From positions 396,240 to 460,239 of the forward strand of contig JBCCIC010000001.1 in the NCBI GenBank assembly GCA_039028435.1: DNA of 64,000 nt. Reading direction: 5' to 3'. The notes beneath the pieces were generated by a model that was given only the letters and a program-made list of their open reading frames with translations, made no database searches and was not told where the DNA came from. Positions 1-64,000 of this stretch are shown here, one piece after another; within the stretch, counting starts at the first letter, position 1; every line of letters starts with the position of its first letter. The position numbers and the translations under genes were made by a program. This stretch comes from Actinomycetota bacterium (lineage in GTDB: Bacteria; Actinomycetota; Acidimicrobiia; Acidimicrobiales; UBA10347).

Positions 1-1723
1 CCTGATCACCGAGCTGCTCAAACTCGCCATGCGATACCGCGGTCGCCTGCTGGCAACCTTCCTGTTCGGCGTGCTGCGGGTCGTGGCCTTCATCGGCGTC
101 GGCGTGTTCAGTGCGTTGATCGTGCAGGCGCTCCGCAACGGGGACCCGTATGGCACCTGGCTCGTCGCGCTGTTCATCGTCGCGCCGCTGAGCGGACTCC
201 TGCACTGGATGGAGTCCTGGATCGCGCACGACATGGCCTTCCGCCTGCTCGCCGAAATGCGCATCGCCACCTTCCGCAAACTCGACGCCCTGTCGCCGGC
301 CTACCTGGTGCGACGTCGCACGGGAGACCTGATGGCGCTCGCCACCAATGACATTGAGCTCGTCGAGTACTTCTTCGCCCACACGATCGCGCCGGCCTTC
401 GTCGCGGTCCTCGTGCCGACCATCGTGATGATCGTTCTCGGCGTGCAGAGCGCCTGGGTTTCACTGGCACTCCTGCCGTTCCTACTCGCGGCTGCGCTGA
501 GTCCCGTCTTCCTGCGGGGTCGCGTTGACCGCTTGGGATCTCGGGCTCGCGAAGCGGCGGGGGAGCTCGGCGCGTACGCCGTCGACTCGGTGCAGGGGCT
601 TGGTGAGGTCGTCGCATTTCAACACGAAGCGCGACGCGGCGACGGCCTCGACGATTTGTCACAGCGCCACATCTCGCTGCGGCTGCCCTTCTTCGGTCAG
701 CTCACCTTCCAACAAGCGCTCCTCGAGGTGTTCACCGGCTTGGGCGGCCTAGCGGTCGTCGTGACCGGTGGCCTGATCGTCCAGCGGGGCTCGATCGACG
801 ACGGCGTTGTACCCCTCCTCACGCTCCTCGCGATGGCGGCATTTCTCCCCGTCTCCGAGATCGCACAGGTCGGCAGACAACTCGCCGACACCCTGGGCGC
901 GACGCGGCGGATCTACGCCCTCGACAACGAGCCGGTCGTCATTGCAGACGGCAACGGTGTCGACACTCCGCACGACGACGAGGCACCACCGGTGTCCGTC
1001 GAAGCGGTCGACTTCGCCTATCCCGGTCATCGTCGTCGGGCCCTCGACGATGTCACGATCGACATCCCCGCCGGCAAGGTCGTGGCCCTCGTAGGCACCA
1101 GCGGCGCCGGCAAGACCACCGCAGCGCTGCTCGCCATGCGGTTCTGGGACCCCGACGACGGCGCGGTGACGATGGACACCGCCGACCTCCGCGACCATCG
1201 ACTCGACGATTTGCGCGAGCGGATTGCGCTCGTGGCTCAGGACACCTACCTGTTCAACGACACGCTTCGAGCGAACATCTTGATCGGCCGTCCCGACGCC
1301 GGTGAGGACGAACTGCTCGCCGCCGTCGAACTCGCGGCGCTCGGAGATCTGATCGCCACCCTCCCCGACGGCATCGACACGCCGGTCGGTGAGCGCGGCA
1401 CGAGCCTGTCCGGAGGTCAGCGCCAGCGGGTGGCCATCGCTCGGGCGTTCCTGAAGGACGCTCCGGTGCTGATTCTCGACGAGGCGACCTCGCACCTCGA
1501 CGCCGTCAACGAGAATTTGCTGCGGCGCTCACTCGCCGAGCTGCAAACCGACCGTACGACGATCGTCATCGCGCACCGCCTGTCGACGATCCGTGATGCC
1601 GATCTCATCGTGGTGCTCGATGACGGACGCGTGGTTGAGCAAGGGACGCACGACGACCTCGTCGACGCCGATGGGCTCTATGCAAATCTGGTGAGCCGAC
1701 AGTTGGCGAGCGCCGCCGGCTGA
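1..1723 (+). CDS. ABC transporter, fused permease/ATPase subunit (exporter fold, CydC/CydD-like); probably 5'-truncated by the window edge
   Basis: ORF 29..1723 stays open in frame back to nt 2. The N-terminal ~300 aa is hydrophobic. The NBD has Walker A GTSGAGKTT, signature LSGGQRQR, Walker B LILDEATSHLD and H-loop IAHRLST. Confidence 0.85.
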   Translation, partial: LITELLKLAMRYRGRLLATFLFGVLRVVAFIGVGVFSALIVQALRNGDPYGTWLVALFIVAPLSGLLHWMESWIAHDMAFRLLAEMRIATFRKLDALSPAYLVRRRTGDLMALATNDIELVEYFFAHTIAPAFVAVLVPTIVMIVLGVQSAWVSLALLPFLLAAALSPVFLRGRVDRLGSRAREAAGELGAYAVDSVQGLGEVVAFQHEARRGDGLDDLSQRHISLRLPFFGQLTFQQALLEVFTGLGGLAVVVTGGLIVQRGSIDDGVVPLLTLLAMAAFLPVSEIAQVGRQLADTLGATRRIYALDNEPVVIADGNGVDTPHDDEAPPVSVEAVDFAYPGHRRRALDDVTIDIPAGKVVALVGTSGAGKTTAALLAMRFWDPDDGAVTMDTADLRDHRLDDLRERIALVAQDTYLFNDTLRANILIGRPDAGEDELLAAVELAALGDLIATLPDGIDTPVGERGTSLSGGQRQRVAIARAFLKDAPVLILDEATSHLDAVNENLLRRSLAELQTDRTTIVIAHRLSTIRDADLIVVLDDGRVVEQGTHDDLVDADGLYANLVSRQLASAAG

Positions 1724-1739
1724 TCCACAATTCGCTGGG

Positions 1740-2312
1740 ATGCTCACGGACATCGCGCTCGCGTACGGGGTGGTGCTCGTTGCCGAACTCGGCGACAAGA
1801 CCCAACTCGTTGCGCTCACCGCCACGGGTCGTCACGGGGCCTGGCGGACCCTGGGCGCGCTGACCGCTGCTCTGGTCGTACTGCAGACGATGTCGGTCGT
1901 GATCGGGGCGAGCGTGGCGAGCTTCGTCCCCGATCGAACGGCAGGGCTGATCGCGGGCCTGCTGTTCATCGTCTTCGGTGTGTGGACGCTGCTCCAGCTT
2001 GACAAGGGCGGTGCTCAAGACGCACGACACGCTGCCGGAAGAGTCGACGCCGGTCTTCTGCGGGTCGCCGCGGTCTTCTTCCTTGCCGAACTCGGCGACA
2101 AGACCATGTTGGCGACCGCGAGCCTTGCGACGGACCGGTCTCCGGTCGGCGTGTGGGTCGGTTCGTTCGCGGCAATGGTCACGGCGACGGCGCTGGCGGT
2201 GTTTGCCGGCGCCGCACTGGCCCATCGACTGTCGACCCGGACGGTCGAGTTGTTCGGTGGGATCATCTTCCTGATCGTGGGCATCGCGACCACGATCGCC
2301 GCACTGCTCTAG
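1740..2312 (+). CDS. UPF0016/GDT1 (TMEM165) family cation (Mn2+/Ca2+) transporter
   Basis: 190-aa membrane protein with the two family-defining E-x-G-D-K-T motifs (AELGDKTQL and AELGDKTML) in duplicated halves. Confidence 0.85.
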   Translation: MLTDIALAYGVVLVAELGDKTQLVALTATGRHGAWRTLGALTAALVVLQTMSVVIGASVASFVPDRTAGLIAGLLFIVFGVWTLLQLDKGGAQDARHAAGRVDAGLLRVAAVFFLAELGDKTMLATASLATDRSPVGVWVGSFAAMVTATALAVFAGAALAHRLSTRTVELFGGIIFLIVGIATTIAALL

Positions 2313-2327
2313 CGGCACTGCGCGACG

Positions 2328-2369
2328 ACGGCGACCGCCCAGCCGAGTCATCCGCCGGACGGTCGCCGT
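2328..2369. terminator. Candidate hairpin between convergent genes
   Basis: ACGGCGACCG (2328-2337) is perfectly complementary to CGGTCGCCGT (2360-2369). The loop is 22 nt and there is no T-tract. Confidence 0.3.
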
Positions 2370-2414
2370 GATCAGCCGCCCCGATCGTTGACGCAGGATG
2401 GCGCCGAGGCAGGC

Positions 2415-3851
2415 CTATGCCGTGGCCGCCCCCAGAATCGCCTTGGTCTCGAGGAACTCTTCCAGACCATGTGCGCCCCACTCGCGCCCGTTACCCGACT
2501 GCTTGTAGCCGCCGAACGGCGCGTTGAAGTCGGGCCCAGCGCCGTTGACGTGCACGTTGCCCGTGCGGATGCGCCGGGCAACACCGAGCGCACGCTCCTG
2601 GCTACCCGACACGTAGCCGGCGAGTCCGTAGACGGTCTCGTTGGCGATGCGCACGGCATCGTCGTCGTCTTCGTAGCCGATCAGGACGAGGACCGGCCCG
2701 AAGATCTCCTCTTGGGCGATCCGCATGTCGTTGGTGACGTTGGCAAAGAGGGTGGGCCGCACGAAGTAGCCCGACTCGAGTCCCTCGGGTCGGCCGACAC
2801 CACCGGTGACCAGCTCGGCGCCTTCGTCGATGCCCGCCTGGATCAGGTCCTGGATCTTGTTCCATTGCACCTCGGAAACGACCGGACCCATCACGACGCC
2901 ATCGCTGGTGGGATCACCGACCGCGACGGCATCCATGGCCGATTTGGCCACCGTCTTGGCCTCTTCCATCGCGGAATTGGGGATCAACATTCGCGTGCCG
3001 GCGTTGCAAGACTGGCCCGAGTTGGTGCACATGCCGAACGCATCCCGGCGGACAGCCTCGGCGACATCGGCGTCGTCGAGAATGATGTTGGCCGACTTGC
3101 CGCCAAGCTCCTGCGCGACACGCTTGACCGTCGGGGCGGCGTTGCGAGCGACCTCGACGCCGGCACGGGTCGAACCGGTGAAGGACATCATGTCCACGCC
3201 CGGATGTGCCGAGAGGTGTGCTCCGACGGTCGGACCGTCGCCGTTGACGAGGTTGAAGACCCCGGCCGGGACACCCGCTTCGTCGAGGATCTCGGCGAAG
3301 AGCAGTGCGTTGAGTGGCGCGACCTCCGACGGTTTGAGGACCATCGTGCAGCCGGCAGCGAGCGCAGGCGCGACCTTGCAGGCGATCTGGTTGAGCGGCC
3401 AGTTCCAGGGCGTGATCATGCCGACGACACCCACAGGCTCGCGGACCAGCAGGGTCTTGCCCTGGGCGGTTTCGAACTCGAAGTTGGGCAGGATCGCCGC
3501 CATCGTGCCGAAGTGCGCCATCCCTGTCGGGGCTTGTGCCGCCTTGGCAAGGCCGCCCGGAGCCCCCATTTCGGCACTGATGATCTCGGCGAGGTCATTG
3601 CTACGAGCGCCGAGCAGCTCGGTGATCTTGCCGAGGAGGGCAGTGCGTTCGTCGACGGATGACCTGGACCAACTCTCGAACGCCGACTGGGCGGCGGCAA
3701 CGGCGTCATCGACGTCGGCGGTCCCGCCCATGGCGATCGAGGCGATCGGTTGTTCGGTGGCCGGATTGATGACGGCGAGTGTCTCGTCGGTTGACGGATC
3801 GACCCATTGTCCGTTGATGTAGAAGCGTCTGGTGTTCGCGGAAATCTCCAC
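2415..3851 (-). CDS. NAD(P)-dependent aldehyde dehydrogenase
   Basis: ALDH hallmarks are present: ELGGKSANIILDDAD, FTGSTRAG, SGQSCNAGTRMLI (catalytic Cys) and EEIFGPV. The track ORF runs to 3944; I prefer GTG 3851 (VEISANTRRFYINGQWV), which gives about 478 aa. Confidence 0.9.
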   Translation of the reverse strand: MEISANTRRFYINGQWVDPSTDETLAVINPATEQPIASIAMGGTADVDDAVAAAQSAFESWSRSSVDERTALLGKITELLGARSNDLAEIISAEMGAPGGLAKAAQAPTGMAHFGTMAAILPNFEFETAQGKTLLVREPVGVVGMITPWNWPLNQIACKVAPALAAGCTMVLKPSEVAPLNALLFAEILDEAGVPAGVFNLVNGDGPTVGAHLSAHPGVDMMSFTGSTRAGVEVARNAAPTVKRVAQELGGKSANIILDDADVAEAVRRDAFGMCTNSGQSCNAGTRMLIPNSAMEEAKTVAKSAMDAVAVGDPTSDGVVMGPVVSEVQWNKIQDLIQAGIDEGAELVTGGVGRPEGLESGYFVRPTLFANVTNDMRIAQEEIFGPVLVLIGYEDDDDAVRIANETVYGLAGYVSGSQERALGVARRIRTGNVHVNGAGPDFNAPFGGYKQSGNGREWGAHGLEEFLETKAILGAATA

Positions 3852-3872
3852 GGTTGCCCCTCTCGGTCGGGT

Positions 3873-3905
3873 TGGTAGGCACTTGATGTAAGGCATACCA
3901 TACAA
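3873..3905 (+). promoter_or_regulatory. Two overlapping TAGG/TAAGG-type boxes (weak DtxR/IdeR-like) upstream of the binding-protein operon
   Basis: TGGTAGGCACTTGATGTAA (3873-3891) and TGTAAGGCATACCATACAA (3887-3905). The second is a 14/18 self-complementary palindrome. They lie in the divergent ALDH/PBP intergenic region. Confidence 0.35.
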
Positions 3906-3966
3906 ACTGACTCGCGACTTCCTAACAAGCGCGACACACAGCAACTCGCGGGAGAAGATTCACGAA

Positions 3967-5196
3967 ATGCCTCGTCGTCGTTTTCGTACGCTGATGACAC
4001 TCATCGGTGCCCTGGCACTGCTGGCTGCGGCTTGCAGTAGCGAACGGCCTGGCGGCGAAGCGGCCGCGGAATCGGCAAGCGAAGCCTCGGCGAGCGAGCC
4101 GTCCGAGAGCGCCAGCGCCGACGAAGCCAGCGGCGGCGAGGACAGCGCCGATGACGCTGACGACGCGGCATCCGAGCCCGAGCCCGACGTTGATCAGGAA
4201 GAGGACGGCGCTGACGAGGCAGCAGCCGACGAGGACGCCGCGGCAGAGCCGGAACCGACCGAGGAGCCAACACCGGAACCTGCACCCACCGAAGAGCCCT
4301 CGATCTACCCGATCACAATCAGTGATTCGTACGGCAACGAGTTCACCTTCGACGAGCGGCCCCGCATCGGGTGTGCGTGGTACGGCTGCATCGAAGCCGG
4401 CGCCGAGCTCGGTGTCACCTTTGAGGCGGCCATCATCACCGAGGAGGAAGCCGACTCGACGTTCTTCGGTGCGCTGCAGCCCGATGTCCTGATCGTCGAC
4501 TTCCTCAACCCCGAGGAGTGGGCCGCTGCCGACGTCGACCTCGTCGTCCTGAGTCCGGCGAGCAACACGCCCGAGCTGGATCCGATTCGCCAGGTGAACC
4601 CGCTCTTCTACCTCCACTACGACAACTTCCTCGCGCCGCAGTGGGAGGGCGTGATCGGTGGCTACGAGGGCTACCTCGAGAACCTGCGTCTCCTCGGCCA
4701 GCTGATGGATCGCACCGCCGAGGCCGAGGAAGCGATCGCCCGATTCGACCGGCTCGTCGAGAGCCTTGCCACCTACGCCACCCCGGAGATGGCCGACCAG
4801 ACGATCGCCATCATCGGTCTGCTCGGCTACGCCGCCCTCGGCCCCGGCAACGCCTTCTGCCAAATCCTCAACGAAGCCGGACACGGCACCTGCATCGGCG
4901 AGGGCGTCGCCCAGATTCTCAATGCCGAGGCCTTTCTGGCCCTCGATCCCGACGTGATCCTCGACCAGGATCCGGCGGCGCGAGACGGCGATCCGATCTG
5001 GCCGAACCTGTCGGCGGTCCAGGACGGCACCGTCTACGACATCGTGAGCAACCGGCACTACTGCTGCTCGACCAGCGGGCTGGTCCACGTGACCCAGGAG
5101 TACTTGAGCCTGCGCTTCCCGGACGCCGGCGTCGAGGATCCCGGTCCGGTCGAGGACTTCGACAGCCGACTTAGCCCTCTCGTCACCGAGGGGTGA
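3967..5196 (+). CDS. Lipoprotein, iron-siderophore (class III, FhuD/FepB-like) ABC substrate-binding protein
   Basis: Signal peptide plus lipobox (LLAAAC), then a ~90-aa Asp/Glu/Ala/Pro-rich linker, then a PBP-like body. It is the first gene of a FecCD/ATPase operon. Confidence 0.85.
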   Translation: MPRRRFRTLMTLIGALALLAAACSSERPGGEAAAESASEASASEPSESASADEASGGEDSADDADDAASEPEPDVDQEEDGADEAAADEDAAAEPEPTEEPTPEPAPTEEPSIYPITISDSYGNEFTFDERPRIGCAWYGCIEAGAELGVTFEAAIITEEEADSTFFGALQPDVLIVDFLNPEEWAAADVDLVVLSPASNTPELDPIRQVNPLFYLHYDNFLAPQWEGVIGGYEGYLENLRLLGQLMDRTAEAEEAIARFDRLVESLATYATPEMADQTIAIIGLLGYAALGPGNAFCQILNEAGHGTCIGEGVAQILNAEAFLALDPDVILDQDPAARDGDPIWPNLSAVQDGTVYDIVSNRHYCCSTSGLVHVTQEYLSLRFPDAGVEDPGPVEDFDSRLSPLVTEG

Positions 5197-6281
5197 CCGC
5201 GGTCGACGAGGCGGCGACCATCGGACCCGCCGACGGCAAGCCGTCGGTCGACGGGTCGACGGTTGCCGCTGGCCGCGCAACCCGACTCCTGGCCGCTGTC
5301 GGGCTCCTCACGATCGCCGTCGCCGCGCTCGTCCTCTACAACCTCACCCAGGGCGAGCCCGATCACTCGTTGTCGACCGCGCTCGACAATCTCCTTCGGA
5401 CGGGCCCGATCGCCGGCGACATCGACAGCATCCTGATCCGCGAGGTTCGCCTACCGCGCGTGCTGATGGCCCTCCTCGCCGGAAGCGCTCTGGGCCTGGC
5501 CGGGGTGTTGTTGCAGGACGCGCTCCGCAACCCGCTCGCCGATCCGACGCTGCTCGGCGTCGCCCAGGGTGCCGGTTTCGTGATCGCCCTCGCCTCGATC
5601 TACCCGGAACTGGTTCCGCCGCTGCCGACCTCGGTGCTGTGCTTCATCGGCGGAACCCTGGCCGGATCCGTGGTGCTCGTCTTGAGCCGTCGCTCGCGCA
5701 ACCCGGTGCGTGTGGTGCTGGCGGGCGCCATGGTGTCGATCCTCTTCGCAACCTTGTCGAGTGTGGTCATCCTCATCACGCCTCGAACACGGGGTCTCGG
5801 CATCATCGAGTACTTCCGGTTCGTGATCGGGTCGTTCATCGATGTCACCTGGGACAGCATCGGTGCTGTCCTGCCGTGGTTCCTCCTTGCCGTTCCGCTG
5901 GGGCTCGCCAGCGCCCGGATCGTGAACCTGCTCTCGCTGGGCGACGAAGCTGCGTCGTCGCTCGGACTCAACCCCGGCCGGGCCCGCATCGGTCTGATGA
6001 TCCTGTCGATGGCATTGGTGACCCCATACGTTGCCCAGATCGGCCCGATCGGTTTCGTGGCCCTGTTCGCACCACACGTCTCCCGAAGCCTCATCGCCAG
6101 CTCCGATGCGCTCCGAGTGATGATCACCTCGGCCTTCGCCGGCGCGCTCATGTTGCTGACCGCCGACACCGCGGCGCGGCTGCTGTTCTTCCCCTTCGAG
6201 GTCCCAGCGGGCGTGTTCACCTTCCTGATCGTCGGACCACTCGCGCTGGTCATCGTCGGTCGCCTCGGACGTAGTCGATGA
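5193..6281 (+). CDS. FecCD-family iron-siderophore ABC permease
   Basis: The GTG start overlaps the upstream stop (GTGA). Polytopic membrane protein with typical FecCD motifs (REVRLPRVLMALLAGSALGLAGVLLQ..RNPLADP). Confidence 0.9.
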   Translation: MTAVDEAATIGPADGKPSVDGSTVAAGRATRLLAAVGLLTIAVAALVLYNLTQGEPDHSLSTALDNLLRTGPIAGDIDSILIREVRLPRVLMALLAGSALGLAGVLLQDALRNPLADPTLLGVAQGAGFVIALASIYPELVPPLPTSVLCFIGGTLAGSVVLVLSRRSRNPVRVVLAGAMVSILFATLSSVVILITPRTRGLGIIEYFRFVIGSFIDVTWDSIGAVLPWFLLAVPLGLASARIVNLLSLGDEAASSLGLNPGRARIGLMILSMALVTPYVAQIGPIGFVALFAPHVSRSLIASSDALRVMITSAFAGALMLLTADTAARLLFFPFEVPAGVFTFLIVGPLALVIVGRLGRSR

Positions 6282-7360
6282 GTCTCACGGCCGACCGCGC
6301 GCCACGCGAGGCTGCGGCGGATCCACGCTGGAAGACGTCGCGTCTGATGACCGCATCCCTGGCGATCGCCATTCTCACGACCGGTCTCATCTCGCTGTGG
6401 TGGGGCACCGGCAGCGTGCGTATGTCACCGACGCGTGTGTGGACCGCTCTGACCGACGAAGACGCGGTCTTCCGCATTGAGGCCGTCGCCGCGGAGGCCC
6501 GCCTCGTGCGCGTGGTCATGGGCATTCTCGTCGGTGCATCGCTGGCGTCCGCCGGGGCCATGCTGCAGTCGCTCTATCGAAACCCGTTGGCCAGCCCCCA
6601 GATCACCGGCGTCACCCAAGGCTCCGTCGTGGCCGTCGTGATGTGGCTGCTCTACGGGCCGAACTCGGAATCGACGTGGGTGCTGCCGCTGGTCGGCGCC
6701 CTCGGCGGCGTGGGCACCGGGCTCCTGACCTATGGGATCTCCAAACTCGGCGGACGAGTCGATCCGCTGCGACTGATCTTGGTGGGCGTGTTGCTCGGCG
6801 GCTTGCTGTCGTCCATGACCGCGTTGGTACTGATCAGTGCTGATGGGGCGGGTTTGGACCTCATCTCGTGGACCGTGGGTTCGCTCCAGTCGGCGTCATG
6901 GTCACGCATCCGCTTGCTGGCGATCGCACTCCTGCTATGCATTCCGCTCATCCTGCTCGCCATCCCCTACGGCAATGCGCTCAACCTGGGTGAGGAGATC
7001 GCCCACGGTGCAGGGGTCTCGGTCAACCGAGGACGTGGCATCGTGCTGCTCGCTGCCGCCTCGATCACCGCGGCATCGGTCTCGCTCGTCGGCGGCATCG
7101 GGTTCATCGGCCTGGTCGCGCCCCACATCGTCCGGCGGTGGACCGGGGCAGATCTGCGTCGCCTCGTTCCCAACTCGGCCTTGTCCGGTGCCCTCCTCGT
7201 GCTCCTCGCCGACTTCGCTTCGCGGAACCTGCGACCGCGGGACGTTGCGTCGGCGCTCGGGGTCGCCGAGGAGGTTGCGCCGACCGCCCTTCCGACCGGA
7301 ATCTTCCTTGCGCTGATCGGCGCACCCTTCTTCATCCACTTGCTCAGGAGGACCCCGTGA
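6278..7360 (+). CDS. FecCD-family iron-siderophore ABC permease (second subunit)
   Basis: ATGA overlap with the upstream gene. FecCD motifs present (RLVRVVMGILVGASLASAGAMLQS..RNPLASP). Confidence 0.9.
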   Translation: MSLTADRAPREAAADPRWKTSRLMTASLAIAILTTGLISLWWGTGSVRMSPTRVWTALTDEDAVFRIEAVAAEARLVRVVMGILVGASLASAGAMLQSLYRNPLASPQITGVTQGSVVAVVMWLLYGPNSESTWVLPLVGALGGVGTGLLTYGISKLGGRVDPLRLILVGVLLGGLLSSMTALVLISADGAGLDLISWTVGSLQSASWSRIRLLAIALLLCIPLILLAIPYGNALNLGEEIAHGAGVSVNRGRGIVLLAAASITAASVSLVGGIGFIGLVAPHIVRRWTGADLRRLVPNSALSGALLVLLADFASRNLRPRDVASALGVAEEVAPTALPTGIFLALIGAPFFIHLLRRTP

Positions 7361-8175
7361 GCGCCGACGCACCTCCGTTGCTGAATGGTCTTGAGGCATC
7401 GGGCATCGCCGCCGGATACACGACCGACGTGCTGCACGACGTCGACCTTGCCGCGACCGAGGGCAGGGTCACCGCCCTCGTGGGCCCCAACGGTTCCGGC
7501 AAGTCGACCCTGCTCAAGGCCTGCGCCAATCTCCTCGAACGATCGACCGGAAGCGTGACGATCCAAGGCCAGGACATCGCCGAGCTGTCGACGCGGCAAG
7601 TGGCGACCAAGCTTGCACTGCTCCCCCAGGGTCCGAGCACGCCCCCGTACCTGACGGTTCGCGACCTGGTCGAACAGGGGCGGTTCGCACATGTCGGACC
7701 CCTCGGCATGCTGCGACGCCAGGACCATGCGGCCGTCACCGAAGCGATCTCGCTCGTCGGGCTCGAGAGCTTCGCCAATCGCGACGTCGATGCCCTCTCC
7801 GGCGGTGAGCGCCAGCGAGCGTGGCTCGCACTCGCCCTGGCTCAGGAAACGCCCGTTCTGGCCCTCGACGAGCCGACTACGTTTCTCGACATCGGTCACC
7901 AGTGGGAAGTCCTCGAACTGGTCAGGTCGCTCAACGAGGAACGCAACCTCACCGTGCTCATGGTGCTCCACGACCTCAACCACGCCGCATCCTTCTCGGA
8001 CCAATTGGTCGTGCTCGAACAGGGTCGGGTCGTCGCCGCCGGCGATCCGTGGGACACGCTCACCACCGAACTTCTCCGCGAAGTGTTCGGCGTCGAGGCC
8101 TCGATCATCGCCGACCCCAAGACCGATCGCCCACTGATCGTGCCCCACGCCGCCGCACCCCGCGGGACCAGATGA
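7357..8175 (+). CDS. Iron-siderophore ABC importer ATPase (FepC/FhuC-like)
   Basis: GTG 7357 overlaps the upstream TGA (GTGA). Walker A GPNGSGKST, signature LSGGERQR, Walker B LALDEPTTFLD. The track ORF start at 7138 lies inside the permease gene and was rejected. Confidence 0.9.
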   Translation: MSADAPPLLNGLEASGIAAGYTTDVLHDVDLAATEGRVTALVGPNGSGKSTLLKACANLLERSTGSVTIQGQDIAELSTRQVATKLALLPQGPSTPPYLTVRDLVEQGRFAHVGPLGMLRRQDHAAVTEAISLVGLESFANRDVDALSGGERQRAWLALALAQETPVLALDEPTTFLDIGHQWEVLELVRSLNEERNLTVLMVLHDLNHAASFSDQLVVLEQGRVVAAGDPWDTLTTELLREVFGVEASIIADPKTDRPLIVPHAAAPRGTR

Positions 8176-9935
8176 CCGCCATGATGGGTGGCGCAAGTGC
8201 GCCTCCCAGTCCCGGCTACGAGGCGACCGGTGGGGCCATCATCCGTTGGGCCCTCAAACGACAGTGGCGCTGGATCGCGCTCGGCGCGACCACCGGAATG
8301 ATCTGGATGGCCGGCTTCGCCGCTGCGCCGGTGCTGGTCGGCTACGCCATCGACGACGCGATCGATGGGCGCAGCGGCGCGAGGATGGCGATGTGGGCGG
8401 TCGCCTTCCTGGGCGTCGTGACCGCCAGCGCAATCGCGGGGGCGGTCCGACACCGCTGCGCCATCACACTGTGGGCCACCATCGGTCTTCTCGCCGAGGG
8501 CCACCTGACGCGACGAGTGCTGGACCGGCGAGGTGGCATCGATCGTCCGCCGGCCGAACTCGTCTCACTGGGCGTCGGCGACGCCAACAAGATCGGCAGA
8601 ATCGGTGATCTGACCAATCGTGGCGGTGGTGCGGTCGTGATGTTGGTGGTCGTCGCCGTGTGGCTGCTGGCGACCTCGGTTTCGCTCGGCCTCCTGGTTC
8701 TGATCGCGGTACCGATGTCGGCCGCCGCCATCCTCCCGTTCCTGTCTCGCTACGACGAACGCTCAACGGTGGAGCGGCGCGAGCTGGCATCTGCATCGGC
8801 GGCCGCGGCGGACGGCATCCAAGGCCTCCGAACCGCACACGGACTCGGAGGTGGTCGCCAGATACGGAGCTGGTTCCGCGAGCGCTCCGGGCTCATGCAC
8901 CGTTCGGCCCTGTCGCTCGTGCGAATCGAAGCCACACTCTTCGCCACCGTTGGCGCCATCCCGCTGCTGACCCTCGTGCCGGTCCTGTGGTACGGCGGCG
9001 TGCAAGTCCTTGATGGCACGATCTCCCCTGGAACCTTTGTCACCGTCGTCGGTCTCGCCCAGTTCTTGGCGATGCCCCTCCAGACCCTTGGCGAGGCGGC
9101 CGGAGTCGTCACAGCAGGACGTGCGTCAGCGCGCCGGATCGAGCAGATCGTGACGACCTCCGCATCGATCGACGCCGAAGCGGCGACCTCGACCGGGTCA
9201 GCGAGCGACAGCACCCTCCGAGGCGATCGATCGAACGCGTTCGCACTGCGCCTCGAAGCTGTGACGGTTGGGGAGCTCGGCCCAGTCGATCTCCAGGTGG
9301 CACGCGATGCGACGGTCGGGGTGGCCGCAGATCACCAGGCGATCGCCGCGCTGGCAGGGATCCTTGCGCGTCATCGGCCCAGTGGCGGTGGCACGATCCG
9401 CGTCGGCGCCGAGCGCCTCGACGAGATTCCGCTCGACGACGTGCACCACCGCCTCGTCGTCATCGACAGCGAACGCCCTTGGTTGCTCTCGGCCAGCCTG
9501 CTCGACAACCTGCGACTGGCCCGTTCCAGCGCAACGCGCGCCGATGCCGAAGCGGCGCTGCGCAACGCAGCATGCGACGAGATCCTCGCCCGAAGTGACG
9601 CGCTCGATCGGCTCATCGGCGAGCGAGGCTTGCAGCTGAGCGGTGGACAGCGCCAGCGGATCGCAACCGCACAGGCCTTGCTTGCGCCCGCCCAGATCGT
9701 CGCGTTGATCGAGCCGACCAGTGCGCTCGATGCTGCGACCGAATCGCTCTACGTCGAGCGGTTCATGGCCTCCGCCCGTCCGACCACCCTGCTACTCACC
9801 ACATCGCCTCGACTGCTCTCCGCCTGTGACGAGGTTGCGTTCATCCACAACGGCGTGGTCGCCAGGACGGCCAGCCATCACGAGCTCCTCGAGACCGAAC
9901 CGGCATACGGCCGTCTCGTACTGGGTGTCGAATGA
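8172..9935 (+). CDS. Exporter-fold ABC half-transporter with a fully degenerate nucleotide-binding site (IrtA/YbtP-like partner)
   Basis: ATG 8172 overlaps the upstream stop (ATGA). N-terminal TMD plus NBD. Walker A is absent (TVGVAADHQAIAAL), the Walker B Asp is lost (VALIEPTSALD) and the H-loop His is lost (LLLTTSPRL). The signature LSGGQRQR is intact. Confidence 0.85.
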   Translation: MTAMMGGASAPPSPGYEATGGAIIRWALKRQWRWIALGATTGMIWMAGFAAAPVLVGYAIDDAIDGRSGARMAMWAVAFLGVVTASAIAGAVRHRCAITLWATIGLLAEGHLTRRVLDRRGGIDRPPAELVSLGVGDANKIGRIGDLTNRGGGAVVMLVVVAVWLLATSVSLGLLVLIAVPMSAAAILPFLSRYDERSTVERRELASASAAAADGIQGLRTAHGLGGGRQIRSWFRERSGLMHRSALSLVRIEATLFATVGAIPLLTLVPVLWYGGVQVLDGTISPGTFVTVVGLAQFLAMPLQTLGEAAGVVTAGRASARRIEQIVTTSASIDAEAATSTGSASDSTLRGDRSNAFALRLEAVTVGELGPVDLQVARDATVGVAADHQAIAALAGILARHRPSGGGTIRVGAERLDEIPLDDVHHRLVVIDSERPWLLSASLLDNLRLARSSATRADAEAALRNAACDEILARSDALDRLIGERGLQLSGGQRQRIATAQALLAPAQIVALIEPTSALDAATESLYVERFMASARPTTLLLTTSPRLLSACDEVAFIHNGVVARTASHHELLETEPAYGRLVLGVE

Positions 9936-11821
9936 GCGGGGCCCCGGGCGAGTCGCGAGCGTCGGAGGAGTCGGAACGTCGCGTGAGCGCCGCCGACGAG
10001 CTTCCCTTGGCATCGCCGTCGGTCGTCCGCGGCTGGGTACGCGACTTCGTCGGGCGGCGACGGCGCAAAGCCGTCGGTGTGCTCGTCCTGCTGGTGATCA
10101 CCACGGCGGCCTTCGCCTCGATTCCCGGCATCATCGGCGTGGCCGTCTCCACCGTCACCGACGGAGGCGACCGCGGTGACCTCGCACTGCTCGCCGCGGT
10201 CATGGTTGCGGTGACCGTCGTGATGATGATCGGCACCTACTTCGGACGCAACGCCGCGGCCGAGTTCGGCGAGTCGATCCTGGACGAGCTGCGGTTGCGG
10301 GTCTACGACGCCACGGTTGCGCTCCCCGGATCGGTCGTCGAGTCCGTCGGCACCGGCGAGCTCGTCGCACGCACGACCGGCGATGTCGAAACGCTCGCTG
10401 GCGCGACACGGAACGCGATCCCGGTGGTCTTGTTCACGACACTCGGTGCCGCCGGGAACGTCATCGCCATGGCCATCGTCGACGTGCGTCTGGCTGCGGT
10501 GGCGGTCATCACCGGAACGGCGGTATCTGCGCTTGGTGTCCGCTGGTACCTGCGCACTGCGGCGGCTCGCTACGAGCGCGAGCGCCAAACGGAATCGAGC
10601 CGCTCGGGTGCATTGCTCGAGCGCTACTCGGGCCGCGCGACGCTCTGGGCGTTCGGGGCCACCGGCACGAGCTATCAGGCGCTCGCCGCCTGCGGCGACG
10701 AACGAGTCGCCTCACAGCTCGCGACCGCACACGCCCGCAACCGGCTTCGGGTCTCACTGCGCGTCGGCCAGGGCGTAGCACTCGGTGTCGTCGTGATGCT
10801 CGGCGCGTACTTCCTGCGCACCGGTTCACTCTCGGCCGGTGCCATGACCGCTGCGACGCTCTACACGCTGCGGCTGATGGACCCGGTCACCGCACTGCTC
10901 GAGCAACTCGACTCGCTCCAACAGGCGCAGGCATCGCTCCGACGGATCGCCGGCGTGGTCGAGCTGAGCGAGGCCAACGACCGCATCGCGCCCTGGCCCG
11001 AGATCGATGCGCCGGCCCGCCGCGGCGGGCTCGAGGTACGCGTGGAGAACGTGACATTCGGCTACGAGGCGAACCTGCCGGCACTCGAGCAGATCGACCT
11101 CACCATTCCTGCCGGCCAGCGCGTGATGGTCGTCGGACCGAGCGGCGCGGGCAAGAGCACGCTCGCCGGCCTGATCTGCGGAACTCAGCTCCCGTGGACC
11201 GGCTCGGTCTGTGTCGACGACGTTGACGTGGGACCAATTCGTCGGGATGAACTCCGGGCGCGAGTGGCTCTGGTCGCCCAGGAGACCCACACCTTCGAAC
11301 GTTCGATTCGAGACAACGTGTCGATCGGTCGGCCGGCCGCCGACGATGACGAGATCACCGAGTGCCTCCAGAAGACCGGAGCGTGGTCCTGGATCGCCGA
11401 CCTGCCCGACGGCCTGGACACCATCGTTTCGAACACCCATCCGGCGATGACCGCGGCGCGAGCCCAGCAGCTCAACCTCGCACGGGTCATCTGTCTCGAC
11501 CCCCAAGTGGTCGTCCTCGACGAAGCCACCGCCGACCTCGACTTGCTGAGTGCCGGCCAGGCAGAACGACAACTCGGCGCGATCCTCCACGACCGCACCG
11601 TCGTGTGGATCGCGCACCGCCTGGACAACGCACCGCGACTCGACCGCGTGATCATGATCGCGGACGGGAGGATCGTCGACGACGGCCCCCACGATCAGCT
11701 GATCGCGCGAGACGGCCCCTATGGCCGGCTGTGGGACGCATGGCGCGCCGCCCATGGCGGGACCTCATCCCGTGCCTCCGACCGCACCCCCACGCACTCC
11801 CCCGACGACCAACCCGCTTGA
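9932..11821 (+). CDS. Exporter-fold ABC half-transporter with a canonical ATPase site but a degenerate signature motif (IrtB/YbtQ-like partner)
   Basis: ATGA overlap with the upstream gene. Walker A GPSGAGKST, Q-loop VAQETHTF, Walker B VVLDEATADLD and H-loop IAHRL are canonical. The LSGGQ position reads MTAARAQQ. Confidence 0.85.
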   Translation: MSGAPGESRASEESERRVSAADELPLASPSVVRGWVRDFVGRRRRKAVGVLVLLVITTAAFASIPGIIGVAVSTVTDGGDRGDLALLAAVMVAVTVVMMIGTYFGRNAAAEFGESILDELRLRVYDATVALPGSVVESVGTGELVARTTGDVETLAGATRNAIPVVLFTTLGAAGNVIAMAIVDVRLAAVAVITGTAVSALGVRWYLRTAAARYERERQTESSRSGALLERYSGRATLWAFGATGTSYQALAACGDERVASQLATAHARNRLRVSLRVGQGVALGVVVMLGAYFLRTGSLSAGAMTAATLYTLRLMDPVTALLEQLDSLQQAQASLRRIAGVVELSEANDRIAPWPEIDAPARRGGLEVRVENVTFGYEANLPALEQIDLTIPAGQRVMVVGPSGAGKSTLAGLICGTQLPWTGSVCVDDVDVGPIRRDELRARVALVAQETHTFERSIRDNVSIGRPAADDDEITECLQKTGAWSWIADLPDGLDTIVSNTHPAMTAARAQQLNLARVICLDPQVVVLDEATADLDLLSAGQAERQLGAILHDRTVVWIAHRLDNAPRLDRVIMIADGRIVDDGPHDQLIARDGPYGRLWDAWRAAHGGTSSRASDRTPTHSPDDQPA

Positions 11822-11831
11822 GGAGCAATCC

Positions 11832-12914
11832 ATGACCGACACCTTCGATGCGGAGACGATCGATCAGATCGAGCTCATCCTCGACGTGATCAACAGCCAA
11901 TACGCCGACACCTTCGCCTTCGTGAGTCGGTGGGCCGAGGCCGACGACGCCATCACTTCGGCGAACCTGCTGACCATCGACCCACGCGGCGCGGATGCCG
12001 AGGTCACGACCGAGGCTGGAACGCGTGCGGTGCGACTCGACTTCGGTGAGACCATCCTCGGCCTCGAACAACTCGAGCACGCCATGTTCGGATTGCTGGA
12101 GCAGGCACGAGCAGCCCGGCCGACCGATCCCTTGACATCGATCGAGCTCCAGTTCGAACGCACGGAGCACCAGCCGACCCATCGCTGCACGATCCTCGCC
12201 GTCGAAGAGCTGAACGAGCGGCTGCGGGCCTTCACGGTCGGTCCGGTTCCTGGTTGGGTGGACCTCGGTGGCGATCAGTCCATGACCCTATTTCTCGACC
12301 TGCCCGGTCGGCCGATCCCCGACGACATCCGGCTCTCGACATTCCGGGAGATGCACGACGATGTTCGACCCAAAGGTGCGACCTATTCGATCCGACGCCA
12401 CGATCCCGATCGGTCGACGGTCGAGGTCTGGGTCGTTCTGCATGGCGACGATCCCCACACCATCGGTGGGTGGGCGGCCGACGCAACGGTCGGCGATGCC
12501 ATCACCCTGTGGGGTCCGAGGCGAGCCGGTTCGACAAGCGATCGCGCCCAGCGATTCCTCGGCGTCTGCGACGAGACCGGGTTGGCCGCGACGCTGGCGA
12601 TCGTCGACGAATTGGACCCGGGGGTGCCCGTCGACCTGGTCGTCGAGGTCACCGACGCGGAGGCCGAGTTCCAGCTGACGCAACGAGATGGTGTGACGGT
12701 CCACTGGTGTCACCGCGGCACTGACGAGCCCGGCACCGGGACGCGGCTCCTCGACCGCGTACGTGAACTCGTGACCGAGCGGGACGACGCGATGGCCGCG
12801 TTCGGCGCATCCGAGTCTCGAGCCATCACGGCCGTTCGCAAGTACCTCCGGCGCGAGCTGGACATGCCGGCGTCGGCCGTGTCGCTCACCGGGTACTGGC
12901 GTCGAGCGAAGTGA
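11832..12914 (+). CDS. Siderophore-interacting protein (SIP/ViuB-type ferric-siderophore flavoreductase) with an N-terminal extension
   Basis: ATG 11832 is preceded by GAGGAG. The C-terminus ends in the SIP-typical ..AVRKYLRRELDMPASAVSLTGYWRR. The FNR-like FAD/NAD halves follow a ~110-aa N-terminal domain. Confidence 0.8.
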   Translation: MTDTFDAETIDQIELILDVINSQYADTFAFVSRWAEADDAITSANLLTIDPRGADAEVTTEAGTRAVRLDFGETILGLEQLEHAMFGLLEQARAARPTDPLTSIELQFERTEHQPTHRCTILAVEELNERLRAFTVGPVPGWVDLGGDQSMTLFLDLPGRPIPDDIRLSTFREMHDDVRPKGATYSIRRHDPDRSTVEVWVVLHGDDPHTIGGWAADATVGDAITLWGPRRAGSTSDRAQRFLGVCDETGLAATLAIVDELDPGVPVDLVVEVTDAEAEFQLTQRDGVTVHWCHRGTDEPGTGTRLLDRVRELVTERDDAMAAFGASESRAITAVRKYLRRELDMPASAVSLTGYWRRAK

Positions 12915-12932
12915 CGCTCGACGGCGAGCGTC
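12913..12932. terminator. Bidirectional terminator-like hairpin between convergent genes
   Basis: GACGCTCG-acgg-CGAGCGTC is a perfect 8-bp GC-rich stem with a 4-nt loop. It sits exactly between the SIP stop (12914) and the methyltransferase stop (12935). Confidence 0.5.
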
Positions 12933-12934
12933 GG

Positions 12935-13699
12935 TCAGCCGGCAGCGCGCCGTCCGACGGCCGCGACGTAGCCGTCGTCGAGCACCAGTGTGTCGCCGCG
13001 GGCTTCGCAGCGCTCCGCCAGCTCGCCGCGAAGACGCGACCGAGCCACCTCCCAGACACCGCGCGCCTCGGCCTCGTCGCGGAGTAGTCGTAGACCGCCC
13101 GCAGCCGTGGTCAGCGTCTGGACGGCGTCGTCGAGATCCGTGAAGTTCCAGGTGAGCGTGGATCGGACAGCGTCGGTGTCGACGAAGCCTGCGTTGGCCA
13201 GAAGGCCGACCGCACGGTCGCCCTCCCCCAGCGTCGTAGCGAAGGGTTTGGCGGGATTGTCGAGCGCCTCGGCCAGAATTGCGCGACATGCGCCAGGCCA
13301 CCCACCGGGTAGCCACGTGGTGAAGGCGAACCGGCCGTCGTCAAGCAACACCCGATAGGCCTCCCGCGCGGTCGCTGCCGGATCGGGAGCGAAGATCACG
13401 CCGAAGTTGGAGATCGCCGCACCGAAAGTCTGCGCAGCGAACGGCAGCTCCTGAGCGTCGCCGATCGCTGAGCGATGCCCGGCGCGACACGCGGCGGCGA
13501 CCTGAGAGGCAGCCAGGTCCACCCCGACTGCGCTCCAGCCACGATCACGTGCCGCATCGAGACCGGTGCCGATACCGGCACCGACGTCGAGAACCCGGTC
13601 CGCGGTCGGTCCGACGAGATCCAGGAGCACCTCGTTGGCCGGCGCAACGTGGCGCGCCATGACCCCGTAGCGCGACCATCTCGCTTCGTCGACCGTCAT
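12935..13699 (-). CDS. Class I SAM-dependent methyltransferase
   Basis: Motif I VLDVGAGIGTG. ATG 13699 overlaps the stop of the upstream flavoprotein (ATGA). The upstream part of the 507-aa track ORF is Arg/Pro-rich shadow sequence. Confidence 0.8.
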   Translation of the reverse strand: MTVDEARWSRYGVMARHVAPANEVLLDLVGPTADRVLDVGAGIGTGLDAARDRGWSAVGVDLAASQVAAACRAGHRSAIGDAQELPFAAQTFGAAISNFGVIFAPDPAATAREAYRVLLDDGRFAFTTWLPGGWPGACRAILAEALDNPAKPFATTLGEGDRAVGLLANAGFVDTDAVRSTLTWNFTDLDDAVQTLTTAAGGLRLLRDEAEARGVWEVARSRLRGELAERCEARGDTLVLDDGYVAAVGRRAAG

Positions 13700-15096
13700 G
13701 TCCAACCCGCCTCGGCAAGGGCGCTCAGGTTGGCGACCGCAGGCTCGACGCTCTCGAGCATCAGCGTCAGCGATTCCATCACCGCGGGGTCGTCGAAGTG
13801 TTCGGCCATCGACCGGGTGGGGTTGAGTCGAGCCTGCTGTGACCAGGCCGCGATGTCCGGATGGTCGCGCCGAGCACCCTCGGCTTCGAGGCCGGCGGCG
13901 AGGATACGCAGCTGGTCGGCGATCAAACCCGTGCGGGGCACCGGAGGACAGAGCCGGTTGCGCTCGTCGTCGTCGATGTCCAGGGTCTCGACGAAGCCGA
14001 GAATCGCCGCGCTCCAGGGAGCGACGCCCAGGGTCGTGAACTGCACATCGATCCGACCCTCGGCGTAGATCGGTGACGTTGGTGCCGTCGCCAGGCCTTG
14101 CGCCGTGCAGTTGACATGCACCGTCCTGGCCGAGGTCGGGACGTCGGCTTCGTCGAGCTGGATCGAGTGCGGCCCAATGCTGCGAACGCGACCATGCCGC
14201 ACCACCTGCTCCACCATGCGCAGGATGGCGAGTTCTTCCCGGGCGATGACCGCGCCGCGGTACGTCAGCGCCTCGAACGCCGGGTCCACGCGGCACATCA
14301 TGCCGTGGTCTTCGAGCTGGCGGGCGAACGACTGACCCGACTGCGCGGTGCCACAGGCCTCGATCGTCCGCGCCTGATACGCAACCATCGACCCGACGAG
14401 GTCGAACGGCTGGGTGTGGGCCCGATCGACGAGCCAGGCGTCCCGCGGACGCACCCAACGGATCCGATCGGGTTCGACGCCCTGGCCGATCAACCAGACG
14501 ACGGTGTCCATCGCCGTCTTGCCGGCACCGATGATCACGAAGCCGTCGGCCGGCTCATCGAGATGAGTCAACTCGTTCGGTGCGACGACACACATGTCGT
14601 CGTCGTACGCGAACGGCGGCGCATGGCGCGAGGGCACCTCGCTGGCGACGATCGTGGCGTTGACGACACGCCGAGCGACCGCGACTTCGGTCGTGGTTCC
14701 ATCGAGTCGCGACACCAGCTGATGGCGCCCGGATGACTCGCCTCGGTAGTCGACCATCGGCATCCAACGAACTCGGCCCGATGCCATCAAGTCGTCGAGC
14801 ACTGAGCGGTAATACGAGGCGACCTCGTGTCCCGTAGCCCGCTCGTAGAAACCGTCGTTGATCCCACCGACATCGATGCGGTCGTTGCCGAGTGGGCGAG
14901 AGTTCACGCCGTAGTAGGCGCTCGGTTGATGCAGGCGCACGAATGGGTACGCGTCGACCCAGTGGCCACCCGGCTCGTGACGCCGATCGGCCAGCGTGAC
15001 GGTGGCGTCGCTGTGGCGAACGATCTCGTCGGCGACGGCAAGCCCGGACGCTCCGGCCCCGACGATCAGGTAGTCCGTGGTTTCAACTTTTGTCAT
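13696..15096 (-). CDS. FAD/NAD(P)-binding oxidoreductase (flavin monooxygenase-like, two dinucleotide-binding folds)
   Basis: N-terminal DYLIVGAGASGLA...GGHW and a second GxGxxA motif (VIIGAGKTAMD). No finer family assignment is possible by eye. Confidence 0.75.
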   Translation of the reverse strand: MTKVETTDYLIVGAGASGLAVADEIVRHSDATVTLADRRHEPGGHWVDAYPFVRLHQPSAYYGVNSRPLGNDRIDVGGINDGFYERATGHEVASYYRSVLDDLMASGRVRWMPMVDYRGESSGRHQLVSRLDGTTTEVAVARRVVNATIVASEVPSRHAPPFAYDDDMCVVAPNELTHLDEPADGFVIIGAGKTAMDTVVWLIGQGVEPDRIRWVRPRDAWLVDRAHTQPFDLVGSMVAYQARTIEACGTAQSGQSFARQLEDHGMMCRVDPAFEALTYRGAVIAREELAILRMVEQVVRHGRVRSIGPHSIQLDEADVPTSARTVHVNCTAQGLATAPTSPIYAEGRIDVQFTTLGVAPWSAAILGFVETLDIDDDERNRLCPPVPRTGLIADQLRILAAGLEAEGARRDHPDIAAWSQQARLNPTRSMAEHFDDPAVMESLTLMLESVEPAVANLSALAEAGWT

Positions 15097-15107
15097 CTCG
15101 GGCGCTC

Positions 15108-16277
15108 CTACTCGGTCGGTTCCAGGTCGAAAATCGCGCCCAGATCATCGAGGATGGCGTGGGCCCCGAAGAAGCCGACCCCCGACATCCAGCGATCGTC
15201 GGACACCGCGTACACGTTGCCGGAGCTCACGGCGCCAAGGGTGTCCCAGAGCGGGCTGCCCAGCAGTTGTTCGACCCCGGCCTCGACGTCTTCATTGGGG
15301 AAGGTCGCATAGACGAGCACGTCGCCATCGGCGAGGTCCAGTTCCTCTTCACTGATGACCCGGATGAACTCGTCGGGGTCCTGTTGACTCGGCGGACGAG
15401 CGAGACCTGCGTCGCCGAGTACCACACCACTGAAGCTGTTCGGTTGGTAGAGCCGAATCACGTCGACGAACCGCACCACCGAGATCGTCGGCGAGTCGTA
15501 CTGCTCGTTGATCGCTGCGCCGACTGCGGCGGCGCGAGCCTCGTAGGCGACCAGGACCTCCTCTGCCAAGTCTTCTCGTCCGCTTGCGGCCGCGCCAAGA
15601 CGGATCGAGTCCTTCCAGCCGGCGCCCGCCGACTCGCTCATCACCGTGGGTGCGATCTGCGCGAGCTCGCCGGCGATGTTCTCGTGGCGGACCACGCTGG
15701 TCAAGATGAGATCCGGCTGTGCCGCGGCGATGAGCTCGAGATTCGGTGCGAACAGGTCGCCCATCCAGACGGCATCAGCCCCGAAGGTTTCCGCGGCCTC
15801 GCCGTAGAGCTCAGGCAGCGGCCCGTTCGGGTCCGAGAAGGTCGTGTACCCGACGACCTGGAGTTCGAGGGTAAAGGCGACGTCGAGCATGGACTGGTCG
15901 AGCACCACGACCCGCTGCGGCGCCACTGGGATCTCGACCGGTCCGAGCGCGGTTTCGACGGTTCGAGGAAAGACCGGCGGAACGGTTGGTTCCGGCGATG
16001 GCTCCGCGGTCGGCTCGGGGGCAGCGTCGATGTCGGGATCGGTGTCGGCTGCGGGATCGGTGTCGGCTGCGGGATCGGCGTCGCTAGCAGCCTCAGGTGC
16101 CGACGTCGGTGCCGGTGTCTCCGTCGGCGCCGGTTGCGAGTCACTGGCCGCTGAGGCCGTTTCGGCGCCGTCACCGGCATTGGCATCGGACCCGGCACAA
16201 CCGGTGGCGAACAGGAGCAGGAGCGAGAGCACCACTGCCCGGAATGCCCGGAATGCCGCGATGCGAGAGGAGGCCAT
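15108..16277 (-). CDS. Lipoprotein, iron-siderophore class III ABC substrate-binding protein
   Basis: Signal peptide plus lipobox (LFATGC), an acidic Pro/Ala/Asp linker containing a tandem repeat, and a PBP body (..GPVEIPVAPQRVVVLD..). Confidence 0.85.
   Translation of the reverse strand: MASSRIAAFRAFRAVVLSLLLLFATGCAGSDANAGDGAETASAASDSQPAPTETPAPTSAPEAASDADPAADTDPAADTDPDIDAAPEPTAEPSPEPTVPPVFPRTVETALGPVEIPVAPQRVVVLDQSMLDVAFTLELQVVGYTTFSDPNGPLPELYGEAAETFGADAVWMGDLFAPNLELIAAAQPDLILTSVVRHENIAGELAQIAPTVMSESAGAGWKDSIRLGAAASGREDLAEEVLVAYEARAAAVGAAINEQYDSPTISVVRFVDVIRLYQPNSFSGVVLGDAGLARPPSQQDPDEFIRVISEEELDLADGDVLVYATFPNEDVEAGVEQLLGSPLWDTLGAVSSGNVYAVSDDRWMSGVGFFGAHAILDDLGAIFDLEPTE
16035..16088. repeat. 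3 x 18-bp in-frame tandem repeat inside the binding-protein linker
   Basis: gggatcggtgtcggctgc occurs twice exactly, then a diverged third copy. It encodes DPAADT-DPAADT-DP on the minus strand. Confidence 0.9.
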
Positions 16278-16301
16278 CGATCGATTCTATCAACCTGATT
16301 A

Positions 16302-16320
16302 TAAGGTTTCCCTAACATAA
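16302..16320. promoter_or_regulatory. DtxR/IdeR-type iron box candidate in a divergent promoter region
   Basis: TAAGGTTTCCCTAACATAA matches TTAGGTTAGCCTAACCTAA at 15/19 positions (hand count). It is an AT-rich island between the binding-protein gene (-) and the ABC operon (+). Confidence 0.55.
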
Positions 16321-16369
16321 ATCGTTCGGACCCATTGCCCAGCGATCGGCGAGCTGGCACAATCCGAGG

Positions 16370-18142
16370 ATGGCCACCACCGACGAGTCCGACGTCGACT
16401 CGAAACCGGAACCCGACCAGATCGGCCTCGGAGAACTCCTCGCTCCGGTCCGAAACCAACTCATCCTCGCCTGCGTCTTCCAGGCGATCGGCGCACTGGC
16501 CGGCATCGTGCCGTTCATCGCCGTGGCCGAGATCGGGCGGGAACTACTCGGCGATCGCGACTCCGACCGACTCTGGACCATCGTCATCATCGCTGCCGTC
16601 GCCCTGGCGATCCGTGTGGGTTGCTTCTTCGCCGCTGCGGGCATCACCCACTTCGCCGACAACGACTTCCAGCTCGCCATCCGGCGCCGCATCGCGGAGC
16701 ACCTCGGTCGACTGCCACTCGGCTGGTTCGACGACAACGATGCCGGCACCGTCAACAAGCTCATCGCCGACGACGTCTCAGCCATGCACCCGATCGTCGG
16801 CCACACCTTCATCGACATCACGAACACCGTCGTCACCGCCATCGCGTCGATCATCTACCTCTTCGTCATCGATTGGCGGATGGCACTGGTGGTGCTCATC
16901 CCCTTCGTCGCCGGCATCTTCCTCTACGCCAAGCAGATGTCGGGCTACGGCGAGAAGATGGAGCAGTACAACCAGTCGATGGCCGACGTGAACACGGCCA
17001 GCATCGAGTTCGTGCAGGGCATCGCCGTCGTCAAGACGTTCGGCCAGACCGGCCGGGCGCACAAGCGCTACAAGACGAGCACCGATTCGTTCATCCAGTC
17101 CTTCTGGGACTGGGTCAAGGGTCTGCTGAACATTGCCTCCCTGAGCGACATCGTGCTTTCCCCGCTGACCACGCTCACCCTCGTGCTCGGCGCGTCGGCG
17201 TGGTTCATCGATCGCGGCACCCTCGAGGTCGCCGACATCCTGGTGTTCCTCAGCCTCGGTCTTGCGCTCACCATGCCGATCCTGACCCTGGGGTTCGCGG
17301 GCAACGAGGTCCAACTGGCCAGTGCGGCGGCAGGCCGAATCGGTCGGGCGCTCGCCGAGAAGCCACTGCCCCAGCCCACCGACCCGCAGATTCCGCTCGA
17401 AGACGACCTGCGCCTCGAAGGCGTGACGTTCTCCTACGGTCCCGATGAGCCGGTCGTGCTCGACGATGTCAGCCTGGCGTTCGAGCCCGACACGGTCACG
17501 GCCATCGTCGGCGCGTCGGGTTCGGGCAAGACGACCCTGGGCCGACTGCTGTGTCGGTTCTGGGATCCGACGGGCGGATCGATTCGTCTCGGCGGTGTCG
17601 ACCTCCGCGACATCGAATCCGAGGAGCTCTACGCGCGGGTGGGATTCGTCTTCCAGAACGTGCAGCTCATTCGTGGCACGATCGCCGACAACATCCGGCT
17701 TGCCGATCCCGAGGCTCCGCAGTCGCAGGTCGAAGCCGCCGCCCAGGCCGCCCAGATTCACGACCGGGTCATGGAACTGCCCGACGGTTACGAATCGGTG
17801 ATCGGGGAGAACGTCTCGCTTTCGGGGGGCGAGCGGCAGCGCTTGTCGATCGCCCGGGCGCTCATCGCCAATCCGCCGATTCTCGTGCTCGACGAGGCGA
17901 CCGCATTCGCCGACCCGGAGTCGGAGGCCGCGGTCCAGGACGCACTGTCGACCCTCGTCGCCGGACGAACCCTGATCGTGATCGCTCATCGGCTCTCCAC
18001 GATCACGCAGGCCGACCAGATCGTCGTCCTCGACGAAGGCAGGGTGGTCGAGACCGGCACCCACGCCGACCTCCTCGATGCCGGCGGTACGTATCAGAAA
18101 CAGTGGGCCGCAGACGCCCGAGTCACCGCTGAGGTCGGATGA
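16370..18142 (+). CDS. Exporter-fold ABC half-transporter (IrtA/YbtP-like), canonical NBD
   Basis: TMD plus NBD with [28 protein letters not shown] and IAHRLST. Confidence 0.9.
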
Positions 18143-19875
18143 TGCTTCGCTCACTCGCCAAACTCGTCGCCGACCCCACGGCGTTCCGCTCCTCCGTCGC
18201 TGGCATGGTCGCAACCGCGATCCTCCAGGGCATCGGCTTCGTGCTCCTCGTGCCCGTGCTTCGTGCCCTCATCGAGGGTGACAACGGTCGCGCCGCCTGG
18301 TGGCTGCTCGCCATGGTTCTGGCGCTCGTGGTGTTCGGCGTCCTCCGCCACGTGAGCCAGATTCAGGCGTATCACACGGCGATCGACGGGGGCCGAGCCC
18401 TCTTCGGCCGGCTCGGCGACAAGGTCTCCACCCTGCCACTCGGATGGTTCGACAGCGACCGCGTCGGCTCACTCAGCCGGATCACCGGCCAGGGAGTCAT
18501 CGATGTCATGGGCGTGCCGGCCCACCTGCTTCGAGCCGTGGTCACCGCCGTCACGACCCCGGTCGTCGTGGCTGTGATCATGTTCGCCTTCGACTGGCGT
18601 CTCGCGCTCGCGATGGTGCTCGCCCTTCCCGTCGCGTGGGTGGTGCTGCGCTGGGCAAGCAACCGCACCCAACGCTCGGAGCATCGGACGCACCACGCGT
18701 CGGCCGAAGCGACCAGTCGCGTGGTGGAATTCGCGCAGACCCAGGCGGTGCTCCGCAGTTGCGGTCGGACGGTCGACGGCTTTGCGATGCTCGACGACGC
18801 ACTCGTGGAGCGACGCAATGCCGGACGCAAGCTGATGGTCAACGCCGTTCCCGGATTGATCGGCTTCAGTGCCGTCGTGCAAGCCGCATTCGTCGCCCTC
18901 CTGGTCGTCGGAACGACGATTGCGGTGGGCGGATCGGTCGACGTACCCGAGCTCGTCGCCGTGCTGATCCTCGCCGTTCGGTTCATCGAGCCGCTCATCT
19001 TGGCGTCGGACATCTCCGGCGCGATCAAGATCGCCGAGAACGCCATCGACCGGGCGGAGACCCTGCTGGAGACACCCGTCCTGCCCGAACCGGCCTCGTC
19101 GACTCGGCCGACCGACGCCTCGGTCACGTTCGACGACGTGAGCTTTGGGTACGGCGATGACATCGTGATCGACGAGGCGTCGTTCACGATCGCCGCCGGT
19201 TCGATGGTGGCCCTCGTGGGACCCTCGGGTTCGGGCAAGACGACGATCGCCCGCCTCATCGCGCGGTTCTGGGACACCGACGAAGGGACGGTCGCCATCG
19301 GCGGGGTCGACGTGCGTGACATGTCCACGACTGACCTGATGGAGCAGGTGTCGATCGTCTTTCAGGACAACTACCTGTTCGCGGGCACGATTGAGGAGAA
19401 CGTCCTGCTCGCGAGACCCGAGGCGTTGCGAGCGGACCTCGAGCGGGTGGCCGCGCTCACCCGGCTCGACGAAGTGATCGAACGACTTCCCGCCGGATGG
19501 GAGAGCCCGGTCGGCGACGGCGGAACCCGCCTTTCCGGCGGTGAACGCCAGCGGGTGACCTTGGCTCGCGCCCTACTCAAGGACGCCCCGGTCATCCTCC
19601 TCGACGAAGCCACCGCAGCGATCGATCCGGCGAACGAGCAGGTGATCCAGGCCGCCATCGACAGCCTCCGCGGCAAGCACACGCTGATCGTGATCGCCCA
19701 CCGGTTGTCGACGATCGCATCGGCCGACGAGATCCTGGTGCTCGACGACGGTCGGATCGCCGAACGCGGTGGGCACGAGGATCTCCTCGCAGCCGGTGGC
19801 CGGTACGCGTCGTTCTGGCATCAGCGCGATCGAGCCTCCGGCTGGCGACTCGAGCGCAGCGGCGCAATGCCGTGA
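18139..19875 (+). CDS. Exporter-fold ABC half-transporter (IrtB/YbtQ-like), canonical NBD
   Basis: ATGA overlap with the upstream gene. [28 protein letters not shown] and IAHRLST. Confidence 0.9.
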   Translation: MMLRSLAKLVADPTAFRSSVAGMVATAILQGIGFVLLVPVLRALIEGDNGRAAWWLLAMVLALVVFGVLRHVSQIQAYHTAIDGGRALFGRLGDKVSTLPLGWFDSDRVGSLSRITGQGVIDVMGVPAHLLRAVVTAVTTPVVVAVIMFAFDWRLALAMVLALPVAWVVLRWASNRTQRSEHRTHHASAEATSRVVEFAQTQAVLRSCGRTVDGFAMLDDALVERRNAGRKLMVNAVPGLIGFSAVVQAAFVALLVVGTTIAVGGSVDVPELVAVLILAVRFIEPLILASDISGAIKIAENAIDRAETLLETPVLPEPASSTRPTDASVTFDDVSFGYGDDIVIDEASFTIAAGSMVALVGPSGSGKTTIARLIARFWDTDEGTVAIGGVDVRDMSTTDLMEQVSIVFQDNYLFAGTIEENVLLARPEALRADLERVAALTRLDEVIERLPAGWESPVGDGGTRLSGGERQRVTLARALLKDAPVILLDEATAAIDPANEQVIQAAIDSLRGKHTLIVIAHRLSTIASADEILVLDDGRIAERGGHEDLLAAGGRYASFWHQRDRASGWRLERSGAMP

Positions 19876-20594
19876 GCGTCGCTCGAACGGTTCGCCAGTT
19901 CACGATCAAGAACCGGGCGACGGTGACCTCCGCCGAGCCGGTCGGCGATGGCCTGCTTCACGTCCGGGCGACGATGGCCCAGCCGAACGTTGCCTGGAAG
20001 CCGGGCCAAGCCGTCGCGCTCGTCGTCGATCCCGAGGGCAAGTCGATGAAGGACCGCTGGCGTCACTACACGGTCCGAGCCTGCGACCGCGAGGCCGGCA
20101 CGATCGACTTTCTGATGGCCCGCCACGACGCCTCGACACCCGGCGGTCGTTTCATCGACAACCTCGCAGCCGGACGCGAGTTCACCTTCATGGGTCCCGG
20201 GGGCTCTCCCGTCGTCGAGCACGGCGCCCGGGGCTACCTGTTCGCCGGTGATCGCACGAGTGTGGCGTCAATCTCCGCGATGCTCGATTCGCTCAGTGAG
20301 CGCACTCCTAACGTGCGGGCAACGGTGATCATGGCGACGCCGAACCCACGCGCGGCCGCGCTCCCCACCTCGGTTGAGCACGACGTCACCTGGGTGGCTG
20401 CGACCACGGCCGAGGAGATCGCGGCGAACGTGGTCGATGCGCTGCCGCCGACCATCCCGAGCGCGAGCCGCGCCTACGTCACCGGCGAGATGACCATGAT
20501 GCGGGACGTGCGGAGGGCACTCGGCGAACGTGGTCTCGGGCGCCGCCACATCGGCTGCCATGCCCACTGGACGCCTGGTCGACGGGGGATGTGA
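19872..20594 (+). CDS. Siderophore-interacting protein (SIP, short form)
   Basis: GTGA overlap with the upstream ABC gene. FNR-family FAD motif RHYTVR; C-terminus ..MTMMRDVRRALGERGLGRRHIGCHAHWTPG. Confidence 0.85.
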   Translation: MSVARTVRQFTIKNRATVTSAEPVGDGLLHVRATMAQPNVAWKPGQAVALVVDPEGKSMKDRWRHYTVRACDREAGTIDFLMARHDASTPGGRFIDNLAAGREFTFMGPGGSPVVEHGARGYLFAGDRTSVASISAMLDSLSERTPNVRATVIMATPNPRAAALPTSVEHDVTWVAATTAEEIAANVVDALPPTIPSASRAYVTGEMTMMRDVRRALGERGLGRRHIGCHAHWTPGRRGM

Positions 20595-20602
20595 GCCGGG
20601 CC

Positions 20603-21985
20603 TCAGCCTGGGCTGGGCTCGTGCCTATGACCGTGTTCGTGCCCGTGCTCGTGACCATGGCGATGCACCCGCAGCGGAATCCGGTGCTCTGCGTGGACGT
20701 GACCGTGTGAACCCCAGTGAACGTGGAGATGACTGTGCTGGTGCGCGACCCGCTCGCGGTCGATGTCGGTTGCATCGATTGCCAGCCGTTGGAACAGCAT
20801 CACGAGCGTCCACAGGACTGCACCCACGATCGCGCCGAGCGTGAGCGTCGGACCGAGCGCAAGATCGGCGAGGCCGATCCCGATCATGACGGCGCCGAAT
20901 GCGAGCCGACCACCGAGGCTGGCCAGCGACAGGAAGCTCGCCCGCGCCTGGCGATCGATGTGACGGCCGACGATTGCGGGTGCAATGACCGACGCCGACG
21001 CCCGCGGTAGCACGCGGAGCGGAAGCAGCGCGAGGATCCACGGTGAGATGGTGAGCGCCATCACCACGAGCACGGCGACGGGAACGACCGCCGCGACGAC
21101 GAGCGTCGTCACCGAACCGAAGCGATCCGCCATCGCCGGTACCCGCGACACGATGAACGCACCCATGAGTGCGGCCGCCGCAGCCGACACGCCCGTGATC
21201 AGCGCCGCGTCGCGCAACGACGAAGCACCGATCGACTCGGCCAGGTACGGGCCTGACAGGTCGGCGACCAGATGGATCACCACCACCTGGAACACGAGGT
21301 AGACCGCAACCCACAACAGCGCAGGGTGCCGCAGTCCGCGAGCGATCCCGAACCGTCCAGATTCGGCCGTCTCGCTCGGCGATCCGCTCAGCGCCGTGTC
21401 ATCAGCGGGCTCGCCGGGCACAGCCGGTTCGACGAGGCGGGATGCAACGATCCCCTGCGCACAGGCAGCCAGCGCAGACAACGCAAACGGCACCCGCAGA
21501 TCGATCAGGCCCACCGCGCCACCGAGCAGCGCCGATCCGGCGGTGACGAGCAGGAGTCGTTGTCGGGACCTCGCTTCACGCTCGACGAACTCATCGCTGC
21601 GACCGAGCGCTTCGAGCGTGTCGAAGTGGAAGGTCACGTCGGTGCCGGACAGAAACGCGTAGCCGGCGGCCAGTAGGACCTGGGCGGCCAGCAATCCAGC
21701 CACGTTCGGCGCGAACACAAAGGTGAGATGACTCGCGATCCAGGTGCCGGTCACGAGCCGAAGCGCGAGCACGCGTCCCAGGCGATCGCTGAGCCAGCCG
21801 GTTGGCAACTCGAGGACCACAACAGCGATGTAGTACACGGCCTGCACGGACAAGGCGCGGGCGAAGCCGAGCTCCTCGACGAGGAAGAGGACGATCGTCG
21901 GCATCCAGAAGAGCGCGCCCGCGAACATCTGATGGAGCGGGTAGAGCCGCAGGTTGTTCTCGAGTCGCGCGCTCACGCCACCCAC
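20603..21985 (-). CDS. MFS transporter with a histidine-rich C-terminal tail
   Basis: About 12 hydrophobic segments and an MFS-type loop (GWLSDRLGR). The last 48 residues contain 17 His (..HQHSHLHVHWGSHGHVHAEH..HRHGHEHGHEHGHRHE..). Confidence 0.8.
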   Translation of the reverse strand: MGGVSARLENNLRLYPLHQMFAGALFWMPTIVLFLVEELGFARALSVQAVYYIAVVVLELPTGWLSDRLGRVLALRLVTGTWIASHLTFVFAPNVAGLLAAQVLLAAGYAFLSGTDVTFHFDTLEALGRSDEFVEREARSRQRLLLVTAGSALLGGAVGLIDLRVPFALSALAACAQGIVASRLVEPAVPGEPADDTALSGSPSETAESGRFGIARGLRHPALLWVAVYLVFQVVVIHLVADLSGPYLAESIGASSLRDAALITGVSAAAAALMGAFIVSRVPAMADRFGSVTTLVVAAVVPVAVLVVMALTISPWILALLPLRVLPRASASVIAPAIVGRHIDRQARASFLSLASLGGRLAFGAVMIGIGLADLALGPTLTLGAIVGAVLWTLVMLFQRLAIDATDIDRERVAHQHSHLHVHWGSHGHVHAEHRIPLRVHRHGHEHGHEHGHRHEPSPG

Positions 21986-22018
21986 ACTACGGCTCGGCCC
22001 CGTTGAGGTCAGGCCAGA

Positions 22019-22792
22019 TCAGGTCGCCGAAGGAGCTGGCCCGGCCAGGCGCCGCACGGCAAGCGCACCGAACCCGATGATCAGCACCGCGGCCCACAGG
22101 ATCGCCCAGAGCACCGGTCGCCCGAGATCGCCGCCGCGACCCAACCGGTCGAGTACCCGCACGAACGCGGCCACCGGCGAGGCGCGCACGATCGGCTGCG
22201 CCCAGTCCGGGTACGCCTCGATCGGCACCATCGCTGCGGACATGAACATGAGCACCAGATAGAGGGCCCCTAGCGGGGCACTCAGCGCTTCGGTGGTCTT
22301 GGTCATCGTGGCGAACGCCAGTCCCGGCATCGTCATGGCGATGCCGATGAGGACGGCCACGGGAAAGATCAGCAGTGTCCGCAGTGCACCGCCCTCGAAG
22401 CGAAAGCCGAGCGCGTACCCGACGCTGCCGAGCACCAGCAGTGCCGCAGCGGCGCGCACGACCTCGGCGGCGACGACACCGACGATCGTCGTCGAGGGTC
22501 GAACCGGCATGGTGCGGATTCGGGCCATGAAGCCGGTCTGGATGTCCTTCTGCAATCCGACGGCGGCACCGACGGATCCGAACATCAAGCCGGAGACGAC
22601 CAGCCCAGGAACGAGGCGTTGGGCGTAGTTGTCGCCCTCGAACGCCTCGACCGACGTTGCGAAGGCGGCAAAGATGGCGAACAACAGCAGCAGCGGGAAG
22701 ATGACCGTGTTCACGATCGCCTCGGGCGACCGGACGAATCGCCGCACGGCGCGACCACTGAACGTCGCAGCCGAGATGTGCCAGGGCGTCAT
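22019..22792 (-). CDS. ABC-2 type exporter permease
   Basis: ATG 22792 overlaps the upstream stop (ATGA). About 6 TM segments; N-terminus RRFVRSPEAIVNTVIFPLLLL is typical of ABC-2/DrrB-like permeases. Confidence 0.8.
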   Translation of the reverse strand: MTPWHISAATFSGRAVRRFVRSPEAIVNTVIFPLLLLFAIFAAFATSVEAFEGDNYAQRLVPGLVVSGLMFGSVGAAVGLQKDIQTGFMARIRTMPVRPSTTIVGVVAAEVVRAAAALLVLGSVGYALGFRFEGGALRTLLIFPVAVLIGIAMTMPGLAFATMTKTTEALSAPLGALYLVLMFMSAAMVPIEAYPDWAQPIVRASPVAAFVRVLDRLGRGGDLGRPVLWAILWAAVLIIGFGALAVRRLAGPAPSAT

Positions 22793-23553
22793 CGCGACAC
22801 CGCCCGATCGGTGAGCCTCACGCTCATCGCGGTGAAGACCAAGACCAGCACGACAGACCACATGACCGTGCGAGTCACCGTGGTCGAAATGTCGCCATCG
22901 CCGGCGAGTGCCCGCAGCGCGTCAATTGCCGAGGTCACCGGTTGCCACTCGACGAATGGTTGCAACCAACCGGGAAAGTCGTCGACCGGGGCGAACCCGC
23001 TCGACAACATGATCAGTGGGAGATACGGGATCGATGCCAACGAAGCGGCCGAGTCCCTCGTCGGGGCGACCAGGCCGATGAGCCCCATGCCGAGCGACAT
23101 CGTGACGGCAAACGCAACCGCCACCAAGACATAGCCGGCCGCCGCGGCTGCGCCGGCCGTGAAACGCATGCCGGTGGCGACACCGACACCGACGACGACC
23201 GCGATCGACAAAAGCGACCGGGCCGCGTCGGCGAAGGTACGCGCCAGGAGGGGCGACGCTCGATGAATCGGAAGGGACCGCAGGCGACTGAGCATCCCGG
23301 TCGTGCGGTCGTCGGCGACGTAGTAGGCCGCCGACATACCTGCGAACATCATCGCCTGAATCACGACGGTCGACGGCAGCAGCTGGGCGTAGTCGAACCC
23401 CTGTGCCGCCATCACCCGGCGCATCACGAGGTTGAACAACCCGAGGAACAGCAACGGGAATAGCACCGCGCTCATGATCGAGGCCGGGTTCCGTGCCGAT
23501 CGGACGATCGCCCGCCGGGCCAGGATCGATGTGTCGGCGACGAGTGCGCTCAC
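22789..23553 (-). CDS. ABC-2 type exporter permease
   Basis: Paralogous to the downstream permease (RSARNPASIMSAVLFPLLFL). Overlaps the ATPase gene stop. Confidence 0.8.
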   Translation of the reverse strand: MSALVADTSILARRAIVRSARNPASIMSAVLFPLLFLGLFNLVMRRVMAAQGFDYAQLLPSTVVIQAMMFAGMSAAYYVADDRTTGMLSRLRSLPIHRASPLLARTFADAARSLLSIAVVVGVGVATGMRFTAGAAAAAGYVLVAVAFAVTMSLGMGLIGLVAPTRDSAASLASIPYLPLIMLSSGFAPVDDFPGWLQPFVEWQPVTSAIDALRALAGDGDISTTVTRTVMWSVVLVLVFTAMSVRLTDRAVSR

Positions 23554-24548
23554 GATGCGCCCACCGACTCGGTGTCCGTCGCTTCGATGGGCGACGAGTC
23601 CTCGGTGAGGGCGAAGAACACGTCGTCGAGCGTCGGTTGGCGCAGGGAGACGTCGGCGACGGCAACACCAGCCTCGCCGAGCGCGGTCACGATCGACACC
23701 AACTCATCGGCGCCGGCATTGGCGACGGTGACTGAGCCCGTTTCGGCATCGACCGTGGTCTCGCCGAACGCCTGGAGCCGCTCGGCGACCGACGGGAGCT
23801 GGGCGGCGTCGACGAGGGTCACGGCACACGAGGTTGCACCCAGCTGACCCTTGAGTTCAGCCGGCGTGCCGGAGGCCACGATCCGACCATGGTTCAACAC
23901 GACGATGTCGTCGGCGAGTTGGTCGGCCTCTTCGAGGTATTGCGTCGTGAGGATCACGGTCAAGCCGCCATCACGCAGCTCGCGCACCGCCTCCCACACC
24001 TCGGCCCGGCTGCGGGGGTCGAGGCCGGTCGTCGGCTCATCGAGGAAGAGCACCGCCGGGGGAACCACGAGACTCGCCGCGATGTCGAGCCGCCGTCGCA
24101 TGCCGCCCGAGTACGTTCCCGAACGGCGCTCGCCGGCTTCGGCCAGCGAGAACTGGTCGAGCAGCAGGTCGGCGCGAGCCGCTGCTTCGCCCCGACCGAG
24201 ACCCCGCAGCCGGGCGAACATCTCGAGGTTCTCACGACCGGTGAGCACCTCGTCTACGGCAGCGAACTGGCCGGTCAGGGCGATCCGCTCGCGCACGGCA
24301 TCGGGCTCATCGACCACGCTGTGACCGGCGATCGTGGCCGTTCCGGAATCCGGCTGAACGAGCGTTGCCAGGATCTCCACCGTTGTCGTCTTGCCGGCAC
24401 CATTCGGCCCGAGCAGACCGAGCACGGTTCCCGGTCGTGCCTCGAACGTGACACCCGCGAGCGCGTGCACCTCGCCGAACGACTTGGTGAGGGCCTCGAC
24501 CCGCACCCCGCCGCCGGCCGAGTTCTGGGCAACATCTGGCTCGTTCAT
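23550..24548 (-). CDS. ABC exporter ATPase (DrrA/daunorubicin-resistance-like)
   Basis: GLLGPNGAGKTTT, YSGGMRRRLDIA and LFLDEPTTGLD, with the ~100-aa C-terminal domain typical of DrrA-type ATPases. Confidence 0.9.
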   Translation of the reverse strand: MNEPDVAQNSAGGGVRVEALTKSFGEVHALAGVTFEARPGTVLGLLGPNGAGKTTTVEILATLVQPDSGTATIAGHSVVDEPDAVRERIALTGQFAAVDEVLTGRENLEMFARLRGLGRGEAAARADLLLDQFSLAEAGERRSGTYSGGMRRRLDIAASLVVPPAVLFLDEPTTGLDPRSRAEVWEAVRELRDGGLTVILTTQYLEEADQLADDIVVLNHGRIVASGTPAELKGQLGATSCAVTLVDAAQLPSVAERLQAFGETTVDAETGSVTVANAGADELVSIVTALGEAGVAVADVSLRQPTLDDVFFALTEDSSPIEATDTESVGAS

Positions 24549-24600
24549 GCCTCCCCAATCAGCTTGTAGACAGGATTCTTACAGTACCCCTTGTGTTTGG

Positions 24601-24621
24601 TGATAGGCACGCCTAACTTCG
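24601..24621 (+). promoter_or_regulatory. TGATAGGCACGCCTAAC box (DtxR/IdeR-like) in a divergent promoter region
   Basis: 24603-24621 matches the DtxR consensus at 12/19, including GCCTAAC. It shares the 12-mer TGATAGGYAYGC with 28404 and 57902 (reverse complement). Confidence 0.45.
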
Positions 24622-24653
24622 CGCACTGATCCGTCGTCCCGAGGGGGCCCGCT

Positions 24654-27203
24654 GTGTTCCATATCCATCCCTGGCTGGCGTCATTGCTCGCCGTCCTGCT
24701 CTCCATCGCACTCCTCGCCACCGCATGTGGCGGGAGCGACGACACCGGCTCCAGGAGTGACTCGACCTCCGCGAGCGAGACGTCCACATCCTCCAGCGAA
24801 TCGTCGGATGCGTCCAGCGCTTCCGGCTCCGGCAGCGCGTCCGCGAGCGATGAGTCCGAAGAACCCGATGCTGATGAAAGCGCTGGCGACCGGGCGTCGT
24901 CATCCGGAACCGGCGAGACGGTCGTCGTGGCCGACGTGCTCGGCGACGTCGAGGTGACCGTCACGTCCGACGGCGTGTACGCCCTCGACGAGTTTGCCGG
25001 CATCGCCTTGCTCACGCTCGGCGTCACCCCGATCGCCGTCGACGCACTGTTCGAGGACGACGAACTCCGGCCCGTGCCGGAGTCGCTCGACATCCCGATC
25101 AACCCGACGAACAACCTCGAGGCGCTCGCCGCCGCCATGCCCGAGCTGATCCTCGGCATCGGCCATCCGAACTTCCTAGAGGTCCGCGAGCAGCACAACG
25201 CCATCGCATCGACCGTCACACCCGATTTCACCGACACCTGGCAGAACCAGACGCTGGTCTTCGCGACCGCCACCGGAACCGAGGAACGTGCGGAGACCGT
25301 CATCACCACGGTCGAGGCCCGCACCGCCGAGCTGCGCAGTCGGATCGACGGCGCCGGGCTCAGCGGTGCACGGATCTCGATCATCCAAACCTTCGGCCCG
25401 GAGTTCTGGGCGTATGGGCCGTCGACCCTCGTCGGCACCTTGGTGGAGGATCTCGGATTCACGCGCTCCGAACTCCAGTCCGGCGGTGGAGACTTCGGCT
25501 TCATTCCCGTCGCCGAGGAGTTCCTCACCGAGGAGACGACCGCCGAGATCGTGATCGGGATGACAGGAGATGTCGGCGACTCGCTGACCGTCTTCGACAG
25601 CCCGGTCGTCGACCCCGGCGATGCATTCGCCGCCGAAGTCGTCCGCACCTGGTCGGCCAACAATGCGCTGGCCGCATGGATCATCCTGGACGACCTCGAG
25701 TCGATCCTCTTCGGTGACGGCACCACGACCGACCGAGAGGAGATCCTCGACGCCTGGGACGACCTGCTTGGGGCCATCGACGCCGTCGAGTCGGGTGACG
25801 TCGTCATCGAAGAGGACACGCGCTTCCCGCGCACGATCGAACACTCGCTCGGCGAAACCACGCTGGACGAGGAGCCGAGGACGATCGTTCCGCTCTTCGG
25901 CGAGATTCTCGGAGAACAGCTGATCGCACTCGGCATCACGCCGGCCGGCGCACTCCCCTACCAGAGCCCGTTGCCGGCCACCGGGGAGACCTACGGACTC
26001 GAAGCCCTCTACGACGTCACGCCAATCGGCACCGGCTTCGAGCCGAGCCTCGAGCTGATCGCCGCACTCGAGCCGGACCTGATCATCAGCGATGACCAGT
26101 TCTTCGCCGCCGTGTACGAGCCGCTGAGCGGCATCGCCCCGACCTATGCGCTCGACATCTTCTCCGACGACTGGCAGGCGAACTTCCGACTCGTCGCCGA
26201 GGTCGTCGGGCGGGAAGACCGAGCCGAGGAGGTCATCGCCGAATACGAAGCGCGGGTGGATTCGCTGCGCCCTGACGTCGAAGCGTTCTTCGACGGCAAG
26301 TCGGTCGCGGTGATGCAGGAGACCTTGGCCAACGAGCAGTCCGCCGGCGGTGAGGCTGGTGCCCGGATCTACGGTGCAGATACGAACCCCGGACGCTTCC
26401 TGGCCGATCTCGGCGTGGACGTGTGGGAGCCCGCCGATCCCGGTGGTTCGGAGATCGCCCCGTCGACGTACGAGATCAGTACCGAGGCGATCACGACCGT
26501 CGACGCCGACGCCGTCCTGTACCTGATCGAGCCGGAGCGGTTCGTCGACCCCGAAGCCGTCGAGGCGAGCGCCATCTGGCAGGCCACGCCCGCCGTCGGT
26601 TCCGGCCAGTTGTACTTCCTCGACTTCGGCACCCAGGTGCGACTCGGCGGACCCCTCCACAAGTTCATCGCCATGGACGCGGTCGAGGCCCTGATCACCG
26701 GCGGTGAGACCGGCGGAGTCGGCGACGTACCCGATCCGGTGCTGCCCGAGCCGACGATCACGACGGTCGTCGACGTCGCCGGCGAGGAAGGCTCCACGCT
26801 GATTCCGCAGTTCTCGGCCTTCTCGCCGGACTTCGCGGCAGCGGTCGGTGGTGAGGGTCCGGTGACCGCATTCCTTCCGAGCGACGACGGCCTCTTCGCC
26901 GTGCAGGGAAGCAACGCAGAATTTGCGGCTGCCCTCCAAGAGGACTTCGAGCTACTCGACGAGGTGTTGCGCTACCACGCGATCGCAGGCGTCGCCCTCA
27001 CGGCCGAAGAGGTCATCGCCGCCGGCGAGCTCGAAACCTTGTTGGGCGAGTCGATCACCGTCGAGGTCGTCGGAGACGAGGTCGTGCTGAACGGCGGCCA
27101 AGCCCGGGTCTCCGCCGCCGACCTGGTCGCCGACAACGGCATCGCCCACGTGATCGACAGCGTGCTCATTCCGCCATCGCGAGCTGCCGAATTCGGCGGC
27201 TGA
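24654..27203 (+). CDS. Lipoprotein with two tandem class III siderophore-binding domains and a C-terminal fasciclin (FAS1) domain
   Basis: GTG start after GAGGGGG. Lipobox LLATAC, then a Ser/Asp-rich linker. Two PBP-like units at about 24910-25740 and about 25821-26700. FAS1 motifs at about 26761-27180: TAFLPSDDGLFA, LRYHAIAG, ADNGIAHVIDSVLIP. Confidence 0.8.
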   Translation: MFHIHPWLASLLAVLLSIALLATACGGSDDTGSRSDSTSASETSTSSSESSDASSASGSGSASASDESEEPDADESAGDRASSSGTGETVVVADVLGDVEVTVTSDGVYALDEFAGIALLTLGVTPIAVDALFEDDELRPVPESLDIPINPTNNLEALAAAMPELILGIGHPNFLEVREQHNAIASTVTPDFTDTWQNQTLVFATATGTEERAETVITTVEARTAELRSRIDGAGLSGARISIIQTFGPEFWAYGPSTLVGTLVEDLGFTRSELQSGGGDFGFIPVAEEFLTEETTAEIVIGMTGDVGDSLTVFDSPVVDPGDAFAAEVVRTWSANNALAAWIILDDLESILFGDGTTTDREEILDAWDDLLGAIDAVESGDVVIEEDTRFPRTIEHSLGETTLDEEPRTIVPLFGEILGEQLIALGITPAGALPYQSPLPATGETYGLEALYDVTPIGTGFEPSLELIAALEPDLIISDDQFFAAVYEPLSGIAPTYALDIFSDDWQANFRLVAEVVGREDRAEEVIAEYEARVDSLRPDVEAFFDGKSVAVMQETLANEQSAGGEAGARIYGADTNPGRFLADLGVDVWEPADPGGSEIAPSTYEISTEAITTVDADAVLYLIEPERFVDPEAVEASAIWQATPAVGSGQLYFLDFGTQVRLGGPLHKFIAMDAVEALITGGETGGVGDVPDPVLPEPTITTVVDVAGEEGSTLIPQFSAFSPDFAAAVGGEGPVTAFLPSDDGLFAVQGSNAEFAAALQEDFELLDEVLRYHAIAGVALTAEEVIAAGELETLLGESITVEVVGDEVVLNGGQARVSAADLVADNGIAHVIDSVLIPPSRAAEFGG

Positions 27204-27242
27204 GATCGCTGGCCGATCCGCAGAGTTCTAGGGTCCCGACTC

Positions 27243-28406
27243 GTGACTGCAGGTGACACCCAACCGACGCAATCCCTCCCGGTGCGCTTCGGTTGGGTGT
27301 CGCTGTTCCAGGACCTCGGCTCGAAGATGGTGGTGCCGATGGTCCCGCTCTTCCTGGCGACCACCTTGAGTGCATCACCGCTCGTCATCGGGCTCGTAGA
27401 TGGGATCGCCGCCGCCACCGTCGCCGCATCGGCACCGTTCGCAGGTCGGCTCACGAGCCGCTTCGGACCGCTGCCGCTCACCCGCGCCGGGTACGGCCTG
27501 TCGTCGATCGCCAAACCTGCGCTCGCGCTGGCAACCGGGTGGGGTGTCGTCCTGGCCGTGCGTGTGGTCGACCGGCTGGGCAAGGGTGTCCGCGACGCGC
27601 CCCGGGACATGCTGCTCTCAGCGGCCGGCAAGGATGACGAACGCGGCCGACGGTTCGGCGTACAACAGGCCATGGACAAGTTCGGGGGCTTCCTCGGACC
27701 ACTCGCCGGGCTCGGCCTCTATCACCTGTTCGACGGGTCCTTCCGCTGGGTCTTCGTCGCGGCGTTCGTGCCCTGTGTGATCAGCGTGATCGTGCTCTGG
27801 CAGATCCGCGCTGACGATGGCGCATCCCATCCGGTCGACGCGCCGGGCGAGCCTCTCAGCACGACCACTGCGCAGCGACGGCTGCTGTTCGTACTCGCCG
27901 GCAGCACCCTCTTCACCGTGCCGACCGGACTGTTGCTGCTCCGCGGTCTCGAACTCGACGCCGGCATCAGCGCACTGCTCGGCGCATTCGCCGTCCATCG
28001 CTTGGCGACCGCGGTCTGCGCCGTGCCCGCCGGCCACCTGACCGATCGACATGGACCAGCCGTCGCGGTCAGGCTCGGGCTGACGTGCCTGGTCGCCGCG
28101 TTGGCGATCGCCACGACCGACGCCGGCTGGGGAATATGGCTCGCGCTCGGTCTGGTCGGTGTCGCCGATGCCCTCTTGCGAACCGGCGCCAAGACGTGGC
28201 TCGCTGCCCTCGGCCCGGTCGCGGCCCGGGTCGGCGCGTTCGGGTCCCTTGCGTCGGTCAACGCAGCCGCAGCGCTCGGCGCCGGCGTGATGTTCGGCAC
28301 CCTGTGGGCGGACAGCGGACGCACGTCCCTGTTCGTCGGCTGCATCGGTGTGGCCATCGCCGGTTTTGCGTCGCTCGGAATCTCGGCTCACGAGCGAGCG
28401 GACTGA
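27243..28406 (+). CDS. MFS transporter
   Basis: 387-aa polytopic protein with an MFS-type loop (VVDRLGKGVRDAPRD). Confidence 0.8.
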   Translation: MTAGDTQPTQSLPVRFGWVSLFQDLGSKMVVPMVPLFLATTLSASPLVIGLVDGIAAATVAASAPFAGRLTSRFGPLPLTRAGYGLSSIAKPALALATGWGVVLAVRVVDRLGKGVRDAPRDMLLSAAGKDDERGRRFGVQQAMDKFGGFLGPLAGLGLYHLFDGSFRWVFVAAFVPCVISVIVLWQIRADDGASHPVDAPGEPLSTTTAQRRLLFVLAGSTLFTVPTGLLLLRGLELDAGISALLGAFAVHRLATAVCAVPAGHLTDRHGPAVAVRLGLTCLVAALAIATTDAGWGIWLALGLVGVADALLRTGAKTWLAALGPVAARVGAFGSLASVNAAAALGAGVMFGTLWADSGRTSLFVGCIGVAIAGFASLGISAHERAD

Positions 28407-28445
28407 TAGGTATGCCACCTATCGTGCATAAGGCATGGCTATACC
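28404..28445 (+). promoter_or_regulatory. Two TAGG/TAAGG boxes directly upstream of and overlapping the binding-protein start
   Basis: TGATAGGTATGCCACCTATC contains the perfect inverted repeat GATAGG-N7-CCTATC. CATAAGGCATGGCTATACC overlaps ATG 28435. Confidence 0.4.
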
Positions 28446-29631
28446 TGTCCGCCGAATCGCCTCTCTACTGGCTGCCCTTGCGCTGACCGTCAGCGCATGT
28501 GGCAGCGACGAACCACTGGGCCAAACGCCCAGCGAAGCACCCGCGGCTGCATCGAGTTCGGCGATGTCCGACCTTGGCCAGGACGAAGCGGAGGAAGACA
28601 CCGATCGGGACAACCCCTCGACCGGCGACGAGTCGAGCTCCGCATCGCCATCGACGGCGTCTGCCACGACGACCGCAACACCGGAACCACCTGCCGAGGA
28701 TGCGCCGGAAGAAGACGAAGGAGACGCAGACTCGACCGATGCCGACACTGCTGAACCCGAGTCCTCGACTCGAGTCGTTGAGCACGCACTCGGCACGAGC
28801 GAGATTCCGACACGACCCGAACGCATCGTCGTGATGGACCCCGGCACGATCCTGCCGACGTTGCTCACGTTCGACTTGCCGATCGTCGCCGCACCCTTGC
28901 CGGCCGAGCCGTTCCCGACCGTGCTGGTCGACGAAGACGACCTGGCCATGATCGCATCGGTCGGTTTGTCCGACGTCTCACTCGAACTCGTCGCCGCGGC
29001 ACAACCCGACCTGATCGTCGGGTTCGACGCCGGCTTGACCGACACGTACGACCAGCTGACCCAGATCGCCCCGACCGTCGCCGTCGGTCTCGACCTCAAC
29101 GACTGGCGGGCAACCGCCGAGGAGATCGGTCGGGTCGTCGGCATCGACGAGGAGATGGCCGAAGCCCTGGCGGAGTACGACGCTCGAGTCGCACAGTTGC
29201 GGGCCGATTTGGGTCCGGCGATCGACACCGAGGTCTCGGTGGTGCGTGCGCTCGGTCAGCTCATCCGCCTGCACACCCGATTCCACTTCGCCGGGCAAGT
29301 ACTCGACGACGTCGGCCTCGCCCGTCCGGCCACGCAGCAAACAGACGACCCCGAAACCCGCCTCATCCAGATCTCACTCGAAGATCTCGGGCAGGCCGAC
29401 GGTGACATCCTGTTCGTGTTCGGCGCCGGCTCACTCGGCAGCCTCGGTGGCGACGAGGTTGACCTCACGATCCAGGCCATCACCGAGCACCCGCTGTTCC
29501 CGACACTGCGCGTGGCCCAGAACGACGCCGTGGTGGTCGTCGACCCGCTTGGTTGGCAACAGGGCGGTCTCCCCGCCGCGAATCTGATCCTCGACGACCT
29601 CGAACGTGCGCTCGTCGGCTCCAGCTCCTGA
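28435..29631 (+). CDS. Lipoprotein, iron-siderophore class III ABC substrate-binding protein
   Basis: Lipobox TVSAC, a ~100-aa acidic Ser/Asp/Glu linker, and a PBP body (VVEHALGTSEIPTRPERIVVMD). Confidence 0.85.
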   Translation: MAIPVRRIASLLAALALTVSACGSDEPLGQTPSEAPAAASSSAMSDLGQDEAEEDTDRDNPSTGDESSSASPSTASATTTATPEPPAEDAPEEDEGDADSTDADTAEPESSTRVVEHALGTSEIPTRPERIVVMDPGTILPTLLTFDLPIVAAPLPAEPFPTVLVDEDDLAMIASVGLSDVSLELVAAAQPDLIVGFDAGLTDTYDQLTQIAPTVAVGLDLNDWRATAEEIGRVVGIDEEMAEALAEYDARVAQLRADLGPAIDTEVSVVRALGQLIRLHTRFHFAGQVLDDVGLARPATQQTDDPETRLIQISLEDLGQADGDILFVFGAGSLGSLGGDEVDLTIQAITEHPLFPTLRVAQNDAVVVVDPLGWQQGGLPAANLILDDLERALVGSSS

Positions 29632-29673
29632 CCCTCAGCTTCGCCGCGACAGCCGCTGGGTCGTAGCCGGTGC

Positions 29674-30531
29674 GTGCGCGACCATGGCCAAATGAACGCC
29701 CCGACCTTCGAGCACGTCCTGTATGACGTCGACGAACGCATCTGCACGATCACGCTGAACCGCCCGGACAAGCTCAACGCGATGAGCGCGTCGTTGCTGC
29801 GAGAGCTCGAAGACGCATTCAACACGGCGAAGGCCGATGCCGATGTCTCGGTCGTACTCCTGAAAGGCGCGGGCCGATCGTTCTGCGCCGGCTACGACCT
29901 CGCCCCCGACGACTGGATCCTGTCCCAGTACGGCGCCGACTTCGAGGGGCCGGTCGACGCGGTCGTCGACCGCGATGACGTCAGCGAGATCCTCGAGCGT
30001 TGGCTCCGCCTCTGGAAGTTCCCCAAGCCGATCATCGCGAAGGTGCAGGGCGTGTGTCTCTCCGGCGCCGGCGAGCTCTTGGGCGTCGCCGACCTGGTCG
30101 TTGCCGGCGAGGGTGCGCGTTTCGGCCACCCAGCCGGACGCGACCTCGGTATCCCGGTCACGCTCTCGTTCTGGCCGATGCTCATCGGCATGCGCAAGAC
30201 GAAGGAGTTGCTGTTCACCAGCAAACTCATCGATGCGACCGAGGCGGAACGACTCGGCTTGATCAACCAGGTCGTTCCGGACGACGAACTCGACAACGCC
30301 GCGCTCGCGATGGCGAAGGATGTCGCTCGCACCGCGGACATCGGACTCCGCATGTCGAAGCTTGCGACGAACCGCTGGTTCGAGAACATGGGCCTGCTGG
30401 CATCGTGCTACTCGACCGCCGATCTCGACACCTTCTTCCATCAGAGTCCCAGCTATGTGGACTTCTTCCGGGCGGTGCGCGAACGAGGGATGGACGCAGC
30501 GCTCCAAGAGCGGGCGGAACGCTACGGCTGA
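29674..30531 (+). CDS. Enoyl-CoA hydratase/isomerase (crotonase) family protein
   Basis: ITLNRPDKLNAMS...LKGAGRSFCAGYDL oxyanion-hole region. The start could instead be ATG 29692. Confidence 0.85.
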   Translation: MRDHGQMNAPTFEHVLYDVDERICTITLNRPDKLNAMSASLLRELEDAFNTAKADADVSVVLLKGAGRSFCAGYDLAPDDWILSQYGADFEGPVDAVVDRDDVSEILERWLRLWKFPKPIIAKVQGVCLSGAGELLGVADLVVAGEGARFGHPAGRDLGIPVTLSFWPMLIGMRKTKELLFTSKLIDATEAERLGLINQVVPDDELDNAALAMAKDVARTADIGLRMSKLATNRWFENMGLLASCYSTADLDTFFHQSPSYVDFFRAVRERGMDAALQERAERYG

Positions 30532-30575
30532 ACGAACTGGAACCCAGTGGAGCTCCGGCATTCAGCCGCAAAGTC

Positions 30576-31154
30576 TCATCCGGCGGGCTTGGGCTTCACA
30601 CCAGGCCGAAACGCGGCGACGTGTTCGGGGTCGGTCTCGAGGTACGGGCCGTCGATCAGGTCGACGCAATACGGAACGGCGGCGAAGACGGCATCGAGGC
30701 ATTCGGCGATCGCCTTGGGTTGGCCGGGCAGATTGATCACGAGCGCACCCCCGCAGATTCCCGCGGTCTGTCGGGAGAGAATCGCGGTCGGTACGTACTG
30801 CAGCGATTCGGTTCGCATCGCTTCGCCGAAGCCGGGCAACATCTTGGCGCACACTGCTTCGGTTGCCTCAGGGGTCACATCCCGAGCCGCAGGACCGGTG
30901 CCGCCTGTGGTCAGGACGAGGCAGCATCCACGCTCGGCGAGCTCCACGATCGCCCGCTCGACCTCAGCCTGCTCATCGGGAACGACCATCGAATCCGGCT
31001 CCCAGGCCGAGGTCAGTACTCGTTCGAGGTAGGCGAGGATTCCCGGACCTCCCCGATCCTGGTACTCGCCGCGACTGGCGCGATCGGAGACGGTCAGGAT
31101 GCCGATTCGGGCAGGCGTGGAAGGGGGCGGCGCATCGGTTGGTTCAGACGTCAC
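30576..31154 (-). CDS. mog: Molybdopterin adenylyltransferase Mog
   Basis: Collinear with E. coli Mog from memory: RIG.L.VSDRAS.G.YQD.G, LVLTTGGTGPA.RDVTP.AT, MPGFGE.MR..SL..VPTAILSRQ, LPGQPK.I.E, VPYC..L..GPY.ET.PE.VAAFRP. Confidence 0.9.
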   Translation of the reverse strand: MTSEPTDAPPPSTPARIGILTVSDRASRGEYQDRGGPGILAYLERVLTSAWEPDSMVVPDEQAEVERAIVELAERGCCLVLTTGGTGPAARDVTPEATEAVCAKMLPGFGEAMRTESLQYVPTAILSRQTAGICGGALVINLPGQPKAIAECLDAVFAAVPYCVDLIDGPYLETDPEHVAAFRPGVKPKPAG

Positions 31155-31174
31155 GGGGTCACTCTAGATCACGA

Positions 31175-31196
31175 ACAAAATGAGACTCATTCTTGT
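31175..31196. promoter_or_regulatory. Fur-family-like palindromic box (AATGAG-A-CTCATT core)
   Basis: ACAAAATGAGACTCATTCTTGT has a perfect 6-1-6 core with extended arms. It lies in the AT-rich divergent region between mog (-) and the flavoprotein gene (+). A 15/17-identical copy is at 35225-35241. Confidence 0.45.
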
Positions 31197-31226
31197 TTTT
31201 GACCCAGGCTTTGTTACGGTCGACCC

Positions 31227-32444
31227 GTGACCTCAGCCGCCACCGAAACCGATGTCTGCGTGCTGGGCGCCGGCCCGCACGGGCTGGCGATGGCGACACA
31301 TCTCGCGGTGGCAGATCCGACGCTCGATGTCACGGTTCTCGACCACGCCGATCGCTGGCTCGCGACCTGGAACACGCAATTCGAGCGGGCCGAAATCACG
31401 ACGCTGCGGTCGCCGATCGTGCATCACCCTGCACCCGACCCGTTTGCGCTGGATCGATTCGTATCCGAGTTCGGTCTCGCCCGATCCGGCCTTCCGTATG
31501 ACCTGCCGACGATCGACGCGTTCGCCCAGTTCTGCGCGGCGATGATCGAACACCTCGACCTTGCGCCGCCTCGGGCCACGCCGGCCTATCAGATCCGCAG
31601 CGACGGTCGGTCGGTTCGCCTCGAAACTGGCGACGGCACGCTCACCGCTCGGCATCTGATCATTGCGGCGAATCCCCATCAGCGACCGATCCCCGACTGG
31701 GTCTGGCCGATCCTCGGGCGCGAGCCGGGACTCGTGACACACGGGTACGACGTTGACCTTCGCGCCCAAGACGACCTCACGGGGCGGACGGTCGTCGTCA
31801 TCGGCGGCGGCTTGACCGCGGCCCACCTTGCCCACGGCGCAGCGACCCGCGGTGCCCACGTACAGCTGATCAGCCGCCGCAATCTGAGCGTGCGCAGCTT
31901 CGATACGGCACCCGGATGGCTGGGCCCCAAGTACCTGACCGCGTTCGATGCAGAGGCAGTCCCCGCCCGCCGGTTATCGATCGCCGGTCGGGCCCGGTCG
32001 GGTGGAAGCATCCCAGAGTGGATGCACACCCGACTGGGCACCTTCGACGGTCCCGGATCGGTCGATCTCTGCGAGGCCACCGTCGTACGCGAGGCGGAGA
32101 TCCTCGCCGACGGCGGGTGCGTGCTCGACCTCAGCAATGGCGCTCAGACCCGCGCCGACCATGTCTGGTTGGCCATCGGGACCCAGCCCGATGCCTACGG
32201 CCTCAAAGCCCTGCATTCGCTGCTCGCCGACGTCGCGTGCATCAACGGCTATCCGATCATCGACCGCAACCTGCAACTCGGCCCGCACCCAGCCTTCGTC
32301 ATGGGCCGACTGGCGACGATCGCGCTCGGGCCGGCCGCTGGAAACCTCTGGGGCGCACAACGAGCTGCCCATCGGATCACGCAGGCGATCACCGGCGTCG
32401 ACCTCGCGTCGGAGCCCACGAGCCTCAACCGCGCTTCCCGCTGA
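31227..32444 (+). CDS. FAD/NAD(P)-binding oxidoreductase (two Rossmann motifs; N-hydroxylase/FMO-like)
   Basis: VCVLGAGPHGLA at the N-terminus and a second motif VVVIGGGLTAAHLA. The exact family could not be resolved by eye. Confidence 0.7.
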   Translation: MTSAATETDVCVLGAGPHGLAMATHLAVADPTLDVTVLDHADRWLATWNTQFERAEITTLRSPIVHHPAPDPFALDRFVSEFGLARSGLPYDLPTIDAFAQFCAAMIEHLDLAPPRATPAYQIRSDGRSVRLETGDGTLTARHLIIAANPHQRPIPDWVWPILGREPGLVTHGYDVDLRAQDDLTGRTVVVIGGGLTAAHLAHGAATRGAHVQLISRRNLSVRSFDTAPGWLGPKYLTAFDAEAVPARRLSIAGRARSGGSIPEWMHTRLGTFDGPGSVDLCEATVVREAEILADGGCVLDLSNGAQTRADHVWLAIGTQPDAYGLKALHSLLADVACINGYPIIDRNLQLGPHPAFVMGRLATIALGPAAGNLWGAQRAAHRITQAITGVDLASEPTSLNRASR

Positions 32445-32493
32445 TCGAGCCAGCCGCGAACCGACCCGCGGACCGACAGCGGGCCGACGCCGC

Positions 32494-33780
32494 TCAGCGC
32501 GGGTGGCGGCCTCGATCGCCTGCGAAGCTCTTCTCGTTGCCGGCAACCGCGGCGACGATGTCATCGGGCGTGGCGATCGTGGTCTCGGCCTCGGTCGGTG
32601 CGGCCGACGCTGCCAACAGAGCGAGCGTCGATCGGCACAGCTTCTCGTCGTCGAGCACGCCCACGCGCCGGCCGAGCTCCATTGCGGCCATGGCCGGCTT
32701 GGCGAGATGCGGCAGGTGTTTGTGCCAGGTGTTCGGCACGCCAAGCTCATCGGCGACCTGCTCGCCGGCCCAGTAGCGGGTGAACCCGTAGAGCAGCTTG
32801 CGCAGCCGCAGCGGCGGAAACATCGCCGTCACGACCTTCGGGAAGACATCGAGGTTCGGGGCGTCCTCGCCTTCTTGGGTCGCCAGCTCGATGAGTTGGC
32901 GAACGAGGTTCCGACACTCGTCGTCAGCACCCGGATCGAGACCGAGATAGATGTCGGCGAGCTGGCGTCCGTGCGCAACATCGCGATGCAGCAGGTGCTC
33001 GGGGACCCCCATCACCCAGCCGATATACCGCCAGAGCGCGTAGATGTCCTCGAGCTCCTGATCCGAGAAGCGAACCCCGACGGCGATCAACGGATCGACC
33101 ATCGCCTGGGTGAAGTCGTAGGAGATCGCGTAGAGCCCGTCGGTGTGGGCCATCGGCATGCCCCAGTCGTCCCAATCCCAGTGGGGGCTACGGGCACATT
33201 GCTTGCGGACCATCGCGTGAAGAAGACGGACTTGGGCCGAGAGCTTGAAGCCTTCGCTGAACCGCTCCATCCCGCCCGGCGAGACCGCTTCGACGAGCCA
33301 GCGAGTCGTCTCCTTGGCCCGCACGTAAGCATTGTCGGCAAGGCGCCCGGTGAAGACCACCGGACGGGAGATTCCATAGGCCTGCTCACTGCCGGCGATG
33401 ACCGAACACGTCAGAGCGAACGAGACCATGGGCCCGGCGCGGAAATAGGCGATGGAGCCGCGGCGAAGCTGTTCGTCGTCGACCCAGTCCGGCCGATTGT
33501 CGAGCAGTTCGAAGAGCCGCACCAGCGAATCCGGAGGGTCCTCGACGGTCTCGATGCCATGATCGAGGGCCTGACGGAACATGCGTCGTCCGGACGCACC
33601 CGGCAGGGCGGCGAAATCATCGAGCACCTCGAGTGCCAGATCGTCGGCCGTCATGTAGCCATCGATCACCGGCTGGACGGCGGCCTCGCCGTGTCGGGCC
33701 ATGACCTCGGCGACGTTGGCACAACGGCCGAGCTCGTGTGGAGCCACCGTCACCCGGTTCTCGAACACCGTTGCAGCCAT
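32494..33780 (-). CDS. MpaB/DUF2236-family oxygenase-like protein
   Basis: 428 aa containing VRLLHAMVR and overall resemblance to the ER-bound oxygenase MpaB / rubber-oxygenase catalytic domain family (assignment from memory). Confidence 0.65.
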   Translation of the reverse strand: MAATVFENRVTVAPHELGRCANVAEVMARHGEAAVQPVIDGYMTADDLALEVLDDFAALPGASGRRMFRQALDHGIETVEDPPDSLVRLFELLDNRPDWVDDEQLRRGSIAYFRAGPMVSFALTCSVIAGSEQAYGISRPVVFTGRLADNAYVRAKETTRWLVEAVSPGGMERFSEGFKLSAQVRLLHAMVRKQCARSPHWDWDDWGMPMAHTDGLYAISYDFTQAMVDPLIAVGVRFSDQELEDIYALWRYIGWVMGVPEHLLHRDVAHGRQLADIYLGLDPGADDECRNLVRQLIELATQEGEDAPNLDVFPKVVTAMFPPLRLRKLLYGFTRYWAGEQVADELGVPNTWHKHLPHLAKPAMAAMELGRRVGVLDDEKLCRSTLALLAASAAPTEAETTIATPDDIVAAVAGNEKSFAGDRGRHPR

Positions 33781-33849
33781 ACGTCCCCCTCGGTCGACAC
33801 CACCATAGATCGGTGCCGTCGGGTGAGCGAGTGGCGACCCGGTGCGGGC

Positions 33850-34485
33850 TTAGCTGCCGGCTGCAGGCAGGTGATGGCCGAGCTTGCTGGCCTTCACCCC
33901 GAGGTAACGCTCGTTGTGCTCGTTCGGCGGGATCACGACCGGCACGCGCTCGACGACGTCGACGCCGAGTGCACGTAGCTCATCCACCTTGCGAGGGTTG
34001 TTGGTCAGCAGGCGAATGGGCCCGACATCGAGGTCATCGAGGATCTCCGCGGCATCGCGATAGGTGCGCTGATCCGCCGCATAGCCGAGCGCCTCGTTCG
34101 CCTCGACCGTGTCCAGGCCATCGTCCTGCAGCCGATACGCACGCATCTTGGCGGTGAGGCCGATCCCGCGACCTTCCTGATCGAGGTAGACGACGAGCCC
34201 GACACCCTCGGCGACGATCATCTCGAGCGATGCGTGCAGCTGTGCGCCACAGTCGCACCGAAGCGAGCCGAAGATGTCGCCGGTGACGCAGGACGAGTGC
34301 ACACGGACCAGCAGCGGCTCCGTTGCCGATGCGAGGTCGCCGGCGATGATCGCCGCGTGGTGCGCACCACCCGTGCCGTCGTAGGCGTAACACGTGAACG
34401 TGCCGAATGCCGTCGGCAGCTTCGCCGGACCACCGCGACCCCGCTCAGGCGCAGCTCGCCCATCGGGCAGTGGGTTGACACTCAC
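33850..34485 (-). CDS. ribA: GTP cyclohydrolase II (monofunctional RibA)
   Basis: VRVHSSCVTGDIFGSLRCDCGAQL (Zn-ligand Cys triad), YLDQEGRGIGL and LLTNNPRK. GTG 34485 lies 2 nt after the upstream stop. The track start at 34584 overlaps the ATPase gene. Confidence 0.9.
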   Translation of the reverse strand: MSVNPLPDGRAAPERGRGGPAKLPTAFGTFTCYAYDGTGGAHHAAIIAGDLASATEPLLVRVHSSCVTGDIFGSLRCDCGAQLHASLEMIVAEGVGLVVYLDQEGRGIGLTAKMRAYRLQDDGLDTVEANEALGYAADQRTYRDAAEILDDLDVGPIRLLTNNPRKVDELRALGVDVVERVPVVIPPNEHNERYLGVKASKLGHHLPAAGS

Positions 34486-34487
34486 GG

Positions 34488-35201
34488 TCAGCGCCGGTCG
34501 GGTCGCGGGCCGATCCCGAGAAACTCCGTCACCTGAGGATTGGCGAGTGCCTCGGGGGTCGGAGCACAGCAGATGCACGCGCAACAGAGGGCCACGGTGA
34601 GCTCGGCTTCGGCGGCCTCTCGGACGCTGTGCGTCGCGTAGACGACGGTGACGCCTTCGTCGGCAACCTCGCGAATGACCGAACGAAGACGTTCCCGTGT
34701 TGGCACGTCGACACCCGTGGTCGGTTCGTCGAGCAGCAGGATGGGGGCCTTCTGGGCGAGACCCTGAGCAAGCAGTGCCCGCTGACGCTGGCCGCCGGAC
34801 AACGCGTGAATCGGCGTGCGGCGATGATCGATCAGGTCCACGCGTTCGAGGGATTCCTCGACGATCCGGCGATCCGATTTGGTCATTGGACGCAACAAAC
34901 CGCGCGCCCGATACCGGCCCTGTCGCACGACATCTTCGACCGTCAACGGCACCTGCGGGTCGATGTCGGTCGTTTGGAGCACCTCGGCGGCCTCGCCCTC
35001 GACCTCGACCCGCCCGCGCGATGGTCGAAGCCGACCGCTGATCAGCCCCAACAATGTCGACTTCCCGCCACCGTTCGGCCCGACCACCGACGTGACCGTG
35101 CCGGCAGGGATCTCGAAGGTGACGTCCTCAAGCGCGAGGCGCTTTCTGCGGTGGGCGTCGACTCGCTCAAGCCGGATCGCCGACTCGGTTCTCGGCACCA
35201 C
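34488..35201 (-). CDS. Metal-type (ZnuC/MntB/AztA-like) ABC ATPase, orphan, with an internal CCACICC cysteine cluster
   Basis: GTG start. GPNGGGKSTL, LSGGQRQR, LLLDEPTTGVD and YATHS. Codons 34566-34586 encode C-C-A-C-I-C-C. No cognate permease or binding-protein gene is adjacent. Confidence 0.85.
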   Translation of the reverse strand: MVPRTESAIRLERVDAHRRKRLALEDVTFEIPAGTVTSVVGPNGGGKSTLLGLISGRLRPSRGRVEVEGEAAEVLQTTDIDPQVPLTVEDVVRQGRYRARGLLRPMTKSDRRIVEESLERVDLIDHRRTPIHALSGGQRQRALLAQGLAQKAPILLLDEPTTGVDVPTRERLRSVIREVADEGVTVVYATHSVREAAEAELTVALCCACICCAPTPEALANPQVTEFLGIGPRPDRR

Positions 35202-35224
35202 ACCACCCTAGGGCGCTTCATCCG

Positions 35225-35241
35225 AATGAGACTCACTCTCG
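35225..35241. promoter_or_regulatory. Second copy of the AATGAGACTCAYTCTYG box
   Basis: AATGAGACTCACTCTCG lies 24-40 nt upstream of the ATPase GTG (35201). It is 15/17 identical to 31179-31195. Confidence 0.4.
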
Positions 35242-35265
35242 CTACAAGCCGTGAATTCCGCCCAT

Positions 35266-35301
35266 ACATAGCGACATTGCAATATTGCACCGTTACTATG
35301 T
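35266..35301. promoter_or_regulatory. ArsR/SmtB-type operator candidate (imperfect 18/18 inverted repeat with a perfect 12-bp core)
   Basis: ACATAGCGACATTGCAAT|ATTGCACCGTTACTATGT. The core TGCAATATTGCA (35278-35289) is a perfect palindrome and the outer ACATAG/CTATGT arms are perfect. It sits immediately upstream of the regulator start. Confidence 0.5.
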
Positions 35302-35305
35302 TTCC

Positions 35306-35647
35306 GTGCCCCGTCGACCTTCGACCCACCACACCGACCAAGCGTTCATCGAGAGCGCCGAACTCCTCAAGGCGATGGCGCATCCACTGCGGCTCTCACT
35401 GCTCTCGTCGCTTGTCGACGAGCCCAAGTGCGTGCACGAGCTCGTCGAGTCGAGCGGAGCGACCCAACCGCTGGTGTCGCAACACCTGCGAGTCCTGCGC
35501 GCCGCGAGCCTCGTTCGCAGCGATCGCCGCGGCCGTGAGGTCGTCTACGCGATCGCCGACACCCACATCCACCACATCGTGATCGACGCCGTCGACCACG
35601 TCCGAACCGAAGGAGATCACCATGGCCCCCACGTGCACGATGCATAA
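35306..35647 (+). CDS. ArsR/SmtB-family metal-responsive transcriptional repressor
   Basis: HTH region LKAMAHPLRLSLLSSLVDEPKCVHELVESSGATQPLVSQHLRVLR. An alpha5-like ligand string (ADTHIHHIVIDAVDHVRTE) and a His-rich tail (EGDHHGPHVHDA). The alternative TTG start at 35285 lies inside the palindrome. Confidence 0.85.
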   Translation: MPRRPSTHHTDQAFIESAELLKAMAHPLRLSLLSSLVDEPKCVHELVESSGATQPLVSQHLRVLRAASLVRSDRRGREVVYAIADTHIHHIVIDAVDHVRTEGDHHGPHVHDA

Positions 35648-35918
35648 GGACCATCCCCACACCCACGGACCCGGCTGCGGGCACGAAGCGATTCCCCACG
35701 GCGACCACATCGACTACATCCACGACGGCCACGCTCACCGAGAACACGATGGCCACTGGGACGAGTGTGTTCCCGCGGAGCACATCGTCCACGAAGACCA
35801 CCCGCACATGCACGGACCCGGCTGCGGCCACGAAGCCGTCCCGCACGGCGACCACGTCGACTACATCCACGACGGTCACCGTCACGCATGGCACGACGAC
35901 CACTGGGACGAGCACTGA
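35622..35918 (+). CDS. Small His/Cys/Asp-rich protein made of two 42-aa repeats (putative metal-binding protein, family not recognised)
   Basis: 26 His and 4 Cys in 98 aa. The repeats HxDHPHxHGPGCGHEAxPHGDHxDYIHDGHxHxxHDxHWDE are 33/42 identical. The start (ATG 35622 or 35640) overlaps the 3' end of the ArsR gene. Confidence 0.7.
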   Translation: MAPTCTMHKDHPHTHGPGCGHEAIPHGDHIDYIHDGHAHREHDGHWDECVPAEHIVHEDHPHMHGPGCGHEAVPHGDHVDYIHDGHRHAWHDDHWDEH

Positions 35919-35947
35919 TCGCACCAGCCTCCACGAAGTGATGCGGT

Positions 35948-35964
35948 TTGGTGCCTGGCACCAA
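35948..35964. repeat. Perfect 17-nt palindrome TTGGTGCC-T-GGCACCAA (hairpin or operator)
   Basis: Lies 30 nt after the His-rich gene stop and 64 nt before the BVMO start. No T-tract. Confidence 0.35.
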
Positions 35965-36027
35965 TCGTTACACGCGGGCGGCATCTGTCTCGGAGCGAAC
36001 CACGACTAGCACCTATCGTGGATTGGC

Positions 36028-37641
36028 GTGATGCACTATGACGCCATCATCGTCGGCGCAGGGTTCGGCGGCCTCTACGCCCTGCACCGTCTTCGCGACG
36101 AGCTAGGCCTGTCGGTGCGCGCGTTCGACAGTGCCGGCGGCGTCGGCGGCACCTGGTGGTACAACCGCTATCCCGGCGCGCGAGTCGACGCGCCGAGCAG
36201 CCCGTTCTACGCGTACACCTTCTCCCAGGAGCTCATCGACGAGTGGGACTGGAAGGAGACCCAAACCGCTGGATCGGATGTGCTCGCCTACCTCGAACAC
36301 TTCGCCGAGCGGTTCGACCTCCACAAGGACATCCAGTTCGACACCTGGGTCACCGACGCCACCTACGACGAGATCGAGCAACGTTGGGCGATCGAGACCG
36401 ACGGCGGGGAACATGCGACCGCTCGATTCTTGGTCTGCGCCACCGGTGCCCTGTTCGTCGCCAACAAGCCCGACTACCCCGGCATCGACGACTTCGCCGG
36501 CGAGTGCCATCACACCGGCCGCTGGCCCCACGACCCGGTGTCGTTCGAGGGCAAGCGGGTCGGCGTGATCGGCACGGGGTCCTCAGGGGTCCAATCGATC
36601 CCCGAGATTGCCAAGGAAGCCGCCCACGTCACCGTCTTTCAGCGCACGCCGCAGTACGCCTTACCCGCTCGGAATCGGCCACTCGATGACGACGAGCGCG
36701 AGCGCTACCGCCGCGACTGGGCCACCCTGCGCGACTCGATGTACCGACGCGGCGGGTGGCCGTTCCCCCTCCAGACCGAGCGCGCAGACGACTTCACACC
36801 CGAACAGCGACGCGAGCGCTACGAGGAGTTGTGGACCGAGGGCGGCATGCACCTCTCGATCAACAGCTACCGCGGCGTGCTGACCGATGAAGAGCTGAAC
36901 GACGAGGTCTCCGACTTCGTGCGAGACAAGATCCGAGCAGCCGTCGATGACCCGGCAACGGCGCGCAAGCTCCTCCCCGACTACCACTTCGGCACCAAGC
37001 GGCTCATCCTCGACAACGGCTACTTCGAGACGTACAACCGAGACAACGTCACCCTCGTCGACCTTCGCGAAGATCCGATCCAGTCGTTCTCGGCCGATGC
37101 GGTGCTCACCGAGCACGGTGAGCACCCGATCGACATGTTGGTGCTCGCCACCGGCTTCGATGCCGTCAGCGGGTCGATGCTCAAGATCAACCCAAAGGGC
37201 CGTGGCGGAACGCCGCTCGCCGACAAGTGGAACGCTCGCTTCGACACGTACCTCGGGATGGCCATCGCCGGTTACCCCAACCTCTTCATGATCCATGGAC
37301 CCGGTTCGCCCGGCGTGCTCTACACCATGCCCCTCGGCGGCGAACGCCAGACCGCATGGATCGAGCGATGCATCCGCCACCTCGACGAGGCCGGTCTCGG
37401 TTCCATGGAAGCCACCGAGGATGCCGAGGCGGCATGGGACTACGAGATCTCGTCGGCGGCAGAACGCACCCTCTACCCGCGCACCAAGTCGTGGTACACC
37501 GGCGCCAACATCCCCGGTAAACCGCGACAATTCCTCGCCCATCTCCGGGGCTCGCAGTACTTCGACCGGCTCGACGAGATCGCAGACAACGGCTTCGAGG
37601 GATTCGAGTTCGAGCCTGCGGTCGCACCGGCCACGCACTGA
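36028..37641 (+). CDS. Baeyer-Villiger / flavin-containing monooxygenase (cyclohexanone monooxygenase family)
   Basis: IIVGAGFGGL...GGTWWYNRYPG, the BVMO fingerprint FAGECHHTGRWP, and a second GxGxxG (GVIGTGSSG). Confidence 0.9.
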   Translation: MMHYDAIIVGAGFGGLYALHRLRDELGLSVRAFDSAGGVGGTWWYNRYPGARVDAPSSPFYAYTFSQELIDEWDWKETQTAGSDVLAYLEHFAERFDLHKDIQFDTWVTDATYDEIEQRWAIETDGGEHATARFLVCATGALFVANKPDYPGIDDFAGECHHTGRWPHDPVSFEGKRVGVIGTGSSGVQSIPEIAKEAAHVTVFQRTPQYALPARNRPLDDDERERYRRDWATLRDSMYRRGGWPFPLQTERADDFTPEQRRERYEELWTEGGMHLSINSYRGVLTDEELNDEVSDFVRDKIRAAVDDPATARKLLPDYHFGTKRLILDNGYFETYNRDNVTLVDLREDPIQSFSADAVLTEHGEHPIDMLVLATGFDAVSGSMLKINPKGRGGTPLADKWNARFDTYLGMAIAGYPNLFMIHGPGSPGVLYTMPLGGERQTAWIERCIRHLDEAGLGSMEATEDAEAAWDYEISSAAERTLYPRTKSWYTGANIPGKPRQFLAHLRGSQYFDRLDEIADNGFEGFEFEPAVAPATH

Positions 37642-37724
37642 TCCACCGAGAAGCCCACGTTGCGGCAGTGATCGGTCCGTGATAAACCGAACCCGAACTT
37701 GGTTTCAAAACTGGGAGTGTTCCC

Positions 37725-38783
37725 TTGAAGTACACGCGACTCGGCAACACCGGCCTCAAGGTCTCGCCAATCTGCTTCGGTTGTATGTCCATCGGCGAGC
37801 CGGGCCCCGGCTTCGCGTGGGCGGTCGGTGAGGATGCGGCCCGCGGACTGATCCGGACCGCCCTCGAGAACGGCATCAACTTCTTCGACACTGCGAACAT
37901 GTACGCCTACGGCACATCCGAGTCCCAGCTCGGTCAGGCCATCGCCGACTTCGCCCACCGCGACGAGATCGTGTTGGCGACCAAGTGCTACTTCAACTGG
38001 GAACGAGGGCCGAACACGAACCGGCTCTCGCGCAAGTCGATCTTCAATCAGGTCGAAGGCAGCCTGCGCCGACTTCGGACCGACTACATCGATCTGTATC
38101 AGATCCACCGGCTCGACGAGGACACGCCGATCGAGGAGACAATGGAGGCGCTCCACGACCTGGTGAAGCAGGGAAAGGTCCGCTATGTCGGCGCATCGTC
38201 CATGCACGCATGGGAGTTCCAGCACGCCCAGCACGTGGCCGAGGCCAACGGATGGACGAAGTTCGTCGCCATGCAGAACCAGGTCAGCCTGCTCTATCGG
38301 GAGGAAGAGCGAGAGATGCTCCCCTACTGCGACGCCACCGGAGTCGGTGTCATCCCGTGGAGCCCGCTGGCTCGTGGCCGCCTGACGCGAGACCTCGGCC
38401 AAACGACCGCACGTTCCGAAGGCGACTTCAGCGAGCCGGGCTACTACAGCGAGTACCACGAGGCACAGGGCGATGCCGCTCGAGCCGGCGACGACAAGGT
38501 CATCGCGGAGGTCCACACCCTTGCCGAAGAACGCGCGGTGCCTCGGGCACAGATCGGCCTGGCTTGGCTGCTGCAGAAGTCGGCCGTGACCGCACCGATC
38601 GTGGGTGTGGCCAAGGACAACCACATCACCGACGCCGTCGCCGCCACGGAACTCGAACTGAGCGACGAGGAGATCGAGCGCTTGGAACGCCACTACATCA
38701 CCCGACCACCCTTCATCAGCGGCTCCGATGCCATGTCCCGCTGGGACTTCAAGGTGACCGTCAAGGACACCGACAATGGCTGA
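37725..38783 (+). CDS. Aldo/keto reductase
   Basis: TTG start. MKYTRLGNTGLKVSPICFGCMSIG, DTANMYAYG and YIDLYQIHRLD. Confidence 0.9.
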   Translation: MKYTRLGNTGLKVSPICFGCMSIGEPGPGFAWAVGEDAARGLIRTALENGINFFDTANMYAYGTSESQLGQAIADFAHRDEIVLATKCYFNWERGPNTNRLSRKSIFNQVEGSLRRLRTDYIDLYQIHRLDEDTPIEETMEALHDLVKQGKVRYVGASSMHAWEFQHAQHVAEANGWTKFVAMQNQVSLLYREEEREMLPYCDATGVGVIPWSPLARGRLTRDLGQTTARSEGDFSEPGYYSEYHEAQGDAARAGDDKVIAEVHTLAEERAVPRAQIGLAWLLQKSAVTAPIVGVAKDNHITDAVAATELELSDEEIERLERHYITRPPFISGSDAMSRWDFKVTVKDTDNG

Positions 38784-39522
38784 GCGCGTCGCCGTCGTCA
38801 CCGGTGCCGGTTCGGGCATCGGCCAAGCCTGCGCGCAGCGACTTGCCGAGGACGGGTGCCAGGTCGCGGCCCTCGACCTCGACGAAGCCGGCCTCGCGGA
38901 GACCACAGCTCGGATCGAGGAGGCCGGACACCGCTGCATGGCTGTGACCGTCGACCTGCTCGATCGGCTGGCACTCGAAACGGCCTTCGCCACCGTTCGA
39001 GACCAGCTCGGCTTGATCTCGATCCTGCACAGCAACGCGGGAGGAACCGGTGGCGTCGCCTCTCGGACGTTCGCCAAGTCCTCCTACGAGCAATGGGATC
39101 GCTACATCGCGCTCAACCTCACCCAGAACATCGACTGCGCGCGTCAGGTCGTTCCGGCGATGATCGAGCAAGGCTGGGGGCGCTTGATCGTCACGTCGTC
39201 AGAGATGGCGTTTCGCGCCAACTGGGCGATGTCGGACTACGCAGCCGCCAAGGCCGGTCTGCTCGGCTGGGTTCGCAACGTCGCCCACGAGCTCGGCAAG
39301 TACGGGGTGACGGTCAATGCGGTGTGTCCTGGCGCAACCCGCACCCCGCTCGTCGAGAGCATGCCGGAGGAGCACCGGGCGAAGACCCTCACCGAGATTC
39401 CGTTGGGCCGCCTCGGCGAGCCGGACGAGATCGCCCATACGGTGTCGTTTCTGGCAAGCGAGGGTGCTTCGTATGTGACCGGCGAGTCGATCCTCGTCGC
39501 CGGCGGACGCACACTTCACTGA
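38776..39522 (+). CDS. SDR-family oxidoreductase (FabG-like)
   Basis: VVTGAGSGIGQA, the catalytic Y-x3-K (YAAAKAG), and NAVCPGATRTPL. Confidence 0.9.
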   Translation: MAERVAVVTGAGSGIGQACAQRLAEDGCQVAALDLDEAGLAETTARIEEAGHRCMAVTVDLLDRLALETAFATVRDQLGLISILHSNAGGTGGVASRTFAKSSYEQWDRYIALNLTQNIDCARQVVPAMIEQGWGRLIVTSSEMAFRANWAMSDYAAAKAGLLGWVRNVAHELGKYGVTVNAVCPGATRTPLVESMPEEHRAKTLTEIPLGRLGEPDEIAHTVSFLASEGASYVTGESILVAGGRTLH

Positions 39523-39523
39523 G

Positions 39524-39544
39524 CGCGGCCGGTCTTCGGCCGCG
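39524..39544. terminator. Terminator-like hairpin between convergent SDR genes
   Basis: CGCGGCCG-gtctt-CGGCCGCG is a perfect 8-bp stem. It starts 2 nt after the stop at 39522. Confidence 0.5.
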
Positions 39545-39566
39545 GACGATCGCCGTGGCCAGTTGA

Positions 39567-40328
39567 CTACTTCGGGGCGAAGCGAGTTCCGGCGTCAAGG
39601 CGGATCGTGTCGCCGTTGAGCATCGGGTTCTCGATGATCGCGATCGCCAGACGACCGAACTCGTCGGGCTGACCGAGCCGCTTCGGGAACGCGGCGTCCT
39701 TGGTGAGCTGCTCGCCGCGCTCGTCGCTGACACCGGCCGTCAGTCCGGTGGCAAACAGACTTGGAGCGATCGTCACGCACCGGATGCCGAGGGAACCCAG
39801 ATCGCGGGCGATCGTGAGCGTCATGCCGGCGATGCCGGCCTTGGCGGCCGTGTACGACACCTGCCCGATCTGGCCCTCGAATGCCGCGATCGATGCGGTG
39901 TTGATCATCACCCCACGTTCGCCGTCGTCGTTGGCCTCGTTCTTGCTCATGTGCCAAGCGCACAGCCGGTTGGTGTTGAACGTGGCGATCAGGTTGAGGT
40001 CGATCACCGCGCGGAAGTCGTCGAGTGAGTACGGCGCATCGCGTCCGATCGTCCGGCCGGCCTTGCCGCCACCTGCGGTGTTCAACGCCATGTCGAGACC
40101 GCCCATGGCCTCGACGGCCTCCTGGATGATGATCTCGATCCCTTCGTAGTCGAGCACGTTGCAGGGATGCCACGACCCGCCGAGCTCGGCGGCGACCTCC
40201 GCCCCGGCCGATTGTTCTCGATCGAGGATCGCGACCGTGCCACCGCCGTTGGCGATTCGAGTAGCCGTCGCCCGAGCGAATCCCGATGCGCCACCGATGA
40301 TGATGGCTCGCAGTCCGTTGATGTCCAT
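39567..40328 (-). CDS. SDR-family oxidoreductase (3-hydroxyacyl-CoA dehydrogenase-like)
   Basis: ATG 40328 (MDINGLRAIIIGGASGFARA), YTAAKAGIAG and CVTIAPSLFATG. The upstream part of the track ORF (to 40661) is shadow sequence. Confidence 0.85.
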   Translation of the reverse strand: MDINGLRAIIIGGASGFARATATRIANGGGTVAILDREQSAGAEVAAELGGSWHPCNVLDYEGIEIIIQEAVEAMGGLDMALNTAGGGKAGRTIGRDAPYSLDDFRAVIDLNLIATFNTNRLCAWHMSKNEANDDGERGVMINTASIAAFEGQIGQVSYTAAKAGIAGMTLTIARDLGSLGIRCVTIAPSLFATGLTAGVSDERGEQLTKDAAFPKRLGQPDEFGRLAIAIIENPMLNGDTIRLDAGTRFAPK

Positions 40329-40452
40329 GGGTGCCCCTTGTGGTCGGGTTGCGCCGATTGGTGTCGGTCGCCCGTCACGGTTGTAGTCGTCGGCGGTGAC
40401 CCTCTGGTAGAGCGCCGGCTGTGACTCGAGGTCTGGACATGGGGCACGCCGG

Positions 40453-41118
40453 GTGCCGAGGGCGTGGAACAATGACGAGGTGACAAACGCTCGATGGGAC
40501 CGCACCGCGCACCAGGCGCGGAGCGTGGTCACACAAGACCTGATGCTCGATGCCGCCGAGGAGCTCTTCGGCGAGCGCGGAATCAGCGCGACATCGGTCC
40601 AAGAGGTCGCCGAGCGAGCGGATCGATCGATCGGCTCGCTGTACCACCACTTCAGCACCAAAGAAGTCCTGGTGCATGCGGTCGTCGACCGGCTCCTCGA
40701 AGGGCTTCAGACCCAAACCGATCTGTTCTTCGCCCCCGACCGTTGGGCGGGGCGGCCGGCCATCCACGTCATCCGCGGCTACCTGCGCGGCGTGCTGAAC
40801 CTTCGCGATGGCCGGCCCGGCTACGCCCGGATCGGGCGCGAGCTCTCCCTGATGGATGACGAAACGCTCGCGCGTTACCGAGCGGTGCGAGAACGCACGA
40901 ACACCGGGCTCCGCGAGCTGCTTCTTGCCCGGCGTGACGAATACGGTCACCCGGACCCAGACACCTCGGTACGCGTCGTCGTCGACATGTGCATCGCGAT
41001 GGCCTCGGCCCGCATCAACGACGTCACCACGCCGACCTCCCTGCAGGATCTCCACGACGAAGCGTTCGTGACCGAGGTGACGGCGGCCTGCTCGACGATC
41101 CTCCAGGTCGAGGAGTAG
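40453..41118 (+). CDS. TetR/AcrR-family transcriptional regulator
   Basis: HTH region LMLDAAEELFGERGISATSVQEVAERADRSIGSLYHHFSTKE. The start is uncertain; GTG 40480 is possible. Confidence 0.8.
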   Translation: MPRAWNNDEVTNARWDRTAHQARSVVTQDLMLDAAEELFGERGISATSVQEVAERADRSIGSLYHHFSTKEVLVHAVVDRLLEGLQTQTDLFFAPDRWAGRPAIHVIRGYLRGVLNLRDGRPGYARIGRELSLMDDETLARYRAVRERTNTGLRELLLARRDEYGHPDPDTSVRVVVDMCIAMASARINDVTTPTSLQDLHDEAFVTEVTAACSTILQVEE

Positions 41119-41131
41119 CTCCTCGACCTGG
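41103..41131. terminator. Perfect 13-bp inverted repeat whose 3-nt spacer is the TetR stop codon
   Basis: CCAGGTCGAGGAG-TAG-CTCCTCGACCTGG, between convergent genes. Confidence 0.55.
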
Positions 41132-41193
41132 CGTTCGAGCTCGACGCACGATCGCGCTCGAACCTGATGCTCGACGATTCGCCGGGCGCTGGG

Positions 41194-41811
41194 TCAGCCG
41201 GCGGTCACGTAGAGGTTCAGCGACGCCAGCGCCCGATCCCTGGTGGGGATGATCGGCGCATAGTCGGGGTCGTTCAAGAACGCCTGAACAGCATCGGCCG
41301 ACGGGAACCTGGCGATCGCCACGAAGGCGGCCGGCGTCTGTCCGACCGGATGGCCGGCGATCGGCAGGTTTGCGATCGGCTGCGCACCATGCTTGGCCGA
41401 GATCGGTCCGACGACCTGCTGATACGCCGCGAGGTCTTCCATGGCCTGCGGGTTCGGCGCCGCGACAGTGACCAGGTAGACGCCGTCGGGTTCGGCGAGT
41501 TCCGTGACCTCGGTGTCGTCGACGATGTAGGCGTTCACGCACTCGATGCTCTTGTCACGGGCAGGCACCAGATCCTGGTAAGACGGCGAGTCGAACATCG
41601 TCGTGATCGCCTCCACGCTCGGGAAGGTGGCGAGACCGAAGACGACCGCCGGGGCGTCGCCATGGATGTGCTCGACGGCAAAGCGGGACGAAACCTCGGC
41701 ACCGGCCGCAATGGCCAGCTCGGTCGAGCCGGCGACATAGCCGTGGAACACCTCGACCTCCTCGGAGTTCGGCTTGGCCAGGGTGATGAGCAGGGTGGAG
41801 TTGGTGGTCAT
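41194..41811 (-). CDS. Tandem DUF1330-like (dimeric alpha/beta-barrel) protein
   Basis: Two ~95-aa halves with similar patterns (..FPSVEAITTMFDSPSYQDLVPARDKS.. and ..FPSADAVQAFLNDPDYAPIIPTRDRA..). Confidence 0.7.
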   Translation of the reverse strand: MTTNSTLLITLAKPNSEEVEVFHGYVAGSTELAIAAGAEVSSRFAVEHIHGDAPAVVFGLATFPSVEAITTMFDSPSYQDLVPARDKSIECVNAYIVDDTEVTELAEPDGVYLVTVAAPNPQAMEDLAAYQQVVGPISAKHGAQPIANLPIAGHPVGQTPAAFVAIARFPSADAVQAFLNDPDYAPIIPTRDRALASLNLYVTAG

Positions 41812-41901
41812 GATGATGGTTCCTTGTGTGATTGGGGTTGCGGGTTCGGTTTGGCTTGGGGTGTGGGTTCAGTGGGTCTGGGCTCGGCCAGTTGGACCGA
41901 G

Positions 41902-42831
41902 TCAGGCGGCGTAGGCGCGGATGATCGCCTCGGCGGCGGCCCGCGGTTCGTCCTCCTGCCAGAAGTGGCCGGCGTCGGGGAGGTCGAGCTTCGTCGCGTC
42001 CGGCCAAAGCTCGTCCCACTTCCGCAGATACGCCTTGGTCGTCAACGGCACATCCTTGAGGCCCATGATGCGGAGCATCGGGAGCCCCGAGAGGGTGGCT
42101 TTGACGCGCTGCTCGAGTGCATCGAGCCACTCCGCCTCGCCGACGATCGCCTTGGGGAAGACTGCGTGGCCGCGGCGGCTGTCGGGCGTTGGCGCCACGT
42201 CGAGGTAGTGCCGCATGACCTCGTCGCTCGGACGACGCTGCAGAAGGGCGGGCATGATCCGCTTGACGAAGGTGTGGCGCCTCATCAGCGACCGCTGGAT
42301 GAAGCCGAAGCCCATCAACCGCGAGAACGTTCGCTGCATGAAGAAGGGTGTCGCCGCCCACATCATCGTGTTGCCGGCGACCAGACCACTGAATCGCTCG
42401 GGCATCAGCGACGCGACCTCGAAGCCGATCGGCCCACCCCAGTCTTGGCCAACGAGGACGGCGTCGTGCAGATCGAGGTGCTCGACCAACTCTGCGACCA
42501 CCCGGGCGTGCTCGCTCGGCAGGTAGCCGTAGTCGGCCGGATGCACCGAGAGCCCGAAGCCGGGGTAGTCCATGGCGACGCAGCGGAAGTGTGGGGCGAG
42601 CAGCGGGATCATCTCGCGATAGAGAAAGCTCCAGTCCGGGTTTCCGTGCATCAGGAGCAATGGCCGGCCGGCACCTTCGTCGATGTAGTGCACTCGTCCG
42701 ACTGAGCTCTCGAACCAGCGCGATTCGAAGGGGTACAGCTCGGGGTTCGGCGTGAACTCGACGTGGTACGGCGCCGCGTCGGTGTCGATCAGCACATCTG
42801 GCTCGGTGGGCACGGATTCCATGGTGTTCAT
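41902..42831 (-). CDS. Haloalkane dehalogenase-like alpha/beta hydrolase
   Basis: YPFESRWFE..GRVHYIDEG.G.PLLLMHGNPDWSFLYR and the nucleophile elbow GQDWGGPIG. Confidence 0.85.
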   Translation of the reverse strand: MNTMESVPTEPDVLIDTDAAPYHVEFTPNPELYPFESRWFESSVGRVHYIDEGAGRPLLLMHGNPDWSFLYREMIPLLAPHFRCVAMDYPGFGLSVHPADYGYLPSEHARVVAELVEHLDLHDAVLVGQDWGGPIGFEVASLMPERFSGLVAGNTMMWAATPFFMQRTFSRLMGFGFIQRSLMRRHTFVKRIMPALLQRRPSDEVMRHYLDVAPTPDSRRGHAVFPKAIVGEAEWLDALEQRVKATLSGLPMLRIMGLKDVPLTTKAYLRKWDELWPDATKLDLPDAGHFWQEDEPRAAAEAIIRAYAA

Positions 42832-42858
42832 AGCTGCTCCTTCGGTTCGTCATTTTTT

Positions 42859-42874
42859 TGCACTGGTCAGTGCA
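42859..42874. promoter_or_regulatory. TetR operator candidate, perfect 7-2-7 palindrome
   Basis: TGCACTG-GT-CAGTGCA in the AT-rich 68-nt divergent region between the dehalogenase and TetR genes. Confidence 0.5.
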
Positions 42875-42899
42875 GTAGTCGTCGGTTAATATACACGGC

Positions 42900-43535
42900 A
42901 TGGTGCAAAAGGCAAGCGCGACATCGAATTCCGCCTCGAAGGGCCGGGGGCGGCCTCGCCAGTTCGACGCTGATCAGGTCATCAATGCCGCCATCTGGGC
43001 CTTCTTCGCCAAGGGTTTCGAAGCCACCACCCTCGGCGATCTTGAGGACGCCACCGGCGTCGACCGGTCGACGCTCTACAACAGCTTCGGCGGCAAGCGC
43101 GGGCTGTACGAGTCCGCGACCAGCACCTATCTCGACCTCGCACGGACGGGCCTCTTTGCGCCGCTCCTCGGCGGAGGCCCGGACGAGAATGACGGCTATG
43201 GCGACATCCTCGAGTTTCTCGATCGCCTGCGGAGCGGCCTCACGAGCGCAACCGCCATCCCGGGCTGCCTGATCGTGAACGACATGGCCGCCGGCGCCGA
43301 TCCTCGAGCCGCCCAGCGCTATCGAGAAATGCTGGAGGAAGGTCTCACCGCAGCGCTGGCACGAGCCGGCGAGAACGACCCCCAACGTCGAAGCGACCGA
43401 GCGGGCATGCTCGCCACCTCGGTGCTCGGCGTGAACCTCGTCTCGAAGACCACCGACGGAGACGCCCGTGAGATCGGGCGACTTGTCGATGCGATGATCG
43501 ATGAGGTCGGGCGGTGGCGCGCCGCAGCGACCTAG
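42900..43535 (+). CDS. TetR/AcrR-family transcriptional regulator
   Basis: HTH region VINAAIWAFFAKGFEATTLGDLEDATGVDRSTLYNSFGGKRGLY. Confidence 0.85.
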   Translation: MVQKASATSNSASKGRGRPRQFDADQVINAAIWAFFAKGFEATTLGDLEDATGVDRSTLYNSFGGKRGLYESATSTYLDLARTGLFAPLLGGGPDENDGYGDILEFLDRLRSGLTSATAIPGCLIVNDMAAGADPRAAQRYREMLEEGLTAALARAGENDPQRRSDRAGMLATSVLGVNLVSKTTDGDAREIGRLVDAMIDEVGRWRAAAT

Positions 43536-43571
43536 ACGCGCAACGCGGCCTCGCGGACCCGCAGTCTGGGC

Positions 43572-45452
43572 TCAGGTGCTCGCCGACACCGGGTGCGCCG
43601 CGCGCCGGCGCTCCTCGTCAGCCACCAGGACCGAGAGATCGTCCAGCGGCATCGGCATGCTGAGGTGCCATCCCTGGCCACATTCAACCCCTGCCTCGAG
43701 TGCCATCCGTTCTTCCGTCTCGGACTCGATGCCCTCGGCGATCGAGTGCACTCCGAGGTCGCGAGCCATCGCCGCGAGCGAACGAAGGATCTTGTGCGCG
43801 GCAGGGTTGCTCGCCATGACGCCGACCAATGAACGGTCGAACTTGCAAGCTCCCAGCGGGAGTCGGGTGAAATAGCCGAGCGCGTTGTGGCCGGTCCCGA
43901 AGTCATCGAGTGCGATCGGCACGCCCAACGCGTGCAAGGAACGAAGCGTCTGTTCGGCGAGGTCGGCAGCGCGGATTGCTTCGGACTCGACCACCTCGAT
44001 GATCAGGTCGCCGGCGACCAGACCGTTGCGGTCCATTGCCCCGACGAAGCGGTCCACGAATGTCGGCACGGCAAGCTGACTGGGCGTGAAGTTGACGCTG
44101 AACCCCCGATCGGCGAAGCCGGGCACACGACCGCGGAGCCGATGAAGATCGCGAGCAGCCGTCGCCAGCGACCATCTCGTGAATCGCTCGAGACGTCCGG
44201 TTGCCTCGACGCGTCCGATGATCAGCGGAGCCGGCAGCCAGCCATGTTGGGGATGACGCCACCGCAACAGGGCCTCGGCGCTGGTGATCGCACCGGTCGC
44301 CAGACTCCGGATCGGCTGGTAGTGGAAACAGAGCGAGCCATCCAGCATCGCCCGATCAAGATCGCGGTCGATCGACGCGATCTGGACTGCCCTGCGGTGG
44401 ATCGAATCGTCCGCGACGACGACGCCACCCCCTTGCTTGGCTTCGTACATCGCCTGGTCGGCATCGCTCATCAGCTCGATGGCACTCCGCGACGCGAGGT
44501 TGCCATGAGCAATCCCGAAGCTCATGTGCGGCTCGATCCGGACCGAGTCGACTTGGAGCGGCTCGGTCATCGCCGCCTGGAGGCGGTAGGCAACTCGGAT
44601 CCCGCGCTCGCCGGACGGGTCATCCTGAACGATGACGAGAAACTCGTCACCACCGAGTCGAACAAGATGGTCTTCCGGACCCAGCAGCACGAGGATCCGG
44701 CCGGCGATCGAGCGCAGGACTTCGTCACCCGCACGGTGACCGTGGGTGTCGTTGACCGACTTGAAGTTGTCGAGATCTGCATAGACGATCGAAGGCGTTT
44801 GACCATCTTCTCGGCCGCACGCTTGCTCCAGGACGGCAAGCCCAGCCCGGCGGGTCAGCGCACCCGTCAGCTCGTCGTACGTCGCCCGGTGTTCGGCATC
44901 GTCGAGGAGCTCGAAGACATTGAGATACGAGCCGGCCAATCGAGCGATCGCGCCCAGCAAGAGGCACTGCTCATAGGTGTAGTGGGCCACCTTCGGATTG
45001 CCCAGGTTGATCGTGCCGAGGCAGCGGCCACCACTCACCATCGGCCCGATCAGCGCGGACCGGATCCCGGCGGCGAGCAGCAGCTCACTCTCCTCGTAGT
45101 CGGTCTCGGCCAGATCATCGACCTTGATCACATCTCCGGAGGTGTAGGCACTACCGGTGAGGGAACCGTCGAACGAGAAGACCGAGCCCGACGGGATGAT
45201 CGAGCCGTGCCCCTCGCCGAGTTTCATGATCTTGAGACGGCCCTCGCCGATCGGCAACGCCAAACTCGACAGACCCGCCTGGATCGTCCGCGGCACCCAC
45301 TCCGCCGTCGCCGCCAGCACGCCCTCTCGGTCGACGGCAGAGGACAAGGCTGCGATGTATCCGGCCGGCAACGTGACGTCGAACGACTCGAGCACTCCGT
45401 ATTCACCCATCATGTGCGCGATCCGTGTCGCTCGTTCTCGTTGATCCGCCAA
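43572..45452 (-). CDS. GAF-GGDEF-EAL signalling protein (diguanylate cyclase/phosphodiesterase)
   Basis: GGDEFLVIV with the upstream DELTGALTRR; EAL domain (EALLRW, DDFGTGHNALGY, KFDRSLV). The track start is TTG 45452; ATG 45413 is an alternative. Confidence 0.9.
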   Translation of the reverse strand: MADQRERATRIAHMMGEYGVLESFDVTLPAGYIAALSSAVDREGVLAATAEWVPRTIQAGLSSLALPIGEGRLKIMKLGEGHGSIIPSGSVFSFDGSLTGSAYTSGDVIKVDDLAETDYEESELLLAAGIRSALIGPMVSGGRCLGTINLGNPKVAHYTYEQCLLLGAIARLAGSYLNVFELLDDAEHRATYDELTGALTRRAGLAVLEQACGREDGQTPSIVYADLDNFKSVNDTHGHRAGDEVLRSIAGRILVLLGPEDHLVRLGGDEFLVIVQDDPSGERGIRVAYRLQAAMTEPLQVDSVRIEPHMSFGIAHGNLASRSAIELMSDADQAMYEAKQGGGVVVADDSIHRRAVQIASIDRDLDRAMLDGSLCFHYQPIRSLATGAITSAEALLRWRHPQHGWLPAPLIIGRVEATGRLERFTRWSLATAARDLHRLRGRVPGFADRGFSVNFTPSQLAVPTFVDRFVGAMDRNGLVAGDLIIEVVESEAIRAADLAEQTLRSLHALGVPIALDDFGTGHNALGYFTRLPLGACKFDRSLVGVMASNPAAHKILRSLAAMARDLGVHSIAEGIESETEERMALEAGVECGQGWHLSMPMPLDDLSVLVADEERRRAAHPVSAST

Positions 45453-45518
45453 GCTCGCCTTACTACACCCATGGCAGCATTTCCCCTTACGCTGCGGATC
45501 GCCACATTAGATGACCGC

Positions 45519-45614
45519 GGCGACCAGCGTCCCCGATCTGCGAGCAATTTCCCACGATTGGGGGCCCGTCAGACAATGAGACGCCACATCTCACGACGGC
45601 GAGTGCTGGTCGCC
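45519..45614. promoter_or_regulatory. Candidate structured leader / nested inverted repeats in a long divergent intergenic region
   Basis: GGCGACCAGC (45519-28) pairs with GCTGGTCGCC (45605-14). This encloses CCGTC/GACGG (45566-70/45595-99), which encloses TGAGA/TCTCA (45577-81/45589-93). CCGATCTGC follows each outer arm. Confidence 0.25.
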
Positions 45615-45642
45615 GGAACCGATCTGCATACACTTCCCGGCG

Positions 45643-46761
45643 ATGACCGAGCGGCCCTTTCGGTTCTACGACAACCGGCAGAAGTACCTCACCTTCGTCA
45701 CGACGTGTGACGAGAAGTGGAAGGTCGCCGAGCGCGCTGCCCGGGAGATCCCGAACCTGCAGCCTGAGGCGCCAGCACTACGCCTCTTCGATGCCGGCGT
45801 CGGCGATGGCACGGTACTCGCGCATCTGCTGAGCGCCATGCACGCAACCCACCCGACCATCCCGTTCTATGTCGTCGGCAAAGAGATCAGCCTCGAGGAC
45901 ATCCGGCTGACGCTCGAGAAACTCCCCGACCGGTTCGTCGAACATCCGGACATGGTCGTGGTACTCACCAACCTGCACTATTCCGAATCACCGTGGCTCT
46001 TACCGAACACCGAGGAGAAGCGGGACCGGATGGTCTTCGAGACCGTCGCCCTCGAGGGAACCTCCTCATACGGCTTCGGCGAACAGCTTCGGGCCCTCGA
46101 TGACTTCCTGGCCGAGCACTGGGAGGTTCGCCCGAGCGAGAAGACGGGCAACCCGCTGTATGTGACCCCAACGGCGCTGGTACTGCACCGCTCGGATCGC
46201 TCGTTCGTGCTCCACGATGTCCTGCCCAAGCCGGACCAGCCCCGCGCCGACTATGACCTCGTGCTCGCGTCTCAACCGTGGCGCTCGCGCCAGCCGGCGG
46301 AGTTCAAGGTCAAGCGCATCCTGTGCCCGCTTACCCGCGCGCTCCGCAGCCGCGGCGTGCTTCTTGGCATCCAGTCGAGCGGCGAAGATCCAGGTCTGGA
46401 GATCGTTCGGCGCATCTGGCCTGACGAGGATCCGTTCCCGGTCAGCCGGCACGAGCTGATCGACGCGCTCCGGGTCGAGCTCGGCGCCGCCGCGCACACC
46501 TATGACCTCATGGCGCTGAGCGACGCCGACGCACTACTGCGCTACAGCATGCACACGCTTCCGACCGAGATCGGGAACCACATCGGCACGTCCACCCTGT
46601 TCGCAGCGTGGAACGCCGCCATCTATGTCGCCCAGATCGAGGACTCGCGCATCGAAGAGGCGACCCTCGAAGGCAAGTACCTCGATGCCACCGCCCAGGT
46701 GCTTCAAGACCACGGCGGATTGTGGTTCAACGACGAGGCGTTCGCCGTACGCAAGCACTGA
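45643..46761 (+). CDS. Conserved-looking hypothetical protein with a SAM-methyltransferase-like motif I
   Basis: The 372-aa ORF has non-shadow composition. LRLFDAGVGDGT resembles methyltransferase motif I. No family was recognised. Confidence 0.6.
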   Translation: MTERPFRFYDNRQKYLTFVTTCDEKWKVAERAAREIPNLQPEAPALRLFDAGVGDGTVLAHLLSAMHATHPTIPFYVVGKEISLEDIRLTLEKLPDRFVEHPDMVVVLTNLHYSESPWLLPNTEEKRDRMVFETVALEGTSSYGFGEQLRALDDFLAEHWEVRPSEKTGNPLYVTPTALVLHRSDRSFVLHDVLPKPDQPRADYDLVLASQPWRSRQPAEFKVKRILCPLTRALRSRGVLLGIQSSGEDPGLEIVRRIWPDEDPFPVSRHELIDALRVELGAAAHTYDLMALSDADALLRYSMHTLPTEIGNHIGTSTLFAAWNAAIYVAQIEDSRIEEATLEGKYLDATAQVLQDHGGLWFNDEAFAVRKH

Positions 46762-48379
46762 CGACATCGGCCAACGGCGTCGGCTCGTCCGAGCGCCACG
46801 CGATGTGTTGGTCGGGGCGAACCAAGAGCGCGCCCGAGTCGCCAAGACCGACCGCCACATGCCAGTCCGCGTTCGCCATCATGTCGGGGCCAAGCGCGAC
46901 GTGGCCGAGCTGGTCGACCAGCGTGGCCTCGACCGCCCAGGCATCGTGCGCGCCGACGCTGATCAGGGTCATGCCGGCGAAGGGAATGAGATCCAGGGTC
47001 GATCGTCCGTCCTCCAGCCATGCATGTGGCAACCGCTCGCCCACGGTCCCTCGGGGATCGAAGTGCCGCGGATCCACTTCGCCGATCGGTTCCCCAGGGC
47101 TCGCCAATGCACCTTCGGCGTAGCGATATCCGAGCTGCAAGCCGATCATGTCGAAGTGCGTCTGCTGCTCGGCGACGGCCGCGTCGATGGCGTCGCGGCG
47201 CGCCGGATCGGTGAGCGCGCGAAGAACATCGTCGCCGGTCGATGACTCGGTGAGACCGAGGGCTTCGCCGATCAGCACGATCTTGACGGCGTTCATCAGG
47301 CTCTGCTGATTGTTGGCCTCCGCGATCGGTCGACGCTCGACCTCGTAGGTATCGAGCACGGATTCGGCCGCCCAGCCGTCGGCGATCGCGCCGAGCTTCC
47401 AGGCCAGATTGTGGGCATCGCCCACACCGGAGTTGAGGCCGAGGCCGCCGGTCGGCGGAAACCGGTGGGCGGCGTCACCGAGGAGGAACGTCCGCCGATC
47501 GCGCATCCGCTCAGCCACCTGCGCGCTCATGTTCCAGGCACCGGCTCCGACCACCTCGACTTCGATCGAAAGGTCGCCGACGGCGGCGCGGATCATGTCT
47601 CGACAGCGGGATTCGTCGAAGTCGGACTCCGACTCACGGGTTGCGTCGTAGCCGGTCATGTACACCCACTCGCTCGCGACGTCGTGGGCGATGAGCACGC
47701 CGCGGACCTCGGGGTCCATCACGAAATGGAGCACCCCTGGACGCGCGTGCACGGCCTCGCGCAGGTCGGCGCGGAAGTGGATCGCCATGTAGGTCTCGAG
47801 GCTCGCCGGGCCGATCATGTCGATGCCGAGCGACTTGCGGATCCGGCTTCCGGCCCCGTCGGCCGCCAACAACCAGTCGCTTCGCACCTCGAAGGTTTCG
47901 CCGGTGGCAACCTGGGTCAGCACTGAGGTGACACCGTGCTCGTCTTGGCGACTGGACTCCCACTGCACCCCGTATCGCAGGTCGACACCGGCCGAGACAA
48001 CACCAGCGGCAAGGATCGGCTCGAGACGATGCTGTGAGATGTTGCGCAGCGGCGTAGGGGTGACCTCGAACACCTCCGGTCCCTGACGCTCGAACGGCAG
48101 ACGCCCGATCAGCTCACCCTGCAAACGTGTGACGAAGTTGACGTGCCCGGCATCGGCCGGGTCGGCGGCGATCTCGACGATGGCATCGCCGTCGAAGCCG
48201 GCCTGGCGGAAGATCTCGAGCGATCGCGCATTCACGACGTGGGCCGAAGGGTGCGTCTGGGCACCCGCTCGCCGCTCGACGATCAGCGCCGTTCGCCCGA
48301 GTGCCGCCAGCAGTCGCGCCAACGTCAGGCCGGTCGGGCCGGCGCCCACGATGAGAAACGGAACCTCTTCGACCCTCAT
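46727..48379 (-). CDS. FAD-dependent aromatic-ring monooxygenase (PheA/TfdB-like)
   Basis: ATG 48379 (MRVEEVPFLIVGAGPTGLTLARLL), DGAGSRIR and LLGDAAHRFPPTGGLGLNSG. The C-terminal thioredoxin-like extension is typical of the family. Confidence 0.85.
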   Translation of the reverse strand: MRVEEVPFLIVGAGPTGLTLARLLAALGRTALIVERRAGAQTHPSAHVVNARSLEIFRQAGFDGDAIVEIAADPADAGHVNFVTRLQGELIGRLPFERQGPEVFEVTPTPLRNISQHRLEPILAAGVVSAGVDLRYGVQWESSRQDEHGVTSVLTQVATGETFEVRSDWLLAADGAGSRIRKSLGIDMIGPASLETYMAIHFRADLREAVHARPGVLHFVMDPEVRGVLIAHDVASEWVYMTGYDATRESESDFDESRCRDMIRAAVGDLSIEVEVVGAGAWNMSAQVAERMRDRRTFLLGDAAHRFPPTGGLGLNSGVGDAHNLAWKLGAIADGWAAESVLDTYEVERRPIAEANNQQSLMNAVKIVLIGEALGLTESSTGDDVLRALTDPARRDAIDAAVAEQQTHFDMIGLQLGYRYAEGALASPGEPIGEVDPRHFDPRGTVGERLPHAWLEDGRSTLDLIPFAGMTLISVGAHDAWAVEATLVDQLGHVALGPDMMANADWHVAVGLGDSGALLVRPDQHIAWRSDEPTPLADVVSACVRRTPRR

Positions 48380-48407
48380 CGCTGCACCAACGTCGCCGGA
48401 CCCACGC

Positions 48408-49193
48408 TCAGACGAGACCGGGGTAGCTGCCGCCGTCGAGCTGAAGATTCTGTCCCGAGATGTAACCGGCCTGGGCGCTACACAGGAAGGCACACGTATC
48501 GCCGAACTCTGACGGATCGCCGAGTCGCCGGGCGGCGATCGTCTTGGCCATGTGTTCGTAGGCCTCCTCGACGCTGATGCCGGCCCGCTCAGCGTGCAGA
48601 TTGGCCATCTGCTGCTGGCGCGCGGTGTCGAACCGCTCGGGCAGGAGATTGTTGATCGTGACGTTGTGGCGTGCGACCTGCTGGGACATCGCCTTCGCCA
48701 CGGACGTCAGGCCAGCCCGTGCACCCGTCGACAGGCCCATCGGCGCCCGGGGCGACTTGACCATGGCCGAGGTGATGTTGACGATGCGCCCGAATCGACG
48801 TTCGACCATGCCGTCGAGCACCAGGCGGATCATCGCCAGTGGCGTGAGCATGTTGGCGTCGAGCGCACCGACCCAGTCATCTCGTTCCCAGTCGGCGAAG
48901 CGGCCCGGCCGCGGTCCACTGTTGTTGTTGACCAGGATGTCCGGCTCCGGACACGCGTTGAGCAAAGCGTCGCGAATCGCCGGGTCACCGATGTCGCCGG
49001 GAACGGCCGTCACCGAGGCTCCGAGCGCGGAGAGCTCGGCATGGGCCGCGTCGAGAGCCACCTTGTCTCGGCCGTTGATGGTGACGTCGACACCTTCGCG
49101 GGCCAGCGACTCGGCGCACGCGAACCCCAGGCCGCGACTCGACGCGCAGATGATCGCCTTGCGGCCCGACAACCCGAGTTCCATCGACCGCAA
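48408..49193 (-). CDS. SDR-family oxidoreductase
   Basis: GRKAIICASSRGLGFA and NNLLPERFDT. The start could be 49193 or 49184. Confidence 0.85.
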   Translation of the reverse strand: MRSMELGLSGRKAIICASSRGLGFACAESLAREGVDVTINGRDKVALDAAHAELSALGASVTAVPGDIGDPAIRDALLNACPEPDILVNNNSGPRPGRFADWERDDWVGALDANMLTPLAMIRLVLDGMVERRFGRIVNITSAMVKSPRAPMGLSTGARAGLTSVAKAMSQQVARHNVTINNLLPERFDTARQQQMANLHAERAGISVEEAYEHMAKTIAARRLGDPSEFGDTCAFLCSAQAGYISGQNLQLDGGSYPGLV

Positions 49194-49207
49194 CGTAGTA
49201 TCTCGCC

Positions 49208-50263
49208 ATGGACGTCGGCCTGCTCACGCTCGGCGACTGGGTCACCGACCCGGTGACCGGCGTCCGCCGGACCGAGGCGGAACGCCATCGTTCAATCGTC
49301 GATCAGGCCGTTGCGATCGAGGCAGCGGGCTTCTCGTCGATCCATCTCGGCGAGCATCACTTCAGCGAGTACATCCTCTCCTCGCCCGCGCTGGTGCTCG
49401 CCGCCATCGCCGAGCGCACGACCGATCTCCGACTCTCGAACGGTGTTGCGCTCGCGGCGAACGCCGACCCCGTTCGACTTGCCGAGGAGTACGCGACCCT
49501 CGACCTGCTGTCCGGAGGCCGGATCGAGCCGTGCTGGGGGCGAGGCTCGATCTTCCCCGACGTGTACACGTTCTTCGGTCAGGACGCCGCGGAGGGCCAA
49601 GCACGCATGGGCGAGACAGTGCGTCTGGTCGACACGCTGTGGCGATCGGAAGGGCCGGTCGACTGGGAGGGCGAGTTCCGAGCGCCGCTCCGGGCGGTCG
49701 AAGTGCATCCCAAGCCGATGCAGCGCCCGCGCCCCAACGTGTGGATCGGTGGCGGATGGTCACCGGACACCGTCGACCTCGCCGTCGAACTGGGCTACTG
49801 GCTCATGCTGCCGACCGTCGTCGGGCGGTGGGAGCTGTTCGCACCGATCGTCGAGCGCTACATCGAGGGATGGGAGGCCGCCGGGCACGACCCGGCCGAT
49901 CGACGGATCGGATGTTGCAGCCACTTCCACGTGGCGCCGACGACCGAACAGGCTCGCGCTCGCTGGGCACCCCGGTACGAGGCCTACATGCACGCGGTTG
50001 CCGACTGGATCGAGCAGTCCGGCGATCGGGCGGGAATCCCAACCCGACTCCCGGCGACCGTGGACTTCGAGGAGCTGTCGGCGACGGTCGCCATCTGCGG
50101 CTCGCCGGAGGAAGTCCTCGATCGCATGGGCACCGCACGCGAGATGCTCCAGCTCGATACGCAACTCTTGATGCTCGACTTGGGTGGCCTTCCCGATGGC
50201 GAGCTCTACGAGAACATCGAGATGATCGGCGAAACCATCATCCCCGCCGTCACCGACTGGTAG
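49208..50263 (+). CDS. LLM-class (luciferase-like) flavin-dependent oxidoreductase
   Basis: AIEAAGFSSIHLGEHHFSEY..SSPALVLAAIAERT and LSGGRIEPCWGRG. Confidence 0.85.
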   Translation: MDVGLLTLGDWVTDPVTGVRRTEAERHRSIVDQAVAIEAAGFSSIHLGEHHFSEYILSSPALVLAAIAERTTDLRLSNGVALAANADPVRLAEEYATLDLLSGGRIEPCWGRGSIFPDVYTFFGQDAAEGQARMGETVRLVDTLWRSEGPVDWEGEFRAPLRAVEVHPKPMQRPRPNVWIGGGWSPDTVDLAVELGYWLMLPTVVGRWELFAPIVERYIEGWEAAGHDPADRRIGCCSHFHVAPTTEQARARWAPRYEAYMHAVADWIEQSGDRAGIPTRLPATVDFEELSATVAICGSPEEVLDRMGTAREMLQLDTQLLMLDLGGLPDGELYENIEMIGETIIPAVTDW

Positions 50264-50290
50264 CGAGCTACCCGCAGCTGGCCAGCCGCA

Positions 50291-51289
50291 CTACGAGGCC
50301 CAGACCAGTTCGAAGCCCAGATCGTGGCCCGCCAGCTCGGAGTACTCGCGGATCGACTTGCGAGCGAGCTTCAGTGTGATCTCGGGCGGCAGCAGACCGC
50401 TGACCCGACCGACGATCGTGCGGGCCTCGCCGATCGGCTTGGCGCTTCCTTCGGGGAAGGCAACCTCGACGCGCGCCTGGCGCTGGCCGGCTCGATCCAG
50501 CAGGTTCGACAGGGTCTCGAACATCTGCATCAGCGGATCGGCGCGATGTGTGCCCCAGTTCGCTGCCGGCATGAAGTCGACGAAGTGCATCAGGTGGAAG
50601 TTGAGGTTCACCCACAGCTCCTCCGCGGTCAACGACAACGGCTCGTTGTCGATCACACGGTGGAATCGGATGGACTTCAGACTGTCGAGTCGGTGCAGGT
50701 TCTCCTCGAGGCTTGGCACCAGCTCCGCGTCATACAACAGGCGAAGCAGGCTCGGGAACGCACTCACATGCCGGGCCTCGGCCTCGGTCAACAAGGTCTC
50801 GAGCGCATCGATCTTGGTTGCCTCCATGGCGAAGGTATTGGTCGCGGTACCGAGGATCGAGTGCAGGAGCGCGATGTTCGGCGAGTGCTCCGGGTAGTAC
50901 CGCGCGGCGTAGTCGTGGCAGAAGACCAGGTGCTCGAGAAAGGTGCCGTCGGCATGCTCCATCGAGAAGTCGCACTCGTCGACCATGAAGTCGATCAGCC
51001 GCTGATCGATCGTCGGCACCGGGTTGGCGTCGGCGACGGTCGCATAGTCGGCCTCGATGGCCGTGATCGCGGGATCACCCCAGAAGACGTCCTTGCCCAG
51101 CTTGTCCTCCATGAAGGCGCGCGGAACCGCTCCTTCGAGGCCGCCGAAAATCGTACGACCCATGTCGAAGTCCGTCATCCGCGCAACCCGTACCCGGCCG
51201 GCATGGTCCACCGCACCCGCTGCGACGATGGCCGCCTTGCGTTGCAGATTGAGTCCGACGTCAAGACGCCGTTCGCTCGCGATGCTCAT
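50291..51289 (-). CDS. Hypothetical protein (family not recognised)
   Basis: The 332-aa ORF has balanced, non-shadow composition. It contains MEHADGTFLEHLVFCHDYAARYYPEH (an H..H..HD pattern). Confidence 0.6.
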   Translation of the reverse strand: MSIASERRLDVGLNLQRKAAIVAAGAVDHAGRVRVARMTDFDMGRTIFGGLEGAVPRAFMEDKLGKDVFWGDPAITAIEADYATVADANPVPTIDQRLIDFMVDECDFSMEHADGTFLEHLVFCHDYAARYYPEHSPNIALLHSILGTATNTFAMEATKIDALETLLTEAEARHVSAFPSLLRLLYDAELVPSLEENLHRLDSLKSIRFHRVIDNEPLSLTAEELWVNLNFHLMHFVDFMPAANWGTHRADPLMQMFETLSNLLDRAGQRQARVEVAFPEGSAKPIGEARTIVGRVSGLLPPEITLKLARKSIREYSELAGHDLGFELVWAS

Positions 51290-51356
51290 CTATCCGCTCC
51301 CTCGTCAAGGCTCCACGCTACGTCGGCGATGTCCTGACGCCGTGCCGGCGTCCGAT

Positions 51357-52358
51357 TCACGCAGCGTCGGCAACCACGTGTTCGCCGAACAGGTCGAGCG
51401 AACGCAGTGCCTCGTCGTGAGTCAGATCCCCGAAGGCAAAGCACCCGATCAGGTACTCGACCAGCGGCGAGGAGGCCAGCTCGTTGACGTGGTCACGCAC
51501 GGTTGCCGGCGAGCCGACGACGATCGCATGGACCTGTTTGGCTCGCTCGTAGTCGCCGCCGATGGTCGGGTCATTCGGGATCGCGATTCCATGGGCCCGA
51601 AAGAGCAGACCGAGATTGTGGGTGTAGCGGACCCACGCGCGCCGCCCGAGCTCGTCGGCCTCGCGATCGGTCGGCGCGACGATGAACTTTCGCACCACAC
51701 CGACCGTCGGCTTGTGACCAGCGCCGATCCCCTCCTGTCGAGCCACGTGGTACCGCTCGATGGCCTGGTGCGCGAATGCGGTGGGTCCGCCCACAACCGT
51801 GCTCACCCCGAGCTTCGCCGCCGTATCGAGAGTCCCCGGTCGCCAAAGCGGTGGGTACGGACGCTGCTTCGGCTTCACCTCGAGCGGCACGTCGTCAAAG
51901 CTGAAGAACTCGCCCTCGAACGAGAACGAGCCGTCGCTCTGCATCGCGGCGAGCAGGATCGCGAGCACTTCGTCGGTTCGGGCTGCGGCCTCGTCGGGGT
52001 CGAGGCCCCACATCGAGTGCTCGGGTGGGCTGATGCCCTTGCCGAAGCCGACCTCCAGCCGACCGCCGCTCAGGTGGTCGAGCATGCAGACCTCTTCGAG
52101 CAATCGAAGCGGGTGGTAGAAGGGCAGGATGTGGACCAGCGAGCACAAGCGCATGGTCGACGTCCGCTGTGCGAGTGCCGCGAGGAACAGGCCAATGCTC
52201 GGCCCGTGATCGAGCGGCGTCAGATGATGCTCGGACTTGTGATAGCCCCAGAAACCGGCCTGCTCGGCGCGCTCCGCAAGACGAAGCCGACTCTCGAGTA
52301 GCTCACCGGGTTCGACCCCGCCCGGCTGCTCGGTCTGGTCGAACATCCCGAACCGCAT
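51357..52358 (-). CDS. LLM-class flavin-dependent oxidoreductase
   Basis: AERAEQAGFWGYHKSEHHLT and LSGGRLEVGFGKG. Confidence 0.85.
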   Translation of the reverse strand: MRFGMFDQTEQPGGVEPGELLESRLRLAERAEQAGFWGYHKSEHHLTPLDHGPSIGLFLAALAQRTSTMRLCSLVHILPFYHPLRLLEEVCMLDHLSGGRLEVGFGKGISPPEHSMWGLDPDEAAARTDEVLAILLAAMQSDGSFSFEGEFFSFDDVPLEVKPKQRPYPPLWRPGTLDTAAKLGVSTVVGGPTAFAHQAIERYHVARQEGIGAGHKPTVGVVRKFIVAPTDREADELGRRAWVRYTHNLGLLFRAHGIAIPNDPTIGGDYERAKQVHAIVVGSPATVRDHVNELASSPLVEYLIGCFAFGDLTHDEALRSLDLFGEHVVADAA

Positions 52359-52413
52359 GGCCGCAACCTACTCGCCCTTCCCTCGCCGCTTTCAGGGCCG
52401 AGTCGCGCACCTG

Positions 52414-53940
52414 TCACGGCAGGACGTCGCCGTACACCCAGTCGTTGTACCGAACACCCTCGGGGAGCACTCGACCAGCGGCCTGATCGGCCGGCGAGGC
52501 ACGCCACTCCGGAGCCGTCGACCCGGCGTACAGCGATCGCAGAAACGCACGACGAGCCTGGCTCTCGACGATTTGCTGCGTGAGGTCGTCGACGTTCCAG
52601 CGGCGATGGACCAACGCGTGCAGTTCGTTCTCGGCGTCGGCGTGTTCTGCACTGCCGGCGAGGTTGATCAACTCCAGCGGATCGGCAGCCAAGTCAAAGA
52701 GCTGGGCCGGGTCACAGCCGCTCCAGACATACTTCATCGAGCCCCGCTTGGCCATCAAGATCGGAGCCGTTGCGCCCTCCGAGAGATTCTCCCCGAAGAC
52801 GATGTCGGCGCCGAAGCCGGCATCGAGAGCTGTCGCATCGCCATCGCACAGCGGGACGAGCGATGCGCCGGCTGGCGTATCGACCGGTTCGGTGCGGCCA
52901 CCGGCTAGGTCGATGAGCGTGGGCAGGAGATCGACAAGGGACACGTTTGCGCCGACGCGGCTCGGCCGGAACCGCTCAGGCCAGGACACGAAGAACGGAA
53001 TTCTCGATCCGCCCTCGAAGAAGGTGCGCTTGTACCAAAGGCCACGCTCTCCCATCATGTCGCCGTGATCGGTCGAGAAGATCACCACGGTGTTCGACTC
53101 GAAGCCGGTCTCCCTCAACGTGGCCAGCAGCGCACCAACCAGATCGTCGACGTAGCTGACGGATCCGTAATACCCGTGCCGGGCAGTCCGTACCTGCTCG
53201 TCGGTGATCTCGATGCCTTCCAGTCCGTACTCGTGCCGGAGTCGCCGACTGTAGGGATCCGGGTCGTCGACCATGCCGACCACCGGCATGTCGATCTCAT
53301 CGTGGTCGTAGCGGTTCCAGTGCTCGTGGCTGCACTGATACGGGTCGTGCGGATGCGTGAACGAGACGGTCATGTGCCAGGGCTGGCCGTCGTCGATCCC
53401 CGAGCCGAGCGCCAGGTCGTAGAGCTTGCGGCGAGCCCGATGGAGGACCTCGTCGTCGTAGTCGAGCTGCGGGTTCCAGGTCACCGGGCCGGCGAGGGTG
53501 AACGAGCGGGCGTCGTTGCTGTGCTTCTGGGCGCCCGCTTCGTTCCAGTCGCCGGTCCACTGGAAGCTCGCCGGATAAATGTCGATCGTGAGCCGCTCAT
53601 CGAATCCGTGGAGCTGGTCGGCGCCGACGAAGTGCATCTTGCCGCTCAGCGCGGTGTGATAGCCCGAGGCCTTCAGGTAGTGGGCATAGGTCGGAATGGC
53701 ACTGGGGAACTCGGCACCGTTGTCGAACGCGCCGATCTCGGACGGCAGTCGGCCCGACATCATCGAGAACCGCGAAGGCGCACACAGCGCAAAGTTCGTG
53801 TACGCCGCGTCGAACACGACCGATCGCTCCGCCAGCGCATCGAGGTGCGGGGTCTTGGCGACCGTGTTGCCGTAGGCGGGCAGGAACGATGCCGTCAGCT
53901 GATCGACTTGGATGAACAGGAGGTTCGGCTGGTCGGTCAC
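52414..53940 (-). CDS. Sulfatase (choline-sulfatase BetC-like)
   Basis: GTG 53940 (VTDQPNLLFIQVDQL). The formylglycine motif CAPSR occurs in ..NFALCAPSRFSMMSGRLPSEIGAFDNGAEF.. . Also STDHGDMMGERG. Confidence 0.85.
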   Translation of the reverse strand: MTDQPNLLFIQVDQLTASFLPAYGNTVAKTPHLDALAERSVVFDAAYTNFALCAPSRFSMMSGRLPSEIGAFDNGAEFPSAIPTYAHYLKASGYHTALSGKMHFVGADQLHGFDERLTIDIYPASFQWTGDWNEAGAQKHSNDARSFTLAGPVTWNPQLDYDDEVLHRARRKLYDLALGSGIDDGQPWHMTVSFTHPHDPYQCSHEHWNRYDHDEIDMPVVGMVDDPDPYSRRLRHEYGLEGIEITDEQVRTARHGYYGSVSYVDDLVGALLATLRETGFESNTVVIFSTDHGDMMGERGLWYKRTFFEGGSRIPFFVSWPERFRPSRVGANVSLVDLLPTLIDLAGGRTEPVDTPAGASLVPLCDGDATALDAGFGADIVFGENLSEGATAPILMAKRGSMKYVWSGCDPAQLFDLAADPLELINLAGSAEHADAENELHALVHRRWNVDDLTQQIVESQARRAFLRSLYAGSTAPEWRASPADQAAGRVLPEGVRYNDWVYGDVLP

Positions 53941-53950
53941 CGGGCCGAGG

Positions 53951-55108
53951 CTACGCCGTGGTGACCTCGTGGGCGATGGCGTCGTTGACCGACTGGTGGA
54001 AGTGGCCGAGCGCCGGCTCGATCTTGCCGTAGACGAGCCGATCCATCGCACCCGACGCGAGGTTCCGCTGGATCTGCTCGACCAACGGGAAGTCCTCGGT
54101 CCCGGTGACTTCGAGCAGCAGATCGAGGTTCTTCAGGAAGTAGTCACGCTGCCGATCGGACTCGGGCTCGCTCGGTGCATAGACCGAGGTCGTGAGCCGC
54201 GTGCGATCGACGCTCAACGGCTCGATGTTCCAGACCTCGACGTGGTCGAGTTGGTGCACGATCAAGCCGGAGGGCACGAGGAAGTACTGGATCGTGCCGT
54301 AGGGGAGGATCGTGCGGTCAGCGCGGGGTTTGGCGAACTCGTCGTCGACGTCGGTGCGCACGCCGATCAGCAGCAGGTTGCGCTCGAACGGCTCGAAGAT
54401 CGACTCGGGATGAAAGCGGTTCCCCAGCGTGGATCGGTGGAGCGTGCGGATGTGGTACGTCTCGGTGAACGTGTCGAACAGGAACTTCCAATTGAACTCA
54501 CGCACCGACGTTCGGCTGCCCACGAGGGTGTAGTCGGCGAGCCCAAATGCGCCGAGATCGTCCTCGGCTCCTCCGAGCGCGGCGTCCACGTCGATCGGCT
54601 CGGTGCCGCCCGGCCGCACGAAGATCAACCCGTGCTTCTCGGCGACGGCGCGGGTCACGAGATTGCAGTCCATCGTGACGTCGTCGAACGCGTCGGCGGC
54701 ACCCGGTCGCGCCCGAAGCTTGCCGTCGAGTTCGTAGGTCCAGGCGTGATACGGGCAGCTGAAGGCCCGTAGACCGTCGCCGCTTGCCTGGGGATCGACG
54801 AGCGGGGAGCCGCGGTGGCGGCAGATGTTGACGAGCGCCCGCAGCGACCCATCGGCCTGGCGCACCACGACGATCGGAATGCCGTCGAATCGCATCGACC
54901 GCCACGAGCCGGGTTCGCGCAGGTCCGCGCTCATGGCGAAGAACACCGGGCCTTCGCGGAACAGCACGCTCTGCTCGATGGCAAAGCGATCCGGATCGAC
55001 GTAGGCCGCGGCTTCGGCGATCGTCGACGTTTCACCGAAGAGGCCGCGTCGACGTTCGCCCGCCGACTCGATGCGATCGAGCAACTCGAGCTCACGTTCC
55101 TTGCGCAT
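53951..55108 (-). CDS. Rieske [2Fe-2S] non-haem-iron oxygenase, alpha subunit
   Basis: Rieske motif CRHRGSPL...CPYHAWTY, followed by a catalytic domain. Confidence 0.85.
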   Translation of the reverse strand: MRKERELELLDRIESAGERRRGLFGETSTIAEAAAYVDPDRFAIEQSVLFREGPVFFAMSADLREPGSWRSMRFDGIPIVVVRQADGSLRALVNICRHRGSPLVDPQASGDGLRAFSCPYHAWTYELDGKLRARPGAADAFDDVTMDCNLVTRAVAEKHGLIFVRPGGTEPIDVDAALGGAEDDLGAFGLADYTLVGSRTSVREFNWKFLFDTFTETYHIRTLHRSTLGNRFHPESIFEPFERNLLLIGVRTDVDDEFAKPRADRTILPYGTIQYFLVPSGLIVHQLDHVEVWNIEPLSVDRTRLTTSVYAPSEPESDRQRDYFLKNLDLLLEVTGTEDFPLVEQIQRNLASGAMDRLVYGKIEPALGHFHQSVNDAIAHEVTTA

Positions 55109-55160
55109 GGTCGCCCCTCCATCGGCCGGAGCAACCAGTCTTGCAGGCCGACCTTCGGAC

Positions 55161-56639
55161 TCAGGCGTCGGCCGGTCCGTCGCCCAGCACTTGGAACTGG
55201 CCCATCATGCCGCGCTCCTCGTGAGGCATGACGTGGCAGTGGAACATGTAGGGCACGTCAGGATTCGTGTACGAATTGAAGCGCGCGACGACCTCGACCG
55301 TCCTGGCCTCGGACACGAAGACGGTGTCCTCCCACCCGGTCTCCTCCTCAGGCGGAGGCTCGCCGTTGATTGCGACGATCTGAAACTGGGTCTGATGCAC
55401 ATGGAACGCGTGGACACCCTCGCTCGATGAGATGATCCAGCGCTCGACATCGTCGAACCGCACCGACTGGTCGATCCGCTGCATATTCATCTGTGCGTCG
55501 TTGATCACCCAGTCGCCATCGACCCGATCCATGTGGAAGATGCGTTCGCGGTCGACGTCGTCGGGGTCGAACGCGACGATCTCGTTGAGTTGCTCCGGCA
55601 TCTCCTGGACCGCGGGCAATGACTCGTCGGGACGCAGCTCGAGGAGCTTGCCGTAGTCGTCGTCGACCAGATTCACGATGCCATCGCGTGTGTCGAGGAT
55701 GACCTCGACCCGATCGCCCGGTGTGACGGTCAGGTCGCGGACCCGCACCGGGCGGTTCAGGTAGCCACCGTCGCTCGCGATGACCAACAGGCCGTCGCGG
55801 TCCGAGCTGATTTCGTAGATCGTCTTCTGGCTCGCATTGAGGATGCGCAGGCGCACGAGCCCTTCCGGCACGTCGACGAACGGATCGAACGTGCCATTGA
55901 CGGTGGTTTCGTCGCCGTCATCCTCGTCGTCGATCTGGATCACACCGTCTTCGTCGAGGTCGGGGTTCTGCAGGATCACCGGGATGTCATCGATGCCGTA
56001 GGTCGAAGGCAGGTTCTGGGTGTGTGGGTTCTGATCCTCCACGATCACCAAACCGACCGCGCCGAGCGCAACGCTCGATCCGGTCGTGCCCATCAGGTGC
56101 GGGTGGTACCAAAGCGTGGCCGCGGGTTGGATCACCGGGAAGTCGGCCGTCCAGGTCGTGTCCGGCTGGATGCCAGAGTGAGGGCCGCCATCGTCATCGG
56201 CCGGCACATCGGCGCCATGCCAATGCGTGGTCGTGACGTCCGGGGTCGTGTTGGACACATCGATCTCGACGTAGGCGCCGGCGCGCCACACCATCGTGGG
56301 CCCGAACATCGAGGCGCCGTTGTAGCTAAGTGATGGGGTCACTCGGCCGTCGCCGTAGTCGTGGGTCGCTTCGCCGATCGAGAGTTCGTACTTCTCCGTA
56401 CCGTCGACTCGGGTCGGCTCGAGCAGCGGGGGGATGTTCAACGGTGTCGTCGCCTCGGCGGCAATCTCGGGACCGGAGTCACCGCGAAGAAGTGCGACGA
56501 GGACACCGAGGCCCAGCAGGACCAGGGCGACGCCCAGGAGGGGCAGGGCGATTCGCCGGCTGATCCACACCGGACGGACCTCGATGTCCTCGTCGTCGAT
56601 TGTTGCTCCGTGCGCGGCACCCGCTGCCGGATCGTTCAT
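55161..56639 (-). CDS. Multicopper oxidase (CueO/ferroxidase-like)
   Basis: Cu-ligand motifs HWHG, WYHPH, HVHQTQF and HCHVMPHEERGMM. The N-terminus has an SRR (Tat-like) motif followed by a ~20-residue hydrophobic segment. Confidence 0.9.
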   Translation of the reverse strand: MNDPAAGAAHGATIDDEDIEVRPVWISRRIALPLLGVALVLLGLGVLVALLRGDSGPEIAAEATTPLNIPPLLEPTRVDGTEKYELSIGEATHDYGDGRVTPSLSYNGASMFGPTMVWRAGAYVEIDVSNTTPDVTTTHWHGADVPADDDGGPHSGIQPDTTWTADFPVIQPAATLWYHPHLMGTTGSSVALGAVGLVIVEDQNPHTQNLPSTYGIDDIPVILQNPDLDEDGVIQIDDEDDGDETTVNGTFDPFVDVPEGLVRLRILNASQKTIYEISSDRDGLLVIASDGGYLNRPVRVRDLTVTPGDRVEVILDTRDGIVNLVDDDYGKLLELRPDESLPAVQEMPEQLNEIVAFDPDDVDRERIFHMDRVDGDWVINDAQMNMQRIDQSVRFDDVERWIISSSEGVHAFHVHQTQFQIVAINGEPPPEEETGWEDTVFVSEARTVEVVARFNSYTNPDVPYMFHCHVMPHEERGMMGQFQVLGDGPADA

Positions 56640-56648
56640 GTCCGCTGA

Positions 56649-57800
56649 CTAGGCACGCCAGTACCCGGTCATGTGAACGTCGGTGGCGGCGAACCCGAGT
56701 TCGTTTCGGAGCAGGCGCCGCACCGCAGAGATCTCTCGCGACTCGGCGGCGCCGAACGCCGACGTCGCGCCGGGAACGAGCCCGAGGCTCCGGACGGCTG
56801 CGACCAGGTCGTGACCTTGATCGTCGGGCCCGTACCAATGCTCGGTGAGCGCAGGGTGCTCGGGCATCGGCGGCCGACGGTTGGGACCCGCCACCTTCGC
56901 GACGAGCACGACTTCCGCCGACTGGTACTGGTCGATCAGCGCGGCCGCGGCGGCCAGGCCCGTCTCGTCGCAGACGAGCACGTGGCGCTGGGTGTTCTCG
57001 GGCGGGTGATAGCCACGGCGCGGGCCCCAGAGCGCAAGCTGGTCGCCGGGAGCAGCGGTCGCCGCCCACTGGGCAACGGTCGGCGACCCTGCGGAGGCCT
57101 CCTCGCCCATCGGTGCTCCGGCAGCCTCCGGGTCATCGACATCCTCCGCACCCTCCAAGCCGTCGACACCGTGCAGGTAGACCCACAGGTCGAGCTCTCC
57201 ATGCTCGGGTCGGCGCCGGCGGGTGGTGTAGTAGGCGCCGTGGGGCTGGCGGTGTTCGGGTAGCTCCTGCAGCGCGGAGAACGGAACCCCGGCGGGAAGC
57301 GGTTCGTCATCGCCCGGCCGTGGGATCAGCACGTAGCTGAACTCGTCGCCTCCGACTTCGGGCATTCCATCGAGGCCGCCGATCGTCACCTCGAGCAGGT
57401 TCTTCGCGACCGTACGGGTGGCGCGCACTTCGCCGACCCAGGTCACCAGGGACTGTGTGGTCTGGAGTTCTTCCTCGATGCTCGTGATCGGATGTTCGGG
57501 CTGGGCCTGACGCGCCGCCCCCAAGGTGCCGATCAAATGGCCCCGAACGCCCATCGTGGTGGTGGTTTCCTCGGGGAAGCGCAGCTCGGCGGCCGTCGCA
57601 GGCCCTTGCGGCTCGCGCACGTCGAGCCCGATGGCCCGGGGCGAGATCGATGCGATTCGAGCATCGGCCAGCGGAGCGCCATAGACATGCGAGGCGATGA
57701 AGACGATGGTGTCGCCGTGGCCACCCTCCAGGTGTTCGACGACCGATTCGAGCTCGCTCGTGGTCGACGCATCGAAGCCGTCGATCTTCACGCTGGCCAT
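56649..57800 (-). CDS. Siderophore-interacting protein (SIP) with an N-terminal extension
   Basis: The C-terminus ..ISAVRRLLRNELGFAATDVHMTGYWRA is typical of SIPs. The N-terminal ~110 aa contains VVEHLEGGHGDTIVFIASH (DUF2470-like pattern). Confidence 0.8.
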   Translation of the reverse strand: MASVKIDGFDASTTSELESVVEHLEGGHGDTIVFIASHVYGAPLADARIASISPRAIGLDVREPQGPATAAELRFPEETTTTMGVRGHLIGTLGAARQAQPEHPITSIEEELQTTQSLVTWVGEVRATRTVAKNLLEVTIGGLDGMPEVGGDEFSYVLIPRPGDDEPLPAGVPFSALQELPEHRQPHGAYYTTRRRRPEHGELDLWVYLHGVDGLEGAEDVDDPEAAGAPMGEEASAGSPTVAQWAATAAPGDQLALWGPRRGYHPPENTQRHVLVCDETGLAAAAALIDQYQSAEVVLVAKVAGPNRRPPMPEHPALTEHWYGPDDQGHDLVAAVRSLGLVPGATSAFGAAESREISAVRRLLRNELGFAATDVHMTGYWRA

Positions 57801-57882
57801 ACCGGATCCTCGCCCCGCCGCTCGACGGTTGTCGGTGGCCGAGGACCTCTCGGCACCCGAGAGTCTCCCACGAGCGTTAGGA

Positions 57883-57902
57883 CTTGTAAAGCATGCCTAT
57901 CA
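57883..57902 (-). promoter_or_regulatory. TGATAGGCATGC box upstream of the SIP/multicopper-oxidase pair
   Basis: The minus-strand sequence reads TGATAGGCATGCTTTACAAG. The plus-strand 18-mer TGTAAAGCATGCCTATCA fits the ideal palindrome TGATAGGCA|TGCCTATCA at 15/18. Confidence 0.4.
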
Positions 57903-57940
57903 TGACTCGGGATGCGCCCTTGTGCAGCGAGTCAAGCGCC

Positions 57941-58342
57941 TCAGGTCGGATCCTCGACCGAATCGATCGTCGGCTGGGGCGTGACCGTCATGATCTTCGC
58001 ACCGTCCGGCGTGTCGAAGCGATGCCACGTGCCCTCGGGCACGACGACCATCTGCTGCGCACCGAGCCTGACCGGAACCTGCTCGCCGTCGATCAGCAGC
58101 GTCATGGTGGTTGCGCCTTCAAGGCACATGACGATCTCGTCGCCATGGTCGTGTCGTTCCCACTGGCTCTCGCCGGCGTAGTGGACGATGAAGATTCCGC
58201 CGTTGCGATAGTCCGCGATGGTCGCGTACCAGGCAGGTTGGCCCTCAGGGATGCCTGCATTGCCCTGCGGCTTGCGGTCGGGAAGGAACTCGAGTCCCGC
58301 GAAGGCCTCGGGGAGCGAGATGACGGTGGGCGATTCGGTCAT
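57941..58342 (-). CDS. Cupin-domain protein
   Basis: 133 aa with a cupin-like motif pair (..WERHDHGDEIVMCLEG.. and ..VVVPEGTWHRF..). Confidence 0.75.
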   Translation of the reverse strand: MTESPTVISLPEAFAGLEFLPDRKPQGNAGIPEGQPAWYATIADYRNGGIFIVHYAGESQWERHDHGDEIVMCLEGATTMTLLIDGEQVPVRLGAQQMVVVPEGTWHRFDTPDGAKIMTVTPQPTIDSVEDPT

Positions 58343-58412
58343 CCTCGAACCGTAACCGCACCGTGTGACAGGCGCAGGCAGAACCGTCAGCGGCCACCGT
58401 CAGCCGCCACCG

Positions 58413-59255
58413 TCAGTCCCGCAGGCTGAGCGTGACCGGGTTGCGGTTCTCCATGATGCTGGCGTGCTTGTCGGCGAGCATCGCCACCATCATCTCGTCG
58501 GTGAAGATCCAGAAGGTCCGCTCGACGATCGCGTCGTGAACCATCTCGGCGACCTGTTCCGGCTCCATGCCGGAGTCGATCGACTCGCGGACGAACGCCA
58601 TCGCCTCCTCCTGCTCCGCCGTCGGCTCCACGAGCGCATTGGGGGCCGCCCACTCCGGCCGATTCCGGTCGCTGTCGATGATCGCGGTCCGCACCCAGCC
58701 AGGGCACAGGCACGACACCCCCACTCCCGGCGCCGTGGTTGCCAGCTCGTTGTGCAGGCCCATCGTGATCCCGACCACGCCCCACTTGCTGGCGGTGTAC
58801 GCCGAGTGTCCCGGGAAGTGCCCCGCCATCGAGGCCGTGTTGATGATGTGGCCTTCGTCCTGCTCGATCATCTTCGGCAGGAACACTCGGTGACCGTGCA
58901 CCACGCCGAAGAGGTTGACATCGATCACCCACTTCCACGCGGCGGCGTCGACGAGATCACCGCCGAGCGAGCCGGCAACACCGGCGTTGTTGCACACCAC
59001 GTGCACCGTGTCGAACGTATCGAAGGCCAGCGCCGCGAGTTCGTCCATCGCATCGCCGTCGCTCACATCGGTGATCGAGCTGATGACCTGGGTGCCATGG
59101 GCTGAGACGGCCGCAGCCGCGTCCTGCAGCGGCGGCACCTCGATGTCGGACATGACGACGTTCATGCCTGCCTGGGCAAACCGATGGGCGAAGGCCAGGC
59201 CCATGCCACTCGCGGCTCCGGTGACGACAGCGGTCTTGTTCTCGAGCGAATCCAT
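58413..59255 (-). CDS. SDR-family oxidoreductase
   Basis: AVVTGAASGMGLA, NNAGV and YTASKWGV. Confidence 0.9.
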   Translation of the reverse strand: MDSLENKTAVVTGAASGMGLAFAHRFAQAGMNVVMSDIEVPPLQDAAAAVSAHGTQVISSITDVSDGDAMDELAALAFDTFDTVHVVCNNAGVAGSLGGDLVDAAAWKWVIDVNLFGVVHGHRVFLPKMIEQDEGHIINTASMAGHFPGHSAYTASKWGVVGITMGLHNELATTAPGVGVSCLCPGWVRTAIIDSDRNRPEWAAPNALVEPTAEQEEAMAFVRESIDSGMEPEQVAEMVHDAIVERTFWIFTDEMMVAMLADKHASIMENRNPVTLSLRD

Positions 59256-59264
59256 GCCGGGACT

Positions 59265-60206
59265 CTACGCGGCGCCCGCCGCAGCGACTGCCGCCATGTG
59301 CGCGGGACCGATCCCACAACAGCCACCGATGATCGTCGCGCCGGCCCTAGCCCACACCGACTCGTAGGCGGCGTAGGACGCGGGGCTGATGACGTCTTCG
59401 AAGATGATTTCGTCTCCATGCTGCTGGGCCGCGTGGGCATACGCACCGATCGGGCCATCCCAGCCCGCTCGAAGCACCTCGACGCCACGCTCGGTGAGTC
59501 GGACATCGGAATGCATGATGCAGAGCACGTCGACGCAGTCGTAGCCGATGGCCATGTCGACGGCGTCGGACAGCAGGCCTCCTTCGCGAAGCGGAACGGG
59601 GTTGGGGAGGAGGTCGGCCGCATGGCCCTGCTCGGGGCCGATCGAATAGCCGACCCAGACCGGCAGGCCGATCGTTGCGACCGCATCGAGGGTCGCCCGG
59701 AGCCGCGGCAGATCCACCATCATCTCCAGGCTCAGGAGGTCAGCGCCCGCATCGCGCATGATGGTCGCCTGCTCGACGGTGCTCTCCCGAAGTCGATCGA
59801 GCGACGGCCGATCGCCGGAGAAGCTCCAATTGCTGATCCCACCTGCCACCACCACGTGCTCGGCCTTGGCACCTGCTCGGGCACGCGCCTCGACCGCCAA
59901 CTCGACCGCCCGGCGGTTGTAGGCCTCGAAGTCGTCGCCCACCCCGGCATCCTCGAGAACGTTGCGACCCGTGGCGAAGGTGTTCGAGGCGATCAACTCG
60001 GCGCCGAGTGCGAGATAGTCGGCATGCACGTCGAGCACAATGCCGGGGTCGCTGAGCGCCGCTCCCCCACTCCAGCCGTTCGGCAGTGCCGGCGCACCTC
60101 GACGGATGCACTCGGACCCGGTCGCACCGTCGATCACGATGCGCTCCCCCGCCCGCGCTCGCTGGATCAGCCGTTCATAACGCTGCATGGTCCCTCCCTC
60201 TGACAA
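59265..60206 (-). CDS. Homocysteine S-methyltransferase family protein
   Basis: IVIDGATGSE, LIASNTFAT, and the C-terminal Zn-ligand region GGCCGIGPAH. The start may be ATG 60188. Confidence 0.85.
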   Translation of the reverse strand: MSEGGTMQRYERLIQRARAGERIVIDGATGSECIRRGAPALPNGWSGGAALSDPGIVLDVHADYLALGAELIASNTFATGRNVLEDAGVGDDFEAYNRRAVELAVEARARAGAKAEHVVVAGGISNWSFSGDRPSLDRLRESTVEQATIMRDAGADLLSLEMMVDLPRLRATLDAVATIGLPVWVGYSIGPEQGHAADLLPNPVPLREGGLLSDAVDMAIGYDCVDVLCIMHSDVRLTERGVEVLRAGWDGPIGAYAHAAQQHGDEIIFEDVISPASYAAYESVWARAGATIIGGCCGIGPAHMAAVAAAGAA

Positions 60207-60218
60207 ACCGCCTCGACG

Positions 60219-60800
60219 CTAACCAGCAAGATCGGAGACGAACGCATCGATCCTCTGCCGCACGGCCGGGAGCGTTTCGGCCTCGAACCACGGGTTCTTC
60301 GTCAGCCAATGACGGTTGCGCGGCGATGGGTGTGGGAGCACGACTTGCGATGGCAGATACTCGGCGAAGTTGGCCACGGTCTCGGTCAACGTCTTCTTGC
60401 GCTCGATCACGTAGCGCTTTTGCGCATAGGTGCCAATGATGATCGAGAGCCGGTCGCCGGGGAGTCGATCGAGGACCTGTTCGTGCCAGAGCGGAGCGCA
60501 CTCCGGCCGGGGCGGCTTGTCACCCGATGCCGCCGAGCCGGGATAGCAGAAGCCCATCGGCAGGAGCGCGACGAGCGCCGGGTCGTAGAACTGCTCCTCG
60601 GTGAGCCCGAGCCACGAACGAAGCGTCACGCCGCTCGGATCGTCCCAGGGAACACCCGATTCATGCACCCGACGACCGGGCGCCTGGCCGATGATCACCA
60701 CGCGGCTCGTCACCGATGCCTGCACGATCGGCCGGGGCCCGGCATCGAGTTGGTCTTCGCACACCCGACACGAGCGGATCTCGGCGAGCAGGCGCTTCAT
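60219..60800 (-). CDS. Uracil-DNA glycosylase superfamily protein
   Basis: CRVC...VVIIGQAPG and ..LPHPSPRN motifs. ATGA overlap with the upstream gene. Confidence 0.8.
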   Translation of the reverse strand: MKRLLAEIRSCRVCEDQLDAGPRPIVQASVTSRVVIIGQAPGRRVHESGVPWDDPSGVTLRSWLGLTEEQFYDPALVALLPMGFCYPGSAASGDKPPRPECAPLWHEQVLDRLPGDRLSIIIGTYAQKRYVIERKKTLTETVANFAEYLPSQVVLPHPSPRNRHWLTKNPWFEAETLPAVRQRIDAFVSDLAG

Positions 60801-62347
60801 CGATCCGTCCGGTCCGGCTCCTCGTCGCGGGCGAAGAAATCGGGCGCGCTGGCGTCATCGAGGTAGCAATAGGCCCACGTCGCGCCCCGCTCGAGCGAAC
60901 CAATCATCGCGTGGCCCGTCTCCTCGAAATGGGCTCGGGCGTGGGTTCCCGGAGTGTCATCGCAGCATCCCACGTGCCCGCAGATGAGACACCAGCGCAG
61001 CTGCACCGGATCCGTTCCGTTGGCCACACAGCCATCACAGACCGCATCCGCAGGGGCCGGCCGTGGGGCGGGGTCGGTGGCCAGAAGATGATCGCAGGCC
61101 CCCGCCGAAGCGTCGATGACGTCTCGCACGAGTTCGCGAATCCGGTACTCGGACTTGTGCGCTGCGACCACTTCGACCGCAATCTGGGCGACGACGATCG
61201 CGGCGATGATCGCAATCGTCGCCAAGGCGGGTGGCGACGTTGCCGCGGCGACGACTCCGACGACGCCGAGTGCGATCGCTGCGACCACTCGGGGCCCGAC
61301 GCGTTCCGGCGCCTCGATCGCGTAGTGCGGCGACGCGGTCACCAGGTCGAGCACCGCCACGCACAACAGGACCACCCCGACGGCGCCGATGAGCAGCCAC
61401 AGGTACGAGTCCTTGAACGCGTCGGAGAACGATTCAACGCCGACGATCTTCTTGGCCGCAACACCGAATGCGGTGATGCCACCGGCGAGAGGAAGGTGCG
61501 TGTAAACCCAGACCAGGCGGGTCGACTCGGGCGTGCGCGTCAGCGCGGACGACGATCGGATGTGGGCGTCGGCGACGTCGTCGAAGTACGTCCACCAGAT
61601 CGCGATCAGGATCAGGAACGCGAGGCCACCCATCACCTGCGTCTCGAGACTGATGCCGATGTCGGCGATCTTGCTCAGCGCCTTCACGAAGGTCTCACCG
61701 AGGACGATGATCGTGAACAGGGCGTAGCGCTCCATGAAGTGGTGGTCGTGGAGTGGCGTGTTGATCTCCTCGGTGGCCGTCGTGCTGTCGCGACGTACGA
61801 GAAACGCCGGAATGGCGAACTCGATCGCAACGGCGACTGCCCAGACGACGAGCCGCGCATCGCCCGGCACCAGGAGCGACAACGCCCACAGGGCCAAGCC
61901 GCTCCCGAACCCCCGAATGAGCGTGGTGGTCGCCTCGCTCCTGGCGACTGAGTGCTGGGCTCTCAGGTACATGAGCAAGAGCGGGAGACGGGCGCCGATG
62001 TAGGCCAGCGCAATCCAGGTCCGCCAATTGTCGGGGACCGTCGCCGCGATCACCGCGAAGTTTCCGACCGCGAACATCTGGAAGAACGACAACAGGCGGT
62101 GGGTGATGTCATCGACGGCGAAGCGGTTCATGAACGCCGTCGTACCGGTCCAGGTCCACCACAGGAGGACGAACGCTCCGGCAAACGCCGCGATGCCGTT
62201 CCAGCTGACGTCGTCAGCGAGACGATCCCCGAGCTGGATCAGCGCCGCCACGTAGATGAGGTCGAAGAACAGCTCGAGCCAGGTGACGCGGCCGTCGTCG
62301 GCGACGTCGTGGCGAGGCGCGGGCGGTTGCCATTTGGTGAGGGGCAT
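60797..62347 (-). CDS. LtrA-like (low-temperature-requirement A) membrane protein fused to a C-terminal UBP-type zinc finger
   Basis: N-terminus VTWLELFFDLIYVAALIQLGD plus about 10 TM segments. The C-terminus (about 60830-61075) reads CDGCVANGTDPVQLRWCLICGHVGCCDDTPGTHARAHFEETGHA. Confidence 0.75.
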   Translation of the reverse strand: MPLTKWQPPAPRHDVADDGRVTWLELFFDLIYVAALIQLGDRLADDVSWNGIAAFAGAFVLLWWTWTGTTAFMNRFAVDDITHRLLSFFQMFAVGNFAVIAATVPDNWRTWIALAYIGARLPLLLMYLRAQHSVARSEATTTLIRGFGSGLALWALSLLVPGDARLVVWAVAVAIEFAIPAFLVRRDSTTATEEINTPLHDHHFMERYALFTIIVLGETFVKALSKIADIGISLETQVMGGLAFLILIAIWWTYFDDVADAHIRSSSALTRTPESTRLVWVYTHLPLAGGITAFGVAAKKIVGVESFSDAFKDSYLWLLIGAVGVVLLCVAVLDLVTASPHYAIEAPERVGPRVVAAIALGVVGVVAAATSPPALATIAIIAAIVVAQIAVEVVAAHKSEYRIRELVRDVIDASAGACDHLLATDPAPRPAPADAVCDGCVANGTDPVQLRWCLICGHVGCCDDTPGTHARAHFEETGHAMIGSLERGATWAYCYLDDASAPDFFARDEEPDRTDR

Positions 62348-62354
62348 GGGGTCT

Positions 62355-63734
62355 TCAGTCTGGCGGGTTCGTGCGGCGACCGGTACCCAAGGTCAGGGGA
62401 TCGGCGGCCGCTTGGAATCGCAGATGCAACCGCAGCGTGCCGAGCATGATTCCCGGCTGGTGCAGCCAATCGTTGTCGGAGCCGTACTCGATCGCTTTGA
62501 GACGGTCGAGTAGCACGCCCCAGCCGATCTGCTGCTCGAGCCGCGACAGGTTCGCTCCGGGACACACCCGAGGACCGGTCGAAAAGGTGACATGTCGGGT
62601 CGCGCCCTCGCGATTGAGGTCGAGCGTGAACGGCTGGTCGAACTCCTCGCCATCGACGTTCGCCGCGCCGAATCGGAGATGAAGCAGGGAACCGGCCGGT
62701 ACCTCGACCCCTTGGAAGACCTCGTCGTGGAGTGTCGTCCGGGTGGAGAGCCCGTGCGTCGGCGATCTCATCCGCATGGCCTCCTCGACGAAGTTGCGGA
62801 GCTTTGAGCGATCGGCACGGAGCTGCTCGAACATGCCGGGATGCTCACAGAGGAGCTGGGCCTGCTCTTCGAGGGCGTACTGGGTGGTCTCGAGCCCGCC
62901 GATGATCATGGCGTGGACGATGCCGGCGATCTCGATGTCGGTCAGTTTGCGGTCGAGCGCGTCGTACTGCACGTCGCAGAGGAAACTGACCATGTCGTCC
63001 TGCGGGTCGCGGCGCTTCGCGGTGACGTGCTCGTAGATGTAGTCCTGGAAGCCCTCGAGTCGTTCGAGCATGTCGGCGGTCTGTTCAGGTGTGAGCTCGT
63101 GGTGGAGACCCGTGCCATGCACGAAAGGGGTCACCACCGCGTCGCCCCAGGCAGCCAGTAACGGGATGTCGGACTGCGGGAAGCCGAGGATGCTGGCCAT
63201 CACGCGTTGCGGCAACGGCCGGGCGAAACGGCTGACGAACTCCACCTCGTCACCGCCGATCCACTCGTCGAGCAGCTCGTTGGCATGGCGCGTGATCATC
63301 TCGCGATGACGCAGAGCACCGGGTCCAACCCAGGGGTCGGTGAGCTCGCGGCGGTGTCGGATGTACAGATGTTGCGTGGGCCGCAGGGACACCATCGATG
63401 CCGTCATCAGGTTGCGGATCTGCTCATAGGTCGCTTCCGGCGACCGTCCCAATTCGGCCAGCTTCGCCACCCGTGACTGGGTCAGGCTGAGGAAGCGCTC
63501 CGGGTCCTTCACGACCCGCGCAACATCGGCATGCTTGGTCAGGACGAACGCATCGCTGCCCGGGGTCGGCCCGCCGCCCTCGATGCGGAGCACCGGAGAC
63601 TCTCGATGGAGGATCTCGTACGCGCAGTACCAATGTTCTTGCGCGCCGTCGGCGAAGAGGTCGACGTCATCGAGATCGATGGGGCACGACATCGGTCCGA
63701 GGTCGTGATTCACATGCTTGGGAAAGGGCCCCAT
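62355..63734 (-). CDS. Cytochrome P450
   Basis: Haem-ligand loop FSTGPRVCPGANL, EEAMRMRSP (ExxR) and AMIIGGLETT (I-helix). ATG 63734 is preferred over the track start at 63863. Confidence 0.9.
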   Translation of the reverse strand: MGPFPKHVNHDLGPMSCPIDLDDVDLFADGAQEHWYCAYEILHRESPVLRIEGGGPTPGSDAFVLTKHADVARVVKDPERFLSLTQSRVAKLAELGRSPEATYEQIRNLMTASMVSLRPTQHLYIRHRRELTDPWVGPGALRHREMITRHANELLDEWIGGDEVEFVSRFARPLPQRVMASILGFPQSDIPLLAAWGDAVVTPFVHGTGLHHELTPEQTADMLERLEGFQDYIYEHVTAKRRDPQDDMVSFLCDVQYDALDRKLTDIEIAGIVHAMIIGGLETTQYALEEQAQLLCEHPGMFEQLRADRSKLRNFVEEAMRMRSPTHGLSTRTTLHDEVFQGVEVPAGSLLHLRFGAANVDGEEFDQPFTLDLNREGATRHVTFSTGPRVCPGANLSRLEQQIGWGVLLDRLKAIEYGSDNDWLHQPGIMLGTLRLHLRFQAAADPLTLGTGRRTNPPD

Positions 63735-63793
63735 GTCGTCCTGGCTTATCAGATCTCGAGGAGCCGGACCTCGGCGACGGTGCGGTGGCCGGG

Positions 63794-64000
63794 CTAGAGC
63801 CAGGTGCCGATGTTCTGCGGTCCGCGGAGCTCCTCGAGCCGCTTTCCTTCGCGGTCCGCCCACTCGACCAGTGCATCGGGTGCATACCCGTCGACATCAC
63901 GGATGCGGTCGAACACCGATCCGTCGATGCTCTCGTTGATCGAGAAGGAGCGCCCGCCCTGACCGGTCTTGCGAGTCTTGACCGGGCGCGGTTCAGCACC
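63794..64000 (-). CDS. 3' end of an unidentified gene (the start lies beyond the window)
   Basis: An open frame with no start in the window, so it is absent from the track: ..KTRKTGQGGRSFSINESIDGSVFDRIRDVDGYAPDALVEWADREGKRLEELRGPQNIGTWL*. Composition is protein-like, unlike the Arg/Ser-rich track ORF 63667..63999. Confidence 0.5.
   Translation of the reverse strand, partial: GAEPRPVKTRKTGQGGRSFSINESIDGSVFDRIRDVDGYAPDALVEWADREGKRLEELRGPQNIGTWL

Follow-up and report, generated by a model that had tools for sequence, protein, structure and literature searches.

What does a small protein do if more than a quarter of its residues are His and its gene begins inside that of an ArsR/SmtB-family metalloregulator? 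The arrangement lies in a stretch of 64,000 nucleotides of actinobacterial DNA, which we call the window. To our knowledge, the buffering and routing of cytosolic zinc in bacteria still are unclear, metallothioneins are rare in these organisms and the chaperones of the COG0523 family have few known clients; the His-rich protein is a concrete candidate, easy to express, for the His-based buffer or hand-over protein of zinc that is still missing.

The gene (35622..35918, forward strand; H in the gene orders below) encodes 98 amino acids, among them 26 His (26.5%), 4 Cys and 13 Asp, and the counts of a first-pass annotation of this DNA (98 codons at the same coordinates, 26 His, 4 Cys, many Asp) were thereby reproduced. 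As had also been claimed, the protein consists of two repeats of 42 amino acids, repeat 1 covering aa 8-49 (35643..35768, forward strand) and repeat 2 aa 57-98 (35790..35915, forward strand). On recomputation they are identical at 33/42 amino acids and 100/126 nucleotides (79%, earlier given as about 78%) with a period of 147 nt, and the codons differing between them comprise 8 synonymous and 9 non-synonymous cases. That the two repeats arose by recent tandem duplication was rejected on comparison of the repeats across species, the likeness being 0.63 between first repeats, 0.65 between second repeats and 0.59 between first and second. The within-protein identity of 0.79 in the window is the highest such value among the proteins compared.

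The first-pass annotation had placed the start of the gene within the 3' end of arsR, at ATG 35622 or ATG 35640, and the former is the better start. A Shine-Dalgarno sequence AGGAG (35611..35615, forward strand) stands within the arsR 3' end, 6 nt before ATG 35622, and ATG 35640 is not conserved, because the homologue P0082, which has the N-terminus MAPTCT in common with the window protein, contains Thr in place of Met7. The two genes overlap by 26 nt (35622..35647, forward strand), up to the arsR stop codon TAA at 35645-35647; the frame of the His-rich gene relative to arsR is +1, and the overlap holds a run CCCCC at 35626-35630. At codon positions 1/2/3 the GC content of the His-rich ORF (0.78/0.37/0.82) has the same pattern as that of the adjoining arsR (0.76/0.41/0.79). 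No signal peptide is evident in the His-rich protein, which is therefore presumed to be cytosolic. A hairpin after its stop codon is no better than in shuffled sequences (z -0.94).

The protein belongs to a large family without annotation, small and predicted to be well folded. At E<=0.01 we found 2059 homologues, and at E<=1e-3 the family comprises 1312 clusters at 50% identity; it occurs in several phyla, with members in Actinomycetota, Pseudomonadota, Leptospira and Acidobacteria, and in Amoebozoa. The best homologues are 72-77% identical to the window protein (E down to 2.6e-37). Among 106 aligned homologues, the columns H13, C19, H21, H39, C68, H70 and H78 are invariant and about 33 further ones are conserved to at least 90%. 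The invariant columns of the family are of His, Cys, Gly and Asp type, ligand-type invariants fall into both repeats, and the motif reads HxxHxHxHGPGCGH ... HGDHxDY ... HDGHxH ... HxDE, twice, with about 13 ligand-type residues per 42-residue repeat. Judged by its full-length similarity and by these columns, the window protein is a member of this unnamed two-repeat family, its ligand columns being kept in both repeats.

In the AlphaFold models of the window protein (pLDDT 77.8, pTM 0.59) and of P0087, a member of Gram-negative type (pLDDT 88.1, pTM 0.81), a four-strand beta unit is found twice in each. In repeat 1 of the window protein, the HxxHxHxHGPGCGH segment is followed by predicted strands at aa 22-26, 29-34, 37-42 and 45-49, with GD/DG turns between them; repeat 2 has the same architecture, with strands predicted at aa 71-75, 78-83, 86-91 and 94-97. 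The common fold of the family is thus predicted to be two four-strand beta meanders, and together with the conservation across phyla these models favour the ordered, folded unit of the first-pass annotation over a random His tract. Its statement that the protein fits no named family also holds: the family has no Pfam or NCBIfam model and no solved relative. Scans of the window protein against Pfam and NCBIfam gave no credible family, Pfam searches with 16 aligned homologues at E<=10 gave chance-level matches only (E >= 0.018), PDB sequence searches with the profile and with a single repeat returned nothing, and the Foldseek matches in the PDB were all without significance (best E 0.75-1.3). 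A look-up of the exact protein sequence of the window found no record, and the literature searched, whose coverage is incomplete so that an earlier description may exist, contained no description of the family.

A spurious ORF or a functionless low-complexity His tract might be suspected where a gene lacks database annotation and lies in high-GC DNA, which has many false ORFs. We find this reading hardly credible, since it is already contradicted by the homology (thousands of homologues across phyla, with invariant columns), by the Shine-Dalgarno sequence and the gene-like codon-position GC, by the confident fold predictions and by the conserved synteny and fusions described below; the ORF is a real, constrained gene.

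Several well-known proteins invite comparison. A bacterial metallothionein (SmtA/BmtA) was ruled out by the 4 Cys in 98 residues and by the empty Pfam and NCBIfam scans. The nickel storage proteins Hpn and Hpn-like of Helicobacter share with the His-rich family the very high His content, the small size, the cytosolic location and the presumed role as store or buffer. Hpn, however, is a low-complexity, NikR-controlled protein with runs of His, whereas the His-rich family has an ordered, position-specific motif, a confidently predicted fold and a zinc-type context; no sequence similarity between the two was detected, and the ordered motif kept across phyla together with the confident AlphaFold models rules out a low-complexity protein of Hpn type. 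The zinc-binding domain of the pneumococcal histidine triad (Pht) proteins (PDB 2cs7, 6csl) is likewise a short beta-rich unit, and its core HGDHxHY resembles the HGDHxDY of the His-rich family, in which Asp takes the place of the third triad His; Pht proteins, in contrast, are large streptococcal surface proteins. Foldseek alignments with 2cs7 and 6csl (26-32% identity over 27-34 columns, E 6.2-7.8, TM 0.14-0.27) are not significant, Pfam Strep_his_triad gave no match even at E<=10 and the PDB sequence searches were empty, so that we do not count the family among the Pht domains. COG0523 GTPases (ZigA, YeiR, ZagA) occur in the same neighbourhoods and presumably take part in the same zinc-allocation physiology, but they are P-loop GTPases of 320-400 aa, whereas a nucleotide-binding motif and a cobW match are both absent from the His-rich protein; the COG0523 proteins are separate, adjoining genes and hence neighbours only.

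The regulator gene (35306..35647, forward strand) encodes 113 aa if read from GTG 35306, which follows a possible -10 hexamer TACTAT (35294-35299) by 7 nt, and 120 aa from the alternative TTG 35285, the start given in the program-made ORF list; either start is possible. The product contains a winged helix-turn-helix (Pfam HTH_5, E 1.3e-11) and scores 85.4 bits with NCBIfam HTH_metalloreg (cutoff 55). The details ascribed to it by the first reading, a CVH in the HTH region, a DTH-x10-H string and a His-rich tail, are all present: numbered from 35306, they are C42-V43-H44, the alpha5 ligands D85-T86-H87-x10-H98 with T101 at +3 and E102 at +4, and the tail EGDHHGPHVHDA (DHHGPHVHDA), to which H8 and H9 add further His near the N-terminus. 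E102 comes one residue later than the canonical fourth alpha5 ligand, as is the case in the ArsR of the closest relative (L005). We aligned this ArsR with hand-entered sequences of SmtB, CzrA and NmtR and with the ArsRs adjoining homologues of the His-rich gene; its identity to these hand-entered references is 40% for NmtR, 32% for SmtB and 21% for CzrA. According to a review, DxHx10Hx2(E/H) is the motif of the canonical Zn(II) sensor (PMC11672702). This full motif is found in 19/21 of the ArsRs directly upstream of homologues elsewhere.

NmtR is a Ni/Co sensor, and the likeness to it had led the first-pass annotation to hint at these metals. The His-rich protein could accordingly store or chaperone nickel/cobalt under the control of an NmtR-like sensor, with a role comparable to that of Helicobacter Hpn: the identity is highest to the hand-entered NmtR sequence, the DTH start of alpha5 is shared with it, both termini of the regulator carry extra His, the tail of the L005 ArsR is even richer in His, and His-rich proteins often favour Ni(II) (Hpn, HypB, UreE). 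We nevertheless consider such a role very unlikely, as no nickel/cobalt enzyme, transporter or regulator was found across more than 170 loci, the informative neighbours and fusions all are of zinc type, and partner ArsRs outside the window clade show the plain zinc-type motif and no His tails.

Neighbourhoods and gene fusions of the homologues link the family to zinc control. In 25/76 metagenome loci with enough upstream DNA, an ArsR gene stands directly upstream on the same strand, and the order ArsR-H recurs in Aureimonas (Alphaproteobacteria), Leptospiraceae, Bryobacteraceae (Acidobacteria) and other contigs, the distance from arsR stop to H start ranging from -4 to +40 nt in these other loci. 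A survey of whether homologues always adjoin ArsR had been suggested, and its answer is no: the linkage holds in about one third of the Gram-negative-type loci and in about 5/80 actinobacterial ones, and Fur, COG0523 and ZnuABC/Azt genes are equally recurrent partners. A Fur-family gene occurs in 14/80 metagenome loci, in most of them directly downstream of the His-rich gene, and the order ArsR-H-Fur is found in 7 metagenome loci and in L088; by NCBIfam, all Fur-family neighbours score below cutoff and are not assigned to Zur. COG0523/ZigA-like genes lie nearby in 7/80 actinobacterial and 9/80 metagenome loci, and Znu genes in further metagenome cases (ZnuB in 8, ZnuC in 8, ZnuA in 5). Genes for P-type ATPases of Zn/Cd type likewise occur repeatedly in the vicinity. 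Among single loci, the ArsR-H pair of L005 adjoins genes for two AztA-like ATPases and one AztC-like binding protein, L091 carries a divergent P1B ATPase of Zn/Cd type (473 bits with the cadmium-family model TIGR01512, cutoff 313.5), and L089 a ZnuD-like receptor, a Zur-like regulator, an SO_0444-type Cu/Zn efflux protein and cobW. It should also be noted that 42/80 metagenome loci have no neighbour of any tested kind. Three separate 50%-identity clusters, each present in many samples, furthermore contain fusions of the domain with ArsR. The domain is also joined by a C-terminal fusion to an AztB/ZnuB-like importer permease, and is fused C-terminally to C2H2 zinc-finger transcription factors in Physarum, Nematostelium and related eukaryotic contigs (Amoebozoa). 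Genetic links in this way join the family to both arms of zinc control, the sensor of excess (ArsR/SmtB) and the Fur/Zur-COG0523-Znu side.

In the window itself, the region 35266..35299 (forward strand) is the putative promoter/operator of an arsR-H operon; the promoter assignment is inferred, since a scan of 35150-36060 for consensus promoters and terminators found none. The region contains three tandem 8-mers (ACATAGCG, ACATTGCA and ATATTGCA) and a weak -35 hexamer GCGACA (35271-35276) in front of the TACTAT, as well as a perfect 12-bp palindrome, TGCAATATTGCA (35278-35289), which occurs nowhere else in the window (by chance, 0.04 occurrences would be expected; the search returned self-overlapping matches only). 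The closest relative carries ACATTGCAATGT upstream of its own arsR, and operator-like palindromes just upstream of arsR are found in the window, L005, L085 (28 bp, perfect), L091 and L088. Neither the window nor the vicinity of the gene in eight related loci gave a match to an Rfam riboswitch or leader RNA. Co-transcription and coupling of the two genes, as claimed earlier, is thus favoured here by the overlap, the internal Shine-Dalgarno sequence and the recurrent gene order; a fixed ArsR-H module it is not.

The reading we prefer, with a probability of about 0.55, is that this operon provides a cytosolic protein with several Zn(II) sites, which is made upon release of the repressor and acts in zinc buffering or hand-over. 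Both genes would form one operon, and without metal an ArsR/SmtB dimer would occupy the palindrome TGCAATATTGCA, which overlaps the promoter. Rising cytosolic Zn(II) would bind to alpha5 of ArsR (D85, H87, H98 and a nearby carboxylate or His), the repressor would leave the DNA, and both arsR and the His-rich gene would be expressed, translation of the latter being coupled to that of arsR via the 26-nt overlap and the internal Shine-Dalgarno sequence. The product would be an all-beta protein of two units of about 42 residues, each with an HxxHxHxHGPGCGH loop and a four-strand meander, in which side chains of His, Asp and Cys may alternate with few hydrophobic ones and so form ligand ladders across adjacent strands; the predicted His ladders are H26/H29/H42/H45 and, together with C19, H21/H34/H37. 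Most likely it would bind several Zn(II) per chain and serve to buffer or hand over zinc with high capacity and in exchangeable form, as a His-based functional counterpart of the SmtB-controlled SmtA. The analysis itself shows how the genes are arranged, their conservation, the predicted fold and the zinc-related neighbours and fusions; metal binding, derepression by metal, the buffer role and zinc as the metal we infer, the last from the neighbours only.

The analogy to SmtB-SmtA with a partner other than a metallothionein, proposed in the first reading, would hold in view of the alpha5 zinc-sensor motif of the partner ArsRs: in both systems, a small, presumably cytosolic metal-binding protein would stand under an alpha5-type ArsR/SmtB repressor and be made when metal rises. 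SmtA, however, is Cys-rich with a zinc-finger-like fold, whereas the His-rich protein, 26 of whose 98 residues are His and 4 Cys, has a predicted all-beta structure and no similarity to it in sequence or fold; smtA is divergent from smtB, whereas the His-rich gene lies downstream of its regulator gene and overlaps it; and unlike SmtB-SmtA, the His-rich family just as often is linked to Fur, COG0523 and Znu genes. Several observations speak against the preferred reading: the window ArsR lacks the canonical fourth alpha5 ligand, is NmtR-like and carries a His-rich tail; all but about 5/80 of the actinobacterial loci are without ArsR linkage; 42/80 metagenome loci gave no neighbour of the tested kinds; the scan for consensus promoters and terminators found none; and many members stand in the company of Fur, COG0523 and Znu genes.

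A response to zinc limitation typically involves Fur, COG0523 and Znu genes, and with many members in this company a store or chaperone fits better than a detoxifying sink. One may go further and regard the protein as a zinc reserve or metallochaperone for times of scarcity, which passes exchangeable Zn(II) to clients or works with COG0523 proteins and Znu/Azt importers, the ArsR pairing then being one regulatory variant among several. Such a role would agree with the Fur-family gene directly following the His-rich gene, with the COG0523, Znu and actinobacterial ZigA-like neighbours, with the receptor, regulator and cobW of L089, with the C-terminal fusion to the importer permease and with weak Zur-box-like sites that L016, L017 and L051 carry about 150 nt ahead of the gene and that a divergent COG0523 gene has in common with it. 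We consider it rather unlikely, as an excess-sensing ArsR, not Zur, drives the gene both in the window and in one third of the Gram-negative-type loci, the Fur-family neighbours cannot be assigned to Zur, and few loci have a good Zur box directly upstream. The Zur box (TGAAAATGATTTTCA; PMC2823685) was indeed rejected as a general regulator of the actinobacterial homologues, since only 8/80 loci contain it within 4 mismatches, several of these sharing the site with a divergent COG0523 gene.

Regulators, and not transporters, are the commonest neighbours of the gene (among 80 metagenome loci, 23-25 have ArsR and 14 have Fur), which raises the alternative that the protein serves zinc-sensing transcription factors as a partner or module, tuning the set-points of ArsR/SmtB and Zur rather than acting as a bulk buffer; the free domain would swap zinc with these regulators and the fused one be their sensory extension. 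M. tuberculosis Rv2358-Rv2359 is an operon of the znr/smtB-zur type, which belongs to Actinobacteria. So is C. glutamicum znr-zur, in which an ArsR-type and a Fur-family regulator share one operon (PMC2823685), and in the 7 metagenome loci and L088 the His-rich gene is placed exactly between such a regulator pair. The operons as described, in contrast, have no gene between the regulators, and in the window no Fur-family gene follows the His-rich one. The recurrent fusions to ArsR and those to eukaryotic C2H2 transcription factors also argue for this alternative, but most members stand alone, many lie far from any regulator gene, and about 13 ligand-type residues per repeat exceed the usual need of a sensor; we regard it as quite unlikely. 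A broader proposal, in our view rather doubtful, is that the unit of about 42 residues is an unrecognised zinc-sensing or zinc-transfer domain acting directly with transcription factors, which in its free form exchanges zinc with SmtB-type ArsR and Zur and sets their thresholds, and when fused is itself the sensory domain. If true, a zinc-regulatory module whose fold has no counterpart in the PDB would be common to bacteria and eukaryotes.

Returning to the preferred buffer or hand-over protein, its surroundings in the window include, divergent from arsR and separated from it by a common intergenic region of 104 bp, a gene for an AztA-like ABC transporter ATPase of zinc type (34488..35201, reverse strand; NCBIfam AztA E 4.2e-61), whose 205.8 bits lie just below the AztA cutoff of 220. 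Downstream of this ATPase follows a GTP cyclohydrolase II (RibA; 33850..34584, reverse strand; Pfam GTP_cyclohydro2 E 2.3e-62), which scores 237.9 bits with the NCBIfam RibA subfamily model (cutoff 148) and keeps the C-x10-C-x-C motif. Some single-repeat copies of the His-rich family currently are mislabelled as 'zinc transporter permease' or 'threonine dehydratase', and the domain therefore is worth defining for annotators.

The plus strand of the window carries a 98-aa ORF (ATG 35622 to 35918), which overlaps by 26 nt the ArsR-family ORF lying ahead of it on the same strand (stop at 35647; ORF listing of 35100-36200). Its product, the His-rich protein H, contains 26 His, 4 Cys and 13 Asp and is built of two 42-residue repeats, aa 8-49 (35643-35768, +) and aa 57-98 (35790-35915, +), which share 33/42 residues and recur with a period of 147 nt. 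All of this agrees with the first-pass annotation, whose estimate of about 78% DNA identity between the repeats becomes 100/126 (79%) on counting. A spurious ORF can for practical purposes be excluded. In DNA of 66% G+C overall, the codon-position GC of the ORF (0.78/0.37/0.82) matches that of the ArsR gene and follows a real-gene pattern. Of the two starts proposed, ATG 35622 or 35640, the former holds and the latter does not, since AGGAG stands 6 nt ahead of 35622 and the homologue P0082, with the N-terminus MAPTCT, has Thr as residue 7.

No Pfam or NCBIfam model recognises the protein, the PDB holds no sequence match to it and Foldseek finds no matching structure there (best E 0.75 and 1.3), in line with the earlier failure to assign it to a named family; nor did a description of the family turn up in the full-text literature searched, the coverage of which was incomplete. 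Homologues are nevertheless numerous: 2059 at E<=0.01 among 5.8 billion clustered proteins, all labelled either 'hypothetical' or, evidently wrongly, 'threonine dehydratase', and, when 1.84 billion representatives were searched exhaustively with a profile, 1312 clusters at E<=1e-3 (562 at E<=1e-10). They fall into an actinobacterial subtype of about 98-101 aa (genera including Streptomyces, Nocardia, Amycolatopsis, Corynebacterium, Propionibacterium and Mycobacterium) and a subtype of 113-120 aa with a longer, Cys-containing linker, found in Pseudomonadota, Leptospiraceae and Acidobacteria. Between species, repeat 1 resembles repeat 1 (0.63) and repeat 2 resembles repeat 2 (0.65) slightly more than repeat 1 resembles repeat 2 (0.59), so the duplication, as judged from these sequences, is old. 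One repeat can evidently stand alone: 49-aa single-repeat proteins occur on Rhodococcus plasmids, such as MSDDHKTHTHPDHVHGENCGHEAIPHDDHVDYVHDGHRHAPHGDHYDEH of R. qingshengii plasmid pN9T4-1 (WP_125053458.1; locus L173, 3965-4114), with hits H8, H13 and H14 as other matches of this kind. P0194 and similar permease fusions are the probable source of their pipeline name, 'zinc transporter permease'. At a Kibdelosporangium aridum locus (L045, 4284-5276) the ArsR gene is followed by the His-rich gene twice in tandem (matches 4620-4850 and 5001-5273).

The order of the residues had been read as that of a folded unit rather than a random His tract, and both conservation and modelling bear this out. 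In 106 aligned sequences H13, C19, H21, H39, C68, H70 and H78 are invariant, and some 33 further columns are at least 90% conserved, nearly all of them His/Asp/Cys/Glu or turn Gly/Asp/Pro. AlphaFold2 models of the window protein (106 homologues; pLDDT 77.8, pTM 0.59) and of the Gram-negative-type member P0087 (83 homologues; pLDDT 88.1, pTM 0.81) agree in a plan that occurs twice per chain: the loop HxxHxHxHGPGCGH, at the N-terminal end, leads into four short strands, between which lie GD/DG turns two residues long. The strands predicted for the window protein are aa 22-26, 29-34, 37-42 and 45-49 in repeat 1, and aa 71-75, 78-83, 86-91 and 94-97 in repeat 2. Judged from hairpin geometry rather than by computation, H26, H29, H42 and H45 would align on one face with D31, R40, D47, E22 and C49, H21, H34 and H37 would cluster near C19 at the other end, and P25, I30, W46, A23 and Y32 would form a more hydrophobic face. 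Far down the Foldseek list (E 6-8) stand 2cs7 and 6csl, zinc domains of the pneumococcal histidine triad, with an HGDHxHY core similar to HGDHxDY of the His-rich protein. As Pfam Strep_his_triad gives no match, we treat this likeness as no more than a lead.

The upstream gene encodes a clear ArsR/SmtB metalloregulator (Pfam, NCBIfam). Alignment with SmtB, CzrA and NmtR and with ArsRs adjoining other homologues supports the details previously noted, namely the alpha5 string D85-x-H87-x10-H98 (with Thr at the canonical fourth-ligand position and Glu one residue later), C42-V-H44 in the HTH region and a His-rich tail. The regulator is nearest to NmtR (40% identity), and its peculiarities are shared by the ArsR of the closest relative locus found, L005, which belongs to an Actinomycetota MAG and encodes a His-rich protein 81% identical to that of the window. 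A perfect 12-bp palindrome, TGCAATATTGCA, unique within the window, lies at 35278-35289, flanked by a weak -35 and the -10 TACTAT; L005 has ACATTGCAATGT at the equivalent place, and further ArsR-H pairs have palindromes of their own, that of a Leptospiraceae contig being perfect over 28 bp. A strict consensus scan at the window locus returned neither promoter nor terminator, and we therefore infer the boundaries of the arsR-H transcript.

In the Gram-negative-type sample (80 metagenome loci, 76 of them with enough upstream DNA for the ArsR count), the gene immediately ahead on the same strand is an ArsR gene in 25/76, with gaps of -4 to +40 nt, which together with the overlap in the window supports the proposed coupling. 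The pairing is thus recurrent but not exclusive, ArsR being adjacent at only about 5 of 80 actinobacterial genome loci. Full DxHx10Hx2(E/H) motifs, the canonical Zn(II) sensor signature according to a recent review (PMC11672702), are present in 19/21 of the Gram-negative-type partner ArsRs, which strengthens the analogy with SmtB-SmtA. A Fur-family gene occurs in 14/80 of these loci, mostly directly 3' of the His-rich gene; the order ArsR-H-Fur, seen in 7/80 and in one Bryobacteraceae genome, fits the His-rich gene into the znr/smtB-zur operon arrangement already known (PMC2823685). COG0523 is found in 9/80, ZnuB-type permease and ZnuC-type ATPase in 8/80 each and ZnuA-type binding protein in 5/80; in 42/80, several of them short contigs, no neighbours of the ArsR, Fur, COG0523 or Znu kind were detected. 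A divergent Zn/Cd-type P1B ATPase is present on one contig; another carries cobW together with a ZnuD-like receptor, a Zur-like regulator and an SO_0444-type Cu/Zn efflux protein. Among the actinobacterial loci, 7/80 have an adjacent ZigA-like COG0523 GTPase, the remainder having lineage-specific, seemingly unrelated neighbours. The divergent neighbour in the window is an AztA-like ATPase, and at L005 the ArsR-H pair has two AztA-like ATPases and one AztC-like binding protein next to it. All informative associations concern zinc homeostasis; not one involves a nickel, cobalt or copper system. The first-pass annotation is therefore supported in part: its Ni/Co hint is not borne out by these neighbours or by the fusions described below, which point to zinc; a Ni/Co protein under an NmtR-like sensor, the support for which is confined to features of the window clade's ArsR, is improbable. 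The Fur, COG0523 and Znu contexts favour a zinc reserve or chaperone for times of scarcity, a role we regard as possible though rather unlikely.

The window's divergent unit (32494-35201, -) is itself odd: near its AztA-like ABC ATPase there is neither a permease nor a binding protein. Next comes RibA (GTP cyclohydrolase II), in which the C-x10-C-x-C zinc motif is intact and the longest ORF shares 97 nt with the ATPase; RibA is followed by an MpaB/Lcp-type oxygenase-like protein. At L005, a 412-aa ORF without NCBIfam match (3885-5123, -) stands between AztA-like ATPase and AztC-like binding protein, a position that would suit an Azt-type accessory protein.

The domain also occurs fused C-terminally to complete ArsR domains (three separate clusters, each recurrent in independent samples), to an AztB/ZnuB-like ABC-3 permease and, in Amoebozoa (Physarum polycephalum, Nematostelium gracile and related contigs), to proteins with multiple C2H2 zinc fingers (P0146, P0160, P0162, P0174, P0186, P0223, P0231). 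Since the latter join several C2H2 fingers to a two-repeat domain of bacterial type, horizontal transfer is suggested, and the domain may possibly serve there as the metal-responsive part of a transcription factor. Such fusions to regulators, and the predominance of regulators among the neighbours, point to a role beside zinc-responsive transcription factors, as their partner or sensory module, which we consider somewhat less probable still than the zinc reserve. In the window, the arsR/His-rich overlap contains the run CCCCC (35626-35630), and, going by the sequence alone, a +1 tRNA-Pro slip on CCC-C (35627-35630) would fuse ArsR 1-108 in frame to His-rich residue 4 onward; in-frame ArsR-H fusions occur naturally in other organisms (P0127, P0140, P0205).

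Our preferred reading, to which we give a probability of roughly 55%, is an autoregulated arsR-H operon, in which metallation of the sensor would lead to production of H, a cytosolic protein binding Zn(II) at multiple sites and acting as a His-based functional counterpart of an SmtB-controlled metallothionein. The logic is that of SmtB-SmtA, whereas the His-rich protein is neither Cys-rich like metallothioneins nor of low complexity like Hpn-type proteins, gives no significant match to the Pht domain and lacks the GTPase domain of COG0523. Its general type is that of small metal-binding proteins wired to metal sensors; fold and family are unrecognised, the distribution is unusually broad and the genetic links are unusually clear.

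Sequence elements also stand ahead of the His-rich gene in other actinobacteria. In 20/80 loci, from Nocardia, Saccharopolyspora, Actinokineospora and Pseudonocardiaceae (L007, L009, L011, L012, L014, L015, L021, L023, L025, L027, L039, L042, L043, L050, L056, L068, L070, L074, L075, L084), an 18-nt element ATGC[AG][CT]A-N5-TAAT[AG]T stands 59-110 nt upstream of the match at ~5001 and occurs nowhere in the other 1.5 Mb of these loci; from its sequence it looks like an extended -10 with a conserved upstream half. A similar ATGCGAACATTGCAATGT lies upstream of arsR at L005. Two of the Nocardia loci also have Rfam msiK RNA elements, unrelated to the His-rich family, upstream of a gene for an ABC ATPase (L009 1366-1423, -, 43.9 bits; L011 1377-1434, -, 41.2 bits; gathering score 33). 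Streptomyces homologues (L013, L022, L029, L035, L038, L040, L044, L046, L055, L058, L062, L065, L078, L082) have a long conserved leader, CCAC-GCAAG-CGGGATGCCCCGATATGCGCCGTTCGCGTGGCAGCCTGTCCGAC ... CCGAAGGTGAGCACCATGACC, about 40-110 nt upstream of the gene, which contains the inverted repeat GCCACGC/GCGTGGC and has no Rfam match. In Corynebacterium (L006, L019, L028, L069, L071) direct repeats TGAAAAC-N4-CTGAAAACG lie 25-45 nt upstream of the gene, holding Zur-box-like TGAAAA half-sites in direct rather than inverted arrangement.
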